This document shows, in pieces, positions 1-53,486 of a DNA stretch of 53,486 nucleotides. Below the pieces are notes generated by a model that worked only from the letters and a program-made list of their open reading frames with translations, searched no databases and was not told where the DNA came from. The translations under genes were made by a program, and so were the position numbers. The number at the start of each line of letters is the position of its first letter. Position 1 is the stretch's first letter. The DNA lies in contig CAMVAA010000001.1 in the NCBI GenBank assembly GCA_947165345.1, positions 1 through 53,486 of the forward strand. Direction: 5' to 3'. The stretch comes from an uncultured Bacteroidales bacterium (lineage in GTDB: Bacteria > Bacteroidota > Bacteroidia > Bacteroidales > P3).

Positions 1-56
1 ACGTCCAGCAGGCCCTCCTCAAAGCCTACGAGGAAGCCGCCAACGAGGAAGAGTAA
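1..56 (+). CDS. 3' end of an upstream CDS running off the window edge; product unknown
   Basis: Open frame from nt 3 to TAA at 54-56 (..VQQALLKAYEEAANEEE*). Only 17 codons are visible. The tail sequence recurs at 1178-1228 and 1769-1817. Confidence 0.4.
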   Translation, partial: VQQALLKAYEEAANEEE

Positions 57-64
57 TCAGGAGC

Positions 65-110
65 GCAGGCGTCCCGCCTGCCTCACCGGGTACGCAGGCG
101 TCCCGCCTGC
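65..110. repeat. Two copies of the 17-bp palindrome gcaggcgtcccgcctgc (65-81 and 94-110), immediately after the stop codon
   Basis: Read directly. The same palindrome pair recurs at 1237-1283. Confidence 0.8.
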
Positions 111-124
111 AAAGAAACCCTCAC

Positions 125-163
125 AAGCCGGAAACCCCGAGAGGGACTTCCGGCTTCTCTTTT
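125..163 (+). terminator. Putative intrinsic terminator hairpin
   Basis: aagccggaa (125-133) pairs with ttccggctt (148-156), followed by ctctttt. Confidence 0.5.
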
Positions 164-191
164 GGAAAACCAATTTTAATACCTACTACAA

Positions 192-902
192 ATGAAAAAA
201 ACACTATTGACACTGGCACTGGCCATTATAGCCATGGCCGCAGGGGCGCAAGCTCAAGACAACAACAACTGCAAATGGGTCGTCGGCGGGACGGGCCACT
301 TCAACCAAAGTACCGACAAGACGGGCGACGATGTAACCAACAAGGTGCGCGAATACCGCATTGAGCCTTTCGTTGGCTACAACATCAACGACCGCTGGCG
401 CGTAGGGCTCACCTACGGCTTCTCCCTCGACCACCGATACGAACTCAACGCCTCCGGCCAACTGTTCGACATCGGCACAAAACGCACCTACCGCGTCGGA
501 CCCTACGTCCACTACAACATTGTGAAATACAAACGCTGGATTCTCTTTGCCGAAGCCGAGGCCTTGCTCGGCTACTCACCCAGATACATGAACCCCGGGC
601 CGGGATCCACTCCTGGTGTGGGCGGCGCACCCGCCGTGCCCGGCTCCGGAGCCTACGACGCCAAACTGCAGACCTTCGACCTCACCATCAAGCCCGGAAT
701 CACCTACGAACTCGACAAACACGTGAACATCGACCTTAACCTCAATCTCCTCGGCTGGGTATACAGCAACCGCAAGGAGACACGTCTCGACAACAACGTA
801 GTCTACTCCAACAGCAGCAACGGCCTGCAGCTCGACCTGCTGGAGGGAAGCGTCGCCGAATACTGGAGCAACATCACCATCGGCGTAACCTTCAAATTCT
901 AA
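192..902 (+). CDS. Outer-membrane beta-barrel (porin-family) protein
   Basis: Signal peptide MKKTLLTLALAIIAMAAGAQA, alternating aromatic/Gly beta-strand pattern, and a C-terminal ..GVTFKF ending in Phe as in OMP barrels. Confidence 0.7.
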   Translation: MKKTLLTLALAIIAMAAGAQAQDNNNCKWVVGGTGHFNQSTDKTGDDVTNKVREYRIEPFVGYNINDRWRVGLTYGFSLDHRYELNASGQLFDIGTKRTYRVGPYVHYNIVKYKRWILFAEAEALLGYSPRYMNPGPGSTPGVGGAPAVPGSGAYDAKLQTFDLTIKPGITYELDKHVNIDLNLNLLGWVYSNRKETRLDNNVVYSNSSNGLQLDLLEGSVAEYWSNITIGVTFKF

Positions 903-1177
903 TACCGCACCGTCGGGGCCACCATCATTGAAAGCGAGCCTTGGCAAGGAACCATAGTATATTTGCAATTGAGGACTGACAAGGAAATCGACCCCCGAAA
1001 AGGTGGTGGCAAACCGTACCAATGCAGCGGAACAAGTGTCCTCACCGCCCTCCGTCGCCGCCACTTGGCAATGGCGTAAAAAGAAAAAAGCGGGTTTTGA
1101 TGATATAAACGCCTGTGATGGTTACAGGGATAGCCTTTTGCATACACTACACAAAAACAGTGCTCATAGGCGTACCT

Positions 1178-1286
1178 CTGCAGGCCCTCCTCAAAGCCTA
1201 CGAGGAAACCGCCAACGAGGAAGAGTAACAGGGACCGCAGGCGTCCCCGCCTGCCTCACCGGGACCGCAGGCGTCCCGCCTGCAAA
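1178..1286 (+). repeat. Second copy of the upstream gene tail plus the double palindrome (att-like repeat)
   Basis: ctgcaggccctcctcaaagcctacgaggaaaccgccaacgaggaagagtaa (TAA 1226-1228) followed by palindromes at 1237-1254 and 1267-1283. Near-identical to nt 6-110. No long ORF feeds into it. Confidence 0.85.
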
Positions 1287-1297
1287 CAATCCAAAGC

Positions 1298-1331
1298 AAA
1301 GGGAGCATCCAATCGGATGCTCCCTTTTTTC
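1298..1331. terminator. Hairpin terminator, probably bidirectional
   Basis: aaagggagcatcc / aatc / ggatgctcccttt followed by a T run. It lies 30 nt beyond the stop of the minus-strand ORF 1361-1651. Confidence 0.55.
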
Positions 1332-1360
1332 TGTGGGCTACCCCCCACCCGAAGGGATCA

Positions 1361-1651
1361 TCAGGCGGCCACGGTGTCCGCCACAGGCATTTCTCCAATC
1401 TCGACGGGGTCGTCGGCCGGTTGGTCGACCACCGGTTCCACCTGTTTAACGGAGAGCTTGACAGTGCCGAATCCGAAGGTCTGGAACAGCGCCGTCAGCC
1501 GTTTCAGCCCGCTCTCTTCGGCTTTCTTCAGGATGCCGTAGTCGAGGGCGTTCTGCTCCAGCTGCTGCTTGGCACACTCCTTGAGAGGCTTGGTCAGCTC
1601 GTGGCTCCAGGTGCCCTTCTCATACTCGGTGGTGAAGTCCGACGGGTTCAT
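1361..1651 (-). CDS. Hypothetical 96-aa protein
   Basis: ATG-initiated ORF with host-like GC and plausible composition, and a hairpin just downstream. A TAgaTTTG box lies on the minus strand inside the 86-bp repeat upstream. I recognise no family. Confidence 0.45.
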   Translation of the reverse strand: MNPSDFTTEYEKGTWSHELTKPLKECAKQQLEQNALDYGILKKAEESGLKRLTALFQTFGFGTVKLSVKQVEPVVDQPADDPVEIGEMPVADTVAA

Positions 1652-1666
1652 GATGATGTCGAATAC

Positions 1667-1752
1667 CTCGACGGCAAGAAAATCTTAATTTAGTGCAGAA
1701 TTTTACAATGGACAAATCTATATTTGGTGCAAAATGAGTCATAGAATTATTT
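1667..1752. repeat. 86-bp direct repeat, copy A (left boundary of the AT-rich island)
   Basis: ctcgacggcaagaaaatcttaatttagtgcagaattttacaatggacaaatctatatttggtgcaaaat..atagaattattt aligns with 6287-6372 at an offset of 4620 bp, with about 7 mismatches. It contains TAtaTTTG at 1719-1726. Confidence 0.9.
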
Positions 1753-1768
1753 CATACTTGGTGTAAAA

Positions 1769-1831
1769 GCAGGACCTCCTCAAGGCCGAAGAGGAAGCCG
1801 CCGCCGAGGAAGAGTAACCGCGTGCTCGCGG
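1769..1831 (+). repeat. Third, diverged copy of the gene tail (..KQDLLKAEEEAAAEEE*) plus a short hairpin
   Basis: gcaggacctcctcaaggccgaagaggaagccgccgccgaggaagagtaa, with TAA at 1815-1817. An in-frame stop at 1764 leaves only 16 codons. Hairpin ccgcgtgctcgcgg at 1818-1831. Confidence 0.7.
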
Positions 1832-1872
1832 AGAGCAATAAAGCTACGCAGGCAATATTGTCCGCAAATACA

Positions 1873-1906
1873 AGAGAAGCCTCATCATCGTGGGGCTTCT
1901 CTATTT
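1873..1906 (+). terminator. Putative terminator hairpin
   Basis: agagaagcc (1873-1881) pairs with ggcttctct (1894-1902), followed by atttg. Confidence 0.4.
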
Positions 1907-2009
1907 GTTATACACAATAAACTGGTGCCGTTTTCGTTATAAAAGCGAATACATTTCGTGCAATTCAATGGAAAATTCCAAATGATTAATATGTAGAAAA
2001 ACTGACAAA

Positions 2010-3215
2010 ATGATAGAACTCAAAATCCCTTCAGAGGCAATTGATAGTGTTTTTTCTTCATTTAGTATATATGGGGAGAGACATGAGATACCGATTGAGT
2101 GGTGGCCTAATGGTTTGCAATCTTCCGAGAGGTATTTGGAAACAGACTTTCTAGTTATTAAATCAGTCCATAAAGATGAGGAAATGTTCAAAATAGAGGA
2201 CAAATTAGTGAGGTCTCCTTTTGATGGATATGTTCTCATTGATAATGATAGTTCTTTATACAATTACAATAAAAAAAATACAAGAGTATACACAAAAGAT
2301 GAGGCGGAAAAAATAGTAATAGGCATTGTTTGTGAAAAAATTGAAGAAGCAATAAAGTGTTTGGTAGGTCCAATAGATTGCACTCTTACTGTTGATCCAT
2401 TTACACAAAAACATCAAATCAACGGAACATTTAAAGGGTATTTGTGGAAGTGGTTTAGACATAATTTCCCTACACCAATGTATATGTATGAAGATAGTTT
2501 TATGTGGGTTGAGATAGCTTACGACTTATTTCTGTGTTTTGAATTTAAAGAAGACATGGGAATTATTTCTTTTGATACTGCAGGATATCGGAATAACAAG
2601 CGGCATATTCATAAAGGAGACACCATTTCATTACTATTAAACAACGGGGGGATAATTGACTACACATTGAATAAGAAAGCGCTGGAAAAACACCGGTATT
2701 GCTTTACGTTATACCAAGATGATATTGATGCACTTTTGAACAATCGAATTGTATCATGCCGAATAACATTTGCTGATGAGGAAAGACCGCCTTTGGATTT
2801 GGATTTTGAGAACACTGTTATGGGCGATTATGCACATGATGCTATTCGCTATTATTTGCAAACATATCTTGACGAAGTACACAGGCTTGTCCCATCCTAT
2901 AAATTTCCTGTGCGTAAAGTCAAAAGAACACGCACTGAGTTTGGATTTAACGGGTGTTATGTGTACCTAATGCAAGACACCACCAATGGATATTATAAGA
3001 TAGGCATTTCGAACACACCAGAATACAGGGAAAAGACATTGCAAAGTGAGAAACCCACAATTGAATTGTTAGCTTCAACGAAATATCCCACCCGTAAAAT
3101 AGCTGAAGCAATAGAATCTGCTTTGCACACTGCCTATAGTCAACAACGTCTCCGTGGAGAATGGTTCAAGTTGGATGATGTAGATGTTGCTGCAATAATT
3201 GAGACATTGAAATAA
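2010..3215 (+). CDS. Protein with an unknown ~310-aa N-terminal region and a C-terminal T5orf172/MUG113 (GIY-YIG-like) domain
   Basis: 401-aa ORF in the AT-rich island. The last ~87 aa (nt 2952-3212), GCYVYLMQDTTNGYYKIGISNTPEYREKTL...AIESALHTAY..LRGEWFKL, follow the T5orf172 pattern (G.vY.l...g..KIG.t....R...l....E..lH......gEWF) as I remember it. Confidence 0.7.
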   Translation: MIELKIPSEAIDSVFSSFSIYGERHEIPIEWWPNGLQSSERYLETDFLVIKSVHKDEEMFKIEDKLVRSPFDGYVLIDNDSSLYNYNKKNTRVYTKDEAEKIVIGIVCEKIEEAIKCLVGPIDCTLTVDPFTQKHQINGTFKGYLWKWFRHNFPTPMYMYEDSFMWVEIAYDLFLCFEFKEDMGIISFDTAGYRNNKRHIHKGDTISLLLNNGGIIDYTLNKKALEKHRYCFTLYQDDIDALLNNRIVSCRITFADEERPPLDLDFENTVMGDYAHDAIRYYLQTYLDEVHRLVPSYKFPVRKVKRTRTEFGFNGCYVYLMQDTTNGYYKIGISNTPEYREKTLQSEKPTIELLASTKYPTRKIAEAIESALHTAYSQQRLRGEWFKLDDVDVAAIIETLK

Positions 3216-3229
3216 ATATTGTACTATAC

Positions 3230-4549
3230 ATGAAAAAGTTTACATTGTTTTTCTCTTGGCAATCTGATGATAATGAAACCAAGAAGATAATAACAAATGC
3301 AATACAAAAGGCTGTACATAATATCAAGATTTATCATCGGTATTCCATTAATGTAGAAGAATCAACCAGCAACATTTCGGGCTCTCCACAGATTGTTGAA
3401 ACCATTCTTGACAAGATTGATTCATGTGATATATTTCTTGCAGATGTCACACCGGTATGTTCTTATCAAAAACCATTCGGGAATGGCTTATCAACTATAA
3501 AACAAGTGCCAAATCCAAACGTATTAATGGAACTGGGCTATGCCATGAGCGCAGTTGGGATGCATTATACTATTTGTGTTGCCCATCAAGGGAAATGGAA
3601 TTCCAACGACCTTCCTTTTGATATAAATCATAATAGAATATATCAGTTTACATCATCAAATTGTGATTTATCGGACAGAATTATTGAGGTAATAAAATAC
3701 ATTGAGAAGCATGGGAAACACAGACACAAGGCGACCCTGTATTTGATACATAGATACAACTTACTTTGGGGGAAGATAAAAGATAAGTTCTCAAAAAGTA
3801 ACAAAACTCCTAATGAATATGCCTTTGCAGACCCCATTATCTATTTCAACGAACGCATGGGTAAAGCATTTCATGGAAAGAGAGGTCTTGTTACATATAC
3901 CAAAGCAAGAGATATACGGCGATGTCTCGATAACTTATTCTCTTCTCCTTTAAAATTAAAAAAAATAGAAAGTGAGTATGGAAGTTCTTTTTCAATATTA
4001 TGGTGGTACCGAGGCTCTCTCTCTTCTAATATCGAAAAATATAGACATCTTGGAGGACGGCACTTCCTTATTCAAACCATGGAACTGAACATACGGAAAA
4101 TAGTTGCTTATGTAGACCCTTCTGGTAGATATTATGGACAATATATATATGTGGAGACATACCCTGATAATCCGACAGGTCTTTATCCTTCCCATACTAA
4201 GAGTCACATTGAAGAATGGAGAAAAGAGCATGGTTACTATTCAGAAGAATATGGTGTATTTAGGATACTACATCTATTTTGGAAGAAGGTAACGAGCAAC
4301 GAATATGATGATGGACATACAAGATTTCTAGGGAAATTAATTTCTCCGGCACGTAAAGACCAAGAATTACGCGAACGCTTCCTTACTCCATTTAATTTTA
4401 TTATCACATCACCACATTCATCAATAAACTGTCGTCAGTTTGCAGAGTCAGATGATTACTTTAACAGCCTTCTCAAAACGGAAATGACGATTGAACAGTT
4501 TAATGACTATCTAAAAAGCTTCCCCAAACCAGAGGATAGATATTTCTGA
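3230..4549 (+). CDS. Protein with an N-terminal TIR-like / nucleoside 2-deoxyribosyltransferase-like domain and an unknown ~290-aa C-terminal region
   Basis: 439-aa ORF starting 14 nt after the previous stop. The first ~140 aa show strand FTLFFSWQSD, strand+Asp CDIFLADVT, then NPNVLMELGYA (Glu101, nt 3530-3532) and LPFDI. This is the Rossmann-like TIR/NDT motif layout. The rest has no motif I recognise. Confidence 0.6.
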   Translation: MKKFTLFFSWQSDDNETKKIITNAIQKAVHNIKIYHRYSINVEESTSNISGSPQIVETILDKIDSCDIFLADVTPVCSYQKPFGNGLSTIKQVPNPNVLMELGYAMSAVGMHYTICVAHQGKWNSNDLPFDINHNRIYQFTSSNCDLSDRIIEVIKYIEKHGKHRHKATLYLIHRYNLLWGKIKDKFSKSNKTPNEYAFADPIIYFNERMGKAFHGKRGLVTYTKARDIRRCLDNLFSSPLKLKKIESEYGSSFSILWWYRGSLSSNIEKYRHLGGRHFLIQTMELNIRKIVAYVDPSGRYYGQYIYVETYPDNPTGLYPSHTKSHIEEWRKEHGYYSEEYGVFRILHLFWKKVTSNEYDDGHTRFLGKLISPARKDQELRERFLTPFNFIITSPHSSINCRQFAESDDYFNSLLKTEMTIEQFNDYLKSFPKPEDRYF

Positions 4550-4604
4550 CATTTTTATCGCAAACATACATACAAGATTGGAATAATAGAGTAACCTAAA
4601 AACC

Positions 4605-5648
4605 ATGTTAATAGAAATCTCACATATCAACGAGTCCGAGTATAACGAAATTCTGCAACAGGCTGTTGCAGTTTTTGACAGCGCACGTGTAACAGCGGCC
4701 AAAAGTTTTAGTACAATATCAAATATGGCATACTGGAGCATGGGGAAACTGCTTAACGAGCGGAAACTGGAAGGTAAATACGGTGACGGTGTGGTAAATA
4801 GGCTTTCCGTCGACCTTAAACAGCACTTCCCCAATATGGGTACATCGCCTCGTAACCTATGGGACATGAAACGTTTCTATGAACGTTTTTGCCGCAGTAA
4901 CGAAAAACTGCGACAGGCTGTCGCAGTTTTGCCTTGGGGACACATACTCAGGCTGATGAGTAAGTTTGACAAGGACGATGATGCAATTCTATACTATGCC
5001 ACCGAGACCGTAGCCAAAGGATGGAACCGCGACCTTCTATTGAACGCCATAAAGATGCAAATGCACCTGACCCATCAGACGACAGCCATTAGCAACAACT
5101 TCGCCACTGCCTTGCCCGCTTCTCAAGCGATGTATGCCAATGAAGTGTTCCGCAGCGGATATAATCTCGGCTTTCTTGGAGTCACAGAGCCTGTTGCCGA
5201 ATTGGAATTGGAGCGTCGCTTGGTGGAGAAAGTAAAACTGTTTCTACTCGAATTGGGAAAAGGGTTTACATTCATTGGCGACCAGTATATCATCGAGTAC
5301 AACGGCAAGGAAAGTCGCATAGACATGCTTTTCTACCATCGTGGGCTGCGCTGCCTGGTTGCCTTTGAACTGAAGATTGGCAAGTTTATGCCGGAATATG
5401 CAGGCAAGATGAATTACTACCTGTCTGTTCTCGACCGAACGGAACGTCAAGAAGGAGAGAACCCGTCCATCGGCATTATCCTATGTGCCGAAAAAGACAA
5501 CGTGGATGTAGAACTTGCTCTCGAAGGTGTGACAAAACCCATCGGGGTTGCCGACTATCACCTTTTAATTCCAAAAGCAGAACTGCAAAAGGTAGTAACA
5601 GACGAAATTGCCTTGTACGAGAAAGAACGTATAACAGAAGGAGATTGA
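4605..5648 (+). CDS. DUF1016 (YhcG-family) PD-(D/E)xK nuclease domain protein
   Basis: The N-terminus ..AVAVFDSARVTAAKSFSTISNMAYWSMGKLLNE..YGDGVVNRLSVDLKQHFPNMGTSPRNLWDMKRFYERF is typical of YhcG/DUF1016. The C-terminal core is IDMLFYH..LRCLVAFELKIGKF (D..ExK). Confidence 0.8.
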   Translation: MLIEISHINESEYNEILQQAVAVFDSARVTAAKSFSTISNMAYWSMGKLLNERKLEGKYGDGVVNRLSVDLKQHFPNMGTSPRNLWDMKRFYERFCRSNEKLRQAVAVLPWGHILRLMSKFDKDDDAILYYATETVAKGWNRDLLLNAIKMQMHLTHQTTAISNNFATALPASQAMYANEVFRSGYNLGFLGVTEPVAELELERRLVEKVKLFLLELGKGFTFIGDQYIIEYNGKESRIDMLFYHRGLRCLVAFELKIGKFMPEYAGKMNYYLSVLDRTERQEGENPSIGIILCAEKDNVDVELALEGVTKPIGVADYHLLIPKAELQKVVTDEIALYEKERITEGD

Positions 5649-5887
5649 CAAGCCGACATCGTCGGCGGACCGCCGAAGGATCACCGAAGGGTCATGAGAC
5701 TAAGGGTTGAGAATGAACGTCTTGCATTGCGCAAGAGTATAATTCCGCTTTTTGTTGGTTATCAATAGATTGCAGCCGTTTCAAAGAAGGCGCAAAGAAC
5801 CCACATAGAGGGCACAAAGAATCCTTGTATGGTTATGCAATAAACTGGAGGATTATACCGTTGTGGTAACCGACTAAATAAGCAACT

Positions 5888-6019
5888 ATGAAATTCTTGA
5901 AATGGCTGGGGTTTGACCCCGAAAAGCATAGCGTCAGGACGGAGATTCTCGCCGGGCTGCTCTTGTCGTCCTCTGTCAGACATATTTGTCACCCACAGAC
6001 TCAAGTCTGGAGTCCGTGA
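5888..6019 (+). pseudogene. Possible 5' fragment of an NCS2/AzgA-type purine permease gene
   Basis: MKFLKWLGFDPEKHSVRTEILAGL resembles the conserved N-terminus (..T.VRTEi.AGlTTF..) of AzgA-family permeases. Similarity is then lost and a stop follows after 43 codons. Confidence 0.25.
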
Positions 6020-6286
6020 GATAATTGAAATGCCAAATACAGATAGAAGAATGCCTCGGGATTGGACTTCTTTAATTTGTTGAGTTTTGTGTACTCATAG
6101 TCGGTAAATAGCCAATCTGTCATCCTCTCCCAATGCCGAATGTGTGCATTTTGCTTTATTTGACAGTGCAAAGATACACATATTTTGGGGAACAACAATA
6201 AGTTCATTCTCAAAATAAAAAATGGACGTAGGCATGATTTAAGAATAAATGCGAATAGCTATTAAAAAAAGTTTGTTTTCTTACGA

Positions 6287-6372
6287 CTCGACAGCAAGAA
6301 AATCTTAATTTAGTGCAGAATTTCACAATGGACAAATCTATATTTGGTGCAAAATATATTATAGAATTATTT
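6287..6372. repeat. 86-bp direct repeat, copy B (right boundary of the AT-rich island)
   Basis: Aligns with 1667-1752. It contains TAtaTTTG at 6339-6346. Confidence 0.9.
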
Positions 6373-6508
6373 TGCGCCCCTGCTTTTCATTGATTTTCCA
6401 CAGGTTACCCGACAGCAACCCGATGAATCACGATTCCCAAAGCCCCTCGACTTCGGGTCGTGGCAAATATTTTTTTCATGTCGTAGGGGCGGAATTGGAT
6501 TTTTTGTG

Positions 6509-6516
6509 TACTTTTG
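6509..6516 (+). promoter_or_regulatory. Candidate Bacteroidota -7 box (TActTTTG) upstream of the LRR gene
   Basis: tacttttg lies 33 nt upstream of the ATG at 6549. There is no clean -33 TTTG at the expected spacing. Confidence 0.35.
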
Positions 6517-6548
6517 CAGCGAAAAATAATAACAAAATTGTTAAACAC

Positions 6549-7595
6549 ATGAAGAAAACATTATTCTTTTTGGCAGCTGCGACATTCGCCGCTGCGGGAA
6601 TGGCACAAGCGCCCACTTTCGAGGTGACGACACAGAACGGAGCGGTGTTGCTCATGTCGGTCGTCGACGGGGCAGCCACCGTCACCGGGGGCAAGCTGAC
6701 CACCGGGACAGAGTGCAACCTGGGCGACCTGGTGATACCCGCCACGGTGGAACACGACGGAAACACAGTGCCCGTGACGACCATCGGAGCGGCAGCATTC
6801 AACCACGACACGATGACGTCGGTAGTGATACCCAGTTCGGTGACGAGCATCAAGATGTCCGCCTTCCGCCAGGTGGAGGGACTGCAGAGCGTGACCATCC
6901 CCAACTCGGTGACGGAGTTGGGCCGGATGGCCTTCCTGCAGTGCGCCAGCCTGACGAGCGTGACCCTCTCCGAGGCGCTGACGGAGATTCCAATGAACGC
7001 CTTCTACCAGTGCAACCTGTCGTCGGTGACAATACCGAACAGCGTCACCACCATCAGTGACTTTGCCTTCGACGCCAACGGCAACATCACCAACATCACC
7101 ATCGGCTCCGGCGTCGACTCTATCGGAGAGCAGGCCTTCTTCGACAACAGCAACCTCGACATGGTGACCGTGCTCTGCACCGAGGTGCCGCGCACCGGCG
7201 CCCGCGCCTTCACCGGCAGCGAGAACACTCTGACGTCGGTAGTGGTGCCGTGCGGCACGGCCGACGCCTACCGCGCCAACGAGGAATGGGGCAAGTTTGC
7301 CCGCATCCGCGAGAACTGCGGCGGCGACAACCCAGGCGAGGAACCCGGCGAAGAGCCCGGCGGCAACGAAGGCATCGCCACGACCGACATGTCCGCCTTC
7401 AACGCCTATGCCGCAGAGGGCCGCATCGTCGTGGACTGCCCTGTCGCCACAAACGTGCAGGTATTCGCCACCGACGGCCGCAGCGTGGCCACACTGACCG
7501 CCAACGGAAAGAAAGCTATCGAGGTGCCCGCCGCGGGCGTGTATATCGTGAGCTTCGACGGCCGCAAAGCCACCAAGACCGTCGTGGTCAAATAA
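6549..7595 (+). CDS. BspA-type leucine-rich-repeat surface protein with a T9SS C-terminal sorting domain
   Basis: Start set at MKKTLFFLAAATFAAAGMAQA (signal peptide). The track ORF begins at 6372, but that extension looks non-coding. Repeated ..SVTIPNSVT.Ig..AF..C..L.. units indicate LRR_5. The C-terminus ..GRIVVDCPVATNVQVFATDGRSVATL..AGVYIVSFDGRKATKTVVVK is CTD-like. Confidence 0.8.
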   Translation: MKKTLFFLAAATFAAAGMAQAPTFEVTTQNGAVLLMSVVDGAATVTGGKLTTGTECNLGDLVIPATVEHDGNTVPVTTIGAAAFNHDTMTSVVIPSSVTSIKMSAFRQVEGLQSVTIPNSVTELGRMAFLQCASLTSVTLSEALTEIPMNAFYQCNLSSVTIPNSVTTISDFAFDANGNITNITIGSGVDSIGEQAFFDNSNLDMVTVLCTEVPRTGARAFTGSENTLTSVVVPCGTADAYRANEEWGKFARIRENCGGDNPGEEPGEEPGGNEGIATTDMSAFNAYAAEGRIVVDCPVATNVQVFATDGRSVATLTANGKKAIEVPAAGVYIVSFDGRKATKTVVVK

Positions 7596-7618
7596 CAGAG
7601 GCATCCCGCCTCCAACAA

Positions 7619-7654
7619 AAAAGAGGACGTTCCCTTGCCGGAACGTCCTCTTTT
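7619..7654. terminator. Bidirectional terminator between convergent genes
   Basis: aaaagaggacgttcc / cttgcc / ggaacgtcctctttt, flanked by A and T runs. Confidence 0.65.
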
Positions 7655-7676
7655 ATTGTTGCGCTATTGCGCCGCG

Positions 7677-9194
7677 CTATTTCACCATGACACGGTTCAC
7701 GGTACCACCCGCGGCCAGGGTGACTCCGACCGTATAGACGCCCTTCTCGAGGCGGCTGACGTCGATGGTGGCGGTGGTGTTTCCGTCGACATCAGTGGCG
7801 CTCACCTCGCGGCCGGCCATGTCGACTATGACAACACTCTGCATGGGCGCCGCCGCGCTGATGGTGAGCTTGTCGGCGACGGGGTTGGGATGGAGGGCCA
7901 CAAGGCCATGCTCCACGACGTCGATACCCTCGTTGCCGCCGGGGTTGCTGTTGCCGGGCGTCAGGACATAGTGCAGCGTGTCATAGGTGAGCAGCTCGGG
8001 CGTCTCGGGACACAGCGCCATGCTGATATAGACGTCGAGGGTCTTGGGGGTGGTGAAGTCAGCATCGTCGACAGGGATGATACTGATGCTGTGCTGGTTG
8101 TTGTCGATGGTGAAATGGTCGCCCTCGTTGAGGACAGTGCCGTCGTCGGCAAAGCAGACGTAGTCGAAGCCGTTGACAGCGTCGCCGCCGAAGCGGGCAT
8201 ACACGGTGGCATTGTCATATTCGGTGCCGGCAAGGCTGATAGGTATCACCTTTTCGGTACCCTGGGGTATGTTCTCGGTCTCGTTCTGCCAGATGCCTAT
8301 CTGGCCGCTGGGGGTGCCAAAGCTGTTGCCCTCGATAAACACACCGCTGTCGAGGTGGTTGGAGCCGATGTTGCAGACGGAGATGTGCATGTGATACACC
8401 TGGCAGGGGATGACGCCGCCCTGGGCGACAAGCTTGCGCGTGAGGCCGTCATACTGCACGCCAGGTTTGGCATAGGTGGAGTCGTAGTCGTTGTCGCAGA
8501 AGTACTGGCTGTAGTCGAAGCTGTAGCCGAAGCCGGACGAGTAGATGGTGTCTGGCGGAATGCCGTTGTTGACAGTGCTGGTCGACACGGGGATGCCATT
8601 GGGATGCTCGTCGTCCTCCGAGCCGGGTATCATGGCGATATTGCGGGTCACCACCTGGCCGGTAGCGGGGTCGGGGCCCGTGAGCAGGAAGACAAAGACG
8701 TCGTGGTACAAGCTGCCGACAAACTCGTTGTACTCTTCGCTGCCGAAGGAGTAGGAGAACATAACGTTGGTGGCGAGGCACACGAAGTCGAAGTCGATGG
8801 TGCCGCAGGTGACGGCATTGTCGGCAAGGCCCTGGTTGTTGATTTCCGGATCGACATAGCGGTCGGCCTCCGGCAGGGGTATGTTATAGTAGGGGAAGGT
8901 GTTGGGCCCCTTGGCGGCGTCGATATGCCCTGTGGTGACCAGGATGCCTTTGCTCATCTCGATGCAAGGGAAGCCGGTGTTGACAAACGTGCCTATCTGC
9001 GGATAGCGCGACGGGATGATGCCGGACTGCCCGTTGAAGGTCACGTTGTAGACATAGACTCCCTCGCCAAGGAAATTGGTGCGGATGAAATTCGTTATGT
9101 CCTGCCCCACGGCAGAGGTTATCTGGACATTCTGCTGAGCCGCCACACCGAGAGTGGCAAGGGCGCAGAGCACGAGAGTAAAGACTCTTTTCAT
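7677..9194 (-). CDS. Choice-of-anchor-L domain protein with a T9SS sorting domain
   Basis: Signal peptide MKRVFTLVLCALATLGVAAQ. The motif FSYSFGSEEYNEFVGSLYHDVFVFLLTG..NIAMIPGS..VNNG resembles the choice-of-anchor L signature. The C-terminus LHPNPVADKLTISA....GVYTVGVTLAAGGTVNRVMVK is a T9SS CTD. Confidence 0.75.
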   Translation of the reverse strand: MKRVFTLVLCALATLGVAAQQNVQITSAVGQDITNFIRTNFLGEGVYVYNVTFNGQSGIIPSRYPQIGTFVNTGFPCIEMSKGILVTTGHIDAAKGPNTFPYYNIPLPEADRYVDPEINNQGLADNAVTCGTIDFDFVCLATNVMFSYSFGSEEYNEFVGSLYHDVFVFLLTGPDPATGQVVTRNIAMIPGSEDDEHPNGIPVSTSTVNNGIPPDTIYSSGFGYSFDYSQYFCDNDYDSTYAKPGVQYDGLTRKLVAQGGVIPCQVYHMHISVCNIGSNHLDSGVFIEGNSFGTPSGQIGIWQNETENIPQGTEKVIPISLAGTEYDNATVYARFGGDAVNGFDYVCFADDGTVLNEGDHFTIDNNQHSISIIPVDDADFTTPKTLDVYISMALCPETPELLTYDTLHYVLTPGNSNPGGNEGIDVVEHGLVALHPNPVADKLTISAAAPMQSVVIVDMAGREVSATDVDGNTTATIDVSRLEKGVYTVGVTLAAGGTVNRVMVK

Positions 9195-9228
9195 TGCTTG
9201 TATTGTTCGTTTTATAGTTGACCTGTCT

Positions 9229-10752
9229 CTATTTCACCAAGGCCCTGTGCAGGACCATGCCCGACACCGTGGTTGTCCGCACGGTATACACCCCGTTGCC
9301 GAGGTGGCTGATGTCGAGCGTTGCCGTGTGGGACTCTCCTTCCACAGCCACATTGCACACCTCGCGGCCGCCCGCGTCGAGGATGGTGACCTTAGACAGA
9401 ATCTCGCCGCAGGAGACCGTAAGCACGTCGGTCGCAGGGTTGGGATACAGCGCCACCGCCGCCGGCGAGGCCGTCTCGATGCCGTCGTGGCCAGGACCAG
9501 GCCCAGGGGTGCCCTCGGCCAGCGAGAAGCGCATGGTGTCGTGGGTCAGCAGCTGGGGATAGTCGGTGCAGAAGGCCATATCGAACAGTATATCCAACGA
9601 CTTGGGGGTGGTGAGGTCTGACTCGAGGGCCATGACGGTGATGGTGTGGGTGCTTTGGTCGAGGGTGATGCGGTCGCCGTTGTTGAGGGGCGTGCCGTCG
9701 TCGTAGAGGCAGAGGAAGTCGATGCCGTTGACGGCCTGGCCGCCGAAACGGAGCGTGGCCTCGGCAGTGGCGTAGTCGGTACCGCTGAGCGAGATGGGTA
9801 TCACCTTGGGCTGGTTTTTGGTCACCGTCTCAGTGCCGCCCTGCACGATACCAATGTCCGAGACAGGCGTGCCAAAGCTGTGCCCTTCGAGGAAAACACC
9901 GCTGTCGTAGCTCTCGTCGCCGACATTGCAGACGGAGATGTGCATGTGGTACGACTCGCAGGGCACCACCGCCGCCGAAGCGGACATCTTCTTGGTGTAT
10001 CCGTCGTACTGCACACCCGGGATGGGGGTGCCGGTGTAGTCGTTGTCGTAGAAATACTGGCTGTACGTCAGGTAGCAGCCCTCCGGAATCTCGCCGGTGA
10101 TGTTTTCCGACCCGAGGCTGCCGTTGTTGACAGTGTTGATGGCCACGGGGATGCCATTGGGGTGCTCGTCGCTTTCCGTGCCGGGTATCATGGCTATGTT
10201 GCGGGTGACGACCTCGCCGGTGACAGGGTCCGGACCCGTCAGGAAAAAGACAAAGACATCATTGAATTGCGTGCCCACATATTCGTTGTACTCCTCGCTG
10301 CCGAAACAGTAGGTGAACGAAATGCTCGACGAGAGGCACACGAAGTCGAAGTCGAGGGTGGCGCACCCGTTGGCGTTGCTCGATATACCCTGCGAACTCA
10401 TCTCGGGGTCTACGTATCTGTCCTGCTCCATTATGGGCAGGCTTTTGCCAAAGCCGTTGTTGGGACCGGCAGCGACAGTGACGGCACCGGTGGTGAGCAC
10501 GAGACCCGTGGTCATGTCGAGACCCATGTATCCGTTGGACTGGAAAACGCCAATCTGGGGATGGCGGCTGTCCACACTGCCCGAATTGCCGTTGAAGCGC
10601 GCATTGTAGACATACACGCCGTCACCAAGCAGGTTGGTGGCAATCAGGTTGCCGATGTTCTGCCCAACGGCAGAGCTGACGTTGATATTCTGAGCCTCCA
10701 CGGCGGCGACCGTCGACAGAACGGTCAGAAAGAGTATAGTTTTTTTCAACAT
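9229..10752 (-). CDS. Choice-of-anchor-L domain protein with a T9SS sorting domain (tandem paralog)
   Basis: 507 aa, collinear with 7677-9194 (FTYCFGSEEYNEYVGTQFNDVFVFFLTG..). C-terminus LYPNPATDVLTVSC..GVYTVRTTTVSGMVLHRALVK. Confidence 0.75.
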   Translation of the reverse strand: MLKKTILFLTVLSTVAAVEAQNINVSSAVGQNIGNLIATNLLGDGVYVYNARFNGNSGSVDSRHPQIGVFQSNGYMGLDMTTGLVLTTGAVTVAAGPNNGFGKSLPIMEQDRYVDPEMSSQGISSNANGCATLDFDFVCLSSSISFTYCFGSEEYNEYVGTQFNDVFVFFLTGPDPVTGEVVTRNIAMIPGTESDEHPNGIPVAINTVNNGSLGSENITGEIPEGCYLTYSQYFYDNDYTGTPIPGVQYDGYTKKMSASAAVVPCESYHMHISVCNVGDESYDSGVFLEGHSFGTPVSDIGIVQGGTETVTKNQPKVIPISLSGTDYATAEATLRFGGQAVNGIDFLCLYDDGTPLNNGDRITLDQSTHTITVMALESDLTTPKSLDILFDMAFCTDYPQLLTHDTMRFSLAEGTPGPGPGHDGIETASPAAVALYPNPATDVLTVSCGEILSKVTILDAGGREVCNVAVEGESHTATLDISHLGNGVYTVRTTTVSGMVLHRALVK

Positions 10753-10844
10753 AGCGGTACTGTTATTTCAGACTGCAAATATACAACTATTTTTGAATAC
10801 GACGGCTTTTTTTTACCCGCCCGGCACAAGCGCACGCTCCCAAG

Positions 10845-11507
10845 TCAGTCGGTGAAGGCGTAGCGGACTATGTTGGAGCCCATACGCAGCGCCTTCTGGC
10901 GCGTGGCCTGGCTATCGCGGTGCACGTCGGGGTCTTCCCAGCCGTCGCCGAGGTCGCACTCCCAGGTGAAGAAGCACACGAGGCGCCCCTCATAGATGAG
11001 GCCGAAGCCCTTGGGCGGCAGGTTGTCGTGCTCGTGGATCTTGGGCAGACCGTTGGGAAAGTCGTATTTCTGGTGGTAGATGGGGTGCGAGAAGGGCAGC
11101 TCGACGAAGTCCAGCTCGGGGAAGACCTTCTTCATCTGCGGCTCTATGAACTCGCGCAGTCCATAGTTGTCGTCAATATGCAGGAATCCGCCGCCTATAA
11201 GATACTTGCGAAGGTTCTGCGCCTCGCGGTCGCTGAAGACCACGTTGCCGTGACCGGTCATGTGGACGAAGGGGTAGTTGAAGAGCTCGCTGCTGCCCAC
11301 GTCGACGGTTGCAGGGCTGCCGAGCCCCATCTGCTGGTCTTCGTTGCAGAAGGCGGTGAGGTTGGTGAGCGACGTGGGGTTGGCGTACCAGTCGCCACCG
11401 CCGCCATAGCGCAACAAGGCCAACCTCGGCTGGGCCGCCAAGGGGTGGAAGCTGAAGGCTGAAAGCTGAAAGCCGAAAGCCAAAAGTATGAACAGTATCT
11501 TTTTCAT
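10845..11507 (-). CDS. DUF4159 domain protein (secreted)
   Basis: Signal peptide, then ..LLRYGGGGDWYANPTSL.NL..F......PFVHMTGHGNVVFSD.EA.NLRKYL..GGFLHIDDNYG, typical of DUF4159. The start overlaps the rsmE stop by 4 nt. Confidence 0.7.
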   Translation of the reverse strand: MKKILFILLAFGFQLSAFSFHPLAAQPRLALLRYGGGGDWYANPTSLTNLTAFCNEDQQMGLGSPATVDVGSSELFNYPFVHMTGHGNVVFSDREAQNLRKYLIGGGFLHIDDNYGLREFIEPQMKKVFPELDFVELPFSHPIYHQKYDFPNGLPKIHEHDNLPPKGFGLIYEGRLVCFFTWECDLGDGWEDPDVHRDSQATRQKALRMGSNIVRYAFTD

Positions 11508-12229
11508 CTGTCGTTGATTAGGTTGAATGCCGCAGTGGCGTAGAGGGCCGCCGTCTCGGTGCGCAGACGGCTGTGGCCGAGGCTGACGGGCTGGAAGCCG
11601 CAGTCGAGGGCAAGCGCTATCTCCTCGGCCGAGAAGTCACCCTCGGGTCCTATGAGCACAACGGCGTCGCGCCCGGCCACCATGGCGGACGCCAAGGGTG
11701 TGCGGGGCTGGTCGGCCTCACAGTGGGCTATGAACTTCTGCGTGTCCGGCGCGAACAGCTTTGCGCTCTGCCGAAGCCACTCTTTCAGCTCGACCGGAGG
11801 GTTCACGACCGGCAACACCGTGTGCAGACTCTGTTTCATGGCGCTGACGGCCAGCCGCTCCAGCCGGTCGGTCTTGAGGAAGGTGCGCTCCGAGTGGTCG
11901 CAGTTTAGCAGCGTTATCTCTCCCACCCCTATCTCCACGGCCTTCTCCACGAGCCACTCCATACGGGCCGGGTTCTTGGTGGGAGCCACGGACAGGTGGA
12001 GCGCGGCCCGTGGCGCGGGGCTCGTGCTATGGGCTTCCGTGGGCTCCACGACACAGGCTTTGGGGTCGGCGACGACTATACGGCAGAGGTACATGTTGCC
12101 CCGTCCGTCCGTAACGTTGATATCGTCACCCTCCCGCAGCCTCATCACGCGCACCGCATGGCGGCTCTCCTCCTCGTCGAGGGTACACAGGCCGTTTGGC
12201 GTTATATCCAGGCTATAAAACAGTTGCAT
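11504..12229 (-). CDS. rsmE: 16S rRNA (uracil1498-N3)-methyltransferase
   Basis: MQLFY...EESRHAVRVMRLREGD.I.VTDGRG....C.I......, and C-terminal ..VLIGPEGDFS.EE...A...GF.PVSLG..RLRTETAA. This is the RsmE pattern. Confidence 0.85.
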   Translation of the reverse strand: MQLFYSLDITPNGLCTLDEEESRHAVRVMRLREGDDINVTDGRGNMYLCRIVVADPKACVVEPTEAHSTSPAPRAALHLSVAPTKNPARMEWLVEKAVEIGVGEITLLNCDHSERTFLKTDRLERLAVSAMKQSLHTVLPVVNPPVELKEWLRQSAKLFAPDTQKFIAHCEADQPRTPLASAMVAGRDAVVLIGPEGDFSAEEIALALDCGFQPVSLGHSRLRTETAALYATAAFNLINDR

Positions 12230-12252
12230 CGGATTAGTGTTGGTCTGTTATT

Positions 12253-13731
12253 TTACTCTTTTACGTGTTCCACCGTGTAGTTCACCTCGTTCTTGGTCTT
12301 CACGTCGTGACTGAAAAGCCGCATCTTGACATCCGTCTCCCTGCCCGACGGCCGGACGGTCTTCAGCCCGTGGATGCTCACGTTGCTCAGATAGCCTATC
12401 TCGCGGTTCAGGTCGTCGAGGTTGTCGATGGGGTCGTAGATGTTGAGCGTCCCCACCGGCCACGGCGCCACCACCGTCAATCCGTCGACATAGAGGTTGG
12501 GCCAACACTTCTCGCGCAGCTCCGGCCGCGGATTCTCGGCCGTGTCGAGCAGCATGATGCTCACCAGGGAGCGATGCTGCAGCGTGAGCCGGTAGGTGCA
12601 GTCGTGCATCACGATGTCGAACGGGGTGTAGGCGTTGTAGCTGGAACGGATGCGCACGGGCACATAGTCCTCAAACGTGCAGCTGTCGAACAGCACCGTC
12701 CCGTACATGGAGCCGAAAATGGTCTGTCGGCCATGCAGGTAGCATCGGCGCAAGGTGACGTCGCGCCCGTAGCAGTGTATGTCGAAGCGGTCGATGTCGC
12801 AGTCCACCAGTTCGGTGCGGCTCATGTTGTTGCTCCCGAACACGCCCCAGTTTCCGCGGGCCTTGATGTGTTCGTAGCGCGAGTCGTATACGTTGTTGAG
12901 CGAGAAGGCATAGCCGTAGTTCCGCGTGCGGCCGTATCCGGAGTAGGTACCGTCGACGGTGATGTTGCGGAAGAGGAGCTTGGCGCTGTTACTGACGCTG
13001 AAGACACCGTCGGCAATCATCTTGCTGCGGGGGGTGGTGACGTGCATGTCCTCGACCAGCACGTTGTACTGCCCCGTGACGCTGAGGCAGTAGGTGCGGA
13101 ACGTCGACTGCTTGGTGCGGTGCATTGTCAGCCCGCGCACCTCCTTCAGCCCGTCGTCGACGGTGCAGTAGCTGGCACCGAGTTGCGTGCTGTCGGTGTT
13201 CCACGGCATGACCGGCCTGTTCTGCCCGCGTCCGTCGCGCACCACCACCACGTCGCTGCGGTAGGCCATATAGCCGAAGCCGCGCCGCTCGGTCCACGGC
13301 TTGCGGTCCTTCAGCACCAGCAGGTGCAGCCCCCGCGCCAGCTCCGGCACCGCGGTGTAGTCCTGCCCGTCCACCGTCGCCTTGTCCATCTGCAGCGCCA
13401 CAGCCCCGTTCGTCAGCGCGAAGAGGGCTCCGTGCTTCACGTTGTTGGTCACCCGTATCACCAATCCTCCGAAGTCGGTGTGCCGCCCAAGGGGGATGCT
13501 CTTGAAGGAGGGCGGCAGCTCCAACTCGAGGCTGTCGATGCCGGCATAGCTCACCTCGGCGCCCAGGCGCAGGGCCTCGACGTGGGCATTGTACAGGGCA
13601 TAGTAGCGTCCTATGCCCGTCGTGGCTTCGCGCAGCCCGTAGTCCAGCGGCGACACCGTCCGCGCCGCCCCCTGGCCGAACACAGCGCACGGCAGGCTGA
13701 AAAACAGCAGTATAGGTAATACTCTCTTCAT
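12253..13731 (-). CDS. Secreted hypothetical protein (492 aa)
   Basis: Signal peptide MKRVLPILLFFSLPCAVFGQG and coding-like composition. I recognise no family. Confidence 0.6.
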   Translation of the reverse strand: MKRVLPILLFFSLPCAVFGQGAARTVSPLDYGLREATTGIGRYYALYNAHVEALRLGAEVSYAGIDSLELELPPSFKSIPLGRHTDFGGLVIRVTNNVKHGALFALTNGAVALQMDKATVDGQDYTAVPELARGLHLLVLKDRKPWTERRGFGYMAYRSDVVVVRDGRGQNRPVMPWNTDSTQLGASYCTVDDGLKEVRGLTMHRTKQSTFRTYCLSVTGQYNVLVEDMHVTTPRSKMIADGVFSVSNSAKLLFRNITVDGTYSGYGRTRNYGYAFSLNNVYDSRYEHIKARGNWGVFGSNNMSRTELVDCDIDRFDIHCYGRDVTLRRCYLHGRQTIFGSMYGTVLFDSCTFEDYVPVRIRSSYNAYTPFDIVMHDCTYRLTLQHRSLVSIMLLDTAENPRPELREKCWPNLYVDGLTVVAPWPVGTLNIYDPIDNLDDLNREIGYLSNVSIHGLKTVRPSGRETDVKMRLFSHDVKTKNEVNYTVEHVKE

Positions 13732-13764
13732 ATCTTCGTTCTTATGCAGTTTCTACAAGGATTT

Positions 13765-13848
13765 CCCCCCACCCTCTCTACCCCCTCTCTGGGTCCTCTC
13801 TGGGTCCTCTCTACCCCCTCCCTACCCCCTCTCTACCCCTTCTCTACC
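13765..13848. repeat. R1 pyrimidine-rich repeat (tandem ~11-bp ctctaccccct / ctctgggtcct units)
   Basis: ccccccaccctctctaccccctctctgggtcctctctgggtcctctctaccccctccctaccccctctctacccc. Near-identical blocks occur at 23591-23629, 38364-38425, 40285-40341 and 53430-53486. Confidence 0.9.
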
Positions 13849-13885
13849 ACCTCACGCCCAAAACCACCCCAAAATCCCCCCCAAA

Positions 13886-13937
13886 TTCTCAATTTTCAAC
13901 CCTCAATTTTCAATTTTCAATTCTCAATTTTCAATTC
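13886..13937. repeat. Microsatellite-like (ctcaattttcaa) tandem repeat overlapping the mnmA stop
   Basis: ttctcaattttcaaccctcaattttcaattttcaattctcaattttcaattcc. The last four codons and the stop of mnmA (13924-13938) lie inside it. Confidence 0.8.
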
Positions 13938-15033
13938 CCCCAACTATCATCCCCGTGGCCACCACCAGCCTCGCCTCGTTGTCGTAGACCGTGGCGTATT
14001 GCCCAGCGGCGATACCCTGTATCGGGCTGTCGCTGGTCAGGTGCACAACGCCCTCTTCCCCAGCCTTCTCCAGATGGCCCTGGTGGAACTCCGGCGTGTG
14101 CCGTATCTTGAATTTCACGTCCGTCACGCCGTCCGGCATGCTGTCTGCCAGCCTGCCGTCCGCACCCCTCCACTTCCCGCTCAGCAGCCGGAAGCCCGCC
14201 AGCGTCATCTCGCGTCCGTGGGCGGCGTCGGGACTGTAGCCCTGCGACACATACAGCACGTTGTTCTCTATGTCTTTCTTCACCACAAACCACGGCCCGC
14301 CGCCGAGGTACAGCCCCTTGCGCTGGCCTATCGTGTGGAACCAGTAGCCCTTGTGTCGGCCCAGCACACGGCCGCTCTCCAACTCCACAATGTCGCCCTC
14401 GCGCTCGCCTAAATACCGGCGTATGAAGTCGTTGTAGTTTATCTTCCCGAGGAAGCAGATACCCTGCGAGTCCTTGCGGTCGGCGCTCGGCAGACCCGCT
14501 TGCGACGCTATGGCCCTCACCTCGCTCTTCATCATCCCGCCTATCGGGAACATCAGCTTCTCTATCTGGCTGTAGTCCAGCTGCGAGAGGAAATCGGTCT
14601 GGTCTTTCACCGGGTCCTTGGCCGTCGCCATGAAGGTGGTACCCTCCACGACCTCTGTGCGCGCATAGTGGCCAGTCGCTATCCGGTCGTAGCCCTGGCC
14701 ACACCGGTCGTCGAAGGCGCCGAACTTGATAAGGCGGTTGCACATCACGTCCGGGTTGGGGGTCAGCCCGCGGCGCACGCTCTCTATCGTGTAGCTCACC
14801 ACCCTGTCCCAGTATTCGCGGTGCAGGTCCACCACCTCGAACCGGCATCCGTAATGCCGTGCTATCCACTGTGTTATCTCTATGTCTTCCTCGGCCGGAC
14901 AGCTGATATAACCCTCCTCGTCCTCCATGCCGATACGGATGTAGAAGATGTCCGGCTCGTAGCCCTGCTCCTTGAGCAGATGCACCACAACCGAACTGTC
15001 CACCCCTCCCGATACCAAAGCAGCTATCTTCAT
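13924..15033 (-). CDS. mnmA: tRNA 2-thiouridine(34) synthase
   Basis: [17 protein letters not shown]-loop, then ..[15 protein letters not shown].., and overall MnmA length. Confidence 0.9.
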
Positions 15034-15054
15034 ATCTTATCTCTTATAACTTAA

Positions 15055-15433
15055 CACTTCTCTCATATCACTCCCCACTTAACACTTACCACTTCTCACT
15101 TAACACTCATAACTAACGCACCCCCACCCCCATTTATTGTGCCCCCCAGCCAAACACATTAACACCCCTACCACCAACATAACACTTACCACTTACCCCC
15201 CCCAACTCTTAACTCTTAACTCATAACTCTTAACTCATAACTCTTAACTCATAACTCTTAACTCCCTCCTCCCCCCGTACATTTGGCTTAACTACTTAAC
15301 TACTGCCTACTGTCTCCCCCCCCAACTCTTAACTCTTAACTCCCCCTCCCCCGTACATTTGGCTTAACTACTTAACTACTGCCTACTGTCTCCCCCCAAC
15401 TCTTAACTCTTAACTCATAACTCTTAACTCCCC
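15055..15433. repeat. G-depleted repeat tract: 14-bp ctcttaactcataa tandem units plus two ~76-bp R2 units
   Basis: R2 units lie at 15264-15341 and 15342-15430 (..cccgtacatttggcttaactacttaactactgcctactgtctcccccc..aactcttaactcttaactc). They are related to three units at 40369-40585. Very few G residues on the + strand. Confidence 0.85.
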
Positions 15434-16873
15434 TACGCCACCGGCTACGGCATCAGCGTCGACGACCTCGTGCTCAACGCGGCGCCCGTCTGCCCGCGCC
15501 CACTGGCCCTCTCCCTCTCCGACGCCACCGAGTCCAGCCTCTCCCTCTCCATCGACGACACAGCCTTCGTCGGCCACTACCGCCTGTGGGTCTACGCGGC
15601 CGACACCCTGGTCGACAGTCTCGACATCAACTCCGCCACCTACACTCTCTACGACCTCGCTCCCGGCACCCTCTACACCGTGAGCGCCGCCTCCCTCTGC
15701 TACGGCAACCCCACCGAGCGCGTCAGCGCCTCCGCCGCCACCCTCTGCGCCGTCATCGCCGAAGCGGAGCTCCCCTGGAGCGAAGACTTCGAGGGCTGGC
15801 CCGTCGGCATCCACGCTCCTCTCAATCCCTGCTGGCAAGCCTTCTACTCCACCTCCGACACTATCCTCTCCACTTACGCCAAGGTCTACGCCGCCACCGA
15901 CCTCGACGCCGGACACACGGCCGTAAAGATGCTGGCACAGCACAGCTACTCCACCGGCGAGCAGTACTCCACCCTCGTCCTGCCCCTCGTCGACGTCAAC
16001 CCGCGCCGTCTCCAGCTCGACCTGCGGATGCGCTTCGCCTACCAGCAGACCGACCCCGGCGAGTACGTGGAAGTCGGCGTCCTCTCCGACCCCGACGACC
16101 CGCACAGCTTCGTCCCCTGCTCCCTCATCGAAAACCCCGGCAACTATCTCTACCACGACTACTCCGTCCGCTTCGGACGCCACCCCCACCCCACCTCCGG
16201 CGCCCTCGCCATCCGCTACCACTACAACGTGCCCAACGACAATTCTCACATCTTTGTCGACAGCGTCGCACTCTCCCTCCTGGACGAGGAGGACGTGGCC
16301 TGTGAAATCAGCGCCCTGCACGTCTCCGACATCACAGACAGCAGCGCCGTCGTGGCCTGGAACTACAACTGCGAGGCCTCGGGCTTCGAGGTCGAGCTGC
16401 GCGGCGGCGACGAGGACCGCAACCTCCTCACCTCCGACACCTCCGTCGCCCTCACCGCCCTCCAGCCCGCCACGGCCTACTCCGTCCGCGTGCGCGTGGC
16501 CGGCGACTTCTGGAGCCAGCCCGTCTACTTCTACACCACCGTCCCTCCCACGCCGTCCGACACCTCGGCCTCCGACACCACCCATGTCGACACCGTCGAC
16601 CCCGTGAATCCCTCCGACTCCTCCGACCACTCGGCCGTTAGCGTCGTCGCTCTTCAGTCCGTCGCTCTCTGCCCCAACCCCGTGGCCTCGGGCTACACGG
16701 TGACGCTGCGCGGAGTCCCCGCCGCCGCCTCGGTGTCCGTGTGCGTCGCCACAGGCCGCCCCGTCCTCTCCGACCTTCGCGGCGACTCCTTCGCCATCAA
16801 GCAGCCGGGCGTCTACTTCGTGGTGGTCTCCTCCGGCTCCTCGCGCACCGTCCGCAAGCTGGTGGTGCTGTAA
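15428..16873 (+). pseudogene. 5'-truncated T9SS cargo gene (FN3-like domains plus CTD), with no signal peptide
   Basis: The frame opens straight out of the repeat tract after TAA at 15425-15427 (LPYATGYGISVDDLVLNAAPVCPRPLALS..). The first possible start is GTG at 15470. There is no N-terminal signal peptide. C-terminus ALCPNPVASGYTVTL....GVYFVVVSSGSSRTVRKLVVL is a T9SS CTD. Confidence 0.55.
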
Positions 16874-16892
16874 TAGCAAGCACATCCCAAGA

Positions 16893-16926
16893 AAAATGGC
16901 CGGAAGCTCTCGCCTCCGGCCATTTT
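16893..16926. terminator. Bidirectional terminator between convergent T9SS cargo genes
   Basis: aaaatggccgg (16893-16903) pairs with ccggccatttt (16916-16926). Confidence 0.65.
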
Positions 16927-16965
16927 CTTTTGTCCCCCGCTGGGGGCTCTTGCATTGTCTGCGCG

Positions 16966-19900
16966 CTATTTCACCACCACAATCCTGCGTGCGGCGTGGT
17001 TGCCGATGCGGACAAGGTAGGTCCCCGACACGGGCACGTCGAAGCGCACGGCGTCGTAGTCGTCGCGCCGCAGGGCCACCTGGCGGCCCACAGCGTCGTA
17101 AAGCACCACCATGGCGCCCTCGGCACCCTCCACCACTATCTGGCCGTCGCGGCTGTAGAGCTTGGCGCTCAGGCCGTCCTCCACGTCGTCCAGCCCCACA
17201 TAGACGGTGTCCACCACCGTGTCGTGCACATAGATGCGCAGCGTGTCGGCATAGACCGTGTCATGGATATACACGTATTCCACCACCCGCACAGTGTCGT
17301 AGACAGTCTGCGGCACATAGACGGTGTCGTAGACCGTCTGCGGCACATAGACGGTGTCGTGCACCGTCTCCGTGACGTAGACGGTGTCCGGCGTGCACGG
17401 CTGCGGGGCCTCGCCCGCCGGGCCGAACTCGACCACCACATTGAGGTCTCTCTCGAAGAAGAGGAAGAGGTTGAACACCTCATATCCGGCGTCGGCCATG
17501 CGGTCGCCATAGCCCAACCAGTAGTGCGTGTGGCTCGTGTCGGTGTAACGGGCCATCACGTCGACGCCGTTCACATAGATGTGCTTCACCTGAGCCGCAT
17601 CGCGCTCTATGCCGAAGCTCTCGGCGGTGTCGGGGTCGAAGCTCACTATCTGGTACCTCGTGTAGTAGCCCTCCTGCACCGTCATCGTCGTGTCTCCGTA
17701 GAACCACGTGCCGGATATCGTGTTGTACATATACCCGCCTCCCTGGTTGTGCAGGCTGAGGGTGTGGTTCACCACCGGCGTCTCCTCCCACGGCGCAAAC
17801 CAGGCCTCCACCGTGTGGTCGGCATCGAAGTAGAGGTAGTTGTACGTGTAGCCTATGGTGCCGTCCTCGTGGTGGTTCACAGTGAGGCGGCTGTCGCTGC
17901 CGTCTATGGCTATCGTCTCGCCGTCTATGGCCAGTCCCACAAGCATCGTGCTGTCCGTGCCGAAGCCGTAGGCCGCCGCCTGGGCTCCCGGCATGCTGAA
18001 GATGCGCAGACTGATATAGTCGCTCGCCGTGCCGCTAAGCACGTTCACGTTCTGCGTGAAGTAGCCGTAGCCCTGGTACGTCTGGTCGTCCATATATCCA
18101 CGTCCGTGGTTGAAGACGGTGATGGTGTGCTGCTCGGGCACGTAGCTGCTGTCCGTCCCGTACACGAAGCGCAGCGTGTGGTCGGCATCGGTCCTGATGC
18201 TCAGCAGGTAGACCATATAGCCGTCCTCGGCCATGTAGTCGTAGCTCCTGAGGATATACACGCTGTTGCTGTCGTCGGCCAGCGTCACCTCCGCGCCGTC
18301 TACGTAGAAGTGCTGCAACTGGTAGTTCTCCCAGCCATACTCAAGACCCGTCTCGGGTGCGAAGCTGTAGAACACCAGGTTGAGCCAGCCTCCCGCATAC
18401 CGCGTGAAAGTGGTGTCGAAGTAGCGCTCGTTGGTCGAGTAGTTGCGCACCAGTCCGCGGCCCTCGTTGTTGATGGTGATGGTGTGCGCCTCGCCCAGGG
18501 TGCGTACGTTCTCCGTGGTGGTCTGCGGGCCCTCAGGGCACAGCCTCGCCACCACCAGCAGATAGTCCGTCAGCGGCTGCAGGTCGTGGAACTCGTAGTA
18601 GTTCCCGTCCGTCACGCTGTCGTGGGCCACCAGCTGCTCGCCAAGGTAGAGGTACAGGTAGTACGTCACCCCGCTCTCCTCCGGCATGTCCCACATGGTG
18701 GCAAAGCCCTCGTCGGTGGTGTTGCCCCAGATGAGGTTCTGCGGTGCCACACACTCCGCCGTCACCGTGGTGTCGCCGCCCGGCACAACCGTGGTGTCCG
18801 TCTGCGCGGGCGCGAAGATGGCCGTCACCGTGTGGTTGGCGTCGAAGGTCATTTCGTAGAGGTACATGATATAGCCATCCTGCTGGTAGGCGTCCATCTC
18901 CGCCTCCTGCCCGTCGACGTATAGGCTCTGGAACACCTCGGCTCCCTCGGGAGCATAGCCCGCGCCCTGGTCGGTCATCGTCCGCACCAGCAGCATGGCA
19001 CCATCATAGCCGTTCAAAGTGTCAAGCCCCGTTACCGTCACGAACTGTCCATTGTCGGTCCTGTACTGCATGAAGCCGCCGCCCTGGTTCTCGAAGACCA
19101 CGCTGTGCATATCGCCATAGGTCGTGAACTCGTAGCTCGCAACGCCGCAGGCGTTGGTCACCGCCACCTGGTAGGTGCTGTTGGCCGTCAGGCCTTCGAA
19201 CGTGCAGTAGTGGTAGTTGCCCGACGTGGAATACTGCGGCTCTATACTCAGCGCCACTCCGTCCTGGCTGATGCTGACGCTGAATTCGTCGTGCCCGTTT
19301 GGGTCGGCTATCCACCGCAGGGTGGCATACGTATTGCCCGTCACCTCGGTCGTCAGGCCCTGCGCCACGTCGCAGACGCTGGCGTCAGCATAGGGGCCGT
19401 AGCTGAACACCAGGGTGTGCGGTGCATCGAAGCTCACTGCCATCTCATAGTATATGTATCCCGTCGTGCCCATCAGGTCGCCCACCGTGACGCGGCTGTC
19501 CGTGCCGTCGATGGCCACCTGCTCGCCGTCCATCAGTATGCTGTTCAGGCGCGAACCGGGGTAGTTCGCCGTGTCGTAGTAGGAACTGACCGGACTGGCC
19601 GTGATGGTCTGTATCCACAACGACTGTCCAGGCACCCCGGTAAACGTGGCCGTATCGCCACCCATCAAGTACCACGACTCGTAGTCGTTGCTGTAGATAA
19701 GGAATCCTCCGCCGTCGTTGACCACAGTGACAACATTGATATTGGTGTCCACCGGCGCCAGCTCCCACGGCGCAAACCAGGCCTCCACCGTGTGGTCGGC
19801 GTCGAAGTAGAGGTAGTTGTACGTGTAGCCTATGGTGCCGTCCTCGTGGTGGTTCACAGTGAGGCGGCTGTCGCTGCCGTCTATGGCTATCGTCTCGCCG

Positions 19901-22900
19901 TCTATGGCCAGTCCCACAAGCATCGTGCTGTCCGTGCCGAAGCCGTAGGCCGCCGCCTGGGCTCCCGGCATGCTGAAGATGCGCAGACTGATATAGTCGC
20001 TCGCCGTGCCGCTAAGCACGTTCACGTTCTGCGTGAAGTAGCCGTAGCCCTGGTACGTCTGGTCGTCCATATATCCACGTCCGTGGTTGAAGACGGTGAT
20101 GGTGTGCTGCTCGGGCACGTAGCTGCTGTCCGTCCCGTACACGAAGCGCAGCGTGTGGTCGGCATCGGTCCTGATGCTCAGCAGGTAGACCATATAGCCG
20201 TCCTCGGCCATGTAGTCGTAGCTCCTGAGGATATACACGCTGTTGCTGTCGTCGGCCAGCGTCACCTCCGCGCCGTCTACGTAGAAGTGCTGCAACTGGT
20301 AGTTCTCCCAGCCATACTCAAGACCCGTCTCGGGTGCGAAGCTGTAGAACACCAGGTTGAGCCAGCCTCCCGCATACCGCGTGAAAGTGGTGTCGAAGTA
20401 GCGCTCGTTGGTCGAGTAGTTGCGCACCAGTCCGCGGCCCTCGTTGTTGATGGTGATGGTGTGCGCCTCGCCCAGGGTGCGTACGTTCTCCGTGGTGGTC
20501 TGCGGGCCCTCAGGGCACAGCCTCGCCACCACCAGCAGATAGTCCGTCAGCGGCTGCAGGTCGTGGAACTCGTAGTAGTTCCCGTCCGTCACGCTGTCGT
20601 GGGCCACCAGCTGCTCGCCAAGGTAGAGGTACAGGTAGTACGTCACCCCGCTCTCCTCCGGCATGTCCCACATGGTGGCAAAGCCCTCGTCGGTGGTGTT
20701 GCCCCAGATGAGGTTCTGCGGTGCCACACACTCCGCCGTCACCGTGGTGTCGCCGCCCGGCACAACCGTGGTGTCCGTCTGCGCGGGCGCGAAGATGGCC
20801 GTCACCGTGTGGTTGGCGTCGAAGGTCATTTCGTAGAGGTACATGATATAGCCATCCTGCTGGTAGGCGTCCATCTCCGCCTCCTGCCCGTCGACGTATA
20901 GGCTCTGGAACACCTCGGCTCCCTCGGGAGCATAGCCCGCGCCCTGGTCGGTCATCGTCCGCACCAGCAGCATGGCACCATCATAGCCGTTCAAAGTGTC
21001 AAGCCCCGTTACCGTCACGAACTGTCCATTGTCGGTCCTGTACTGCATGAAGCCGCCGCCCTGGTTCTCGAAGACCACGCTGTGCATATCGCCATAGGTC
21101 GTGAACTCGTAGCTCGCAACGCCGCAGGCGTTGGTCACCGCCACCTGGTAGGTGCTGTTGGCCGTCAGGCCTTCGAACGTGCAGTAGTGGTAGTTGCCCG
21201 ACGTGGAATACTGCGGCTCTATACTCAGCGCCACTCCGTCCTGGCTGATGCTGACGCTGAATTCGTCGTGCCCGTTTGGGTCGGCTATCCACCGCAGGGT
21301 GGCATACGTATTGCCCGTCACCTCGGTCGTCAGGCCCTGCGCCACGTCGCAGACGCTGGCGTCAGCATAGGGGCCGTAGCTGAACACCAGGGTGTGCGGT
21401 GCATCGAAGCTCACTGCCATCTCATAGTATATGTATCCCGTCGTGCCCATCAGGTCGCCCACCGTGACGCGGCTGTCCGTGCCGTCGATGGCCACCTGCT
21501 CGCCGTCCATCAGTATGCTGTTCAGGCGCGAACCGGGGTAGTTCGCCGTGTCGTAGTAGGAACTGACCGGACTGGCCGTGATGGTCTGTATCCACAACGA
21601 CTGTCCAGGCACCCCGGTAAACGTGGCCGTATCGCCACCCATCAAGTACCACGACTCGTAGTCGTTGCTGTAGATAAGGAATCCTCCGCCGTCGTTGACC
21701 ACGGTGATGGTATTGATGTTGGTATCGGTCTCCACAGGCGTACTGCCACCCTGGTCGCCACAGAGGTATCCGGTCTGCGTGGCGTTAATCACTTGGCGCT
21801 GCCGCACGCCGTCGCCGTACTCGCTCACGAAGGCCACCAAACGGCAGTGCGAGGCATCCCACTCTGCCGGCAAGGTGTAGTTGTACAGCGCCGCGGCATG
21901 CCCGTTGCTGACGCTCAGCTCGTCACCCCAGGTGCCGGTGATGGCGCCGCGCACCACGTTGTTGTGCACATAGTCGCTAATCGTGGCACCGCCGGTCGAG
22001 GCCTGACTGCCCACGATGCCGTCCTCCACAATGTAGAGGTTGATGCGCGGGTTGTTGATGTCGCTCAGCAGCTCCACATCAATGGCGGCCATCAGCACGC
22101 GCGTAGTCGTATCATAGACAAAGGTGCTCACACTCACCGAGCCGAAGGCCGGCCTCTGCAAGGCGGCAGGTATATTGGTCTCTGCATTGCCGTAGCTACC
22201 CACCACCCCATCGTCGTTAGTGCTGTGCACATTCTCCTCATTGCGGTCTATGGCCAGTGCCGGAGCCCACGACGAGCTGCCGAACAGCTCCACCATCGAC
22301 TGCGAGATCTCCGAGGTCATACTGTCGGTATTGTATCCCGAATGGTGCGTAATCCACACCACATTGTCAGCGTATGGAGCCACCGCTCCGGCAATAAGTT
22401 GGTCTCCGGTGGGGCCATACGGGGTCAAGGCAGTGTTGAACAGCTCCACCAGCGCGGTGCGCTCGACGGTCTGGGCGGGGTCATACACCGTGGTCGTGGC
22501 TACAGCAGCGTTGTCGCTCGCATCAGGGTCGGCATTGCCGTTAGGCAGCAGCACCGTGGCAGAGATATTCAGCGTCCCCAAAGCCGTTGCCGGCACATAG
22601 ACAATGTAGTATTCCTCCTCGTAGGGCGACAGCATGCATGTCATTACACCCTGCACCGTATCGCTGCCGGCCACCACGACATACGTGAACGAATTGAGCA
22701 TCCCCGCGCCGGTGTTGCGCACCCGCAGCTGGACGGCGATCTCCTCCCCTTGGGGGACATGGCTCGGCACCAAAACATGCATCAACTCGATGCCGTCGCC
22801 CGCAAACTCGCCCACCTGTATGTTGTCTATCTCGCCATAGTAGCCGTCACCGTAGTTGACGAACGCCAGGTAGACCGTCTGACCCGCATAGGCCGCGAGC

Positions 22901-23361
22901 GAGGTCATGTGGGTAGCGTCCCCGGCCGCCACGGCCGATATGTCGTACAGCAGCACGAAGTCTTCCTTCGCGGTGCCCGTGGTGCTCACCATCACCTTGT
23001 ACTGCTCCGGGTAGCTGTCGTCATAACCCCACGTGTCGAACTTGAGCCTCGGGTTCCCGCCCGCCGGCAGCGCGATGGCAGGCGTCACCATCCACCGGTC
23101 GCTCGCCACCGCATCCGCCTTCCACGATATGGACAGGGCCCTCTTCGACAGATCCTCGAAGTCGTACACCTGCCAGCTGTCGCCGAAACTGGCATAATTG
23201 GAATGATTGGCCATCCCGTCGCCGTAGACAATCCAGCCTTCCGGCATCTGGCCCACAGCCGTGGTCTCAAAGTCTTCCGTGAAGACCAGGTTGCCCTGCG
23301 CCCTCATGGGCATGACGACAGCCATCAAGGCCGCCGCCATAATCAGTAGTCTCTTTTTCAT
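16966..23361 (-). CDS. Giant (2131-aa) T9SS-secreted multi-repeat surface protein: choice-of-anchor-J-like N-domain, Omp28-like domain, repeated ~130-170-aa modules and FN3-like domains, C-terminal sorting domain
   Basis: Start set at ATG 23361 (MKKRLLIMAAALMAVVMPMRAQ). The track ORF extends to 23451. The N-terminus ..FTEDFE....MPEGW...D......W is choice-of-anchor-J/cleaved-adhesin-like. Modules end in FDA(P/N/D)HT. C-terminus ..LYSRDGQIVVEGAEGAMVVLYDAVGRQV....GTYLVRIGNHAARRIVVVK is a CTD. Confidence 0.85.
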   Translation of the reverse strand: MKKRLLIMAAALMAVVMPMRAQGNLVFTEDFETTAVGQMPEGWIVYGDGMANHSNYASFGDSWQVYDFEDLSKRALSISWKADAVASDRWMVTPAIALPAGGNPRLKFDTWGYDDSYPEQYKVMVSTTGTAKEDFVLLYDISAVAAGDATHMTSLAAYAGQTVYLAFVNYGDGYYGEIDNIQVGEFAGDGIELMHVLVPSHVPQGEEIAVQLRVRNTGAGMLNSFTYVVVAGSDTVQGVMTCMLSPYEEEYYIVYVPATALGTLNISATVLLPNGNADPDASDNAAVATTTVYDPAQTVERTALVELFNTALTPYGPTGDQLIAGAVAPYADNVVWITHHSGYNTDSMTSEISQSMVELFGSSSWAPALAIDRNEENVHSTNDDGVVGSYGNAETNIPAALQRPAFGSVSVSTFVYDTTTRVLMAAIDVELLSDINNPRINLYIVEDGIVGSQASTGGATISDYVHNNVVRGAITGTWGDELSVSNGHAAALYNYTLPAEWDASHCRLVAFVSEYGDGVRQRQVINATQTGYLCGDQGGSTPVETDTNINTITVVNDGGGFLIYSNDYESWYLMGGDTATFTGVPGQSLWIQTITASPVSSYYDTANYPGSRLNSILMDGEQVAIDGTDSRVTVGDLMGTTGYIYYEMAVSFDAPHTLVFSYGPYADASVCDVAQGLTTEVTGNTYATLRWIADPNGHDEFSVSISQDGVALSIEPQYSTSGNYHYCTFEGLTANSTYQVAVTNACGVASYEFTTYGDMHSVVFENQGGGFMQYRTDNGQFVTVTGLDTLNGYDGAMLLVRTMTDQGAGYAPEGAEVFQSLYVDGQEAEMDAYQQDGYIMYLYEMTFDANHTVTAIFAPAQTDTTVVPGGDTTVTAECVAPQNLIWGNTTDEGFATMWDMPEESGVTYYLYLYLGEQLVAHDSVTDGNYYEFHDLQPLTDYLLVVARLCPEGPQTTTENVRTLGEAHTITINNEGRGLVRNYSTNERYFDTTFTRYAGGWLNLVFYSFAPETGLEYGWENYQLQHFYVDGAEVTLADDSNSVYILRSYDYMAEDGYMVYLLSIRTDADHTLRFVYGTDSSYVPEQHTITVFNHGRGYMDDQTYQGYGYFTQNVNVLSGTASDYISLRIFSMPGAQAAAYGFGTDSTMLVGLAIDGETIAIDGSDSRLTVNHHEDGTIGYTYNYLYFDADHTVEAWFAPWELAPVDTNINVVTVVNDGGGFLIYSNDYESWYLMGGDTATFTGVPGQSLWIQTITASPVSSYYDTANYPGSRLNSILMDGEQVAIDGTDSRVTVGDLMGTTGYIYYEMAVSFDAPHTLVFSYGPYADASVCDVAQGLTTEVTGNTYATLRWIADPNGHDEFSVSISQDGVALSIEPQYSTSGNYHYCTFEGLTANSTYQVAVTNACGVASYEFTTYGDMHSVVFENQGGGFMQYRTDNGQFVTVTGLDTLNGYDGAMLLVRTMTDQGAGYAPEGAEVFQSLYVDGQEAEMDAYQQDGYIMYLYEMTFDANHTVTAIFAPAQTDTTVVPGGDTTVTAECVAPQNLIWGNTTDEGFATMWDMPEESGVTYYLYLYLGEQLVAHDSVTDGNYYEFHDLQPLTDYLLVVARLCPEGPQTTTENVRTLGEAHTITINNEGRGLVRNYSTNERYFDTTFTRYAGGWLNLVFYSFAPETGLEYGWENYQLQHFYVDGAEVTLADDSNSVYILRSYDYMAEDGYMVYLLSIRTDADHTLRFVYGTDSSYVPEQHTITVFNHGRGYMDDQTYQGYGYFTQNVNVLSGTASDYISLRIFSMPGAQAAAYGFGTDSTMLVGLAIDGETIAIDGSDSRLTVNHHEDGTIGYTYNYLYFDADHTVEAWFAPWEETPVVNHTLSLHNQGGGYMYNTISGTWFYGDTTMTVQEGYYTRYQIVSFDPDTAESFGIERDAAQVKHIYVNGVDVMARYTDTSHTHYWLGYGDRMADAGYEVFNLFLFFERDLNVVVEFGPAGEAPQPCTPDTVYVTETVHDTVYVPQTVYDTVYVPQTVYDTVRVVEYVYIHDTVYADTLRIYVHDTVVDTVYVGLDDVEDGLSAKLYSRDGQIVVEGAEGAMVVLYDAVGRQVALRRDDYDAVRFDVPVSGTYLVRIGNHAARRIVVVK
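17785..21738. repeat. Near-perfect tandem duplication, 2 x 1977 bp (659 codons each), inside the giant adhesin gene
   Basis: 17785.. aligns with 19762.. at offset 1977. Only one mismatch was noticed (17824 a vs 19801 g) until the copies diverge after ~19728/21705. Antisense track ORFs are duplicated exactly (18533-18754 = 20510-20731; 19022-19315 = 20999-21292). Confidence 0.9.
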
Positions 23362-23590
23362 ATTGTGTGTATTTAATGGATATTGTGTATCTAATTGGTT
23401 GTCAGTCCATCCACAAATAAGGTAGAGAACTTCGACAATGCAAACATACAAACATTATCCTATTAAAGCAATGTCAAAGGATTATTTAACATTATTTAAC
23501 ACACCGGCAGGCCACCCCTAACAGGCTCATTCTGCCGCCTTTACACAATATAATATCTTAAACCGCTGCTACACAGCATCTTCACCGCAG

Positions 23591-23629
23591 CCTCTCTACC
23601 CCCTCTCTACCCCCTCTCTACCCCCTCTC
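23591..23629. repeat. R1 repeat copy (3.5 x ctctaccccct)
   Basis: cctctctaccccctctctaccccctctctaccccctctc followed by ggggg. Lies between the EamA gene stop and the adhesin gene start. Confidence 0.9.
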
Positions 23630-23643
23630 GGGGGTCGTCGGGC

Positions 23644-24549
23644 CTATCGGCGCGCCTTGCCGAGCACCGCAAGGACTACAGCCGTCAGTATTAGTACTAT
23701 GCCAAGCACTAACCGTCCCGAGAAAGGCTCGCCGAACACCAGCACACCTATGACGACGGCCGTCGTGGGCTCCAGCGCCCCAAGTATGGCCGTCGGCGTG
23801 GAACCGAGGTACTTGGCGGCATAGACCATCATCACCAGCGCCATAATCGCCGGCACCACAGCCAGCCACGACACCCACAGCCACGCAGTCGGCGTCGGCG
23901 GCAGCTGCAGCGGCTGCCCGCTCACCAGCGCGTACAGGGCCATGCCCGCAGCGCAATAGAAAAGCACATAGAAATTAATCTTGAACGACGACATCTGCAG
24001 CGGCGACTTGTCGACGACAATAATGTACAGCGCGTATGTGAGCGCCGACACCAGCACCAGCACCACCCCGCCCAGGCTCAGCGTCCCTCCGTCGGCGTCG
24101 CCCCAGTAGAGGAGCAGCACGCCCGCCAGCGAAAGCACTATGGCCAGCACCGTGGCCACACTGATGCGCTCGCGGAAGAAGAACGCCATGATGGCCGCCG
24201 TCATCACCGGATACGTGAAGAGAATCGTCGACGCCACTCCAGCCGGCATCAGGTGGAAGCTCAGATAGAGGGTCAGCGACGAGAATATGAACAGCACCCC
24301 CAGCGCGCTGAGGGTCAGAAACTCCCTCTTCGTCACCCGCAGGCTCTCGCTGCCTCGCACGGCCTTGTAGCCCATCACGCAGGCTATAATCAGCCACGCC
24401 AATCCGAAACGGTAGAAAAGAACCGAGGGTGTGTTCATACCCTCGGCATAAAGGTTCAAGGCTCCCAGCGGATTGGTGCCGTAGCAGACCGCAGCCCCTA
24501 CGGCACACACCACTCCTATAGCCTTCTTGCTGGCACTTATCTGTTTCAA
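23644..24549 (-). CDS. EamA/DMT-family transporter
   Basis: 301 aa with about 10 hydrophobic segments in two similar halves, typical of the drug/metabolite transporter superfamily. Confidence 0.7.
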   Translation of the reverse strand: MKQISASKKAIGVVCAVGAAVCYGTNPLGALNLYAEGMNTPSVLFYRFGLAWLIIACVMGYKAVRGSESLRVTKREFLTLSALGVLFIFSSLTLYLSFHLMPAGVASTILFTYPVMTAAIMAFFFRERISVATVLAIVLSLAGVLLLYWGDADGGTLSLGGVVLVLVSALTYALYIIVVDKSPLQMSSFKINFYVLFYCAAGMALYALVSGQPLQLPPTPTAWLWVSWLAVVPAIMALVMMVYAAKYLGSTPTAILGALEPTTAVVIGVLVFGEPFSGRLVLGIVLILTAVVLAVLGKARR

Positions 24550-24624
24550 CTCTCGCTTGCTCTACTCTTGGTTTCTTACTCTCTTGTCATTCCTCGGCTC
24601 CGCTCTCACGGAGCCCCGCCTCCC

Positions 24625-26331
24625 TCAATCGGGCTGGTTGCCGTAGAGGAAGGGGTTCTTCGTCACAGTGCCGTCGGCTCGCATGCTCGTCGTCGTGGCC
24701 TCGCGCTGCGACGAGTGGCTGCCCGCGAAGAGAGCTTCGTCGCTGATTTGCTGCGTGGTCATCTGCTGCACTATGTCGGCCCCGTCGGGGTTGTTGCGCA
24801 GCATCTCGTGAATCCTGCGTATCCTCTCCGCGGCAGTGGTGATCTCATTGTCGGTGCTGAACGCCCTCGACATCACGTCGCGCGTCTCAGTCCGTGCGGC
24901 CGGCTTCGCAGCCTGCTGCACCGGAGCGGCCGTGGCGGCCGGAGCGCTGTGCTGCACCGGTGCGGCTACGGGCGTCTCCTCGCTCACGATGTGTATCTCG
25001 TCCACCATGGCGTCCACCTCGGTCTTGAAGTCTTCCACCTGGGCCTGTGCCACTCGGCGCGCCTCCTCCAGGGTGGGCTCGTCGTCGTCAAGCACGAAGA
25101 CGTGCTTCTCCGGCTTGGCGGCCGGCGTCGGCTCGGCCACCGGACGGCTCGCCGCCGGCTCGAAGGCGATGGCGGCCATCGGCTCCGCCTCCACCTGAGG
25201 CTCTGCGGGCATATCGCGGTGTATGATGACCGGCTCGTCGGCAGCCGCAGCCACAGGCTCCGCCTTCGCGGGCTCCGCGGCCTTCGGCTCCTCCTGCGGA
25301 AGCACCAGCACCTTCGGCTCCTCCACCGAGGCGTTCTTCTCGAACCCCGTGGCTATCAGTATCACCTTCAGCTCGTCGCCCAGACTCTCGTCCGGACCCG
25401 CGCCCCAGATGATGTCCGCCGTGCCGTTGGTCTTGTCAAGCACATAGTCCGTTATCTCGGCCTGCTCGTCCATCGTCATCTCGTGCTCTGTCGAGTAGGT
25501 GAAGTATAGCAGCACATTCTTCGCACCGGCAATGTCACTGTCGTCCAGCAGCACACTCGTCGTGGCCGCCTCGATGGCGTCGTGGGCCCTGTTCTCGCCG
25601 CTCCCGCTGCCAGTGCCCATAAGCGCCGTCCCGCTGTGCTCCATGACGGTGTTCACATCCTGGAAGTCGCGGTTCACGTAGGCGTTCTCCGTGATGATTT
25701 CGGCTATACCCTTGGCGGCCGTCAGCAGCACGTCGTCGGCCATGCCGAAGGCCTCGCTGATGCGCATGTTGCCGAACGAGCGCAGCTTGTCGTTGTTGAT
25801 GACGATGATGGAGTCCACATGCTTGCGGAGCTCCTCGATGCCGGCCTCGGCCTGCTCGCGGCGGCGCTTGCCCTCGAAGCTGAAGGGGCGCGTCACGATG
25901 GCCACGACAAGGATTTTCTTGTTCTCGTCGTTGTCCAGGTCTATGCTCTTGGCTATCTCGGCTATCACAGGCGCCGCTCCCGTGCCCGTGCCGCCGCCCA
26001 TACCGGCGGTGATGAAGAGCATCTGCGTATTGTGCGAGATGGCTTCGCGTATGTCGTCAGCCTTGCTCTCCGCCGCCTTGCGGGCGCGCTCCGGCTTGTT
26101 GCCAGCCCCCAGACCCAGGTCGCCCAGCGGTATCTTGTTGGGCACCGGCGAGGCGTTCAGGGCCTTCATATCGGTGTTGCAGACGATGAAGTCCACCCCC
26201 TCGATACCCTCCTTGTACATGTGGTTGACAGCATTGCCGCCACCGCCGCCTACGCCGATGACTTTGATGTAGGACGACTGCCCTTTGGGTGAATCGAAGG
26301 TGAAAAACGCGGAACTGTTGTTTTCTTCCAT
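24625..26331 (-). CDS. ftsZ: Cell division protein FtsZ, with a long P/A/E-rich C-terminal linker
   Basis: IKVIGVGGGGGNAVNHM, FITAGMGGGTGTGAAPVIA (tubulin signature). Last gene of the dcw cluster. Confidence 0.95.
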   Translation of the reverse strand: MEENNSSAFFTFDSPKGQSSYIKVIGVGGGGGNAVNHMYKEGIEGVDFIVCNTDMKALNASPVPNKIPLGDLGLGAGNKPERARKAAESKADDIREAISHNTQMLFITAGMGGGTGTGAAPVIAEIAKSIDLDNDENKKILVVAIVTRPFSFEGKRRREQAEAGIEELRKHVDSIIVINNDKLRSFGNMRISEAFGMADDVLLTAAKGIAEIITENAYVNRDFQDVNTVMEHSGTALMGTGSGSGENRAHDAIEAATTSVLLDDSDIAGAKNVLLYFTYSTEHEMTMDEQAEITDYVLDKTNGTADIIWGAGPDESLGDELKVILIATGFEKNASVEEPKVLVLPQEEPKAAEPAKAEPVAAAADEPVIIHRDMPAEPQVEAEPMAAIAFEPAASRPVAEPTPAAKPEKHVFVLDDDEPTLEEARRVAQAQVEDFKTEVDAMVDEIHIVSEETPVAAPVQHSAPAATAAPVQQAAKPAARTETRDVMSRAFSTDNEITTAAERIRRIHEMLRNNPDGADIVQQMTTQQISDEALFAGSHSSQREATTTSMRADGTVTKNPFLYGNQPD

Positions 26332-26481
26332 GTGCTTGCTTGTTTCTATCTTATTGTGTAAGATGTCGTTATCAAAAATGTACTACTGTTTTCTGCTGTG
26401 TAAAATTACTAACTTTTCGCCGTATTACGGCCGTGACGGACAATTAGTTATCAACATATTAATGCACATCCACGCCCTGCG

Positions 26482-27873
26482 TCAGTCGTCGATGTCCTCG
26501 TTGAACATCTTGTTGATGAACCGGTTCACCACATCGTTGAAGTTCTCTTTCTCCTTCTTTTTGCGCTTGGCCTTGGCGGGCTCTGCCTCAGGCTTCGGTG
26601 CCGGAGCCGGTGCCTCGTCTATGGCGCCCATGTCGGCAAAGATGTCCACGTGGTCGCCCTTGCTCTCGTGGCGCGTCTCCTCCTTCTCTTCGCAGCGCTC
26701 GGCTTCGGCCTGCTCCAGACCGTACAGCACAAGGCCGATACCGGTGGCATACATCGGGTGCGCCAGGTCGGCATACGAGACGCTCTCGAAGTCCAGATGC
26801 TCGTTGGGCACTCCTATGCGCGTGTCCGTGGCGGTGATGAGCTCGCAGAGGTCCTTGATGTTCTTCAGCTGCGCCCCGCCGCCCGTGAGCACCACTCCGG
26901 CTATGAGCTTCTTCGCAAAGCCCGAAAGCTTGATGTCGTAGTCCACCTGCTCCATGATCATCTTGGTGCGGGCATTGATGATGCCGGCCAGGGTCTTCAC
27001 GTAGATCTCGCGCGGCGCCTGGCTGCGGATGCCCGGTATCGAGATGACGTCGTTCTCCGACACGGCCTGCACCAGACACGAGCCGAACTTCACCTTCAGG
27101 CTCTCAGCCTGACGCTTCAGTATGTTGCAGCCCTCGCGGATGTCGTTGGTGATGGCGTTGCCAGCCAGCGGAAGCACCGACGTATGGCGTATGATGCCGT
27201 CGTGGAACACCGCGATGTCCGTGGTGCCGCCGCCGATGTCCACCATCGCCACGCCCGCGTCGCGGTCGCTGTCGTCCAGCACAGCCATGGCCGAGGCCAC
27301 AGGCTCCAGCACGACGCCCTTGATTTTCAGGCCCGCCCTGTCTACGGCATATTTGATATACTGCAGGTTCTGCACATTGGCCGTAACCATGTGGAAGTCC
27401 GCCTGCAGGTTCTTGCCCGCCACTCCCACCGGCGGGATGTCGCGGCTCAGCGGCTCGCGGTCCACGATATACTGCTGCGGGAAGATATGGATGATCTCCT
27501 CGCCGGGCTCGAGCATCGTGTTGTACTGCTCCGCGATGAGGCGGTCCACGTCTTCCTGCTCTATCAGGGTGTGCTCGGGCGGTATCATGATGCTGCCCTG
27601 GCTCGGACGCGACTTGATGTGCTGGCCGGCTATGCCGACCCACACCTCATCCACGTCCACTCCCGCTTGGTCCGAGGCATCCGCCACGGCCTTGGTGATG
27701 GACTCCGCCGTCGCCGTGATGCTCTTCACCACGCCGTGCTCCACGCCCACCGACTCCGTCTTCCCGAAGCCCAGTATCTTCACCTTGTCGTTGTCGGACC
27801 TCATGCCTATGAAACAGGCTATCTTGGTGGTGCCTATGTCAAGGCCGACGATGATTTCTTGTTCTTTGCTCAT
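26482..27873 (-). CDS. ftsA: Cell division protein FtsA
   Basis: IVGLDIGTTKI.., VDIGGGTTDIAVF actin-fold motifs. Position between ftsQ and ftsZ. Confidence 0.95.
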   Translation of the reverse strand: MSKEQEIIVGLDIGTTKIACFIGMRSDNDKVKILGFGKTESVGVEHGVVKSITATAESITKAVADASDQAGVDVDEVWVGIAGQHIKSRPSQGSIMIPPEHTLIEQEDVDRLIAEQYNTMLEPGEEIIHIFPQQYIVDREPLSRDIPPVGVAGKNLQADFHMVTANVQNLQYIKYAVDRAGLKIKGVVLEPVASAMAVLDDSDRDAGVAMVDIGGGTTDIAVFHDGIIRHTSVLPLAGNAITNDIREGCNILKRQAESLKVKFGSCLVQAVSENDVISIPGIRSQAPREIYVKTLAGIINARTKMIMEQVDYDIKLSGFAKKLIAGVVLTGGGAQLKNIKDLCELITATDTRIGVPNEHLDFESVSYADLAHPMYATGIGLVLYGLEQAEAERCEEKEETRHESKGDHVDIFADMGAIDEAPAPAPKPEAEPAKAKRKKKEKENFNDVVNRFINKMFNEDIDD

Positions 27874-27911
27874 AACGTTATGTTGTTTTGTTTGTTATCT
27901 CTCTTGGTCGC

Positions 27912-28670
27912 TCACCTCTTCGTGCACACCACCTGCCCGTGGTATTTGAGGCTGATCTTGGAATACGTCTCCCACCCTGCCCTCGGCATACCGTTGCGGT
28001 AGAAGGTAAGCAGGTTCTCGAATTTCTCGTCCAGGTTGTCCACGCTCCCGAGTTCCACCACGTGGTTGCCCAGCTTGGGCACCATCATCATGTCGCCGTC
28101 CCGCTCCACGTATATCTGGTCTATCATGCCGCGGTAGCGCCGCTCGTCGTCGAGCCACGTGGCCAACTTCACCAGCGCGGCCGTCTGGCTGTTCAGACTG
28201 TCTATCCGCAACGGCTCCGTGAAGTCGCCTCCGGCCACCAGCACGTGGCATTCGCCGTTGCGGCTCATGGGCATCATCACGCCGTCGGCGTCGAAGTAAA
28301 GCTCGCGTGCTCCATAGAAGAGGCGCGCCACCGGACGCCGCTGCGCCGCGTGGACCACCACCTTGCCGCTCACGCTGACCGTGGCCGTGATGTCGCGCAG
28401 GTACGGCACACTCGACGCCGCTTCGACCACGGCTCGACGGTCCACATCCTTGACCCTCTGCGCGGGCAGATGCGGCAGGTGCGCCAGCACACTGTCGACC
28501 ACGGTCTGCTCGTCGACCAGCACAGGCGCTCGACCGTAGCGCAGGTCGGCTTCGACGCCGCGCACCTGCGACCGCGACCGCGTCACGTTCGTCGCAATCA
28601 CCAGCACCGCCACAGCCAAGGCTCCGGCAAGGATGAGCAGTATTTTGTAGGGCCGTTTCACGGGTTTCAA
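27912..28670 (-). CDS. ftsQ: Cell division protein FtsQ-like (single TM plus POTRA-like region)
   Basis: N-terminal TM segment ILLILAGALAVAVLVIA, 252 aa, position between murC and ftsA. Confidence 0.75.
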   Translation of the reverse strand: MKPVKRPYKILLILAGALAVAVLVIATNVTRSRSQVRGVEADLRYGRAPVLVDEQTVVDSVLAHLPHLPAQRVKDVDRRAVVEAASSVPYLRDITATVSVSGKVVVHAAQRRPVARLFYGARELYFDADGVMMPMSRNGECHVLVAGGDFTEPLRIDSLNSQTAALVKLATWLDDERRYRGMIDQIYVERDGDMMMVPKLGNHVVELGSVDNLDEKFENLLTFYRNGMPRAGWETYSKISLKYHGQVVCTKR

Positions 28671-28686
28671 TGCTATATGGTTGGTG

Positions 28687-30138
28687 TTATTCGTTCAGTA
28701 TTTGTTCTCTAAGTGTGGCCTCTAAGCGCGGCACCAGCCGGTCTATGTCGCCCGCACCAAGCGTCAGCACCACGTCCGGACAAAGGGCCGGGATGAGCTC
28801 GAGCACCTGGTCCGCCGTGCAGAGGTACTTGGACATGCTCGGTATCTTGCGCAGCACCATGCTCGACGTGACGCCCAGTATGGGTTTCTCCCTCGCCGGG
28901 TAGATGGGCATCATCACAATCTCGTCAAGCCCCTGCAACACCTCCGCGAACTGGTCGGCGAAGTCTCGCGTCCGGCTGTAGAGGTGCGGCTGGAAAATGC
29001 CCACTATGCGCTTCTCCGGGTAGAGGTACCGCACCGACTCTATCGTGGAGCGTATCTCTTCGGGGTGGTGGGCGTAGTCGTCTATATACACTAGGTCTTT
29101 CTCGCGGATACGGTAGTCGAAGCGACGCCGCACCCCCTGGAAGGTCTTGAGGCCGTTGCGCAGCTGGTACTGGTCCAGTCCGCACTTCAGCGCCACCGCA
29201 GCAGCCGCCACGGCATTCTCCACGTTGACCAGCGGGGCACCGCAGAGCTCGAGGTCGAAGAGAACCCCGTCGGGCGTGCGCAGGTCGAAGAAGAGGTCGC
29301 CCCTGTAGTTGCGCACGTTGATGGCATAGTAGTCGGCCTCGATACCGTGCGCCGTGTAGGTATGCACGTTGTGGCAGCGGAACGACTTCTCGTCATGGTG
29401 GTCATGCTCATCCTCGTGGTCGTGATGGTCGTGGTGTTCGTGGTGGTGATGGGGTCCGAATTCTATATATGGCTCCCCGTCGCTCTTGGCGAAGGCTCCC
29501 TCTTTGACCACCAGGTGCCCGTCGCTGTCCACTTGGTTGGCAAACTGCAGGTAGGCGTCCATCATGGCCTCATGGGTGCCGTAGATGTCCAAATGGTCGG
29601 GGTCGGTGGCGGTGATGACCGATATGTGGGGATGCAGCTGCAGGAACGAGCGGTCGTACTCGTCGGCTTCCACCACTACGTAGTCGCTCTTGCAGTCCAC
29701 CACAAGGTTGCTCCCGAAGTTCTTGCTGATGCCGCCGAGGAAGGCCGAACATCCGCACGGGGCCACGGAGAGCAGATGGGCTATGAGGGTGCTGGTGGTG
29801 GTCTTGCCGTGGCTTCCCGCCACGGCTATGCACTTCTTGCCGCGCGTCACCTCGCCGAGCACCTGCGACCGCTTTTCTATGCGCACCCCGCGACGGCGCA
29901 GCTCCACGAGCTCGCCCAGGTCGTCGGGCACGGCAGGGGTGTATATGGCCAGGTCGATGGCCTCCGGCAGCAGGTCGGGCCTGTCGTCGTAGTGCACCGC
30001 TATGCCCTCGGACTCGAGGTCGGCAGTGAGGGGCGACGGCGTGCGGTCGTAGCCGCTCACCTTGTCGCCTCGGCGGTGGAAGAAACGCGCCAGGGCACTC
30101 ATGCCTATCCCTCCTATGCCTATGAAGTAGTAGTTCAT
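28687..30138 (-). CDS. murC: UDP-N-acetylmuramate--L-alanine ligase, with an internal His/Asp/Glu-rich insertion
   Basis: Start set at ATG 30138 (MNYYFIGIGGIGMSALARFF). The track ORF extension to 30549 overlaps murG and is Arg-rich. AVAGSHGKTTTSTL P-loop and Mur ligase C-domain are present. Confidence 0.9.
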   Translation of the reverse strand: MNYYFIGIGGIGMSALARFFHRRGDKVSGYDRTPSPLTADLESEGIAVHYDDRPDLLPEAIDLAIYTPAVPDDLGELVELRRRGVRIEKRSQVLGEVTRGKKCIAVAGSHGKTTTSTLIAHLLSVAPCGCSAFLGGISKNFGSNLVVDCKSDYVVVEADEYDRSFLQLHPHISVITATDPDHLDIYGTHEAMMDAYLQFANQVDSDGHLVVKEGAFAKSDGEPYIEFGPHHHHEHHDHHDHEDEHDHHDEKSFRCHNVHTYTAHGIEADYYAINVRNYRGDLFFDLRTPDGVLFDLELCGAPLVNVENAVAAAAVALKCGLDQYQLRNGLKTFQGVRRRFDYRIREKDLVYIDDYAHHPEEIRSTIESVRYLYPEKRIVGIFQPHLYSRTRDFADQFAEVLQGLDEIVMMPIYPAREKPILGVTSSMVLRKIPSMSKYLCTADQVLELIPALCPDVVLTLGAGDIDRLVPRLEATLREQILNE

Positions 30139-31241
30139 TTCACTATCTTTGCTATCTGTTCCACAATCTTGTCGGCCGCGCCGCGCACGGCAAGGCGCCG
30201 TATGGCGGCACTCATGGCCTGCATGCGGTTGGCGTCGGCCAGCAGCCCGTCGACGGCGGGCAGGCACTTGCTGCCGCACTCCACGTCGGGCACCATGAGG
30301 GCGGCGCCCTTGTCGACCAGCGCCATCGCGTTCTTGGTCTGGTGGTCTTCGGCCACGTTGGGCGACGGCACGAGCACCACCGGCTTGCCCACAAGGCAGA
30401 GCTCCGAGATGGCTATGGCGCCGGCTCGCGAGATGACCACGTCGGCGGCGGCATAGGCCAAGTCCATTCTCTGTATGAAGCGGTGCACCTTTACGCGCTC
30501 TCCCATTCCTGCCTCGCTGACGGCAGCGGCAGCCTGGTCGTAGCCCCAACGGCCCGTCTGCCAGATATACTGCACCTGCCTAACCCCGAGGTAGTTCAGA
30601 TTGGTGAGCATCATCTGGTTGACACTCCGCGCCCCAAGGCTGCCTCCCACCACCAACACGGTGGGCATCGCCGCGTCGAGTCCGAAGTGGGTCAGCCCCT
30701 CCTCGCGGGTGCAGCTCATCTGCTCTATGTCGGCGCGGACTGGGTTGCCGGTGAAGACTATCTTCTCCTTCGGGAAGAAGCGCTCCATCCCGTCGTAGGC
30801 GACACAGATGGCCCTGGCGTCCTTGGCGAGCAGCTTGTTCGTCAGTCCGGCGTATGAGTTCTGCTCCTGCAGCAGGGTGGGGAAGCCGAGCTTCGCGGCC
30901 GCCTTGAGGGTGGGCTCCGAAGCGAAGCCTCCCACCCCGACCACGATGTCGGGATGGAAGTCGTTCAGGATATGCTTCACCATGCTGTTGCTTTTCATCA
31001 TTCTGAATGGCAGCTGCAGGTTCTTCCAGATGTTGGGCAGGGTGAGCTTGCGCTGAAGCCCCGCTATCGGCAGCCCCTTGATCTCATACCCTGCGGCCGG
31101 CACCTTCTCCATCTCCATCCGCCCTTCGGCACCGACAAAGAGTATGTCGGCATCGGGCCATCTCTTCTTGATGGCATTGGCTATCGCCACTGCGGGGAAT
31201 ATGTGTCCGCCGCTTCCTCCTCCACTTATTATTGCTTTCAT
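30135..31241 (-). CDS. murG: Undecaprenyldiphospho-muramoylpentapeptide beta-N-acetylglucosaminyltransferase
   Basis: Start set at ATG 31241 (MKAIISGGGSGGHIFPAVAIA). ..GGSLGA.S.N.. and ..HQ..NA..L motifs are present. Confidence 0.9.
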   Translation of the reverse strand: MKAIISGGGSGGHIFPAVAIANAIKKRWPDADILFVGAEGRMEMEKVPAAGYEIKGLPIAGLQRKLTLPNIWKNLQLPFRMMKSNSMVKHILNDFHPDIVVGVGGFASEPTLKAAAKLGFPTLLQEQNSYAGLTNKLLAKDARAICVAYDGMERFFPKEKIVFTGNPVRADIEQMSCTREEGLTHFGLDAAMPTVLVVGGSLGARSVNQMMLTNLNYLGVRQVQYIWQTGRWGYDQAAAAVSEAGMGERVKVHRFIQRMDLAYAAADVVISRAGAIAISELCLVGKPVVLVPSPNVAEDHQTKNAMALVDKGAALMVPDVECGSKCLPAVDGLLADANRMQAMSAAIRRLAVRGAADKIVEQIAKIVK

Positions 31242-31258
31242 ATCGTTTTCTATATGTG

Positions 31259-32449
31259 TTATTCGTTTTCGTGTTCCTGTCCCGCCGCCACGGCAGGCTC
31301 GGCCGCGGGCTCCGTCGTCGTGCTCGCCTCCTCTGCCGTCTCCTTGGCATAGACATCTGCCGCCACCGACTGTATCACTCCCAGCGCACACCCAAGGAAG
31401 AGGTAGGCCGTGCCGCCGTATGATATGAACGGCAGGGTCTGTCCCGTGACAGGCAGCACCCCCACGGCGACACTCATGTTTACCAGTGCCTGCAGGTATA
31501 TCATGGTTCCCAAGCCCGCCACCGTCAGGGCGCCGAAACGTCCCTGGCAGCGCCAAGCCAACCGTATACATCGAAAATAGAAGATGCTGTACAGCAGGAA
31601 GACCACTATGCCGCCCAGCATGCCGGTCTCCTCTATGATGATGGCGTAGATGAAGTCGTTGTGGGCCTGGGTCACGAGGCGCGCGTGTATGGTGTTGCCT
31701 ATGCCAACTCCCACCACACCGCCGCGGGCTATGGCCATCTTGGCCATATTCTCCTGCGAGAGCTCGTCGGGATTGGGATGAATCCAGCGGTCGACACGGT
31801 TGACCCACGTCTCGCTGCGCTCCAGCACATCACTGCTCTCGCCGGTCTTTAACATGACAAACATGGCCACCCCAACTACGGCGACAGCCACTATCATCAA
31901 CCGCCACCAGTAGCGACGGCTCACCCCTCCGAAGAGCATCACCAGATAAGCCGAGAGGAAGATGAGGGCCGCCGTGGAGAAGTTCTCCGGAAGCACAAGC
32001 AACACCACCGGGGCTATGTATATAAGCAGCATGAGGAACGTTCCGAGTTCCTTGACCTGCTCTTTCTTCAGCGCCAGCATTCGGGCCACGAAGATGATGA
32101 GCACCACCTTGGCGATCTCCGACGGCTGGAACTGGCCTATCACCGGCAGACGCAGCCAGCGCCCCTGCAGTGCCAGCATTACGGCCAGCAGCACAAGCGA
32201 CACCCAGTAGCCCAGCATGGCGAATCGGGAGAAGAGGCGGTAGTTGACCCGCGAGAGGAGTATGATGGCCACGTATGTGGCGGCCACAATGACGAAATGT
32301 TTCAGGAAGAGGCCAGTTGGACCGGCACCATGCATAGAGTAGGCATAGAGGCCGATGGAGCTGTATACAGCCACCAGCGAGATGGTGCTGAGCAGCAGGA
32401 ACACCACCCAGATTATCTTGTCGCCTCGGAAGAGCTTACTCAACTTCAT
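31259..32449 (-). CDS. ftsW: FtsW/RodA (SEDS-family) peptidoglycan polymerase
   Basis: Start set at ATG 32449 (MKLSKLFRGDKIIWVVFLLL). Multi-pass membrane protein with ..FQPSE.AK, ..NDFI.A.I.EE.G, ..LPFISYGG. Confidence 0.9.
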   Translation of the reverse strand: MKLSKLFRGDKIIWVVFLLLSTISLVAVYSSIGLYAYSMHGAGPTGLFLKHFVIVAATYVAIILLSRVNYRLFSRFAMLGYWVSLVLLAVMLALQGRWLRLPVIGQFQPSEIAKVVLIIFVARMLALKKEQVKELGTFLMLLIYIAPVVLLVLPENFSTAALIFLSAYLVMLFGGVSRRYWWRLMIVAVAVVGVAMFVMLKTGESSDVLERSETWVNRVDRWIHPNPDELSQENMAKMAIARGGVVGVGIGNTIHARLVTQAHNDFIYAIIIEETGMLGGIVVFLLYSIFYFRCIRLAWRCQGRFGALTVAGLGTMIYLQALVNMSVAVGVLPVTGQTLPFISYGGTAYLFLGCALGVIQSVAADVYAKETAEEASTTTEPAAEPAVAAGQEHENE

Positions 32450-32451
32450 GG

Positions 32452-32988
32452 TTACAATTCGTTTACTTCGTTTCTGAAGGCCTCGCCGAGGGCCTCGGTC
32501 GGGGTCCCGTCGTTGCACGACGGCGAGAAAAGGACCTTCACATCCATCGACTCATAGAGGTAGGCCTTGTGCAAGGCCTCGGCCATATTGCGGCAGGCCG
32601 TGATGGTGGGCACGATGCCGCTGAACGTCCGGCGCAACTGCTCATCGGGACCGAGCACCAGAAGCATCCTCACCTTGCGCAACGCCACATGCACCAGACG
32701 GCTGTAGTCGGTCTCGGTCGCGGTACCGCAGGCAATCCATATCACTCCGCCCTGAATGCTCTCAAGCGAATACCACGTGGCATTGACCGTGCGCGAGGCA
32801 GCGTCGTTGATATACTCGCGGTCCAGTATCCGGGCCACGAACTCGTTACGGTAATGGGTGTCGTCGAGGCGCTTGAAGCAGTCCCTGAGCGATGCGTTGC
32901 GGATGGCTTTCAGTCGGGCGGTGTCGAGACCCGCCAGTCCAGTGTGTACTTTGTCGCGCCCTTGGGCGGCCAGTGTTTCTATAGTCAT
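32452..32988 (-). CDS. Stand-alone, degenerate MurD C-terminal-domain homolog (178 aa) occupying the murD slot
   Basis: Aligns by eye to the MurD C-domain: HYRNEFVARILDREYINDAASRTVNAT ~ pHR.E.v...gv.fiNDSKATN; WIACGTATETDYSRL ~ liaGG.DKg.Df..L; VLFSPSCNDG...ALGEAFRNEV ~ VLLSPaCASfD.F.nfe.RG..F. Only 50 bp of AT-rich spacer separates it from the mraY stop, so the N-terminal and ATP-binding domains are absent. Confidence 0.7.
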   Translation of the reverse strand: MTIETLAAQGRDKVHTGLAGLDTARLKAIRNASLRDCFKRLDDTHYRNEFVARILDREYINDAASRTVNATWYSLESIQGGVIWIACGTATETDYSRLVHVALRKVRMLLVLGPDEQLRRTFSGIVPTITACRNMAEALHKAYLYESMDVKVLFSPSCNDGTPTEALGEAFRNEVNEL

Positions 32989-33038
32989 AGTGATTGCAAT
33001 GATTCGTTGATATATCTATGTGTGTATTCTTTGTTTTC

Positions 33039-34217
33039 TTATCGCAGTTTGAGCGTCGAAAGGGTGAATATGGCCAGCAGTATGGCTATGATGACGAAAC
33101 GCATCACGACCTTCTCCTCGGCCATGCCCTTCTTCTGGAAGTGATGGTGAAGGGGCGACATGAGGAAGGGGCGCTTCTCCACCGGCACCGGCACACCGGC
33201 CGGCAGTTTGTGCTTGCGGCGGTAGCGTTTGCAACCCGCTGTCTGAATGATGACCGACAGGTCTTCAACGAGATAGATACCGCACAATACCGGCAGCAGG
33301 AGTTCCTTGCGTATCAGTATGGCAAAGACGGCTATGATACCGCCGATAGCCAACGAGCCAGTGTCGCCCATGAAAATCTCGGCCGGATGGGTGTTGAACC
33401 ACAGGAAACCCAAGGTGGCTCCCACGAAGGCCGTGCTGAAGATGGCCATCTCGCCGATATTGGGCAGATACATGATGTTCAGGTAGCTGGACATGATTAC
33501 GTTACCACTCACCCACGCCAGCAAGGCCAGTGCGCCTCCGTTCACGGCAGCCACTCCCGTAGCTATGCCGTCAATGCCGTCGGTCAGGTTCGAAGCGTTG
33601 CTCACGGCCGTCACCACCAGTATCACCACCAGCACGAAGACCACCCACGCATAGTCGGCCGCCCACGGACCCAGCCACGAGACAAGCCACGTATAGTCAA
33701 ACTCGTTGTTCTTCACAAAGGGGATCGTGGTCTTCAAGGGGTCGGTGATGTCCGGGTGGAACGAGATGAGCAGTCCTACGGCGAGGCCCAGAAGCACCTG
33801 CCCCACCACCTTATACTTGCCAGGCAGACCGGCTTTGCCGCGGGTCTTCTTCAGGTAGTCGTCCAAGAAGCCCACCAGACCCATCCACACCGTGGTACCA
33901 AGCATTATCTGGACATACACGTTGTCCAGCTTGGCAAAGAGCAGCGTCGGAACCACGATGGCGGCCAGTATGAGCAGTCCGCCCATCGTGGGGGTCTTGG
34001 CCTTGCGGGCCGCTCCCTCGAGTCCTAATTCGGTGCGGACCTCGTCCATCATACCCATCTTGTTCTGCATCCAACGTATAAACGGCTTGCCGAACACCAG
34101 CATAATCAGTAGCGACGTAACCATGCTGGCGGCAGCACGGAAGGAGATATACTGGAACACTCCCGCTCCGGGAAAGTCCGCTATCCTGTCCAGCCAGTCG
34201 AATAAATAGTACAACAT
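33039..34217 (-). CDS. mraY: Phospho-N-acetylmuramoyl-pentapeptide transferase
   Basis: ..NASNLTDGIDGIA.., ..FMGDTGSLA.GG.., ..SPLHHHF motifs. Confidence 0.95.
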   Translation of the reverse strand: MLYYLFDWLDRIADFPGAGVFQYISFRAAASMVTSLLIMLVFGKPFIRWMQNKMGMMDEVRTELGLEGAARKAKTPTMGGLLILAAIVVPTLLFAKLDNVYVQIMLGTTVWMGLVGFLDDYLKKTRGKAGLPGKYKVVGQVLLGLAVGLLISFHPDITDPLKTTIPFVKNNEFDYTWLVSWLGPWAADYAWVVFVLVVILVVTAVSNASNLTDGIDGIATGVAAVNGGALALLAWVSGNVIMSSYLNIMYLPNIGEMAIFSTAFVGATLGFLWFNTHPAEIFMGDTGSLAIGGIIAVFAILIRKELLLPVLCGIYLVEDLSVIIQTAGCKRYRRKHKLPAGVPVPVEKRPFLMSPLHHHFQKKGMAEEKVVMRFVIIAILLAIFTLSTLKLR

Positions 34218-34273
34218 ATCTGCGTTTTGTCTTTACTTTCTCTTGTTTGTTCTCTGTGTCAGTCTGTGCTCTG

Positions 34274-35728
34274 TCACTCTCCTCTTTTCAGCTCGCGTTC
34301 CAGCTCCTCGACATCGTCGAAGTGCGACCTCACTCCGTTCACCTCCTGGTACTTCTCGTGTCCCTTTCCAGCCACAAGGACTATATCGCCCTCGCGAGCC
34401 ATCATACAGGCCGTGCGTATGGCCTGCCGCCGGTCTGTGATGCGGACCGTGCGGCACAGCTGCTGCGGGTCCAGCCCTGCCTCCATCTCGTCGAGGATGG
34501 CGTCCGGGTCCTCCGTACGCGGATTGTCGGAGGTAAGCACCAGCTTGTCACTGCCTTTAGCGGCTATGGCGGCCATCTCCGGCCGCTTGGTGCGGTCGCG
34601 GTCTCCTCCACAGCCCACCACGGTGATTAGGGTTTGCGTCGGCCGGCGTATGGCGTCAATGGTCTCTATGACGTTCTGCAGCGCATCGGGCGTGTGGGCA
34701 TAGTCCACAATGCCGGTTATGCCACGGCCACTCACATACTGGAAACGGCCGGGTGCAGCTTCCAGCAGGCTGAGCTGGCGCAGGGCTTCTTCCTCGGCTA
34801 CTCCGCAAAGCACCGCCGCCGCATAAATCGCCGTCAGGTTGTAGGCATTGAACCGTCCCACAAGCCGGCACCAAAGCTCGTGTCCGTTAATCCGGAGGTG
34901 CATCCCCTCGAAGGTGTCTTCCAGCACACGGCACTGGTAGTCGGCACCGTGCCCGAGGGCATAGGTGTGTACCTCAGCCTGGCAGTTCTGCACCATGACA
35001 CGTCCGTTGCGGTCGTCGACATTGGTCAGTGCCCAGGCACCACGCGGCAGACCGTCGAAGAAGCCCTTCTTGGCGGCTATATAGTTCGCCATTGTGCCGT
35101 GGAAGTCAAGGTGGTCGTGCGTGATGTTGCTGAAGATGCCGCCCGCAAAGGTCAGGCCGCTGATGCGGTGCTGCACCACCGAGTGCGAGCTCACCTCCAT
35201 AAAGGCATACTCGCATCCTGCATCGACCATTCTACGCAGCAGCTGGTTCAGCTCCAACGCATCGGGCGTGGTGTGAGTCGTGGGCAGCTCCTCTTCGTCA
35301 ATCTTGTTCACGATGGTCGAAATCAGCCCCGCATGGAAGCCCAGACTGCGGAACATGCGGTGCAGCAGGGTCACGGTCGTGGTCTTGCCGTTGGTTCCGG
35401 TTATACCTATCAGTTTCAGCTGCGCCGACGGATGGCCATAATAGTTGTCCGCCATAACGCCAAGTGCTTCGCTGCTGTCTTTCACCACTACATACGTCAC
35501 TCCGTCAGCCATATCAGATGGCAGCGTCTCGCAGACCACCGCCCGTGCTCCCATGGCCACGGCCTTGGCTATGTAGTCATGTCCGTCAACCTTGGTGCCG
35601 CGCTGTGCAACGAAGAGCGACCCCTCGCCCACACGACGCGAGTCGAACTGCAAGTCAACGACCTCGATGTCAGCCGACCCGTGCAGCGCACTGTCTATTC
35701 CTTGTATTATATCTTTCAGTTTCATCAT
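34274..35728 (-). CDS. murE: UDP-N-acetylmuramoyl-L-alanyl-D-glutamate--2,6-diaminopimelate ligase
   Basis: GITGTNGKTTT P-loop, ..DNPR.EDP (DNPRTEDP) motif of meso-DAP-adding MurE. 484 aa. Confidence 0.9.
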   Translation of the reverse strand: MMKLKDIIQGIDSALHGSADIEVVDLQFDSRRVGEGSLFVAQRGTKVDGHDYIAKAVAMGARAVVCETLPSDMADGVTYVVVKDSSEALGVMADNYYGHPSAQLKLIGITGTNGKTTTVTLLHRMFRSLGFHAGLISTIVNKIDEEELPTTHTTPDALELNQLLRRMVDAGCEYAFMEVSSHSVVQHRISGLTFAGGIFSNITHDHLDFHGTMANYIAAKKGFFDGLPRGAWALTNVDDRNGRVMVQNCQAEVHTYALGHGADYQCRVLEDTFEGMHLRINGHELWCRLVGRFNAYNLTAIYAAAVLCGVAEEEALRQLSLLEAAPGRFQYVSGRGITGIVDYAHTPDALQNVIETIDAIRRPTQTLITVVGCGGDRDRTKRPEMAAIAAKGSDKLVLTSDNPRTEDPDAILDEMEAGLDPQQLCRTVRITDRRQAIRTACMMAREGDIVLVAGKGHEKYQEVNGVRSHFDDVEELERELKRGE

Positions 35729-37983
35729 TTCAGTATCAGGTTTACCACTGTTCCCTTGCGGGCCGCCTGCCCGCCGTGAGGACTCTGCGACGCCACCTTG
35801 CCGTAGCCCGACAGCGTGACTCGGTAGCCCATCGTATGGAGCATCTCTATGGCATCCTTGGCAGTCATACCGTAGCAGTTGGGCACCAGGCCCTCAGTCG
35901 GACGGTAGGAGTCATAGCGCGCCGGCGTCGTGTCGGTGGCCTGGCGATAGCATACCCACCCTTCGGCCGAATCGGTCGAGAGGTAGGGGAGCCGCAGCCT
36001 ACGGTATAGCTCCTTGATGTCGTCCTGCTTGCCCCTCAACAGTTCTGGCCGCTGCTGCGCCTTGGCGCTGTCTTCCTCCAGACGCGGCCACGCCGACTTC
36101 ACGGCTCCGTCGCTCAACCCCATGTCCATAGCCACCACACAGTCGCTTATATGCTTGAACACCAAAGCCGCCTGACGTCCATAGGCCGGAATGTCCTCGA
36201 CCACAACAAGGCAGGTGTAGCGCGGATTCTCCGACGGGAAAAAGCCTGCAAACGAGGCATTGTAGCGCCGCAGGTTGGAGTAGTTGTGTACCGCCGTACC
36301 CGTCTTGCCAGCTATGCCGTAGGTTGTGTTCTTTATGTTGTTGCCCGTACCATTCTCTACCACACCCTCGAGCATCTTGCTCATCAACTCGGCGGTACGG
36401 CGGCTGCACATCTGGCTGTTCAGTACCACAGGCTTTATCTCGCGTCGCGTGCCGTCACGGTCAATTATGGCACGGCAGAACTGCGGCTTCACCATGCGGC
36501 CGCCAGCGCCAAGGGCATTGTAGAAGGTCACAAGCTGCAGCGCCGAGATACGCGTCGAGTAGCCGTAGCAGAAGTTAAGGAAGTCACGGTTCGACCGATG
36601 CAGGTCGTTGACATATGTCTTGTATTCCGGCGCCTTCACGTCGGGGTTCATCTTGCCATAGGGGAACATCCGCTCTACGATGTGGCGCAGCGTGTCGCGC
36701 CGGTTGTTGTAGAGCTGCCAGCCCAGATCACTCATTCCCACATTCGACGACTGCTCTATGACGCCCTTCAGGCTCAGCGAATCCCATCCGCCGTGGTCGT
36801 CCTTGATCTCCCCGTTCTTGCCGCCGAAGTTCTTATAGCGGGCCGGAAGCCGCATGGCGGTGTCTATGTTGTTGGCCGGATCGTCCATCATGGCGGTGAG
36901 TATCACCGTCTTGAACGTGGAACCCGGCTCATAGACGTCGCTCACAGCCACATTCCTGTCCCTCATCTCGCGGTAGTTGTGTATCGCCGTGTCTATGGCC
37001 AGATTGGCACAGGCCAGTATATAGCCCGTATGCATCTCCATCAGTATGGCGCAACCCGACAGTCCGCCGTAGCGCAGCAGGGCCTCGCGCAGCGAGGTCT
37101 CTGCTATGTCCTGGTATCGGGTGTCTATGGTCGAGACGATGTCCTGCCCGTCTATCCGGCGCTGCAGCAGCATGGTGTCCACACGGTCTTGGTCGGTGCG
37201 CTGCTCCACCTCCTGCGGCGTGCCGGGTTCATCGGGAAGCCAGATACCCTTGGTCAAGCGGCGGCACTTAAAGAGACCGTCCTGTCCGCGCAGTATGCTG
37301 TCGTAGTAGCCCTCCAACCCCGTATACGACCCCGCATCTTTGCGATTGCGGAAGCCGATGGTGTTCTCGGCCAAGTTGCCATAGATGTGGGCTCGCACCT
37401 GGTGCACAACACTCTGCCCGTCGACCTGACGCACCACCCCGCGGCTCCAGCCGGGCAGACGGCATATCTGCAGCCACACCGAATATGGCACGTCCCTCTG
37501 CACCAGGAAACACCTGCGCGGACGCTCCTTGGTGCGCTCCGTGGCTATGCGCTCGCGATAGTAGCTGGCTGGGTGCAATCGACAGGCCTCGCTGAGCATC
37601 ATGCACACGGTATCCAAGTGCCGTGCGAAGTTGCTGTCCGTGATGGGGCCGCTCTCCACGGGCCGTCCGTGACGGTCGGTCTTCACCCGTCCGTCCTCCT
37701 CAAGTACGTAGCGGTTGTCGAGGTCGAGGTATAGGTCGCACTCCGTCACCGTGGTAGCCAGTATCTTGCCGTCGCTCGAGTAGATGACGCCCCTCCGCGC
37801 CGGGTCGGTCCGCAGTCCGGCCTCGCGACGTTCGCCACGGGCTCGCCACTCGTCGCCATGCACCCATTGTATGTTGATCACGTTGAGCAGTATGGCCACC
37901 CCAACCCCCACTGTCAGCAGCAGGTAGAGCGCCGTCATGCCGCGTGTCATACGCGTATCCTTGCTATCTTTGTTCTTGCTCAC
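35725..37983 (-). CDS. ftsI: Division-associated class B penicillin-binding protein (FtsI-like) with a C-terminal PASTA-like domain
   Basis: N-terminal TM segment, transpeptidase motifs STFK (..EPGSTFKTV), SSN (QSSNVG), KTGT (AGKTGTA). C-terminus VPNCYGMTAKDAIEML...GYRV.. is PASTA-like. Confidence 0.85.
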   Translation of the reverse strand: MSKNKDSKDTRMTRGMTALYLLLTVGVGVAILLNVINIQWVHGDEWRARGERREAGLRTDPARRGVIYSSDGKILATTVTECDLYLDLDNRYVLEEDGRVKTDRHGRPVESGPITDSNFARHLDTVCMMLSEACRLHPASYYRERIATERTKERPRRCFLVQRDVPYSVWLQICRLPGWSRGVVRQVDGQSVVHQVRAHIYGNLAENTIGFRNRKDAGSYTGLEGYYDSILRGQDGLFKCRRLTKGIWLPDEPGTPQEVEQRTDQDRVDTMLLQRRIDGQDIVSTIDTRYQDIAETSLREALLRYGGLSGCAILMEMHTGYILACANLAIDTAIHNYREMRDRNVAVSDVYEPGSTFKTVILTAMMDDPANNIDTAMRLPARYKNFGGKNGEIKDDHGGWDSLSLKGVIEQSSNVGMSDLGWQLYNNRRDTLRHIVERMFPYGKMNPDVKAPEYKTYVNDLHRSNRDFLNFCYGYSTRISALQLVTFYNALGAGGRMVKPQFCRAIIDRDGTRREIKPVVLNSQMCSRRTAELMSKMLEGVVENGTGNNIKNTTYGIAGKTGTAVHNYSNLRRYNASFAGFFPSENPRYTCLVVVEDIPAYGRQAALVFKHISDCVVAMDMGLSDGAVKSAWPRLEEDSAKAQQRPELLRGKQDDIKELYRRLRLPYLSTDSAEGWVCYRQATDTTPARYDSYRPTEGLVPNCYGMTAKDAIEMLHTMGYRVTLSGYGKVASQSPHGGQAARKGTVVNLILK

Positions 37984-38055
37984 GTCTTCTTGTATACGTC
38001 CTATGGTTTTATCCTGTTCTCTTCTACTATTATTATTTAAGGTGTCTCCACCCTG

Positions 38056-38502
38056 TCAATCCTCGTCAAGCTCATACGGGGGTCCGGCCGTAATGCCCAC
38101 CCCGGTCTCCCGCAGGTCTTCTGCTATCTGCGATATCTTCACACTCTGCTGGTACTGCTTCTGCATCTGTATCCTCTGCTCGCGCAGGTAGTTGATGCGC
38201 TCCTCGGCAGCCTGCTTCTCTATGCTGAGACTCTCTATCCTGTAACGGTTGCCGACCAGCAGCAACAGGTAGAACAGACACAGCAGCAGGAGCGGTATCT
38301 GGCGCAACACCACCTTGTCGCCAAGCATGTCGCCGCCGAGCACCTTCGTCACACCCCGCAGCGCTCTGCCCCCTCTCTGCCCCCTCTCTACCCCCTCTCT
38401 ACCCCCTCTCTGGGTCTCCTCTACCTCCACCTCGGGCTCCGGCTCCGGACGCGGCGCCTCCAGATCCTCTTCTACTACCTTGTCTCTGAACTTGTTTCCC
38501 AT
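38056..38502 (-). CDS. ftsL: FtsL-like division protein carrying an in-frame R1 repeat in its N-terminal tail
   Basis: Position between rsmH and ftsI. Single TM segment IPLLLLCLFYLLLLVG followed by a coiled-coil-like segment. The tail ETQRGGREGVERGQRGGRALRG is encoded by R1. Confidence 0.65.
   Translation of the reverse strand: MGNKFRDKVVEEDLEAPRPEPEPEVEVEETQRGGREGVERGQRGGRALRGVTKVLGGDMLGDKVVLRQIPLLLLCLFYLLLLVGNRYRIESLSIEKQAAEERINYLREQRIQMQKQYQQSVKISQIAEDLRETGVGITAGPPYELDED
38364..38425. repeat. R1 repeat copy lying inside the ftsL-like CDS
   Basis: ctctgccccctctctgccccctctctaccccctctctaccccctctctgggtctcctctacc. Confidence 0.9.
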
Positions 38503-38529
38503 TCTTGCTCTTTTCGTTATCTCGTGTCT

Positions 38530-39480
38530 CTATTCTTCTTTCTTCATTTCCACCTTCTCGGCCACCCGCAGCCGGGCACTCCGCGCACGGTTGTTCGCGG
38601 CCACCTCGCCCTCGCTGGCGGCACAGCTGCGAAGCTGGCGCAGCGGCACTATGGGATTGCCGTAGAAGTCTTTCTCCACCTCGCCCTCGAAGTTGCCGGC
38701 CCTCATGTAGTTCTTCACCAGCCGGTCCTCCAGCGAGTGGTAGGTGATGACCACCAGCCGTCCGCCCGTGGGCAGCAGCGCGGTGGCCTGCTGCAGCAGG
38801 CTGCGCAGGGCGTCAAGCTCTCCGTTCACCTCTATTCGCAACGCCTGGAAAAGCATGGCCAGGTACCTGTTCTCCATACCGCGCGGCAGATGGCGGCTCA
38901 CGGCCTCCCTCAGGTCGCCGGTGGTCGCAATGTCCTTCTCGCCACGGGCTTTCACTATGGCCCGCGCCATCTGGCGGGCGTTGGGCAGCTCGCCGTAGAG
39001 GCGCAGTATGCGCGCCAGCTCCTCCTCGTCGGCCTGGGCCACCAGATCTCGGGCCGACAGCGCCTGGCGACGGTCCATCCGGAGGTCCAGCTCGCCGTCG
39101 AAGCGCGTCGAGAAGCCTCTCTCGGCGGTGTCGAACTGATGGCTGCTCACTCCGAGGTCGGCCAACACTCCGTCCACCTGCCGCACTCCGTGCAGCCTCA
39201 AAAACGAACGTAAATCCCTGAAATTCTCGTTGATGAAGACAAACCGCGCACCGCCGTTCTCTTCGCTCCCCGCCTTCCACTCTCCGTTCTCCACTCTCTT
39301 CGCCGCATCCTCGTCCTGGTCGAAGCCGACCAGCAGCCCGCCCTCTCCGAGGCGCTCCAGTATGGCACGCGAATGGCCGCCGCCTCCGAAGGTGGCGTCC
39401 ACGTATGTACCGTCGGGCCGCAGGGCAAGTCCCTCTACGGCCTCCGACAACATGACGGGTATGTGGTACTGCTCGCTCAT
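38530..39480 (-). CDS. rsmH: 16S rRNA (cytosine1402-N4)-methyltransferase
   Basis: HIPVML.E.V..L....G.YVDATFGGGGHSR.IL; ..DLGVSSHQ.D...RGFS. These are RsmH/MraW motifs. Confidence 0.95.
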   Translation of the reverse strand: MSEQYHIPVMLSEAVEGLALRPDGTYVDATFGGGGHSRAILERLGEGGLLVGFDQDEDAAKRVENGEWKAGSEENGGARFVFINENFRDLRSFLRLHGVRQVDGVLADLGVSSHQFDTAERGFSTRFDGELDLRMDRRQALSARDLVAQADEEELARILRLYGELPNARQMARAIVKARGEKDIATTGDLREAVSRHLPRGMENRYLAMLFQALRIEVNGELDALRSLLQQATALLPTGGRLVVITYHSLEDRLVKNYMRAGNFEGEVEKDFYGNPIVPLRQLRSCAASEGEVAANNRARSARLRVAEKVEMKKEE

Positions 39481-39932
39481 TGTTCCACGGTCGTCTGGCC
39501 CAGCAGCGCCTCTGCCCTCTGGGCAAAGTCGCCGGTGGTGCTGTTCATCCTGTCGTAGGCCTTACGGTCCCAGAGCTCGATGAACTTGCCAGTCGACTGC
39601 AGCACAACTTCCTTGGCCCCGGTCACTGCTCCCTTCTGCTCGGGCGGTATCAGCAAACGGTCGTTCGAGTCAAGCTCGATGACATTGCCGTCCGTCAGCT
39701 TGCGCAGCAGCTCGCGGTCCTCGCGGCGGTAAGGGTTGAGCATCTTCTGCAGGTGCTCCACTTCGTCCCTGAAACTGGCGTAAGTCCACAGCTCCAAACA
39801 CTCGGCATAGATACTCTGGCGTATCACAAAGCGTCCGTCCTCCGTCTCCAACTGCCTCTTGAGGGCAATCGGGAACTTGAAGCGGCCGTTCGTATCCACC
39901 TTACAGTACTCTTTTCCAAGTATTAAAGCCAT
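39477..39932 (-). CDS. mraZ: Transcriptional regulator MraZ
   Basis: 151 aa, first gene of the dcw cluster. Contains two ..D..GR..iP halves (VDTNGRFKFP; LDSNDRLLIP). Confidence 0.9.
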   Translation of the reverse strand: MALILGKEYCKVDTNGRFKFPIALKRQLETEDGRFVIRQSIYAECLELWTYASFRDEVEHLQKMLNPYRREDRELLRKLTDGNVIELDSNDRLLIPPEQKGAVTGAKEVVLQSTGKFIELWDRKAYDRMNSTTGDFAQRAEALLGQTTVEQ

Positions 39933-40284
39933 TTTTGCCTACTATTTTTCAGGTTGTAAAATTACGAAGAAAAACCCAAATACTGCCAAAAATTACCTTT
40001 TTTTGTTTATTTTAACCTATTTTTGTTGTTCATAACCTATAACGCAGCTTCCCTGAAAAAGTTTCACTGTCGCCATTATTTTTTCCCCGCATCGCTGGTT
40101 CCATGGCCGTTACGGGCATTTTCATCCCGCTTCCCGGCGCCGTCTCCGCAGCCCGTCGGCACCCCCGAAAAGGTGTTGAAAAGTTTTTCCGCCACCCTCC
40201 CTCCCACCCCTCCTCACCCGTCCCCCTCACCCCCATGCCCCCACCCCCATTTCCACCCCCCTCCAGCCCTCCATCTTCCCCCAA

Positions 40285-40341
40285 CCCTCTCTACCCCCTC
40301 TCTACCCCCTCTCTACCCCTACTCTACCCCCTCTCTACCCC
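40285..40341. repeat. R1 repeat copy
   Basis: ccctctctaccccctctctaccccctctctacccctactctaccccctctctacccc, in the divergent intergenic region mraZ <-> S46 peptidase. Confidence 0.9.
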
Positions 40342-40368
40342 ACCCGAACTCCTCACTACCCCACCCCC

Positions 40369-40585
40369 TCCTCTCCTGTTCATTCGGCTTAACTACTTAA
40401 CTACTGCCTCCTGTCTACCCAAACTCATAACTCTCAACTCCCCAATCTCCTCTACATTCGGCTTAACTACTTGACTACTGCCTCCCGTCTACCCAAACTC
40501 ATAACTCTCAACTTCCACCTCCCCCCTCCCCTCCTGTACATTCGGCTTAACTACATGACTACCGCCTCCTGTCTACTAACCCCTT
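40369..40585. repeat. R2 repeat array (three ~74-84-bp units)
   Basis: Units start near 40369, 40442 and 40513: ..ctcctgt(t/a)cattcggcttaactac(t/a)t(a/g)actac(t/c)gcctcc(t/c)gtctac(c/t)caaactcataactctcaact(c/t)cc. Related to 15264-15430. Confidence 0.85.
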
Positions 40586-40617
40586 CCCACTTTTTACCCT
40601 CCATTTTTCAATTTCTC

Positions 40618-40648
40618 TTTGCCGTATGGGATTTTTTTCGTAAATTTG
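40618..40648 (+). promoter_or_regulatory. Bacteroidota sigma-A-type promoter (-33 TTTG / -7 TAaaTTTG) for the S46 peptidase gene
   Basis: tttg at 40618-40621, a 19-nt spacer, taaatttg at 40641-40648, and the ATG 49 nt downstream. Confidence 0.6.
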
Positions 40649-40696
40649 CAACTTTGATACATTAGTCATTTAACATCAACAAAACAAAGTAAAACA

Positions 40697-42859
40697 ATGA
40701 AAGTTCGTACATTAGTATTGGCCATCGCCATGCTGGCACTCCTGCCCGCCACGGCCAAAGCCGACGAAGGAATGTGGCTTCTGTCACTAATCGGGAAGAA
40801 TTACAGCGACATGCAGCGCGCCGGTTTCAAACTCACTCCTGAAGACATCTACAGCGTCAACAAGTCCTGCCTCAAAGACGCCATCGTGGGTCTCGGCAAC
40901 GCCGGCCAGCCTTTCTGGCACTTCTGCACCGGCGAAATCATCTCCAGCCAGGGTCTTATGTCCACCAACCACCACTGCGGCTACGGTAAGCTCCAGGAGC
41001 ACTCCACCGTCGAGCACGACTACCTCCGCGACGGCTTCTGGGCCTACACTCTCGACCAGGAACTCCCCAACCCCGGCCTCACCGCCTCCATCCTCGTCCG
41101 CATGGAAGACGTCACCAAGCGCGTCAAGGAAACCCTCAGCGACGACATGAGCGAGAGCGACCGCGCCGCCGCCATCAAGAAAGTCAGCGAAGAAATTGAA
41201 AAAGAGGCCGTCGAAGGCACTCCCTACAGCGCCAAGGTCCGCCCCATGTTCAACGGCAACCAGTTCTTCCTCTTCGTCCACATCATCTACCGCGACGTAC
41301 GCCTCGTCGGCGCTCCCCCTTCGTCCATGGGCAAATTCGGCGGCGACACCGACAACTGGTCCTGGCCTCGTCACACCTGCGACTTCTCTCTCTTCCGCAT
41401 CTACACCGCCCCCGACGGTAGCCCCGCCGACTACAGCAAGGACAACATCCCCCTCAGCCCCAAACACCATCTCCCCGTCAACGCCGGTGAAATCAACGAC
41501 GGCGAGTTCGCCATGGTCATGGGCTTCCCCGGCACCACCGACCACTTCCTCACCTCCTACGGCCTCGACGAGACCATGGACATCACCAACAAGCTCCGCT
41601 ACGAAATCCGCACCGTGAAAATCAACATCCTCCGCGAGGAAATGGCAGCCAGCCAGGCCACTCGCATCAAATACGCCTCCAAGTACGCCTCCTGCTCCAA
41701 CTACTGGAAATACAGCAACGAGCAGAACAAAGCCCTCAAAGCCCTCAACACCATGGGTGTCAAGAAGCAGGTCGAAGAGGAATACAGCGAGTGGGCTCGC
41801 TTCCAGGCTCCCAAGTACGGCCGCGCACTCGACCTCATCCGCGAAGGCTATGCCGACCGCCGCAACGTCGAAGAGGCCAACCAGTACATCCTCGAAGGCC
41901 TCCTCACCGGCTCCGAAGCCCCCCTCTTCGCCGCTCGCCTGGCCAACACCTTCACCTCCGAACTCGAGAAAGACAAGAAAGCCGACCTCAGCCGCTTCGA
42001 AGGCTACATCGACAACTTCTTCAAAGACTACGACCAGGCCGTCGACCAGCGCCTCACCGCCGCCCTCTTCGGCTACGTCTACAGCCACATGAACCCCGAG
42101 CAGTGCCCACAGTTCCTCATCGACGCCAACAAGAAGTACAAAGGCAACTGGGAGAAATACGCCGCCAACCTCTACGAAAAGAGCATCTTCGCCAACCCCG
42201 AGGCCCTCGCCAAGTTCATGCAGAAACCCGACGCCAAGAAGGTCGCTAAAGACGGCCTCGCCGCCGCCGGCAACGAAGCCCTCAAAGCCTACATCACCCT
42301 CAACCAGTCCCTCCCCCAGGCCTCTCAGGAGAACCTCCAGCGCGGCATCCGCGACTTCACCGACGGCATCCTCCAAATCAACGACAAGAAAGGCAAACTC
42401 ATGTCCCCCGACGCCAACTCCACCATCCGCCTCACCTACGGCAACGTCATGAGCTACGAACCCCGCGACGGCGTCTCCTACCACTACTACACCACCATGG
42501 CCGGCGTCATCCAGAAGGAAGACCCAGACAACGCCGAGTTCAACGTCCCCAAACGTCTTAAAGAACTCTACGCGAAGAAGCAGTTCGGCCCCTACGCCAA
42601 CCGCAAAGGCGAAATGCCCACCTGCTTCATCACCAACAACGACATCACCGGCGGCAACTCCGGCTCCCCCGTCATCAACGCACGCGGCCAGCTCATCGGC
42701 CTCGCCTTCGACGGCAACAGCGAAGCCATGAGCGGCGACATCGACTTCGAAGAGAACCTCCAGCGCTGCATCTGCCTCGACAGCCGCTACATGCTCTGGG
42801 TCATCGACGTCTACGCCGGCGCCAAAAACCTCATCGCCGAGATGGACATCGTGAGATAA
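40697..42859 (+). CDS. S46-family dipeptidyl-peptidase (DPP7/DPP11-like serine peptidase)
   Basis: Signal peptide then ADEGMWL, ..STNHHCG (catalytic His region), ..TGGNSGSPVINARGQLIGLAFDGN (catalytic Ser). 720 aa. Confidence 0.9.
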   Translation: MKVRTLVLAIAMLALLPATAKADEGMWLLSLIGKNYSDMQRAGFKLTPEDIYSVNKSCLKDAIVGLGNAGQPFWHFCTGEIISSQGLMSTNHHCGYGKLQEHSTVEHDYLRDGFWAYTLDQELPNPGLTASILVRMEDVTKRVKETLSDDMSESDRAAAIKKVSEEIEKEAVEGTPYSAKVRPMFNGNQFFLFVHIIYRDVRLVGAPPSSMGKFGGDTDNWSWPRHTCDFSLFRIYTAPDGSPADYSKDNIPLSPKHHLPVNAGEINDGEFAMVMGFPGTTDHFLTSYGLDETMDITNKLRYEIRTVKINILREEMAASQATRIKYASKYASCSNYWKYSNEQNKALKALNTMGVKKQVEEEYSEWARFQAPKYGRALDLIREGYADRRNVEEANQYILEGLLTGSEAPLFAARLANTFTSELEKDKKADLSRFEGYIDNFFKDYDQAVDQRLTAALFGYVYSHMNPEQCPQFLIDANKKYKGNWEKYAANLYEKSIFANPEALAKFMQKPDAKKVAKDGLAAAGNEALKAYITLNQSLPQASQENLQRGIRDFTDGILQINDKKGKLMSPDANSTIRLTYGNVMSYEPRDGVSYHYYTTMAGVIQKEDPDNAEFNVPKRLKELYAKKQFGPYANRKGEMPTCFITNNDITGGNSGSPVINARGQLIGLAFDGNSEAMSGDIDFEENLQRCICLDSRYMLWVIDVYAGAKNLIAEMDIVR

Positions 42860-42886
42860 ACTCACACCAACTCATATCCTGATTTC

Positions 42887-45160
<2,274 letters not shown>

Positions 45161-45251
45161 CCGCCCGCCGTCGCCGCCCCCGCCCTGAACAATCCCTTCA
45201 TATATATTATATAGAAAACCCCGCAGGGGTTTCACATCAATAGCAACGAAC

Positions 45252-45758
45252 ATGACCGAAAAGAAAACCAACCTCTCCGACTACGACCCCTCCGCCGTAC
45301 CCGACGGAAGCCAGTACAAGATAGGCGTCATCGCCGCCGAATGGAACTCCAACGTGACCGACGCTCTCCTGCAGGGGGCTGTTGACACCCTGCGCCAGTA
45401 CGGCGTCAAGGAGCAGAACCTCATCGTACGCCGCGTGCCCGGCACCTTCGAACTCCCCTCCGCCGCCGACACCATGTTTCAACTCTGCAACCCCGACGCC
45501 GTCATCTGCATCGGCTGCGTCATCCAGGGCGACACCCGCCACTTCGAGTTCATCTGCCAGGCCGTCTCGCAAGGCATCACCAACGTCGCTCTGAAAGAAC
45601 GACGCCCCGTCATCTTCAGCGTCCTCACCTGCGACACCATGCAGCAAGCCCTCGACCGCGCCGGCGGCCGCCACGGCAACAAGGGCGTCGAAGGCGCCGT
45701 CACCGCACTCAAGATGGTGGACTACCGCAAATCGCTGTCTAAAGAGATCCCCTTCTGA
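45252..45758 (+). CDS. ribH: 6,7-dimethyl-8-ribityllumazine synthase
   Basis: ..IGVIAAEWNS.VT..LL.GA...L...GV......V.RVPG.FELP......, ..IGCVI.GDT.HFE.I. This is the RibH pattern. Confidence 0.9.
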   Translation: MTEKKTNLSDYDPSAVPDGSQYKIGVIAAEWNSNVTDALLQGAVDTLRQYGVKEQNLIVRRVPGTFELPSAADTMFQLCNPDAVICIGCVIQGDTRHFEFICQAVSQGITNVALKERRPVIFSVLTCDTMQQALDRAGGRHGNKGVEGAVTALKMVDYRKSLSKEIPF

Positions 45759-46699
45759 TGAAAACAGTATTCTTCGGAACTCCCGACTTTGCCGTCGCCA
45801 ACCTCGACGCCATTGTCCAGTGCGGCCGCCACGAGGTGGCTGCCGTCGTAACCGTCCCCGACCGGCAGGCAGGCCGCGGACAGAAGGTGGTCTACAGCCC
45901 CGTGAAGCAGTACGCCATCGAACACCACATCCCCCTGCTACAACCCGAAAAACTGCGCGACCCCGCCTTCATCGACGCTCTGCGCGCCGTCGAGGCCGAC
46001 TGCTTCGTCGTGGTGGCTTTCCGCATGCTCCCCGAGGCGGTATGGGCCATGCCTCCTCGCGGCACCTTCAACCTCCACGCCTCCCTCCTGCCTCGCTTCC
46101 GCGGCGCCGCACCCATCAACTGGTCCATCATCCAGGGCGAGCCCCGCACTGGCGTCACCACCTTCCTCCTCAACCACCGCATCGACGAGGGCAACATCCT
46201 CCTCCAGGAGTCTACCCCCATGGCTCCTCGCGAAACCGCCGAGACACTCCACGACCGCCTGGCCGAAATGGGCCGCTCTCTGGTCGTCCGCACCCTCGAC
46301 GGACTGGCCGACGGCTCCATCACGCCACAACCGCAGCAGGGCACCCCATGCCCCGCACCAAAGATATTCAAGGACGACTGCCGCATCGACTTCCAACGCT
46401 CCGCCGTCGAGGTGGACCGCCTCGTGCGAGGCCTCGCTCCCTACCCCGCCGCCTTCCTCTCCCTCGTCAACCCCAAAGGCGAGTCTGTACAGTTCAAAAT
46501 ATTCGACACCCGGCCCGAGTCCGCAACCCACAATCTACCCTGCGGCACACTGGTTTGCGACGGAAAAAGGGTCCTAAAAATCGCAACGACAGACGGTTTT
46601 GTAAACATTTTGGAACTGCAAATGGCTGGTAAGAACAGGAATAGCGTAGAAAATTTCCTCCGCGGAAATCAGCTAACCGACTGGAAACTAAGGTTATAG
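45758..46699 (+). CDS. fmt: Methionyl-tRNA formyltransferase
   Basis: MKTVFFGTPDFAV..L..I......V.AVVT.PD...GRG.K...SPVK; ..N.H.SLLP..RGAAPI.W.I. The start overlaps the ribH stop by 1 nt. Confidence 0.9.
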   Translation: MKTVFFGTPDFAVANLDAIVQCGRHEVAAVVTVPDRQAGRGQKVVYSPVKQYAIEHHIPLLQPEKLRDPAFIDALRAVEADCFVVVAFRMLPEAVWAMPPRGTFNLHASLLPRFRGAAPINWSIIQGEPRTGVTTFLLNHRIDEGNILLQESTPMAPRETAETLHDRLAEMGRSLVVRTLDGLADGSITPQPQQGTPCPAPKIFKDDCRIDFQRSAVEVDRLVRGLAPYPAAFLSLVNPKGESVQFKIFDTRPESATHNLPCGTLVCDGKRVLKIATTDGFVNILELQMAGKNRNSVENFLRGNQLTDWKLRL

Positions 46700-46740
46700 C
46701 ATTCACCCGCTAAAAAAATTCCAAAAAAGCGCAAAAAAAA

Positions 46741-46773
46741 TTTGGTGCATATTGAAAAAAAGTCTTACATTTG
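46741..46773 (+). promoter_or_regulatory. Bacteroidota promoter (-33 TTTG / -7 TAcaTTTG) for the HU gene
   Basis: tttg at 46741-46744, a 21-nt spacer, tacatttg at 46766-46773, and the ATG at 46823. Confidence 0.6.
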
Positions 46774-46822
46774 CAGCAGAAAAACGAAGACCATCATTAT
46801 TAACATTTTAACACATTACATC

Positions 46823-47113
46823 ATGAACAAAACCGAACTTGTTAACGCAATGGCCGAAAAGACCGGCATGACGAAAGTCGCCGCCAAGGCCGCCATGAAC
46901 GCCTGCTTCGCCACCATCGCCGAGCAGCTGAACAAAGGCCAGAAGGTCAGCCTCATCGGCTTTGGTACCTTCAGCGTCGCCGAGCGTAAGGCCCGCACCG
47001 CCAAGAACCCCCAGACGGGTGCCGCGGTGAAAGTCCCCGCCAAGAAAGTTGCCAAATTCAAAGCCGGCAGCAACCTCATCGTCGCCAAGAAGGCTGCGAA
47101 GAAGAAAAAATAA
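46823..47113 (+). CDS. hup: HU-family DNA-binding protein with a Lys-rich tail
   Basis: Start set at MNKTELVNAMAEKTGMTK... ..GFGTFSVAERKARTAKNPQTG..V.VPAKKV.KFKAG is the HU/IHF signature. Confidence 0.9.
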   Translation: MNKTELVNAMAEKTGMTKVAAKAAMNACFATIAEQLNKGQKVSLIGFGTFSVAERKARTAKNPQTGAAVKVPAKKVAKFKAGSNLIVAKKAAKKKK

Positions 47114-47123
47114 GCGAGGTTTA

Positions 47124-48386
47124 CTACACAAAGACGCACTCCGCTCCGGGGTGCGTCTTTTTTTTGCATAGCAGCACCACCCTGCGCTGGCCCACGGTGG
47201 TGGCCACCACGAAGAGGTCGCCGCCCTCCTTCAGCCCCAACTGCCTCTGCAGCTCGGCCGCCGCCACGGGGTAGTTGCGCGTAACCACATGGGCTTTGCC
47301 GTCGGGAATGACCGCCGCCACGGCTTTGCGGCTGGGCTTCACCTCCTGCAGCACACGGAAGGTGCGGCCGTAGAAGTCGCTTTCCAGTCTCTCTGAGGTG
47401 TAGAGGTGCGTGTTGGGCGCCAGTTTCTCCAGGTTCTTCCACTGGCAGATGAGGTTGAATGGTCCCCCTTTCATCAAGGCGGCGTCGGGCTCGTAGAGGT
47501 ATTGTCCAACGGCAGTGCAGAAGCGCGGCTTGGCGGCGGCCTCCTCGCTGCGTGTGAAGTCGCAGCCGCGGACCCCCTCCTCTTTTCCGCCTCTGACGAT
47601 GCAATGTATTCTGGTTTCGCCGTCGTGGTCGCCACAGACGAAGAGCACCTCTTTGCACTCGCCTTTGACGGAGACAACGTGCACCTCGGCTACGTCGCCC
47701 AGCTGGCGGCAGGCAAGGTCTATGTCTATCATGGGCGACGCCTTCACCATCAGCCATCGGCACCTTGAGCGCAGCAGCTCCATGTGTTGAAGTATGTCGG
47801 GCTCGCAGTCCTCGAAAGCGGCCACCTTGCGGCCTGTGGCCGAACGGCGGGCGGGGTCGATGAAGAGGATGTCGAAGCGGCGGTCTTCGTTGGCAAGCCA
47901 TTCCATGCTGTCGCCGCAATGCACGCTGATATTCTCCAATCCGAGGGCCCTGCTGTTTTGCTCCATCAAGGTGCAGAGCTGCTCGTTGCGCTCCACATAG
48001 TCCACCTTGATGGGATGTGAGCGACGCGCGAAGGCGATGCTGTCTACACCCATGCCCCCTGTGAGGTCGGCCACGGTGATTGTCGCCTCTTCGCCGCAGA
48101 GTTCATCGGCCACGCATACCTTGTACAACGCCGTCTCGTCCGACGAGGCTTGCTCGCGGTTGAGGCGTGGAGGGTAGAGGAAATCCTCGCACTCCAGCAG
48201 CCCCGGCCACTTCTCCCGTGCCGTCCGCCGCCCCTCGATCTGCTGCACCACCGCCCCCATGTCGACACCCGGATACCGCGCCCCACTCAACAGCAGCCGC
48301 GCAGTATCCTCCCCCTCATGCCCCCTCACAAACTCAACAACCTCCCTCTTCGCGAGGTCATATTTCCCGCCTTCGGCGCAATCCAT
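47124..48386 (-). CDS. Class I SAM-dependent methyltransferase (THUMP-like-domain family seen in Bacteroidales)
   Basis: Start set at ATG 48386 (MDCAEGGKYD..), because the longer track ORF overlaps the GxxExxY gene. VADLTGGMGVDS (motif I-like) and ILFIDPARR are present. Confidence 0.65.
   Translation of the reverse strand: MDCAEGGKYDLAKREVVEFVRGHEGEDTARLLLSGARYPGVDMGAVVQQIEGRRTAREKWPGLLECEDFLYPPRLNREQASSDETALYKVCVADELCGEEATITVADLTGGMGVDSIAFARRSHPIKVDYVERNEQLCTLMEQNSRALGLENISVHCGDSMEWLANEDRRFDILFIDPARRSATGRKVAAFEDCEPDILQHMELLRSRCRWLMVKASPMIDIDLACRQLGDVAEVHVVSVKGECKEVLFVCGDHDGETRIHCIVRGGKEEGVRGCDFTRSEEAAAKPRFCTAVGQYLYEPDAALMKGGPFNLICQWKNLEKLAPNTHLYTSERLESDFYGRTFRVLQEVKPSRKAVAAVIPDGKAHVVTRNYPVAAAELQRQLGLKEGGDLFVVATTVGQRRVVLLCKKKTHPGAECVFV
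47129..47164. terminator. Terminator hairpin after the HU gene, overlapping the last codons of the convergent methyltransferase gene
   Basis: aagacgcac (47130-47138) pairs with gtgcgtctt (47150-47158), followed by T8. Confidence 0.6.
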
Positions 48387-48403
48387 AAATCTATAAATGT
48401 TTT

Positions 48404-48802
48404 CTATTGACGAAATTCGTGGTTTGTAATCTTTACCATTCCCTGGACGAAGTCTTCTGTTCCAAAATTCATTAGCCAACCTTCGGGTTTGTTCAGCAGT
48501 TTCAGATATGTCCGAAGCTGCTTGAAATGTACTCTCTTTAGTTCCTCAACGGATTTTAGCTCTATGACAACAGTATCGTCCACAAGCAGGTCAATCCGCA
48601 AGTCATTCCCCACCAACTCGCCCTTGTATACTATATTGACAGGAACCTGGGAAACCACGTCGATATCACGGAGTTTGAACTCATGAATTAACGCCTTCTC
48701 ATATACCGACTCCAGTAGGCCAGGGCCTAATTCGTTGTATACATCCATTGCTGCCCCCCGTATCTCATACGAAAGCTCCTTCAGGTAATCCAAATGCATC
48801 AT
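48404..48802 (-). CDS. GxxExxY-family protein (PD-(D/E)xK superfamily small protein)
   Basis: ..GPGLLESVYEKAL.. is the family-naming G-x-x-E-x-x-Y motif. ..RIDLLVDDTVVIELKSV has the D..ExK arrangement. 132 aa, visibly more AT-rich than its neighbours. Confidence 0.8.
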   Translation of the reverse strand: MMHLDYLKELSYEIRGAAMDVYNELGPGLLESVYEKALIHEFKLRDIDVVSQVPVNIVYKGELVGNDLRIDLLVDDTVVIELKSVEELKRVHFKQLRTYLKLLNKPEGWLMNFGTEDFVQGMVKITNHEFRQ

Positions 48803-48809
48803 ATTCTAA

Positions 48810-48995
48810 AACAGATTTATAGATTTCCGCCAAAGGCGGGAGTTCAAACCACAGGGACTCATAACAGATCTTATAACAGATTTATAGATTTCCGCCGAAG
48901 GTGGGAGTTCAAACCACAGGGACTCATAACAGATCTTATAACAGATTTATAGATTTCCGCCGAAGGCGGGAGCTCAAACCGCAAGCGGGAGATAT
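48810..48995. repeat. Tandem repeat, ~2.9 x 65 bp, each unit with a ccgcc-raa-ggygg hairpin
   Basis: aacagatttatagatttccgccaaaggcgggagttcaaaccacagggactcataacagatcttat starts at 48810, 48875 and 48940. The third unit diverges at its end. Confidence 0.9.
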
Positions 48996-49000
48996 CTTAA

Positions 49001-49891
49001 TCAATACACCCCCTCACCATGCAGGCGCGCCAGTCTCTCCACCACCATCGGACGGTCCTCCTTGTAGGTGACACCGAACCACTGTGCCGTAGTCTTCAGC
49101 ACCGTCATCGTGGCGCTCCCGTCGGCTATGAAAGTGTTCACCGCGAAGGGTATGTAGTACTCGCTCTTCATCTCCTGACCGTGCTCGCGCAGGAAGTCCA
49201 CGAAGAGCTTCTCGCTCTTGCCGAAATAGTCCGGCGTGAAGCCGAAGAGGTTCATACTCACCGTGGCGTCAGCGCTGAGCGGGTGCATCGTACCGTCGAC
49301 GTCCTTGTATTCGATGCCGTTCGCCGTGCGTCCTATCGAGGTGCGCTCGGTCATGCCGGCCAGATGCCCCTGGGCGTCTATCTCGCAGACCCCGCGGCTC
49401 ACCGTGCCGTTCTCGCTCAACGTGTTCTCCAGGCGGTAGCCCACCATGCAGTAGCGTCCCTCCGTGCCCGCGAGGGTCTCCAGATGGCGCGCCATGACCA
49501 TGAAAGCGTCGCGACCGTAGAAATCGTCGGCGTTGATGATGGCGAAGGGCTCGTGGATGACATCCTTGGCCATGAGGATGGCGTGGTTCGTGCCCCACGG
49601 TTTCTCGCGTCCTTCCGGAACACTGAAGCCTGCGGGCAGCTTGTCGAGCTCCTGGTAGACATACTCCACCGCTATGCGGCCGCCGAAGTGGTCGGCATTG
49701 ATGTGGCGCTTGAACTCCTCGGCAAACGAGTGGCGTATAACGAAGACCACCTTGCCGAAACCAGCGCGTATGGCGTCCTCGACGCTGTAGTCCATGATAA
49801 TCTCGCCGTGGGGGCCTACGCCGTCCATCTGCTTCAATCCGCCATAGCGGCTACCCATGCCGGCAGCCAGAACAAGTAATGTTGGTTTCAT
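49001..49891 (-). CDS. Sugar-phosphate nucleotidyltransferase family protein
   Basis: Start set at ATG 49891 (MKPTLLVLAAGMGSRYGGLKQ, matching the LAAGxGxRxG..K signature). The track ORF extension overlaps tadA. Confidence 0.75.
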   Translation of the reverse strand: MKPTLLVLAAGMGSRYGGLKQMDGVGPHGEIIMDYSVEDAIRAGFGKVVFVIRHSFAEEFKRHINADHFGGRIAVEYVYQELDKLPAGFSVPEGREKPWGTNHAILMAKDVIHEPFAIINADDFYGRDAFMVMARHLETLAGTEGRYCMVGYRLENTLSENGTVSRGVCEIDAQGHLAGMTERTSIGRTANGIEYKDVDGTMHPLSADATVSMNLFGFTPDYFGKSEKLFVDFLREHGQEMKSEYYIPFAVNTFIADGSATMTVLKTTAQWFGVTYKEDRPMVVERLARLHGEGVY

Positions 49892-49923
49892 AATCTTTAT
49901 GCTATTGTGTTGTGTGTTTATTG

Positions 49924-50370
49924 TCAGCGTTTCTTCTTGAAGAAGTCTTTCATCAGGGCCTCGCACTCGTCGCGCAACACGCCGGCCGTCACCTCGGTCT
50001 TGGGGTGCAGCAGGGGCCCCGTGAGGAGCGTGTATCCGCGCTTGGGGTCCGGAGCGCCGTATACTATGCGGCCCACCTGCGTCCAACCCGCCGCCCCGGC
50101 ACACATCGGACACGGCTCCACGGTGACGTAGAGCGTGCAGTCCTGCAGGTATTTGGCCCCGAGGGCTTCGCTGGCGGCGGTATAGGCCAGCATCTCGGCG
50201 TGAGCCGTCACGTCGTGCAGCAGCTCGGTCTGGTTGTGGGCCCTGGCTATGACGCGCCCCGCGCAGACGATGACGGCGCCTATCGGCACCTCGTCCTCCG
50301 AAGCCGCGGCACGTGCCTCGCGCAGCGCCTCGCGCATATAGTATTCGTCCTCGTTGTCGAAAATACTCAT
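49924..50370 (-). CDS. tadA: tRNA adenosine(34) deaminase
   Basis: ..VPIGAVIV......HAEM.A (HAE zinc motif), ..TVEPCPMCAGA (PCxxC). 148 aa. Confidence 0.9.
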   Translation of the reverse strand: MSIFDNEDEYYMREALREARAAASEDEVPIGAVIVCAGRVIARAHNQTELLHDVTAHAEMLAYTAASEALGAKYLQDCTLYVTVEPCPMCAGAAGWTQVGRIVYGAPDPKRGYTLLTGPLLHPKTEVTAGVLRDECEALMKDFFKKKR

Positions 50371-51119
50371 CGCCGGTCGATATTGAAAAGCAGTGCGTCA
50401 AAGGGTTCGAAGTGAGCCTCCGTCTCCTCTACGGTCAGCATGCCTTGGCGCAGGAAACTCTCCTGCTTCGGCAAGAGGCTCTCCCCTATCTGCAGGTATT
50501 CGTGGAAGCACTTCCACTCTATGCGGGTCAGGTCGCTCTTCTTGTACTCGTCGACGTCTATCTCGTCGGTCTCCACGATGACGGACAGCAGCCCCGTGGG
50601 CTCGAAGAAGTAGTAGCGCTTGTACTGGCCCGGGGCCTCCACCTCGACAGTCTCCAGGCGGTGTCCGCCCATGGCCGTGGTGAGCCCCTTGTATTTGAGC
50701 GTGGCACCGTGGGCGCGCCAGTTGTAGAGCGGCCCACGGAAGTCGTAACCCACAAGGCGCTCGTAGAAGCCCACCTTCTCCACTGTCACCCAGTAGCCGA
50801 GGTCGGGTTTGTACTGCCGGTAGCGGTCCTTGCCGTTGGTGCAGAGTGCCGCGTGCAGCCGCTTCCCTTTCCACACCTCGAGGCGCATCATCTGCGGCGG
50901 CACGAACCACCTCAGCATGACGAAGGTGTCGCCCTGGTCGCCGACCGTCACCACCGTGCGCATGGTGAGGACGCTGTCCGACGGCAAAGCCCCGTAATTG
51001 AGCATGCCTATGTACCGGTCCACGATGCGGGCCGCCGTGTCGGCGTTGGTCTCCACACCCTGCCCCGCGGCCGCCATCGGCAGCACCACGAGCAGCGCTA
51101 TTATGGTCTTCTTTATCAT
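50367..51119 (-). CDS. Secreted hypothetical protein (250 aa)
   Basis: Signal peptide MIKKTIIALLVVLPMAAAGQG. Translationally coupled to tadA (4-nt overlap). I recognise no family. Confidence 0.6.
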   Translation of the reverse strand: MIKKTIIALLVVLPMAAAGQGVETNADTAARIVDRYIGMLNYGALPSDSVLTMRTVVTVGDQGDTFVMLRWFVPPQMMRLEVWKGKRLHAALCTNGKDRYRQYKPDLGYWVTVEKVGFYERLVGYDFRGPLYNWRAHGATLKYKGLTTAMGGHRLETVEVEAPGQYKRYYFFEPTGLLSVIVETDEIDVDEYKKSDLTRIEWKCFHEYLQIGESLLPKQESFLRQGMLTVEETEAHFEPFDALLFNIDRR

Positions 51120-51132
51120 CGTTCTTCTGGTC

Positions 51133-51651
51133 TTATGGTTTCTTGTACGGGAAGGTGAGGTGCTCCACCTGCTGGCGCCGCTTGAACGACACCGAAGCGT
51201 CGAAGCCCAGCTCGCGGGCCAGGCGCACCATGCGCTCCGCCGCGTCGTCGGACGTGGCTATGGTCTGCAGCTCGTCGTAACTCACCGTGCGCCCTATGCG
51301 CTTGCTCAGCTCGGCATAGGTGCCGGCAAAGCGTATGCCCGCCATCGGCGCCGTGACCCACACCGAGTCCACCGTGGCCATGGCTCGCCCTATCTCCATC
51401 AGCTTGCTCACCGAGACCCACAGGGCGCTGTCCTGCGCTATGCGCATCTGCCCCGACGCCGTGATGCCTGCCACGCTGGCCGTGAAGTTGGCCACCGTAT
51501 ACTCGCGCTGCGGCATCCGCACCGGCGTCACCGTGTCCGTCGTCGGTCCCGCGGGCGCGACCGTCTCGCGGGTGCTGCGGCAGCCGCCCAGCGTAAGCGC
51601 CGCCAGCGTCAGCACACATGCCCATACCGCTGTCTGTCTCTTCGTCGTCAT
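51133..51651 (-). CDS. Lipoprotein, DUF4292-like
   Basis: Lipobox LTLGGC. ..SGQMRIAQDSALWVSVSKL.EIGRA..T.DSVWV.. resembles DUF4292. In Bacteroidales such genes follow a TPR gene. Confidence 0.5.
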   Translation of the reverse strand: MTTKRQTAVWACVLTLAALTLGGCRSTRETVAPAGPTTDTVTPVRMPQREYTVANFTASVAGITASGQMRIAQDSALWVSVSKLMEIGRAMATVDSVWVTAPMAGIRFAGTYAELSKRIGRTVSYDELQTIATSDDAAERMVRLARELGFDASVSFKRRQQVEHLTFPYKKP

Positions 51652-53312
51652 GGTTTCCTCTTTGTTTCTGTCCCGCCGCCCACGGCTTCGAGGTGGCGGC
51701 GCAATGTGTCGCTCTTGGGGTCGAGCCGGACGGCCTTCTCGAGGTACCGGCGCGCCTCGCCGTCACGCCCCATCAGGTGAAGTATCCACCCGTAGGTGTC
51801 AAGGCTGTTGGCGTTGTCCGGCTCCGCCTCTATGGTCCGGCGGCTCATCGCCTCCGCCTTCTCCAGCTCCAGGTTCTGCTCCGAGAGGTAGTAGGCGTAG
51901 TTGTTCAGCACCCCCATATTGTCCGGCTGAAGGGCCACACTGCGGTCGAAGGCGCGCCACGCCTGCTCGTAGTGCCCCAGACGGTAGTGGCACTCCGCCA
52001 TGGCGGCATAGCTCTCCGCCTCCAGGTATCCGTTCAGGAAGCCCCACTTGGCGGCCTTCTCCAGCTTCTCCAGCCCCTCGTCGTATTTCTTGCGCCCTAT
52101 GGCGTCAATGGCTTGCATGTACAGCGGCAGCGTCTTCATCGGGAAAAGCATCTCGGCCCTTGCGGCCACCTTCAGCATCTCGCCCTCCCTCTCAGGCACC
52201 TCGCTCAGGCAAATCAGCAGCGCCTCCCACACCTCGTAGCGGCTCGAGTCGTTGCCGAGGCTCAGCTCGAGCCACCGCGCCGCCTCCGCGTACTTCCGCT
52301 GCCTCATCAGCACGTCGCCGTAGACCAGCGCGAACTGCGCCGAGTCGGCACAGTCCTGCATCGCCCGCTCCAACAGCGCGAAGGTCGTAGCGCTGCGGCT
52401 GCCGTAGAACTCCTCGTTGGTGTAGAACTGCGCCAGCAGCTGCACCTTGGTCTTGCAGTCCAGCCGACGGTTCTCGAAGGCCAGCCCCATCTCACGGTCC
52501 GCCGCCTCCGGCTGCCCTATCCGCTTGTAGTACTCCGCCAGCTGTATGTGTATGTACTCGTCGTCCGGGTCCGCCGCCAGCACCCTGTCGTAGTACTGCT
52601 TGGCCTTGGCATAACGTCCGCGGTTCATGTTCATCTCCGCCATCATGGCCTGGTAGCGCTTCTCCGACGGCATGGCACCCGCAAGCCGCTCCAGCTCCCG
52701 CTCCGCCTTGTCCTGCTTCCCTGCTGCCACCCACAGCCGCTGCTTCTGCAGCGACACCGGCTCGCTGATGCCGACCCGCTTCTCCACGCGGTCCAGCACC
52801 TCCACAGCCCTGTCCACATCACCTGCCATGACGTAAGCATTGGAAAGCTCGTAGTAGTTCTCCAGCCTCGACGGGTCCGCCACCACTATCCGCTCCCAGG
52901 CGTCGATGCGTCCTCGCGCGTCGCCGCGGAAGCCGCACACCTCACCCTGCAGCATCAGGTACCACCGGTTCGTAGGCGACAAAGCCGTGGCCCTGCTCAC
53001 ACAAGCCATCGCGCTGTCCGCCCACCCGCGCTGCAGCAGTATCCGGCCCATGCCGTACCACGCCGCCGCGCACTCCGGCCGACGCTCCGCCAACCGGCTG
53101 TAGGCCGCAAGCGCCTCCTCCACATGCCCGCTCTCCTGGAGCGACACCGCCCCGATCAGCTCGCTGTCCTCGTCCAGCTGCTCCTGGCTCACCTCGCGCA
53201 GCGCCGGCCGCTCGTAGCGGCTCGGCACCACCGGCACCGACGCCCTACGGCTCCCGCAGCCGCACACCACGGCCGCCAAAGCCACGCATATCACTATATG
53301 TCTGTATCTCAT
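51648..53312 (-). CDS. Tetratricopeptide-repeat lipoprotein
   Basis: Start set at ATG 53312 (MRYRHIVICVALAAVVCGCG lipobox). Repeated A..Y..A/G..Y..A 34-residue TPR units run throughout. Confidence 0.8.
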   Translation of the reverse strand: MRYRHIVICVALAAVVCGCGSRRASVPVVPSRYERPALREVSQEQLDEDSELIGAVSLQESGHVEEALAAYSRLAERRPECAAAWYGMGRILLQRGWADSAMACVSRATALSPTNRWYLMLQGEVCGFRGDARGRIDAWERIVVADPSRLENYYELSNAYVMAGDVDRAVEVLDRVEKRVGISEPVSLQKQRLWVAAGKQDKAERELERLAGAMPSEKRYQAMMAEMNMNRGRYAKAKQYYDRVLAADPDDEYIHIQLAEYYKRIGQPEAADREMGLAFENRRLDCKTKVQLLAQFYTNEEFYGSRSATTFALLERAMQDCADSAQFALVYGDVLMRQRKYAEAARWLELSLGNDSSRYEVWEALLICLSEVPEREGEMLKVAARAEMLFPMKTLPLYMQAIDAIGRKKYDEGLEKLEKAAKWGFLNGYLEAESYAAMAECHYRLGHYEQAWRAFDRSVALQPDNMGVLNNYAYYLSEQNLELEKAEAMSRRTIEAEPDNANSLDTYGWILHLMGRDGEARRYLEKAVRLDPKSDTLRRHLEAVGGGTETKRKP

Positions 53313-53429
53313 AGGTCTCCTCTCTGTCTTGGTTCGCACCCCGACGCCGCGCACTCGCACCGCCGTCGGGACTCTATACATAACACCGTAACCCCCCATT
53401 TATTGTACCCGCACAAAAACTTTATCTCT

Positions 53430-53486
53430 CCCCCCACCCTCTCTACCCCCTCTCTACCCCCTCTCTGGGTCCTCTCTGGGTCCTCT
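53430..53486. repeat. R1 repeat copy (runs off the window edge)
   Basis: ccccccaccctctctaccccctctctaccccctctctgggtcctctctgggtcctct, nearly identical to 13765-13810. Confidence 0.9.

Follow-up and report, generated by a model that had tools for sequence, protein, structure and literature searches.

We found that positions 1753-6286 of a 53,486-nt stretch of Bacteroidales DNA (hereafter, the window) probably form a small, horizontally acquired defence island, located in a recombination hotspot and made of three independently evolving single-gene modules, A, B and C. The hotspot would be the 3′ end of an EF-G-like gene. Given that the three genes pair with many other partners elsewhere, we read the locus as a small defence island rather than as a new three-gene system, which makes the three-gene unit the wrong unit for cloning and calls for testing the genes one at a time. 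We report here the gene structure, domains, context statistics and recombination junctions of the cassette, together with the biochemical activities and defence phenotypes that we infer for A, B and C.

Layout, composition and flanks of the cassette

According to the ORF list of the window, A, B and C are co-directional and spaced by 14 nt (A-B) and 55 nt (B-C), an exact match on recheck to what the initial annotation had described. Packed head to tail, the genes are probably co-transcribed: no terminator-like site was found between A, B and C, such that they may share one transcript. The GC content is 0.33-0.38 across 2001-4750, the region of A and B, compared with 0.55-0.58 in the left flank, 0.58-0.65 in the right flank and about 0.60 in the remainder of the 53 kb; gene C, unlike A and B, has a GC content of about 0.47-0.49. 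The contrast between an AT-rich segment and GC-rich flanks, previously judged by eye, was thus borne out by the values (33-38% for A and B, about 60% for the flanks), and so were the direct repeats around the segment, which are 86 nt long and 93% identical. The 62-nt core of this repeat occurs exactly twice in the window, while 100 shuffles gave an expectation of 0, and the left copy contains a Bacteroidetes-type TAnnTTTG motif (TATATTTG), as read by eye. Horizontal acquisition of the segment is supported. No integrase or recombinase ORF was found between 1753 and 6286, and the neighboring genes encode an OMP beta-barrel protein, a 96-aa unknown protein, an LRR_5 protein and a T9SS-tail protein, hence no integrase or transposase; the reported lack of an integrase therefore holds for both the island and its neighbors. 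No tRNA was found near the cassette either, nor any Rfam match.

The 3′ end of the EF-G-like gene is present in three copies in the window, at 8-75, 1180-1247 and 1769-1836, a feature absent from the initial annotation. The third copy lies just inside the left direct repeat and marks the left limit of the DNA common to the EF-G-adjacent cassettes of four other loci (L041-L044). Homology to L041, in which EF-G terminates with ..QQALLKAYEEAAAEEE*, begins at window position 1768. At its other end, the island closes with a non-coding tail of about 640 nt.

Table 1. Coordinates of the features of the island and of its three genes in the window
Feature	Residues	Position (nt)	Strand	Remark
Left copy, 86-nt direct repeat bracketing the island		1667-1752	+	93% identity to 6287-6372
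Third copy, EF-G-like gene 3′ end (..EEAAAEEE*)		1769-1836	+	Repeat family D1
Terminator-like hairpin		1873-1902	+	13-bp stem then T run; between EF-G end copy and gene A
Gene A		2010-3215	+	401-aa ORF
A N-domain, hypervariable	1-160	2010-2489	+	
A middle domain, beta-rich	165-300	2502-2909	+	
Recombination junction within gene A		2946-2953	+	
A T5orf172/GIY-YIG nuclease domain (predicted)	315-401	2952-3212	+	
Gene B		3230-4549	+	439-aa ORF
B CAP12/Pycsar-type TIR/NDT-like domain	1-165	3230-3724	+	
B candidate catalytic residue	E101	3530-3532	+	
B C-terminal domain	196-439	3815-4546	+	No Pfam, NCBIfam or PADLOC model
Gene C		4605-5648	+	347-aa ORF
Non-coding tail of the island		5649-6286	.	L041 cassette homology stops at 5824
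Right copy, 86-nt direct repeat		6287-6372	+	LRR_5 gene (ATG at 6549) starts about 180 nt further on

Domains of the three proteins

The initial annotation was right that A, B and C each contain a domain common in immune systems; we assign these as T5orf172 in A, a CAP12/Pycsar TIR in B and DUF1016/YhcG in C. In A, a profile search matched residues 317-398 to MUG113/T5orf172 (E 4e-13), a Pfam match shared by 77 of 77 members of the A family, while the first ~310 residues match no model in Pfam, NCBIfam or PADLOC, in agreement with the proposed fusion of this domain to a region without a recognized motif. Three residues, Y319, R340 and E384, do not vary within the family and a fourth, Y328, reaches at least 90% conservation, which on sequence grounds makes these four the putative catalytic residues. 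The median amino-acid identity within the family is 0.70 for the nuclease domain and 0.20 for the N-terminal part. A combines a highly conserved predicted nuclease domain with a fast-evolving N-terminal part, the latter possibly setting what the predicted nuclease acts on. The gene also contains a recombination junction, left of which it is 82% identical to the paralog A1 of L041 and right of which, through 5824, the DNA is 97% identical to A2-B-C of the same locus.

The CAP12/Pycsar TIR model aligns only weakly with residues 15-119 of B (E 2e-4, under the Pfam threshold), NDT being the only other match of B itself, but 100 of its 101 homologs match PF10137 (best E 7e-7). The predicted fold agrees: the AF2 model (pLDDT 87) has as its best PDB matches the TIR domains of TIR-STING (9lmq, 7un8) and of SPARTA TIR-APAZ, as well as DNPH1/NDT, and the TIR/NDT-like call for the N-domain holds. 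E101 is at least 90% conserved among homologs. A helical linker leads from this domain to the C-terminal one, which corresponds to the region previously noted as lacking a recognized motif; indeed, the last ~240 residues have no NCBIfam or PADLOC match and no Pfam match (2025 copy) in any of the 101 members, and the structure search with the B model returned no PDB match attributable to them. A profile of this C-terminal domain retrieved 757 clusters (50% identity), and in all 150 matches listed the domain is again C-terminal, with N-terminal partners that include TIR_2, SEFIR, TIR, DUF4062, Pkinase, GGDEF, caspase, EAD11, CHAT and the Cas10 palm. This family, undescribed in Pfam (2025 copy), NCBIfam and PADLOC, is thus attached to many immune enzymatic domains, and a single domain common to so many of them is a good candidate for an infection sensor and a possible route to the triggers of TIR, caspase and kinase effectors. 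B is probably a one-protein sensor-effector, in which the C-terminal domain would detect an infection cue and oligomerize the N-terminal TIR domain, and the latter would hydrolyze NAD+, with E101 as candidate catalytic residue, to abort infection. No CD-NTase/PycC cyclase or Argonaute partner was found near B (window 1-9.4 kb). Given that B has neither a known sensor domain nor such a neighbor, it probably senses its own trigger directly.

C matches DUF1016_N (E 5e-32) and YhcG_C (E 4e-54), both over the Pfam threshold, and aligns end to end with the PADLOC PDC-S02 model (E 1e-111, residues 8-336), confirming its assignment as a DUF1016 nuclease. The motif IDMLF...AFELK, read from the translation, is intact. 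C belongs to the YhcG/DUF1016 PD-(D/E)xK nucleases and probably cuts nucleic acid. The idea of a system without an existing name does not apply to C, an already catalogued single-gene candidate. In the sole published test of PDC-S02, E. coli B with one representative was not protected from T4, T5 or T7 (bioRxiv 10.1101/2024.09.26.614923).

Partners and exchange of the genes in other genomes

To place the genes in context, we used a sample of the 80 closest metagenome loci and 32 GTDB loci, which is not a census. The initial annotation had suggested that A and B, perhaps together with C, may be a new dedicated abortive-infection or defence system. In such a system one protein would sense phage and the other would execute, for instance in a Thoeris-like manner with the TIR protein B signaling to the nuclease A. 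In line with this proposal, A immediately precedes B in the window and in L033-L036, L041-L045, L053 and L136/L137, only 14 nt and no terminator separate the two genes in the window, and each protein couples an effector domain to an unknown region. However, seven GTDB species genomes combine a full-length B homolog with 2.8 kb or more of sequence ahead of it (L003-L007, L009 and L010), and no A homolog was found in any of them; A is also missing from the P0126 clade, whose 70%-identical B occupies the same PFOR-SecG locus. What precedes B varies between genomes (AlbA_2-HATPase_c_4-HTH, ThsB-TIR with caspase, a PDC-S27 ATPase, PLD with TIR_2), and B homologs overlap or abut any preceding gene. 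Reciprocally, 43 distinct genes were recorded immediately after A homologs, and only 3 of them are B; the others include 17 AAA_15/21 ATPases, AbiLi, AbiJ-like and DUF2971 genes, a SIR2 gene corresponding to PDC-S25 (E 2e-146) and a GmrSD gene corresponding to HEC-06 (E 3e-190). Since A homologs lie 7-38 nt ahead of many unrelated genes, the 14-nt gap does not discriminate. In addition, the same A gene can precede different cargo, the A N-terminal domain does not track the cargo, the fusion partners of the B C-terminal domain mark it as a self-contained module, B matches neither the PADLOC ThsB models (at E<=1) nor PF08937, and no ThsA-type effector was found among its neighbors in the window. 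We therefore consider a single dedicated system very unlikely; the co-localisation check, set beforehand as one that would count against it, showed that A and B homologs are not co-localised elsewhere, and a B homolog is not the conserved neighbor of A. Some coupling may nonetheless exist. The A-B-C trio is intact in at least three backgrounds (the window, L041-L044, which have an extra A paralog, and L136/L137), and the P0132 clade has an A-B pair in which B is 66% and A only about 42% identical, such that the genes may be functionally coupled to some degree within this sub-clade; the trio is together only in cassettes about 90-99% identical, which points to recent common descent. Likewise, a third partner gene, without a PADLOC model, overlaps most of the ATPase cargo genes, and A could thus genuinely belong to some A-ATPase-X systems.

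The prediction that relatives reside in defence islands held, since ThsB-TIR with caspase, PDC-S27, PLD/TIR/HNH, Cas9 and Kiwa adjoin them, their neighbors also including a PLD-helicase with an MmeI-type methylase. That the genes next to the A and B families are overwhelmingly known defence genes weighs against a cassette unrelated to defence, in which a decaying mobile-element remnant would retain genes that serve the element (replication, exclusion) or are non-functional. The AT-rich, repeat-bracketed segment without an integrase, the tail devoid of coding content, the deletion of most of the island in one strain variant and the negative phage test of PDC-S02 would fit such a remnant, but the A, B and C ORFs are all intact, the putative catalytic residues are conserved over hundreds of homologs and strong purifying selection acts on the nuclease domain of A, all of which renders this explanation extremely improbable.

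The defence-island reading finds its recombination hotspot in the sequences around A. A follows PFOR in nine loci, with differing cargo, and EF-G in L041-L044 and L136. L056 and L057 have A genes that share 96-99% identity in the N and middle domains but are followed by an ATPase gene in the former and a SIR2 gene in the latter, the 95%-identical DNA ending exactly at the A stop codon. Among 1411 locus pairs, homology across the A 3′ end stops within 5 nt of the stop codon in 773 and extends more than 40 nt beyond it in only 70. A 1010-bp repeat of the 3′ part of EF-G, 96% identical, stands on both sides of the L041/L042 cassette, and the strain variant L133, in which A, B and most of C are deleted, rejoins the window at 5821. 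Across Bacteroidales, A-family genes have a housekeeping gene immediately ahead of them and variable defence cargo immediately behind, and this cargo is swapped just past the A stop codon, the conserved 3′ coding end of A possibly acting as a homology arm for cargo exchange. The same boundary could also be that of a homing-endonuclease-like selfish nuclease: A would cut at or near the 3′ ends of EF-G and PFOR in island-free genomes, and the cut would drive recombinational copying of A and its downstream cargo, with B and C as passengers. The T5orf172 homing endonucleases of ICP1/T5-like phages adjoin essential genes and swap domains (PMC10448857), A lies right after PFOR or EF-G with its stop codon as the exchange boundary, tandem A paralogs exist, the A of the window is a chimera, and one and the same locus has or lacks A depending on the clade. 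Yet N-domain identity among PFOR-adjacent A genes falls to 14-19%, so that sharing the putative target does not go with sharing the putative recognition domain; none of the 77 A members has a DNA-binding domain (CapR/DUF723 or other Pfam) in the N-terminal 310 residues, whose fold has no match in PDB or BFVD; and a search of 50,697 phage records found no full-length A. Furthermore, alignments that stop at the end of a conserved gene are expected wherever adjacent genes differ, and the 1-kb EF-G duplication suggests the integration of circular DNA instead. We hence regard homing as unlikely.

We also tentatively advance an unlikely joint reading, in which A-type T5orf172 genes organize Bacteroidales immune-gene cassettes and the B C-terminal domain is a new, widespread infection-sensing module. 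The A 3′ coding end, possibly aided by its own nuclease activity, would set the point at which strains swap systems such as B, ABC-ATPase pairs, SIR2, GmrSD, AbiL and AbiJ-like genes, and the B-type sensing module would be common to TIR, SEFIR, caspase, kinase and GGDEF proteins. If true, A organizers would be the chromosomal counterpart of phage nuclease genes at genetic-exchange boundaries. To our knowledge, few defence systems of gut and rumen Bacteroidales have been tested; A-type genes, consistently placed with a core gene on one side and exchangeable defence cargo on the other, offer a testable way into the assembly and exchange of defence islands in these bacteria.

Comparison with known systems

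C is structurally the same as PDC-S02, with no difference. B resembles TIR-STING, Cap12 TIR-SAVED and PycTIR in having an N-terminal PF10137-type TIR and a separate C-terminal domain in one chain, but this second domain is not STING, SAVED or cNMP-binding, as judged from the absence of Pfam and PDB matches. CBASS and Pycsar rely on a cyclase in the same operon and on a SAVED, STING or cNMP sensor, neither of which was found for B. As in Thoeris, B is a TIR protein in a defence island, and its homologs in L003 and L009 even stand beside ThsB-like TIR proteins; however, Thoeris has a conserved adjacent effector (SLOG, Macro and others), whereas the neighbors of B differ in every genome examined. 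A 2025 survey of Thoeris explicitly left out stand-alone TIR proteins (bioRxiv 10.64898/2025.12.03.692087).

The T5orf172 proteins of ICP1/T5-like phages are GIY-YIG-type homing endonucleases, whose genes are clustered beside essential genes, swap domains by recombination and lie at genetic-exchange boundaries (PMC10448857). A shares with them the nuclease domain, the domain-level mosaicism, the proximity to essential genes and the location where exchanged DNA begins or ends; it differs in being chromosomal, without phage matches, and followed by defence cargo, and the CapR/DUF723/DUF4397 Zn-finger-type DNA-binding module of homing endonucleases was not found in it. Like an integrase-borne genomic island, the segment has flanking att-like direct repeats (86 nt here, the 1010-bp EF-G repeat in L041/L042), but such islands have an integrase or recombinase or a tRNA target, and neither was found here. 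In the literature searched, we found no description for Bacteroidales of a nuclease gene at the exchange boundary of defence slots. The locus otherwise conforms to core-gene-flanked defence hotspots, with variable cargo next to EF-G, or between PFOR and SecG, and a single slot that houses different systems in related strains; what sets it apart is that the conserved nuclease gene A usually comes first in the slot and that its stop codon is the exchange boundary.

Composition and borders of the island

The three genes of the cassette, A (T5orf172), B (TIR-type) and C (DUF1016/YhcG), lie exactly where the initial annotation had placed them, all on the forward strand, with 14 nt between A and B and 55 nt between B and C. 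The segment had also been described as AT-rich, and the GC content is indeed 0.33-0.38 over A and B and about 0.48 in C, compared with 0.55-0.65 in the adjoining DNA and about 0.60 in the remaining 53-kb window; related cassettes are all AT-rich (0.34-0.39), in hosts of 0.52-0.60 GC. The direct repeats said to bracket the segment were found as an 86-nt pair, 93% identical, whose 62-nt core has exactly two occurrences in the window and none in 100 shuffles. The adjoining genes encode an OMP beta-barrel, a 96-aa unknown protein, an LRR_5 protein and a T9SS-tail protein, so that, as previously noted, there is no integrase there. No tRNA was found in the window, and an Rfam search of the window for RNA genes returned no match.

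Both copies of the 86-nt repeat carry TATATTTG (1719-1726 and 6339-6346), matching the Bacteroidetes -7 motif TAnnTTTG. The LRR_5 gene is found about 200 nt downstream of the right copy, and duplication of a promoter region is a possible reading of the repeat. A sigma-70 promoter scan, which is uninformative for Bacteroidetes, gave 16 sites with 12.7 expected. Elsewhere in the window, a non-coding, C/T-rich stretch (15040-15440) made of tandem CTCTTAACT(CATAA) units and poly-C runs explains the extreme GC skew (-0.5) of its kilobase, and a comparable skew is seen at 40-41 kb.

Coordinates of features in the window and in the homologous loci L041/L042
Feature	Location	Strand	Remark
EF-G-like gene 3′ end, copy 1	8-75		
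EF-G-like gene 3′ end, copy 2	1180-1247		
EF-G-like gene 3′ end, copy 3	1769-1836		
86-nt direct repeat, left copy	1667-1752		
86-nt direct repeat, right copy	6287-6372		
Terminator-like hairpin	1873-1902		after the third EF-G-end copy
Gene A	2010-3215	+	ORF, 401 aa
Gene B	3230-4549	+	ORF, 439 aa
Gene C	4605-5648	+	ORF, 347 aa
1010-bp EF-G direct repeat	4405-5414 and 10593-11602		L041/L042 coordinates

The 3′ end of an EF-G-like gene (..QALLKAYEEAANEEE*) is present in three copies (74-93% identical), each comprising the last ~50 nt of the gene and downstream sequence, a repetition that had escaped the initial annotation. The third lies just within the left 86-nt repeat. These copies bound successive inserts, namely the OMP gene, the 96-aa gene and the A-B-C island, and together with the 86-nt repeat they suggest that insertion at the EF-G 3′ end happened repeatedly. 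In two homologous loci, L041 and L042, two tandem A paralogs (A1 and A2), B and C lie between direct copies, 1010 bp long and 96% identical, of the EF-G 3′ part, and additional defence genes (Bro-N, PLD-helicase, MmeI-type methylase) lie beyond the cassette. In another, L136, the displaced EF-G copy has decayed to EFG_IV and EFG_C fragments, followed by a Kiwa system. A further contig, L133, is 99% identical to the window from 5821 rightwards; left of the junction (1-406) it holds EF-G-end sequence and a 115-nt internal piece of C (window 4887-5001), joined directly to window position 5821, a junction that coincides with the point where homology to L041 ends (5824). This contig probably represents the same locus in a variant strain, with A, B and most of C lost. 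When the flanking LRR and 96-aa proteins were looked up by exact sequence to find an island-free site, nothing came back but the same strain or a partial-deletion variant.

Gene A at the edge of swappable cargo

The T5orf172 call on A was borne out by a match of residues 317-398 to MUG113/T5orf172 (E 4e-13). The protein comprises a hypervariable N-domain (1-160), a moderately conserved beta-rich middle (165-300) and a highly conserved T5orf172 domain (315-401), with a median pairwise identity in the family of 0.20 over residues 1-300 versus 0.70 in the nuclease domain. The four putative catalytic residues follow the GIY-YIG pattern: Y319, R340 and E384 do not vary across the family, and conservation of Y328 is at least 90%. 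The first ~310 residues indeed hold no recognised motif, with no Pfam match in 77 homologs and no NCBIfam match. The A family profile gave chance matches only against PDB sequences, and the full-length structure model (pLDDT 86) had nothing significant in a Foldseek search of the PDB (top, IalB, E 7e-3, TM 0.23); against BFVD, its T5orf172 domain alone matches. A search with residues 1-305 returned T5orf172 proteins only, with no alternative fusions seen, and full-length A was not found among 50,697 phage records.

General gene conversion of the T5orf172 coding end was rejected, as the median identity at third codon positions reaches only 0.45 for the nuclease domain versus 0.34 for the N-terminal part, a low value which points to mostly purifying selection behind the conservation of the nuclease domain. 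A few A pairs are clearly mosaic. The A gene of the window is chimeric: its left part, to ~2946, shows 82% identity to A1 of L041, and the stretch 2946-5824, which takes in B and C, shows 97% identity to A2-B-C of that locus.

Homologs of A lie directly after EF-G in L041-L044 and L136, directly after PFOR in nine loci with differing cargo (the variable defence genes downstream of A), and after HisS-like and RsgA-like genes in two further loci read by eye. The variable part of A correlates with neither cargo nor upstream gene: its N and middle domains are 96-99% identical between L056 (ATPase cargo) and L057 (SIR2 cargo), and N-domain identity among PFOR-following A genes is as low as 14-19%. 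DNA similarity between L056 and L057 (95% over 1431 nt) stops exactly at the A stop codon, as it does in L083/L079 and L033/L067, the latter pair being similar again past the cargo. Among 1411 locus pairs spanning the A 3′ end, similarity ends within 5 nt of the stop in 773 and extends more than 40 nt beyond it in only 70. Such ends are partly trivial, a conserved gene standing beside unrelated genes; in recent pairs, more than 85% identical, they are real cargo replacement at the A stop.

We sampled 80 metagenome loci carrying A homologs. At least 700 nt of sequence was available downstream of 62 distinct A genes; in 44 of them a same-strand ORF of at least 150 aa follows within 400 nt, at a gap of at most 60 nt in 30 of these 44, often 7-38 nt. 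AAA_15/AAA_21 ABC-type ATPases (AriA-, AbiLi-, HEC-02A- or PDC-M29A-like) make up 17 of the 43 distinct proteins directly downstream; others are SIR2 (PDC-S25, E 2e-146), GmrSD (HEC-06, E 3e-190), AbiJ-like, DUF2971 (PDC-S31) and small membrane proteins. Each ATPase cargo gene has its own overlapping downstream partner. That ATPase and partner are always known complete systems was rejected, only one partner being in PADLOC (AbiLii). One trio recurs in L046-L048, L051, L056, L059, L063, L064, L067, L072-L074 and L078-L083: the A-type T5orf172 gene is followed by an AAA_15/21 ATPase, and a small gene (160-278 aa) overlaps the latter. Given that small partners lack PADLOC matches, some of these trios may be ATPase-based systems not yet catalogued. 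One wider lead is the position of A-type nuclease genes at the border of exchangeable defence cargo.

Association of A with B

The initial annotation had proposed A and B, possibly with C, as an undescribed multi-gene defence system, and had taken the close A-B spacing as a sign of coupling. Tight gaps precede many unrelated genes and are the norm in these islands, so the 14-nt spacing is uninformative on an A-B partnership. Neither family is small: A has 1051 matches and B has 157, almost all of them in Bacteroidales/Prevotella metagenomes. B accounts for only three of the 43 distinct proteins directly downstream of A homologs. A scan of GTDB genomes for close relatives with B alone as query found nothing; redone with a B alignment on one-genome-per-species contigs, it gave 32 loci, nine with full-length B, seven of which (L003-L007, L009, L010) have at least 2.8 kb upstream. 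No A homolog was found in any of these seven by tblastn and family HMM. The gene before B overlaps it or lies within 6 nt, and its identity varies: an AlbA_2-HATPase_c_4-HTH protein in L004 and L010 (with Cas9 nearby in L004), a ThsB-like TIR and caspase in L003, a PDC-S27 ATPase in L007, and a PLD nuclease and TIR_2 protein in L009, with an HNH gene downstream.

Some relatives do keep the pair. At the PFOR-SecG locus, one clade of B relatives (P0132) has A-B with the identical 14-nt gap, and another at the same locus (P0126, 70% identical) has B without A. The A-B-C trio recurs in L041-L044, with the second, tandem A paralog, and in L136/L137; these cassettes are ~90-99% identical to the window and likewise directly follow an EF-G gene, a recurrence that, on sequence, is recent common descent. 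In the loci sampled, A is not the conserved neighbour of B, nor B of A, and the proposed multi-gene system is not supported; a literature search found no published T5orf172+TIR system by name. The genes are intact, with conserved catalytic-type residues and independent neighbourhoods, and we consider it fairly likely that three stand-alone modules make up a small island here, located at an EF-G hotspot. The suggested defence flavour of the cassette is supported by its immune-type domains and the defence-gene neighbourhoods of its relatives.

Two side observations concern the surroundings of B. In L003 (5285-11194), the B homolog lies between two DUF1016/YhcG genes, directly after the ThsB-like TIR and caspase; DUF1016 genes thus recur near B in an unrelated genome, in another order and orientation. 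At the PFOR-SecG locus (L033-L040), a conserved 209-215-aa gene lies just downstream of B (e.g., L033 3745-4380), with a faint match to IS200-like Y1 transposases (E 8e-4).

The modules and their relation to known systems

The TIR/NDT-like call on B is weak in B itself (CAP12/Pycsar TIR model, E 2e-4, below the Pfam threshold; NDT, E 0.018), and was upheld by PF10137, matched by 100 of 101 family members, and by the predicted fold. The full-length AF2 model (pLDDT 87) best matches the TIR domains of TIR-STING (9lmq, 7un8; E about 1e-4) and SPARTA TIR-APAZ, as well as DNPH1/NDT enzymes. E101, in the motif PNPNVLxELGYA, does not vary among 21 full-length homologs; across 101 homologs its conservation is at least 90%. 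The B family profile had chance matches only among PDB sequences, and B was not found in the phage records searched.

The last ~240 residues of B, in which no motif had been recognised, indeed have no Pfam match in 101 homologs and no NCBIfam match. When 1.84 billion representative proteins were searched with a profile of residues 196-439, 757 clusters matched at E<=1e-3, 423 of them at E<=1e-30. In 150/150 of the matches listed the domain occupies the C-terminus, behind N-terminal regions of ~100-430 residues. The heads recognised in 117 representatives include TIR_2 (19), CAP12-type TIR (9), SEFIR (7), TIR (7), DUF4062 (6), protein kinase (5), GGDEF (3), caspase (3), EAD11 (3), CHAT (2), Cas10 palm (2) and a conflict-system nucleotidyltransferase (1). 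An architecture of this kind, in which the enzymatic heads vary and the domain behind them stays constant, is a hallmark of sensor or regulatory modules in conflict systems. The family has no Pfam model (2025 copy) and no name on record for its member proteins, and we found no description of the domain in the literature, which makes this unannotated family a second wider lead.

Based on these features, we propose that the C-terminal domain of B would sense an infection cue and switch on the TIR domain, probably via oligomerisation as in other TIR effectors, and that the activated TIR domain would deplete NAD+. A would act as a nuclease whose variable part sets the target, and its conserved 3′ coding end may serve as a homology arm for exchange of downstream cargo. 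C would be a PD-(D/E)xK nuclease, candidate PDC-S02.

C, called a DUF1016 nuclease from the outset, matches both DUF1016_N (E 5e-32) and YhcG_C (E 4e-54), and belongs to the PADLOC single-gene candidate PDC-S02, which it matches end to end (E 1e-111). One PDC-S02 representative failed to protect against T4, T5 or T7 (bioRxiv 10.1101/2024.09.26.614923). Phage T5orf172 proteins are GIY-YIG-type homing endonucleases that adjoin essential genes, swap domains and mark exchange boundaries (PMC10448857); A shares their nuclease domain and position but lacks their DNA-binding modules, and its homing is putative. B falls outside Thoeris, since ThsB-type models do not match it and there is no conserved effector; a 2025 Thoeris survey left out stand-alone TIR proteins (bioRxiv 10.64898/2025.12.03.692087). 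Since it has neither a cyclase nor a known sensor domain, B also lies outside the TIR-STING, Cap12 and PycTIR systems, which it nonetheless resembles in carrying a TIR head on a presumed sensor domain.

Follow-up and report, generated by a model that had tools for sequence, protein, structure and literature searches.

Known systems and the place of the present gene among them

Swarozyc, Evangelion and Vulcan, described in 2026 preprints, are single-gene systems in which a DUF4062/NIR NADase is joined to a C-terminal auxiliary (AUX) sensor, this sensor being a winged-helix domain in Swarozyc, short in Eva01 and composed of HEAT repeats in Vulcan. NAD+ depletion and abortive infection on the sensing of a phage protein have been reported for all three systems, the depletion having been demonstrated directly in Swarozyc and Vulcan, and in these same two systems the catalytic Glu is required for defence. 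A further class of TIR domains is found in the CBASS/Pycsar effectors Cap12/TIR-STING (SfSTING, PDB 7un8) and PycTIR (PDB 8jsj). [quoted passage not shown]

The window analysed here is a stretch of 53,486 nucleotides from an uncultured Bacteroidales bacterium (assembly GCA_947165345.1, contig CAMVAA010000001.1). At positions 3230..4549 of its forward strand lies a complete ATG-to-stop open reading frame of 439 aa, which encodes a TIR head, a helical linker and an orphan C-terminal domain, hereafter the tail. The gene resembles Swarozyc, Evangelion and Vulcan, and also SpbK, in that one polypeptide combines an N-terminal TIR-like putative NADase bearing a candidate catalytic Glu, a helical connector and a presumptive C-terminal sensor. 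Like these it is found in defence islands or on mobile elements, and a DUF4062 head occurs on 7 of 120 relatives of its tail. It differs from them in having a head of the PF10137 type rather than DUF4062, and a beta-rich tail of approximately 236 aa, the AUX sensors being compared by description. The tail was considered as a sensor of the Swarozyc, Evangelion or Vulcan kind, but does not fit these as they are described in print.

The head belongs to the same TIR subclass as Cap12 and PycTIR, which provided the best matches in Pfam, Foldseek and PDB-profile searches, and with which the catalytic Glu, the Asn four residues ahead of it and a trans-acting Asp all align. Shared with these effectors are also the pairing of a TIR with a separate sensing domain and the existence of transmembrane-headed counterparts carrying the same sensor. 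However, the putative sensing domain of the present protein has no STING, SAVED or cNMP-binding match, no cyclase gene lies alongside, and the head has its own signature, F[FY]SWQS[DE], scoring just below the Pfam threshold. Thoeris ThsB proteins likewise reside in defence islands and join a TIR to a further domain to which the sensing of infection is ascribed, but ThsB always has next to it the gene of an effector that responds to its signal, whereas the present gene has no conserved partner. The modular logic of Avs and other bacterial NLR-like STAND proteins is comparable, and a TIR head of the same SWQSD type occupies the N-terminal effector position in STAND/NACHT NTPases (NACHT/nSTAND3 proteins at loci L032 and L104), although the 439-aa protein has neither an NTPase module nor a repeat-type sensor. 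With the nucleoside 2-deoxyribosyltransferases (NDT) and DNPH1 the head shares a fold superfamily and the position of the Glu (E-L-G-Y-A); its pre-Glu motif and trans Asp are TIR-like instead, its Pfam score for that family is well below threshold, and its genomic context is one of defence, not nucleotide salvage.

The gene and its domain boundaries

The frame at 3230..4549 is a true gene rather than a chance frame, since the protein had 157 database matches (approximately 95 of them full-length, at 34-99% identity) and an independent metagenome contig (L137) shares with the window a 9.5-kb stretch, the gene included, that is 98.4% identical. An earlier sequence-only reading of the window had placed the motifs FTLFFSWQSD, CDIFLADVT and NPNVLMELGYA in the head, and these were located in the translation at residues 4-13, 66-74 and 95-105, respectively, with Glu101 encoded by a GAA codon at nt 3530-3532 as claimed. 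The two tail motifs it had listed were also present (SILWWYRGSLSS at residues 255-266 and YIYVETYPDNPTG at 305-317), and a search of the 439-aa protein for GxxxxGK[ST] agreed with it that a P-loop is absent.

An AlphaFold2 (AF2) model of the whole protein had a mean pLDDT of 84.5 over 439 aa. The unknown domain proposed to follow the head was upheld, but not as a single block of 290 aa: a helical linker of approximately 35 aa (residues 166-199; 3725..3826, forward strand) separates the head from a compact domain of approximately 236 aa (residues 200-435; 3827..4534, forward strand). The linker contains one helix (residues 171-188), was modelled at a pLDDT of approximately 59-63 and is the variable part of the protein, with a mean pairwise identity within the family of 23%, the corresponding values being 57% (N-domain) and 48% (C-domain).

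The head is a TIR domain of the Cap12/PycTIR class

Residues 1-165 (3230..3724, forward strand) adopt a beta-alpha repeat topology in the AF2 model, and Pfam, Foldseek and PDB profile searches together assign them to the TIR fold, Cap12/PycTIR class. The best Pfam match of the protein was CAP12-PCTIR_TIR (PF10137; E=2.4e-4, 21.5 bits, below the gathering score of 24.7 bits), followed by Nuc_deoxyrib_tr (PF05014; E=0.018, 15.6 bits against a gathering score of 28.8); these are two of the families that had been named beforehand when a TIR- or NDT-like N-domain was proposed. All 34 aligned relatives matched CAP12-PCTIR_TIR at E<=0.01, the best at 2.9e-6, whereas only four of them matched Nuc_deoxyrib_tr at that threshold, and several relatives of 66-75% identity already carried a precomputed PF10137 label. 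No DUF4062 match at E<=0.01 was obtained for the target protein or its 33 aligned relatives.

Structure comparison gave the same picture. The nine top Foldseek matches of the head in the PDB were all TIR-STING chains, 9lmq and 7un8 first (E 3e-5 to 6e-4, probability 1.0), and DNPH1 (TMt 0.64), NDT enzymes (0.53-0.59) and the SARM1 TIR (0.47-0.57) ranked lower. When a profile of 32 diverse N-domains was compared with PDB sequences, 7un8 (Cap12/SfSTING), 8jsj (PycTIR) and the NDT enzyme 6qai ranked first. The head is thus nearer to Cap12/PycTIR-type TIRs than to NDT enzymes. Its subfamily can be recognized by the signature 'F[FY]SWQS[DE] ... PNxNVxxELGYA ... LPFD', and at least 564 loci with SWQSD-type TIR heads were counted among species-representative genomes. 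This type of head is poorly caught by present profiles, many of its members falling under the Pfam threshold.

Conservation was assessed in two alignments, one of 34 full-length relatives (A1) and one of 32 distant N-domains from many phyla and phages (A3). Glu101, within the NPNVLMELGYA motif (3512..3544, forward strand), was invariant in both, and its proposed placement at the position of a catalytic Glu held, given its alignment to Glu84, the catalytic residue of SfSTING, and to the corresponding Glu of PycTIR and of an NDT enzyme. The motif as a whole aligns residue by residue with PRDNVVFEFG of 7un8, and also with PycTIR and the NDT enzyme. In the profile of 32 N-domains, N95, N97, E101 and D131 align with R78, N80, E84 and D110 of SfSTING, the PDB profile alignments used for this residue mapping being individually marginal (E ~0.03-0.05). 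Asp131 (nt 3620-3622) lies in the LPFDINH loop (3611..3631, forward strand), of which P129, F130 and D131 are invariant; this Asp is unchanged in both A1 and A3 and, in alignments of marginal E value, matches D110 of SfSTING and the D of the PycTIR LPSD motif. Strand betaA and the following loop, FTLFFSWQSD (3239..3268, forward strand), contain the invariant residues F7, S9, W10 and Q11 and by position would be the counterpart of F6...S10 in the NAD+ pocket of SfSTING. The NDT motif D-x-G-T-x-x-E-x-G was not matched, the target having P-N-P-N-V-L-M-E-L-G where the NDT enzyme has P-D-C-G-T-A-F-E-L-G.

The tail is a widespread domain without known relatives

The tail is mostly beta strand and was modelled with high confidence (AF2 pLDDT 90.9, pTM 0.89). 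Approximately 20 of its positions are near-invariant in a set of 120 proteins with identities of only 20-45%, namely F206, R209, F214, P215, G216, P240, P256, W258, R261, E285, Y307, E309, E339, E340, D360, D361, G368, R381, R383, N389 and N400. These are mostly charged or aromatic (including R209, R261, E285, E309, E339, E340, D360, D361, R381 and R383), so that an enzyme active site would fit them too.

The claim that the tail lacks any known signature was borne out in every library searched. Pfam gave nothing at E<=1 for 16 members, two profiles gave no match among PDB sequences, PHROGs gave none, nor did PADLOC when searched with the full-length protein, and NCBIfam returned only a chance match to DnaD (E=0.33). 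Foldseek searches of the PDB and BFVD yielded nothing significant, the best E values being approximately 0.05-0.06 with TM-scores <0.2; these weak matches were mildly enriched in cupin and cNMP-binding-like barrels, which is merely a hint. Searches with tblastn found no match in phage genomes and three in plasmids, annotated as TIR protein or hypothetical. The description of the tail as an orphan is accordingly apt in that it belongs to no known family, but not in the sense of a lone domain, as it represents a widespread unnamed family of at least 761 cluster representatives. It is a real domain without known relatives, and forms the new part of an otherwise established architecture.

The tail was C-terminal in all of these representatives. 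Besides the seven DUF4062 heads, the 120 proteins surveyed carried TIR_2/SEFIR (17), PF10137 (11), Pkinase (5), GGDEF (3), caspase (3), CHAT (2), EAD11 (2) and NTase-conflict (1) heads. In a set of 183 tail proteins, the head consisted of one to three transmembrane helices in approximately one third and was shorter than 40 aa in 23; one tail protein had an HNH-like head. Defence proteins that couple a sensor to an effector are usually laid out in this way, with interchangeable killing heads on a constant tail. Some of the heads, however, make signals instead of killing (GGDEF, NTase-conflict and, in Thoeris, TIR itself), and from the EAD11 fusions the tail could just as well be read as an effector that is recruited; both observations count against the explanation favoured below.

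Genomic neighbourhood

The gene is part of a low-GC defence islet of three genes, the GC content dropping between two 86-nt direct repeats (1667..1752 and 6287..6372, both forward strand) that bracket the islet and are 93% identical. The independent contig has both repeat copies as well, and the same cassette was found at a different chromosomal site, where the target protein is 99% identical. Upstream lies a 401-aa gene with a C-terminal T5orf172/MUG113 (GIY-YIG-like) domain (2010..3215, forward strand), and downstream a YhcG/DUF1016 gene of the PD-(D/E)xK nuclease family (4605..5648, forward strand; Pfam E=3.9e-54, PADLOC candidate PDC-S02 E=1.2e-111). Neighbours of full-length relatives included GajA (1.5e-189) and GajB (8e-170), constituting Gabija, as well as PDC-S41, HKD plus Snf2, restriction-modification and Cas9 loci, and a transmembrane-headed relative of the tail domain was flanked by LmuA and LmuB (Lamassu). 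The gene is therefore located among defence genes and is horizontally mobile.

Among 43 target lineages, any one neighbouring protein family was found in 4 at most. The T5orf172 gene, on the same strand as the TIR gene and ending 14 nt ahead of it, was present in the window and in all relatives of at least 66% identity, but was missing beside every relative at 48% identity or below. Its family comprises at least 1051 clusters, at least ten times the size of the TIR family, and elsewhere at the same chromosomal hotspot a homologue precedes an AAA_15/21 ATPase, again with a gap of 14 nt. An obligate partnership was rejected, given the confinement to the closest clade, the far larger family and the other cargo; the T5orf172 gene probably stands on its own as an 'anchor' gene and is not dedicated to the TIR gene, although the constant 14-nt gap in the clade of at least 66% identity may reflect co-transcription and some functional coupling.

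Two further candidates were set aside: an unannotated 437-aa gene near one relative (L010:2788-4101) had no similarity that would make it a paralogue, and small ORFs of approximately 110 aa upstream of several relatives, considered as a hidden conserved partner, were mutually unrelated. Neither the islet nor the annotated neighbourhoods of relatives contained a nucleotide cyclase (CD-NTase, PycC), and across the 43 lineages a MisB-like phosphatase was not recurrent next to family members. The Bacteroidetes-type promoter pattern TTTG...TAnnTTTG was not found in the islet, and sigma-70-like sites occurred at chance level, such that the promoter scans were uninformative. Positions 1-12000 contained no tRNA, and the ORF list for the same stretch no integrase-like ORF.

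A probable single-protein abortive-infection system, and its alternatives

On balance, the gene probably acts alone in anti-phage defence by abortive infection, its single protein sensing infection through the tail and depleting NAD+ through the TIR head. The N-terminal domain would be a Cap12/PycTIR-class TIR NAD+ glycohydrolase with Glu101 as the catalytic residue, its NAD+ pocket presumably lined by Asn95, Asn97 and the betaA loop. As in TIR-STING, two TIR domains probably have to pack together to complete the active site, with Asp131 of one subunit reaching into the other, and the protein would therefore be inactive until oligomerised. The C-terminal domain of approximately 236 aa would act as the sensor, binding an infection cue and driving assembly via the helical linker, whereupon the assembled TIR head would hydrolyse NAD+ and the infected cell would be arrested. 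The NADase chemistry, the activating effect of oligomerisation, the tail's function as a sensor, its cue and the defence phenotype are those parts of this scheme that we infer.

The nature of the trigger might differ without altering any other part of this explanation. A rather unlikely variant has a putative charged pocket of the C-domain bind a nucleotide-like molecule instead of a phage protein, the ligand being either a second messenger from an enzyme encoded elsewhere or a by-product of infection, such as the m6dAMP of Metis. A surface that keeps pace with rapidly evolving phage proteins would not usually hold approximately 20 near-invariant positions, the conservation of the tail falls little short of that of the TIR head (mean pairwise identities given above), and transmembrane and PF10137-TIR heads are the pair found on Pycsar and CBASS ligand sensors. 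Metis provides a precedent for orphan transmembrane or NAD-depleting effectors able to sense a free nucleotide, and the barrel-like Foldseek matches of the tail are of the same tenor, but these are far from significant (E>=0.06, TM<0.2). The lack of a recurrent cyclase or MisB-like phosphatase beside family members speaks against a small-molecule trigger, as do the caspase, kinase and EAD heads, which are more typical of direct sensors of phage proteins (NLR-like systems).

The other alternatives concern the output. The sequence-only reading had left the choice between an immune effector and a signal generator, and it is the effector that fits the evidence better. In a Thoeris-like arrangement the tail would sense infection and the TIR head would turn NAD+ into a cADPR-type signal for a separate effector, for instance the T5orf172 protein or YhcG; the invariable T5orf172 gene among close relatives, the signals made by Thoeris TIR proteins with an extra sensing domain, and the GGDEF and NTase heads on the same tail would all suit this, yet we regard it as improbable, because T5orf172 is absent from the more distant relatives, belongs to a far larger family and precedes other cargo, no neighbour family exceeds 4 of the 43 lineages, the PF10137-type TIRs characterised so far deplete NAD+ as effectors, and terminal killing heads (transmembrane helices, caspase, DUF4062 NADase) occur on the same tail. 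That the head is instead an N-glycosidase of the NDT/DNPH1/MilB type, with (deoxy)nucleotides or nucleosides rather than NAD+ as substrate, is distinctly improbable. The second-ranked Pfam match, the fit of DNPH1 and NDT structures (TMt 0.53-0.64) and the agreement of ELGYA with the NDT motif FELGYA are consistent with such chemistry, but PF10137 outscored NDT in all 34 relatives, the pre-Glu N-P-N-V-x-x-E resembles R-D-N-V-x-x-E of SfSTING and not D-x-G-T-x-x-E of NDT, the Asp of LPFD has its counterpart in a feature peculiar to TIR-STING and PycTIR, and STAND NTPases and defence sensors are typical fusion partners of TIR NADases. It is very unlikely that the C-domain is itself a toxic or enzymatic module to which the variable heads add further or regulatory activities: its conserved acidic and basic residues resemble a catalytic site, the EAD11-tail fusion fits an 'adaptor plus effector' layout and 23 of the 183 proteins are little more than tail, but many of these short proteins are incomplete, coming from short contigs, most members would be two-effector fusions, which is unusual, and Foldseek found no likeness to any enzyme fold in the PDB and BFVD.

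Significance

The combination of one TIR-like NADase with one sensor is an established class of defence protein, the members of which are distinguished by what they sense. A name and an identified trigger for the tail would add a type of sensor to the catalogue of bacterial immunity and provide an annotation for many 'hypothetical' genes of gut and rumen Bacteroidales and of other bacteria. One sensor with many heads would also be a clean system in which to study the coupling of sensing to the activation of the TIR.

A more speculative proposal, to which we attach little likelihood, is that the tail is an undescribed fold serving as a general infection sensor for one conserved small molecule, such as a nucleotide-like danger signal of the sort that Metis senses. 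Its outputs would then be of at least eight kinds, comprising three classes of TIR-like NADase, membrane pores, caspase/CHAT proteases, kinases, GGDEF and NTase signal makers, and EAD adaptors. If true, this reading would define a new and broadly distributed family of bacterial immune receptors.

The gene and its TIR domain

The ORF at positions 3230-4549 (+ strand) runs from ATG to stop and encodes 439 amino acids, with Glu101 specified by the GAA codon at nt 3530-3532; every motif quoted for it in the earlier sequence-only reading was found in place on the translated ORF. A total of 157 database proteins matched, approximately 95 of them full-length with identities of 34-99%. All were either unnamed or labelled 'hypothetical', and wherever a source was named it was a Prevotella/Bacteroidales metagenome-assembled genome. 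An independent metagenome contig (L137) repeats a 9.5-kb stretch including this gene at 98.4% identity. Because of these protein matches and this recurrence, we regard the ORF as a real gene. Within the family, the N-terminal domain (the head, residues 1-165) had a mean pairwise identity of 57%, the linker 23% and the C-terminal domain (the tail, residues ~200-435) 48%.

The best Pfam match was CAP12-PCTIR_TIR (PF10137; E=2.4e-4), at 21.5 bits against a gathering score of 24.7 bits, followed by Nuc_deoxyrib_tr (E=0.018), which bears out the proposal of a TIR- or nucleoside 2'-deoxyribosyltransferase (NDT)-like N-domain. PADLOC gave only weak 'TIR effector' matches. All 34 aligned relatives matched PF10137 at E<=0.01, and four matched the NDT family. 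An AlphaFold2 model from the family alignment (mean pLDDT 84.5) comprised an alpha/beta domain (1-165), a low-confidence helix (171-188) and, starting near residue 200, a beta-rich domain. The comparison of structures that the same reading had proposed favoured it: in a Foldseek search of the PDB, the first nine matches were TIR-STING chains (E 3e-5 to 6e-4), and next came DNPH1, NDT enzymes and the SARM1 TIR with target-normalised TM-scores of 0.47-0.64.

Glu101, previously suggested to occupy the catalytic position, was invariant in the 34-sequence family alignment and in 32 N-domains from many phyla and viral contigs, the latter also sharing F7, S9, W10, Q11, G51, P53, K62, D72, P94, N95, N97, V98, G103, P129, F130 and D131. 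A profile of these 32 domains retrieved from the PDB, as its top three matches, 7un8 (the Cap12/TIR-STING protein SfSTING), 8jsj (the Pycsar TIR, PycTIR) and 6qai (an NDT enzyme); the matches were individually marginal (E 0.03-0.05), and all three set PNxNVxxELG on the catalytic-Glu motif. F6/W33/F37/L47 together with S10/R78/N80 form the NAD+ pocket of SfSTING, where E84 is catalytic and the opposite TIR supplies D110 (PMC9402430). Corrected for an eight-residue offset in the deposited chain, this marginal-E profile alignment placed N95 on R78, N97 on N80, E101 on E84 and D131 on D110, the Asp that makes TIR-STING activity depend on TIR-TIR packing (PMC9402430). The residues preceding Glu101 follow the TIR pattern N-x-N-V-x-x-E and not the NDT pattern D-x-G-T-x-x-E. 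From the Pfam, Foldseek, conservation and residue-mapping results, the head is therefore assigned to the Cap12/PycTIR class of TIR domains, with a predicted catalytic Glu; by fold and active-site residues it falls within the TIR superfamily, nearest to PF10137, whose curated score it narrowly missed. Membership of the NDT family was rejected, the NDT motif being absent and the score falling below the gathering score of the NDT Pfam family.

The head belongs to a large subfamily, N-terminal in every case, marked by F[FY]SWQS[DE] or, at greater length, by F[FY]SWQS[DE] ... PNxNVxxELGYA ... LPFD. In a set of bacterial and archaeal genomes with one genome per species, at least 564 such loci could be confirmed, along with 26 in viral contigs (IMG/VR). 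The proteins span 300 to 843 amino acids and have mutually unrelated C-termini. These C-termini were many and mostly unannotated (L023-L128), carriers included Streptococcus oralis (L085) and a member of the Dehalococcoidia (L036), and many of the heads fell under the PF10137 threshold. At two loci (L032 and L104) the head precedes a NACHT/nSTAND3 NTPase; the N-terminus ahead of the NTPase is the effector position in STAND defence proteins.

An orphan C-terminal domain with exchangeable heads

Modelled alone (residues 196-439, 16-sequence alignment), the tail reached a pLDDT of 90.9 and a pTM of 0.89. It had been described as an orphan domain without recognised signature, and so it proved in our searches: Pfam returned nothing at E<=1 for the window tail and only isolated, chance-level matches for the other 15 members (best E 0.028, one member each), and no meaningful match was obtained from NCBIfam, PADLOC, PHROGs or, with two tail profiles, PDB sequences. 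Foldseek gave a best E of 0.059 against the PDB, with every TM-score <0.2, and of 0.049 against BFVD. Using tblastn, no matches were found in phage genomes and three in plasmids, annotated as TIR protein or hypothetical. Approximately 20 tail positions are near-invariant across distant relatives and mostly charged or aromatic, among them R209, W258, R261, E285, Y307, E309, E339, E340, D360, D361, R381, R383, N389 and N400. Keyword literature searches, weak evidence of absence, found no published description of the domain. The tail appears to be an undescribed putative sensor domain without detectable structural relative.

When 1.84 billion cluster representatives were scanned exhaustively with HMMER, the tail was identified in 761 proteins at E<=1e-3 (421 at E<=1e-30). 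It was C-terminal in all 150 matches listed, behind heads of roughly 70-430 amino acids; a few short listed entries held little beyond the tail and are probably fragments. In a Pfam scan of 120 tail-bearing proteins the heads were TIR_2 (17, overlapping with six SEFIR), PF10137 (11), DUF4062 (seven), Pkinase (five), GGDEF (three), caspase (three), CHAT (two), EAD11 (two) and NTase-conflict (one), and such architectures were borne out in individual example proteins. A hydrophobicity scan detected heads with one to three transmembrane segments in 61 of 183 tail proteins, and one protein had an HNH-like head. At L020 (5424-6972), two neighbouring ORFs each carry part of an NTase-conflict domain, the second running on into the tail. 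The pair, probably an NTase-plus-tail fusion disrupted by a frameshift, is flanked by a TIR_2-nSTAND1-WD40 giant and a NACHT giant.

Genomic context

The gene lies within a low-GC islet (33-40% at about 1800-6400, versus 55-65% in the flanks). A T5orf172/MUG113 gene (2010-3215, +; 401 aa, with a C-terminal GIY-YIG-like domain) ends 14 nt upstream, and a YhcG/DUF1016 PD-(D/E)xK gene (4605-5648, +) follows, which matched PDC-S02, a candidate single-gene defence system in PADLOC (E=1.2e-111), as well as phrog_22762. An 86-nt direct repeat (1667-1752 and 6287-6372; copies 93% identical) exactly brackets the islet and may be a duplicated insertion/recombination site or a duplicated promoter region. 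It holds a TAnnTTTG-like element (TATATTTG), and both copies also occur in L137. Within positions 1-12000, no tRNA was found and no integrase was evident in the ORF list. A strong terminator-like hairpin (1873-1902, +; 13 pairs, then a T-rich tail) separates the left repeat from the T5orf172 start, and 12 terminator-like sites were observed at 1600-6500 versus ~3.4 expected from shuffles. In the high-GC flank just beyond the islet, two tandem paralogues (7677-9194 and 9229-10752, both -; ~505 aa), alike throughout and with signal peptides, look like secreted or surface proteins.

In other assemblies (L001-L004) the three-gene cassette, its TIR protein 99% identical, occupies a quite different chromosomal site, adjoining a Bro-N gene, an HKD+Snf2 helicase and a type IIG restriction-modification enzyme. 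Elsewhere, family members neighbour Gabija (GajA E=1.5e-189, GajB E=8e-170), an EcoRI-type restriction-modification system plus PDC-S41, Cas9-Cas1-Cas2, CHAT/trypsin-TPR genes and capsule loci. The surroundings of relatives with alternative heads were equally varied; at L021 (2341-6963), one transmembrane-headed protein begins 18 nt past a Lamassu-like operon (LmuA E=8.7e-43, MC3, LmuB E=2.2e-104). Clustered at 90% identity of their targets, the tail-bearing loci retrieved gave 43 lineages, and none of the protein families lying upstream or downstream was seen in more than four of these.

The T5orf172 gene neighbours only relatives of at least 66% identity, and its own family comprises at least 1051 clusters. 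At a SecG/LptE hotspot, the site of one TIR relative, a 44%-identical T5orf172 gene instead precedes, by the same 14 nt, an AAA_15/21 ATPase and a 273-aa gene, and DNA similarity stops at the T5orf172 stop codon. The restricted co-occurrence, larger family and swapped cargo thus speak against a dedicated partner of the TIR protein; T5orf172 appears instead to be an anchor gene behind which the cargo can be exchanged. Among its copies (window 2010-3215; L001 5606-7986; L005 1082-2230; L132 4001-5125), the last ~65 nt are nearly identical in DNA, the proteins being otherwise 42-77% identical, and the 14-nt gap is kept whether a TIR protein or an AAA_15/21 ATPase follows. In the window, the copy resembles a recombinant between the two tandem paralogues of L001.

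Proposed function

As the simplest account of all these results we infer, at somewhat better than even confidence, a single-protein abortive-infection system, its NADase activity, oligomerisation, trigger and phage protection included. Studied members of the head class (TIR-STING, TIR-SAVED and PycTIR) are NAD+-depleting effectors, the alternative heads on the constant tail are mostly known killing modules, and there is no conserved partner; this reading is drawn from these points and from the precedents in recent preprints, where single-gene proteins combining a TIR-like NADase with a C-terminal sensor were experimentally shown to act in this way. Swarozyc is triggered by the phage portal and Vulcan by lambdap79, Evangelion being a third example, and mutation of the catalytic Glu abolished defence in Swarozyc and Vulcan. 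In our protein, the tail would detect an infection cue and bring about assembly by way of the helical linker; TIR-TIR packing would insert D131 into the neighbouring subunit's active site, where E101 would catalyse NAD+ hydrolysis, and the infected cell would cease growth. Ligand-triggered filament assembly likewise turns on TIR-STING (PMC9402430). The sequence-only reading of the whole protein, as an immune effector or signal generator, is supported, and the observation behind it confirmed.

The strongly conserved, charged putative pocket of the tail and the precedent of Metis point to a small molecule as the cue, which we consider unlikely on balance. Production of a Thoeris-like signal is less likely still; ThsB has a conserved effector partner, whereas our protein has none and is therefore not ThsB. 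Slightly less credible again is an NDT-like nucleotide glycosidase, to which the second Pfam match and 6qai would point, given the TIR pattern before Glu101. That the conserved tail is itself the toxic enzyme, behind heads that mostly kill, seems very improbable. CBASS and Pycsar effectors have a cyclase and a known ligand domain, and the protein, with neither, is not one of them. It differs from Swarozyc, Evangelion and Vulcan, their sensors being compared by published description, in both head class and tail, and so is probably not their homologue; on this comparison it would probably work like them without belonging to them.

The architecture is familiar, and the tail appears to be the new part. 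A TIR head is expected biology; the worthwhile and directly testable lead is the orphan tail, which is reused with at least eight kinds of head and occurs in at least 761 clusters.
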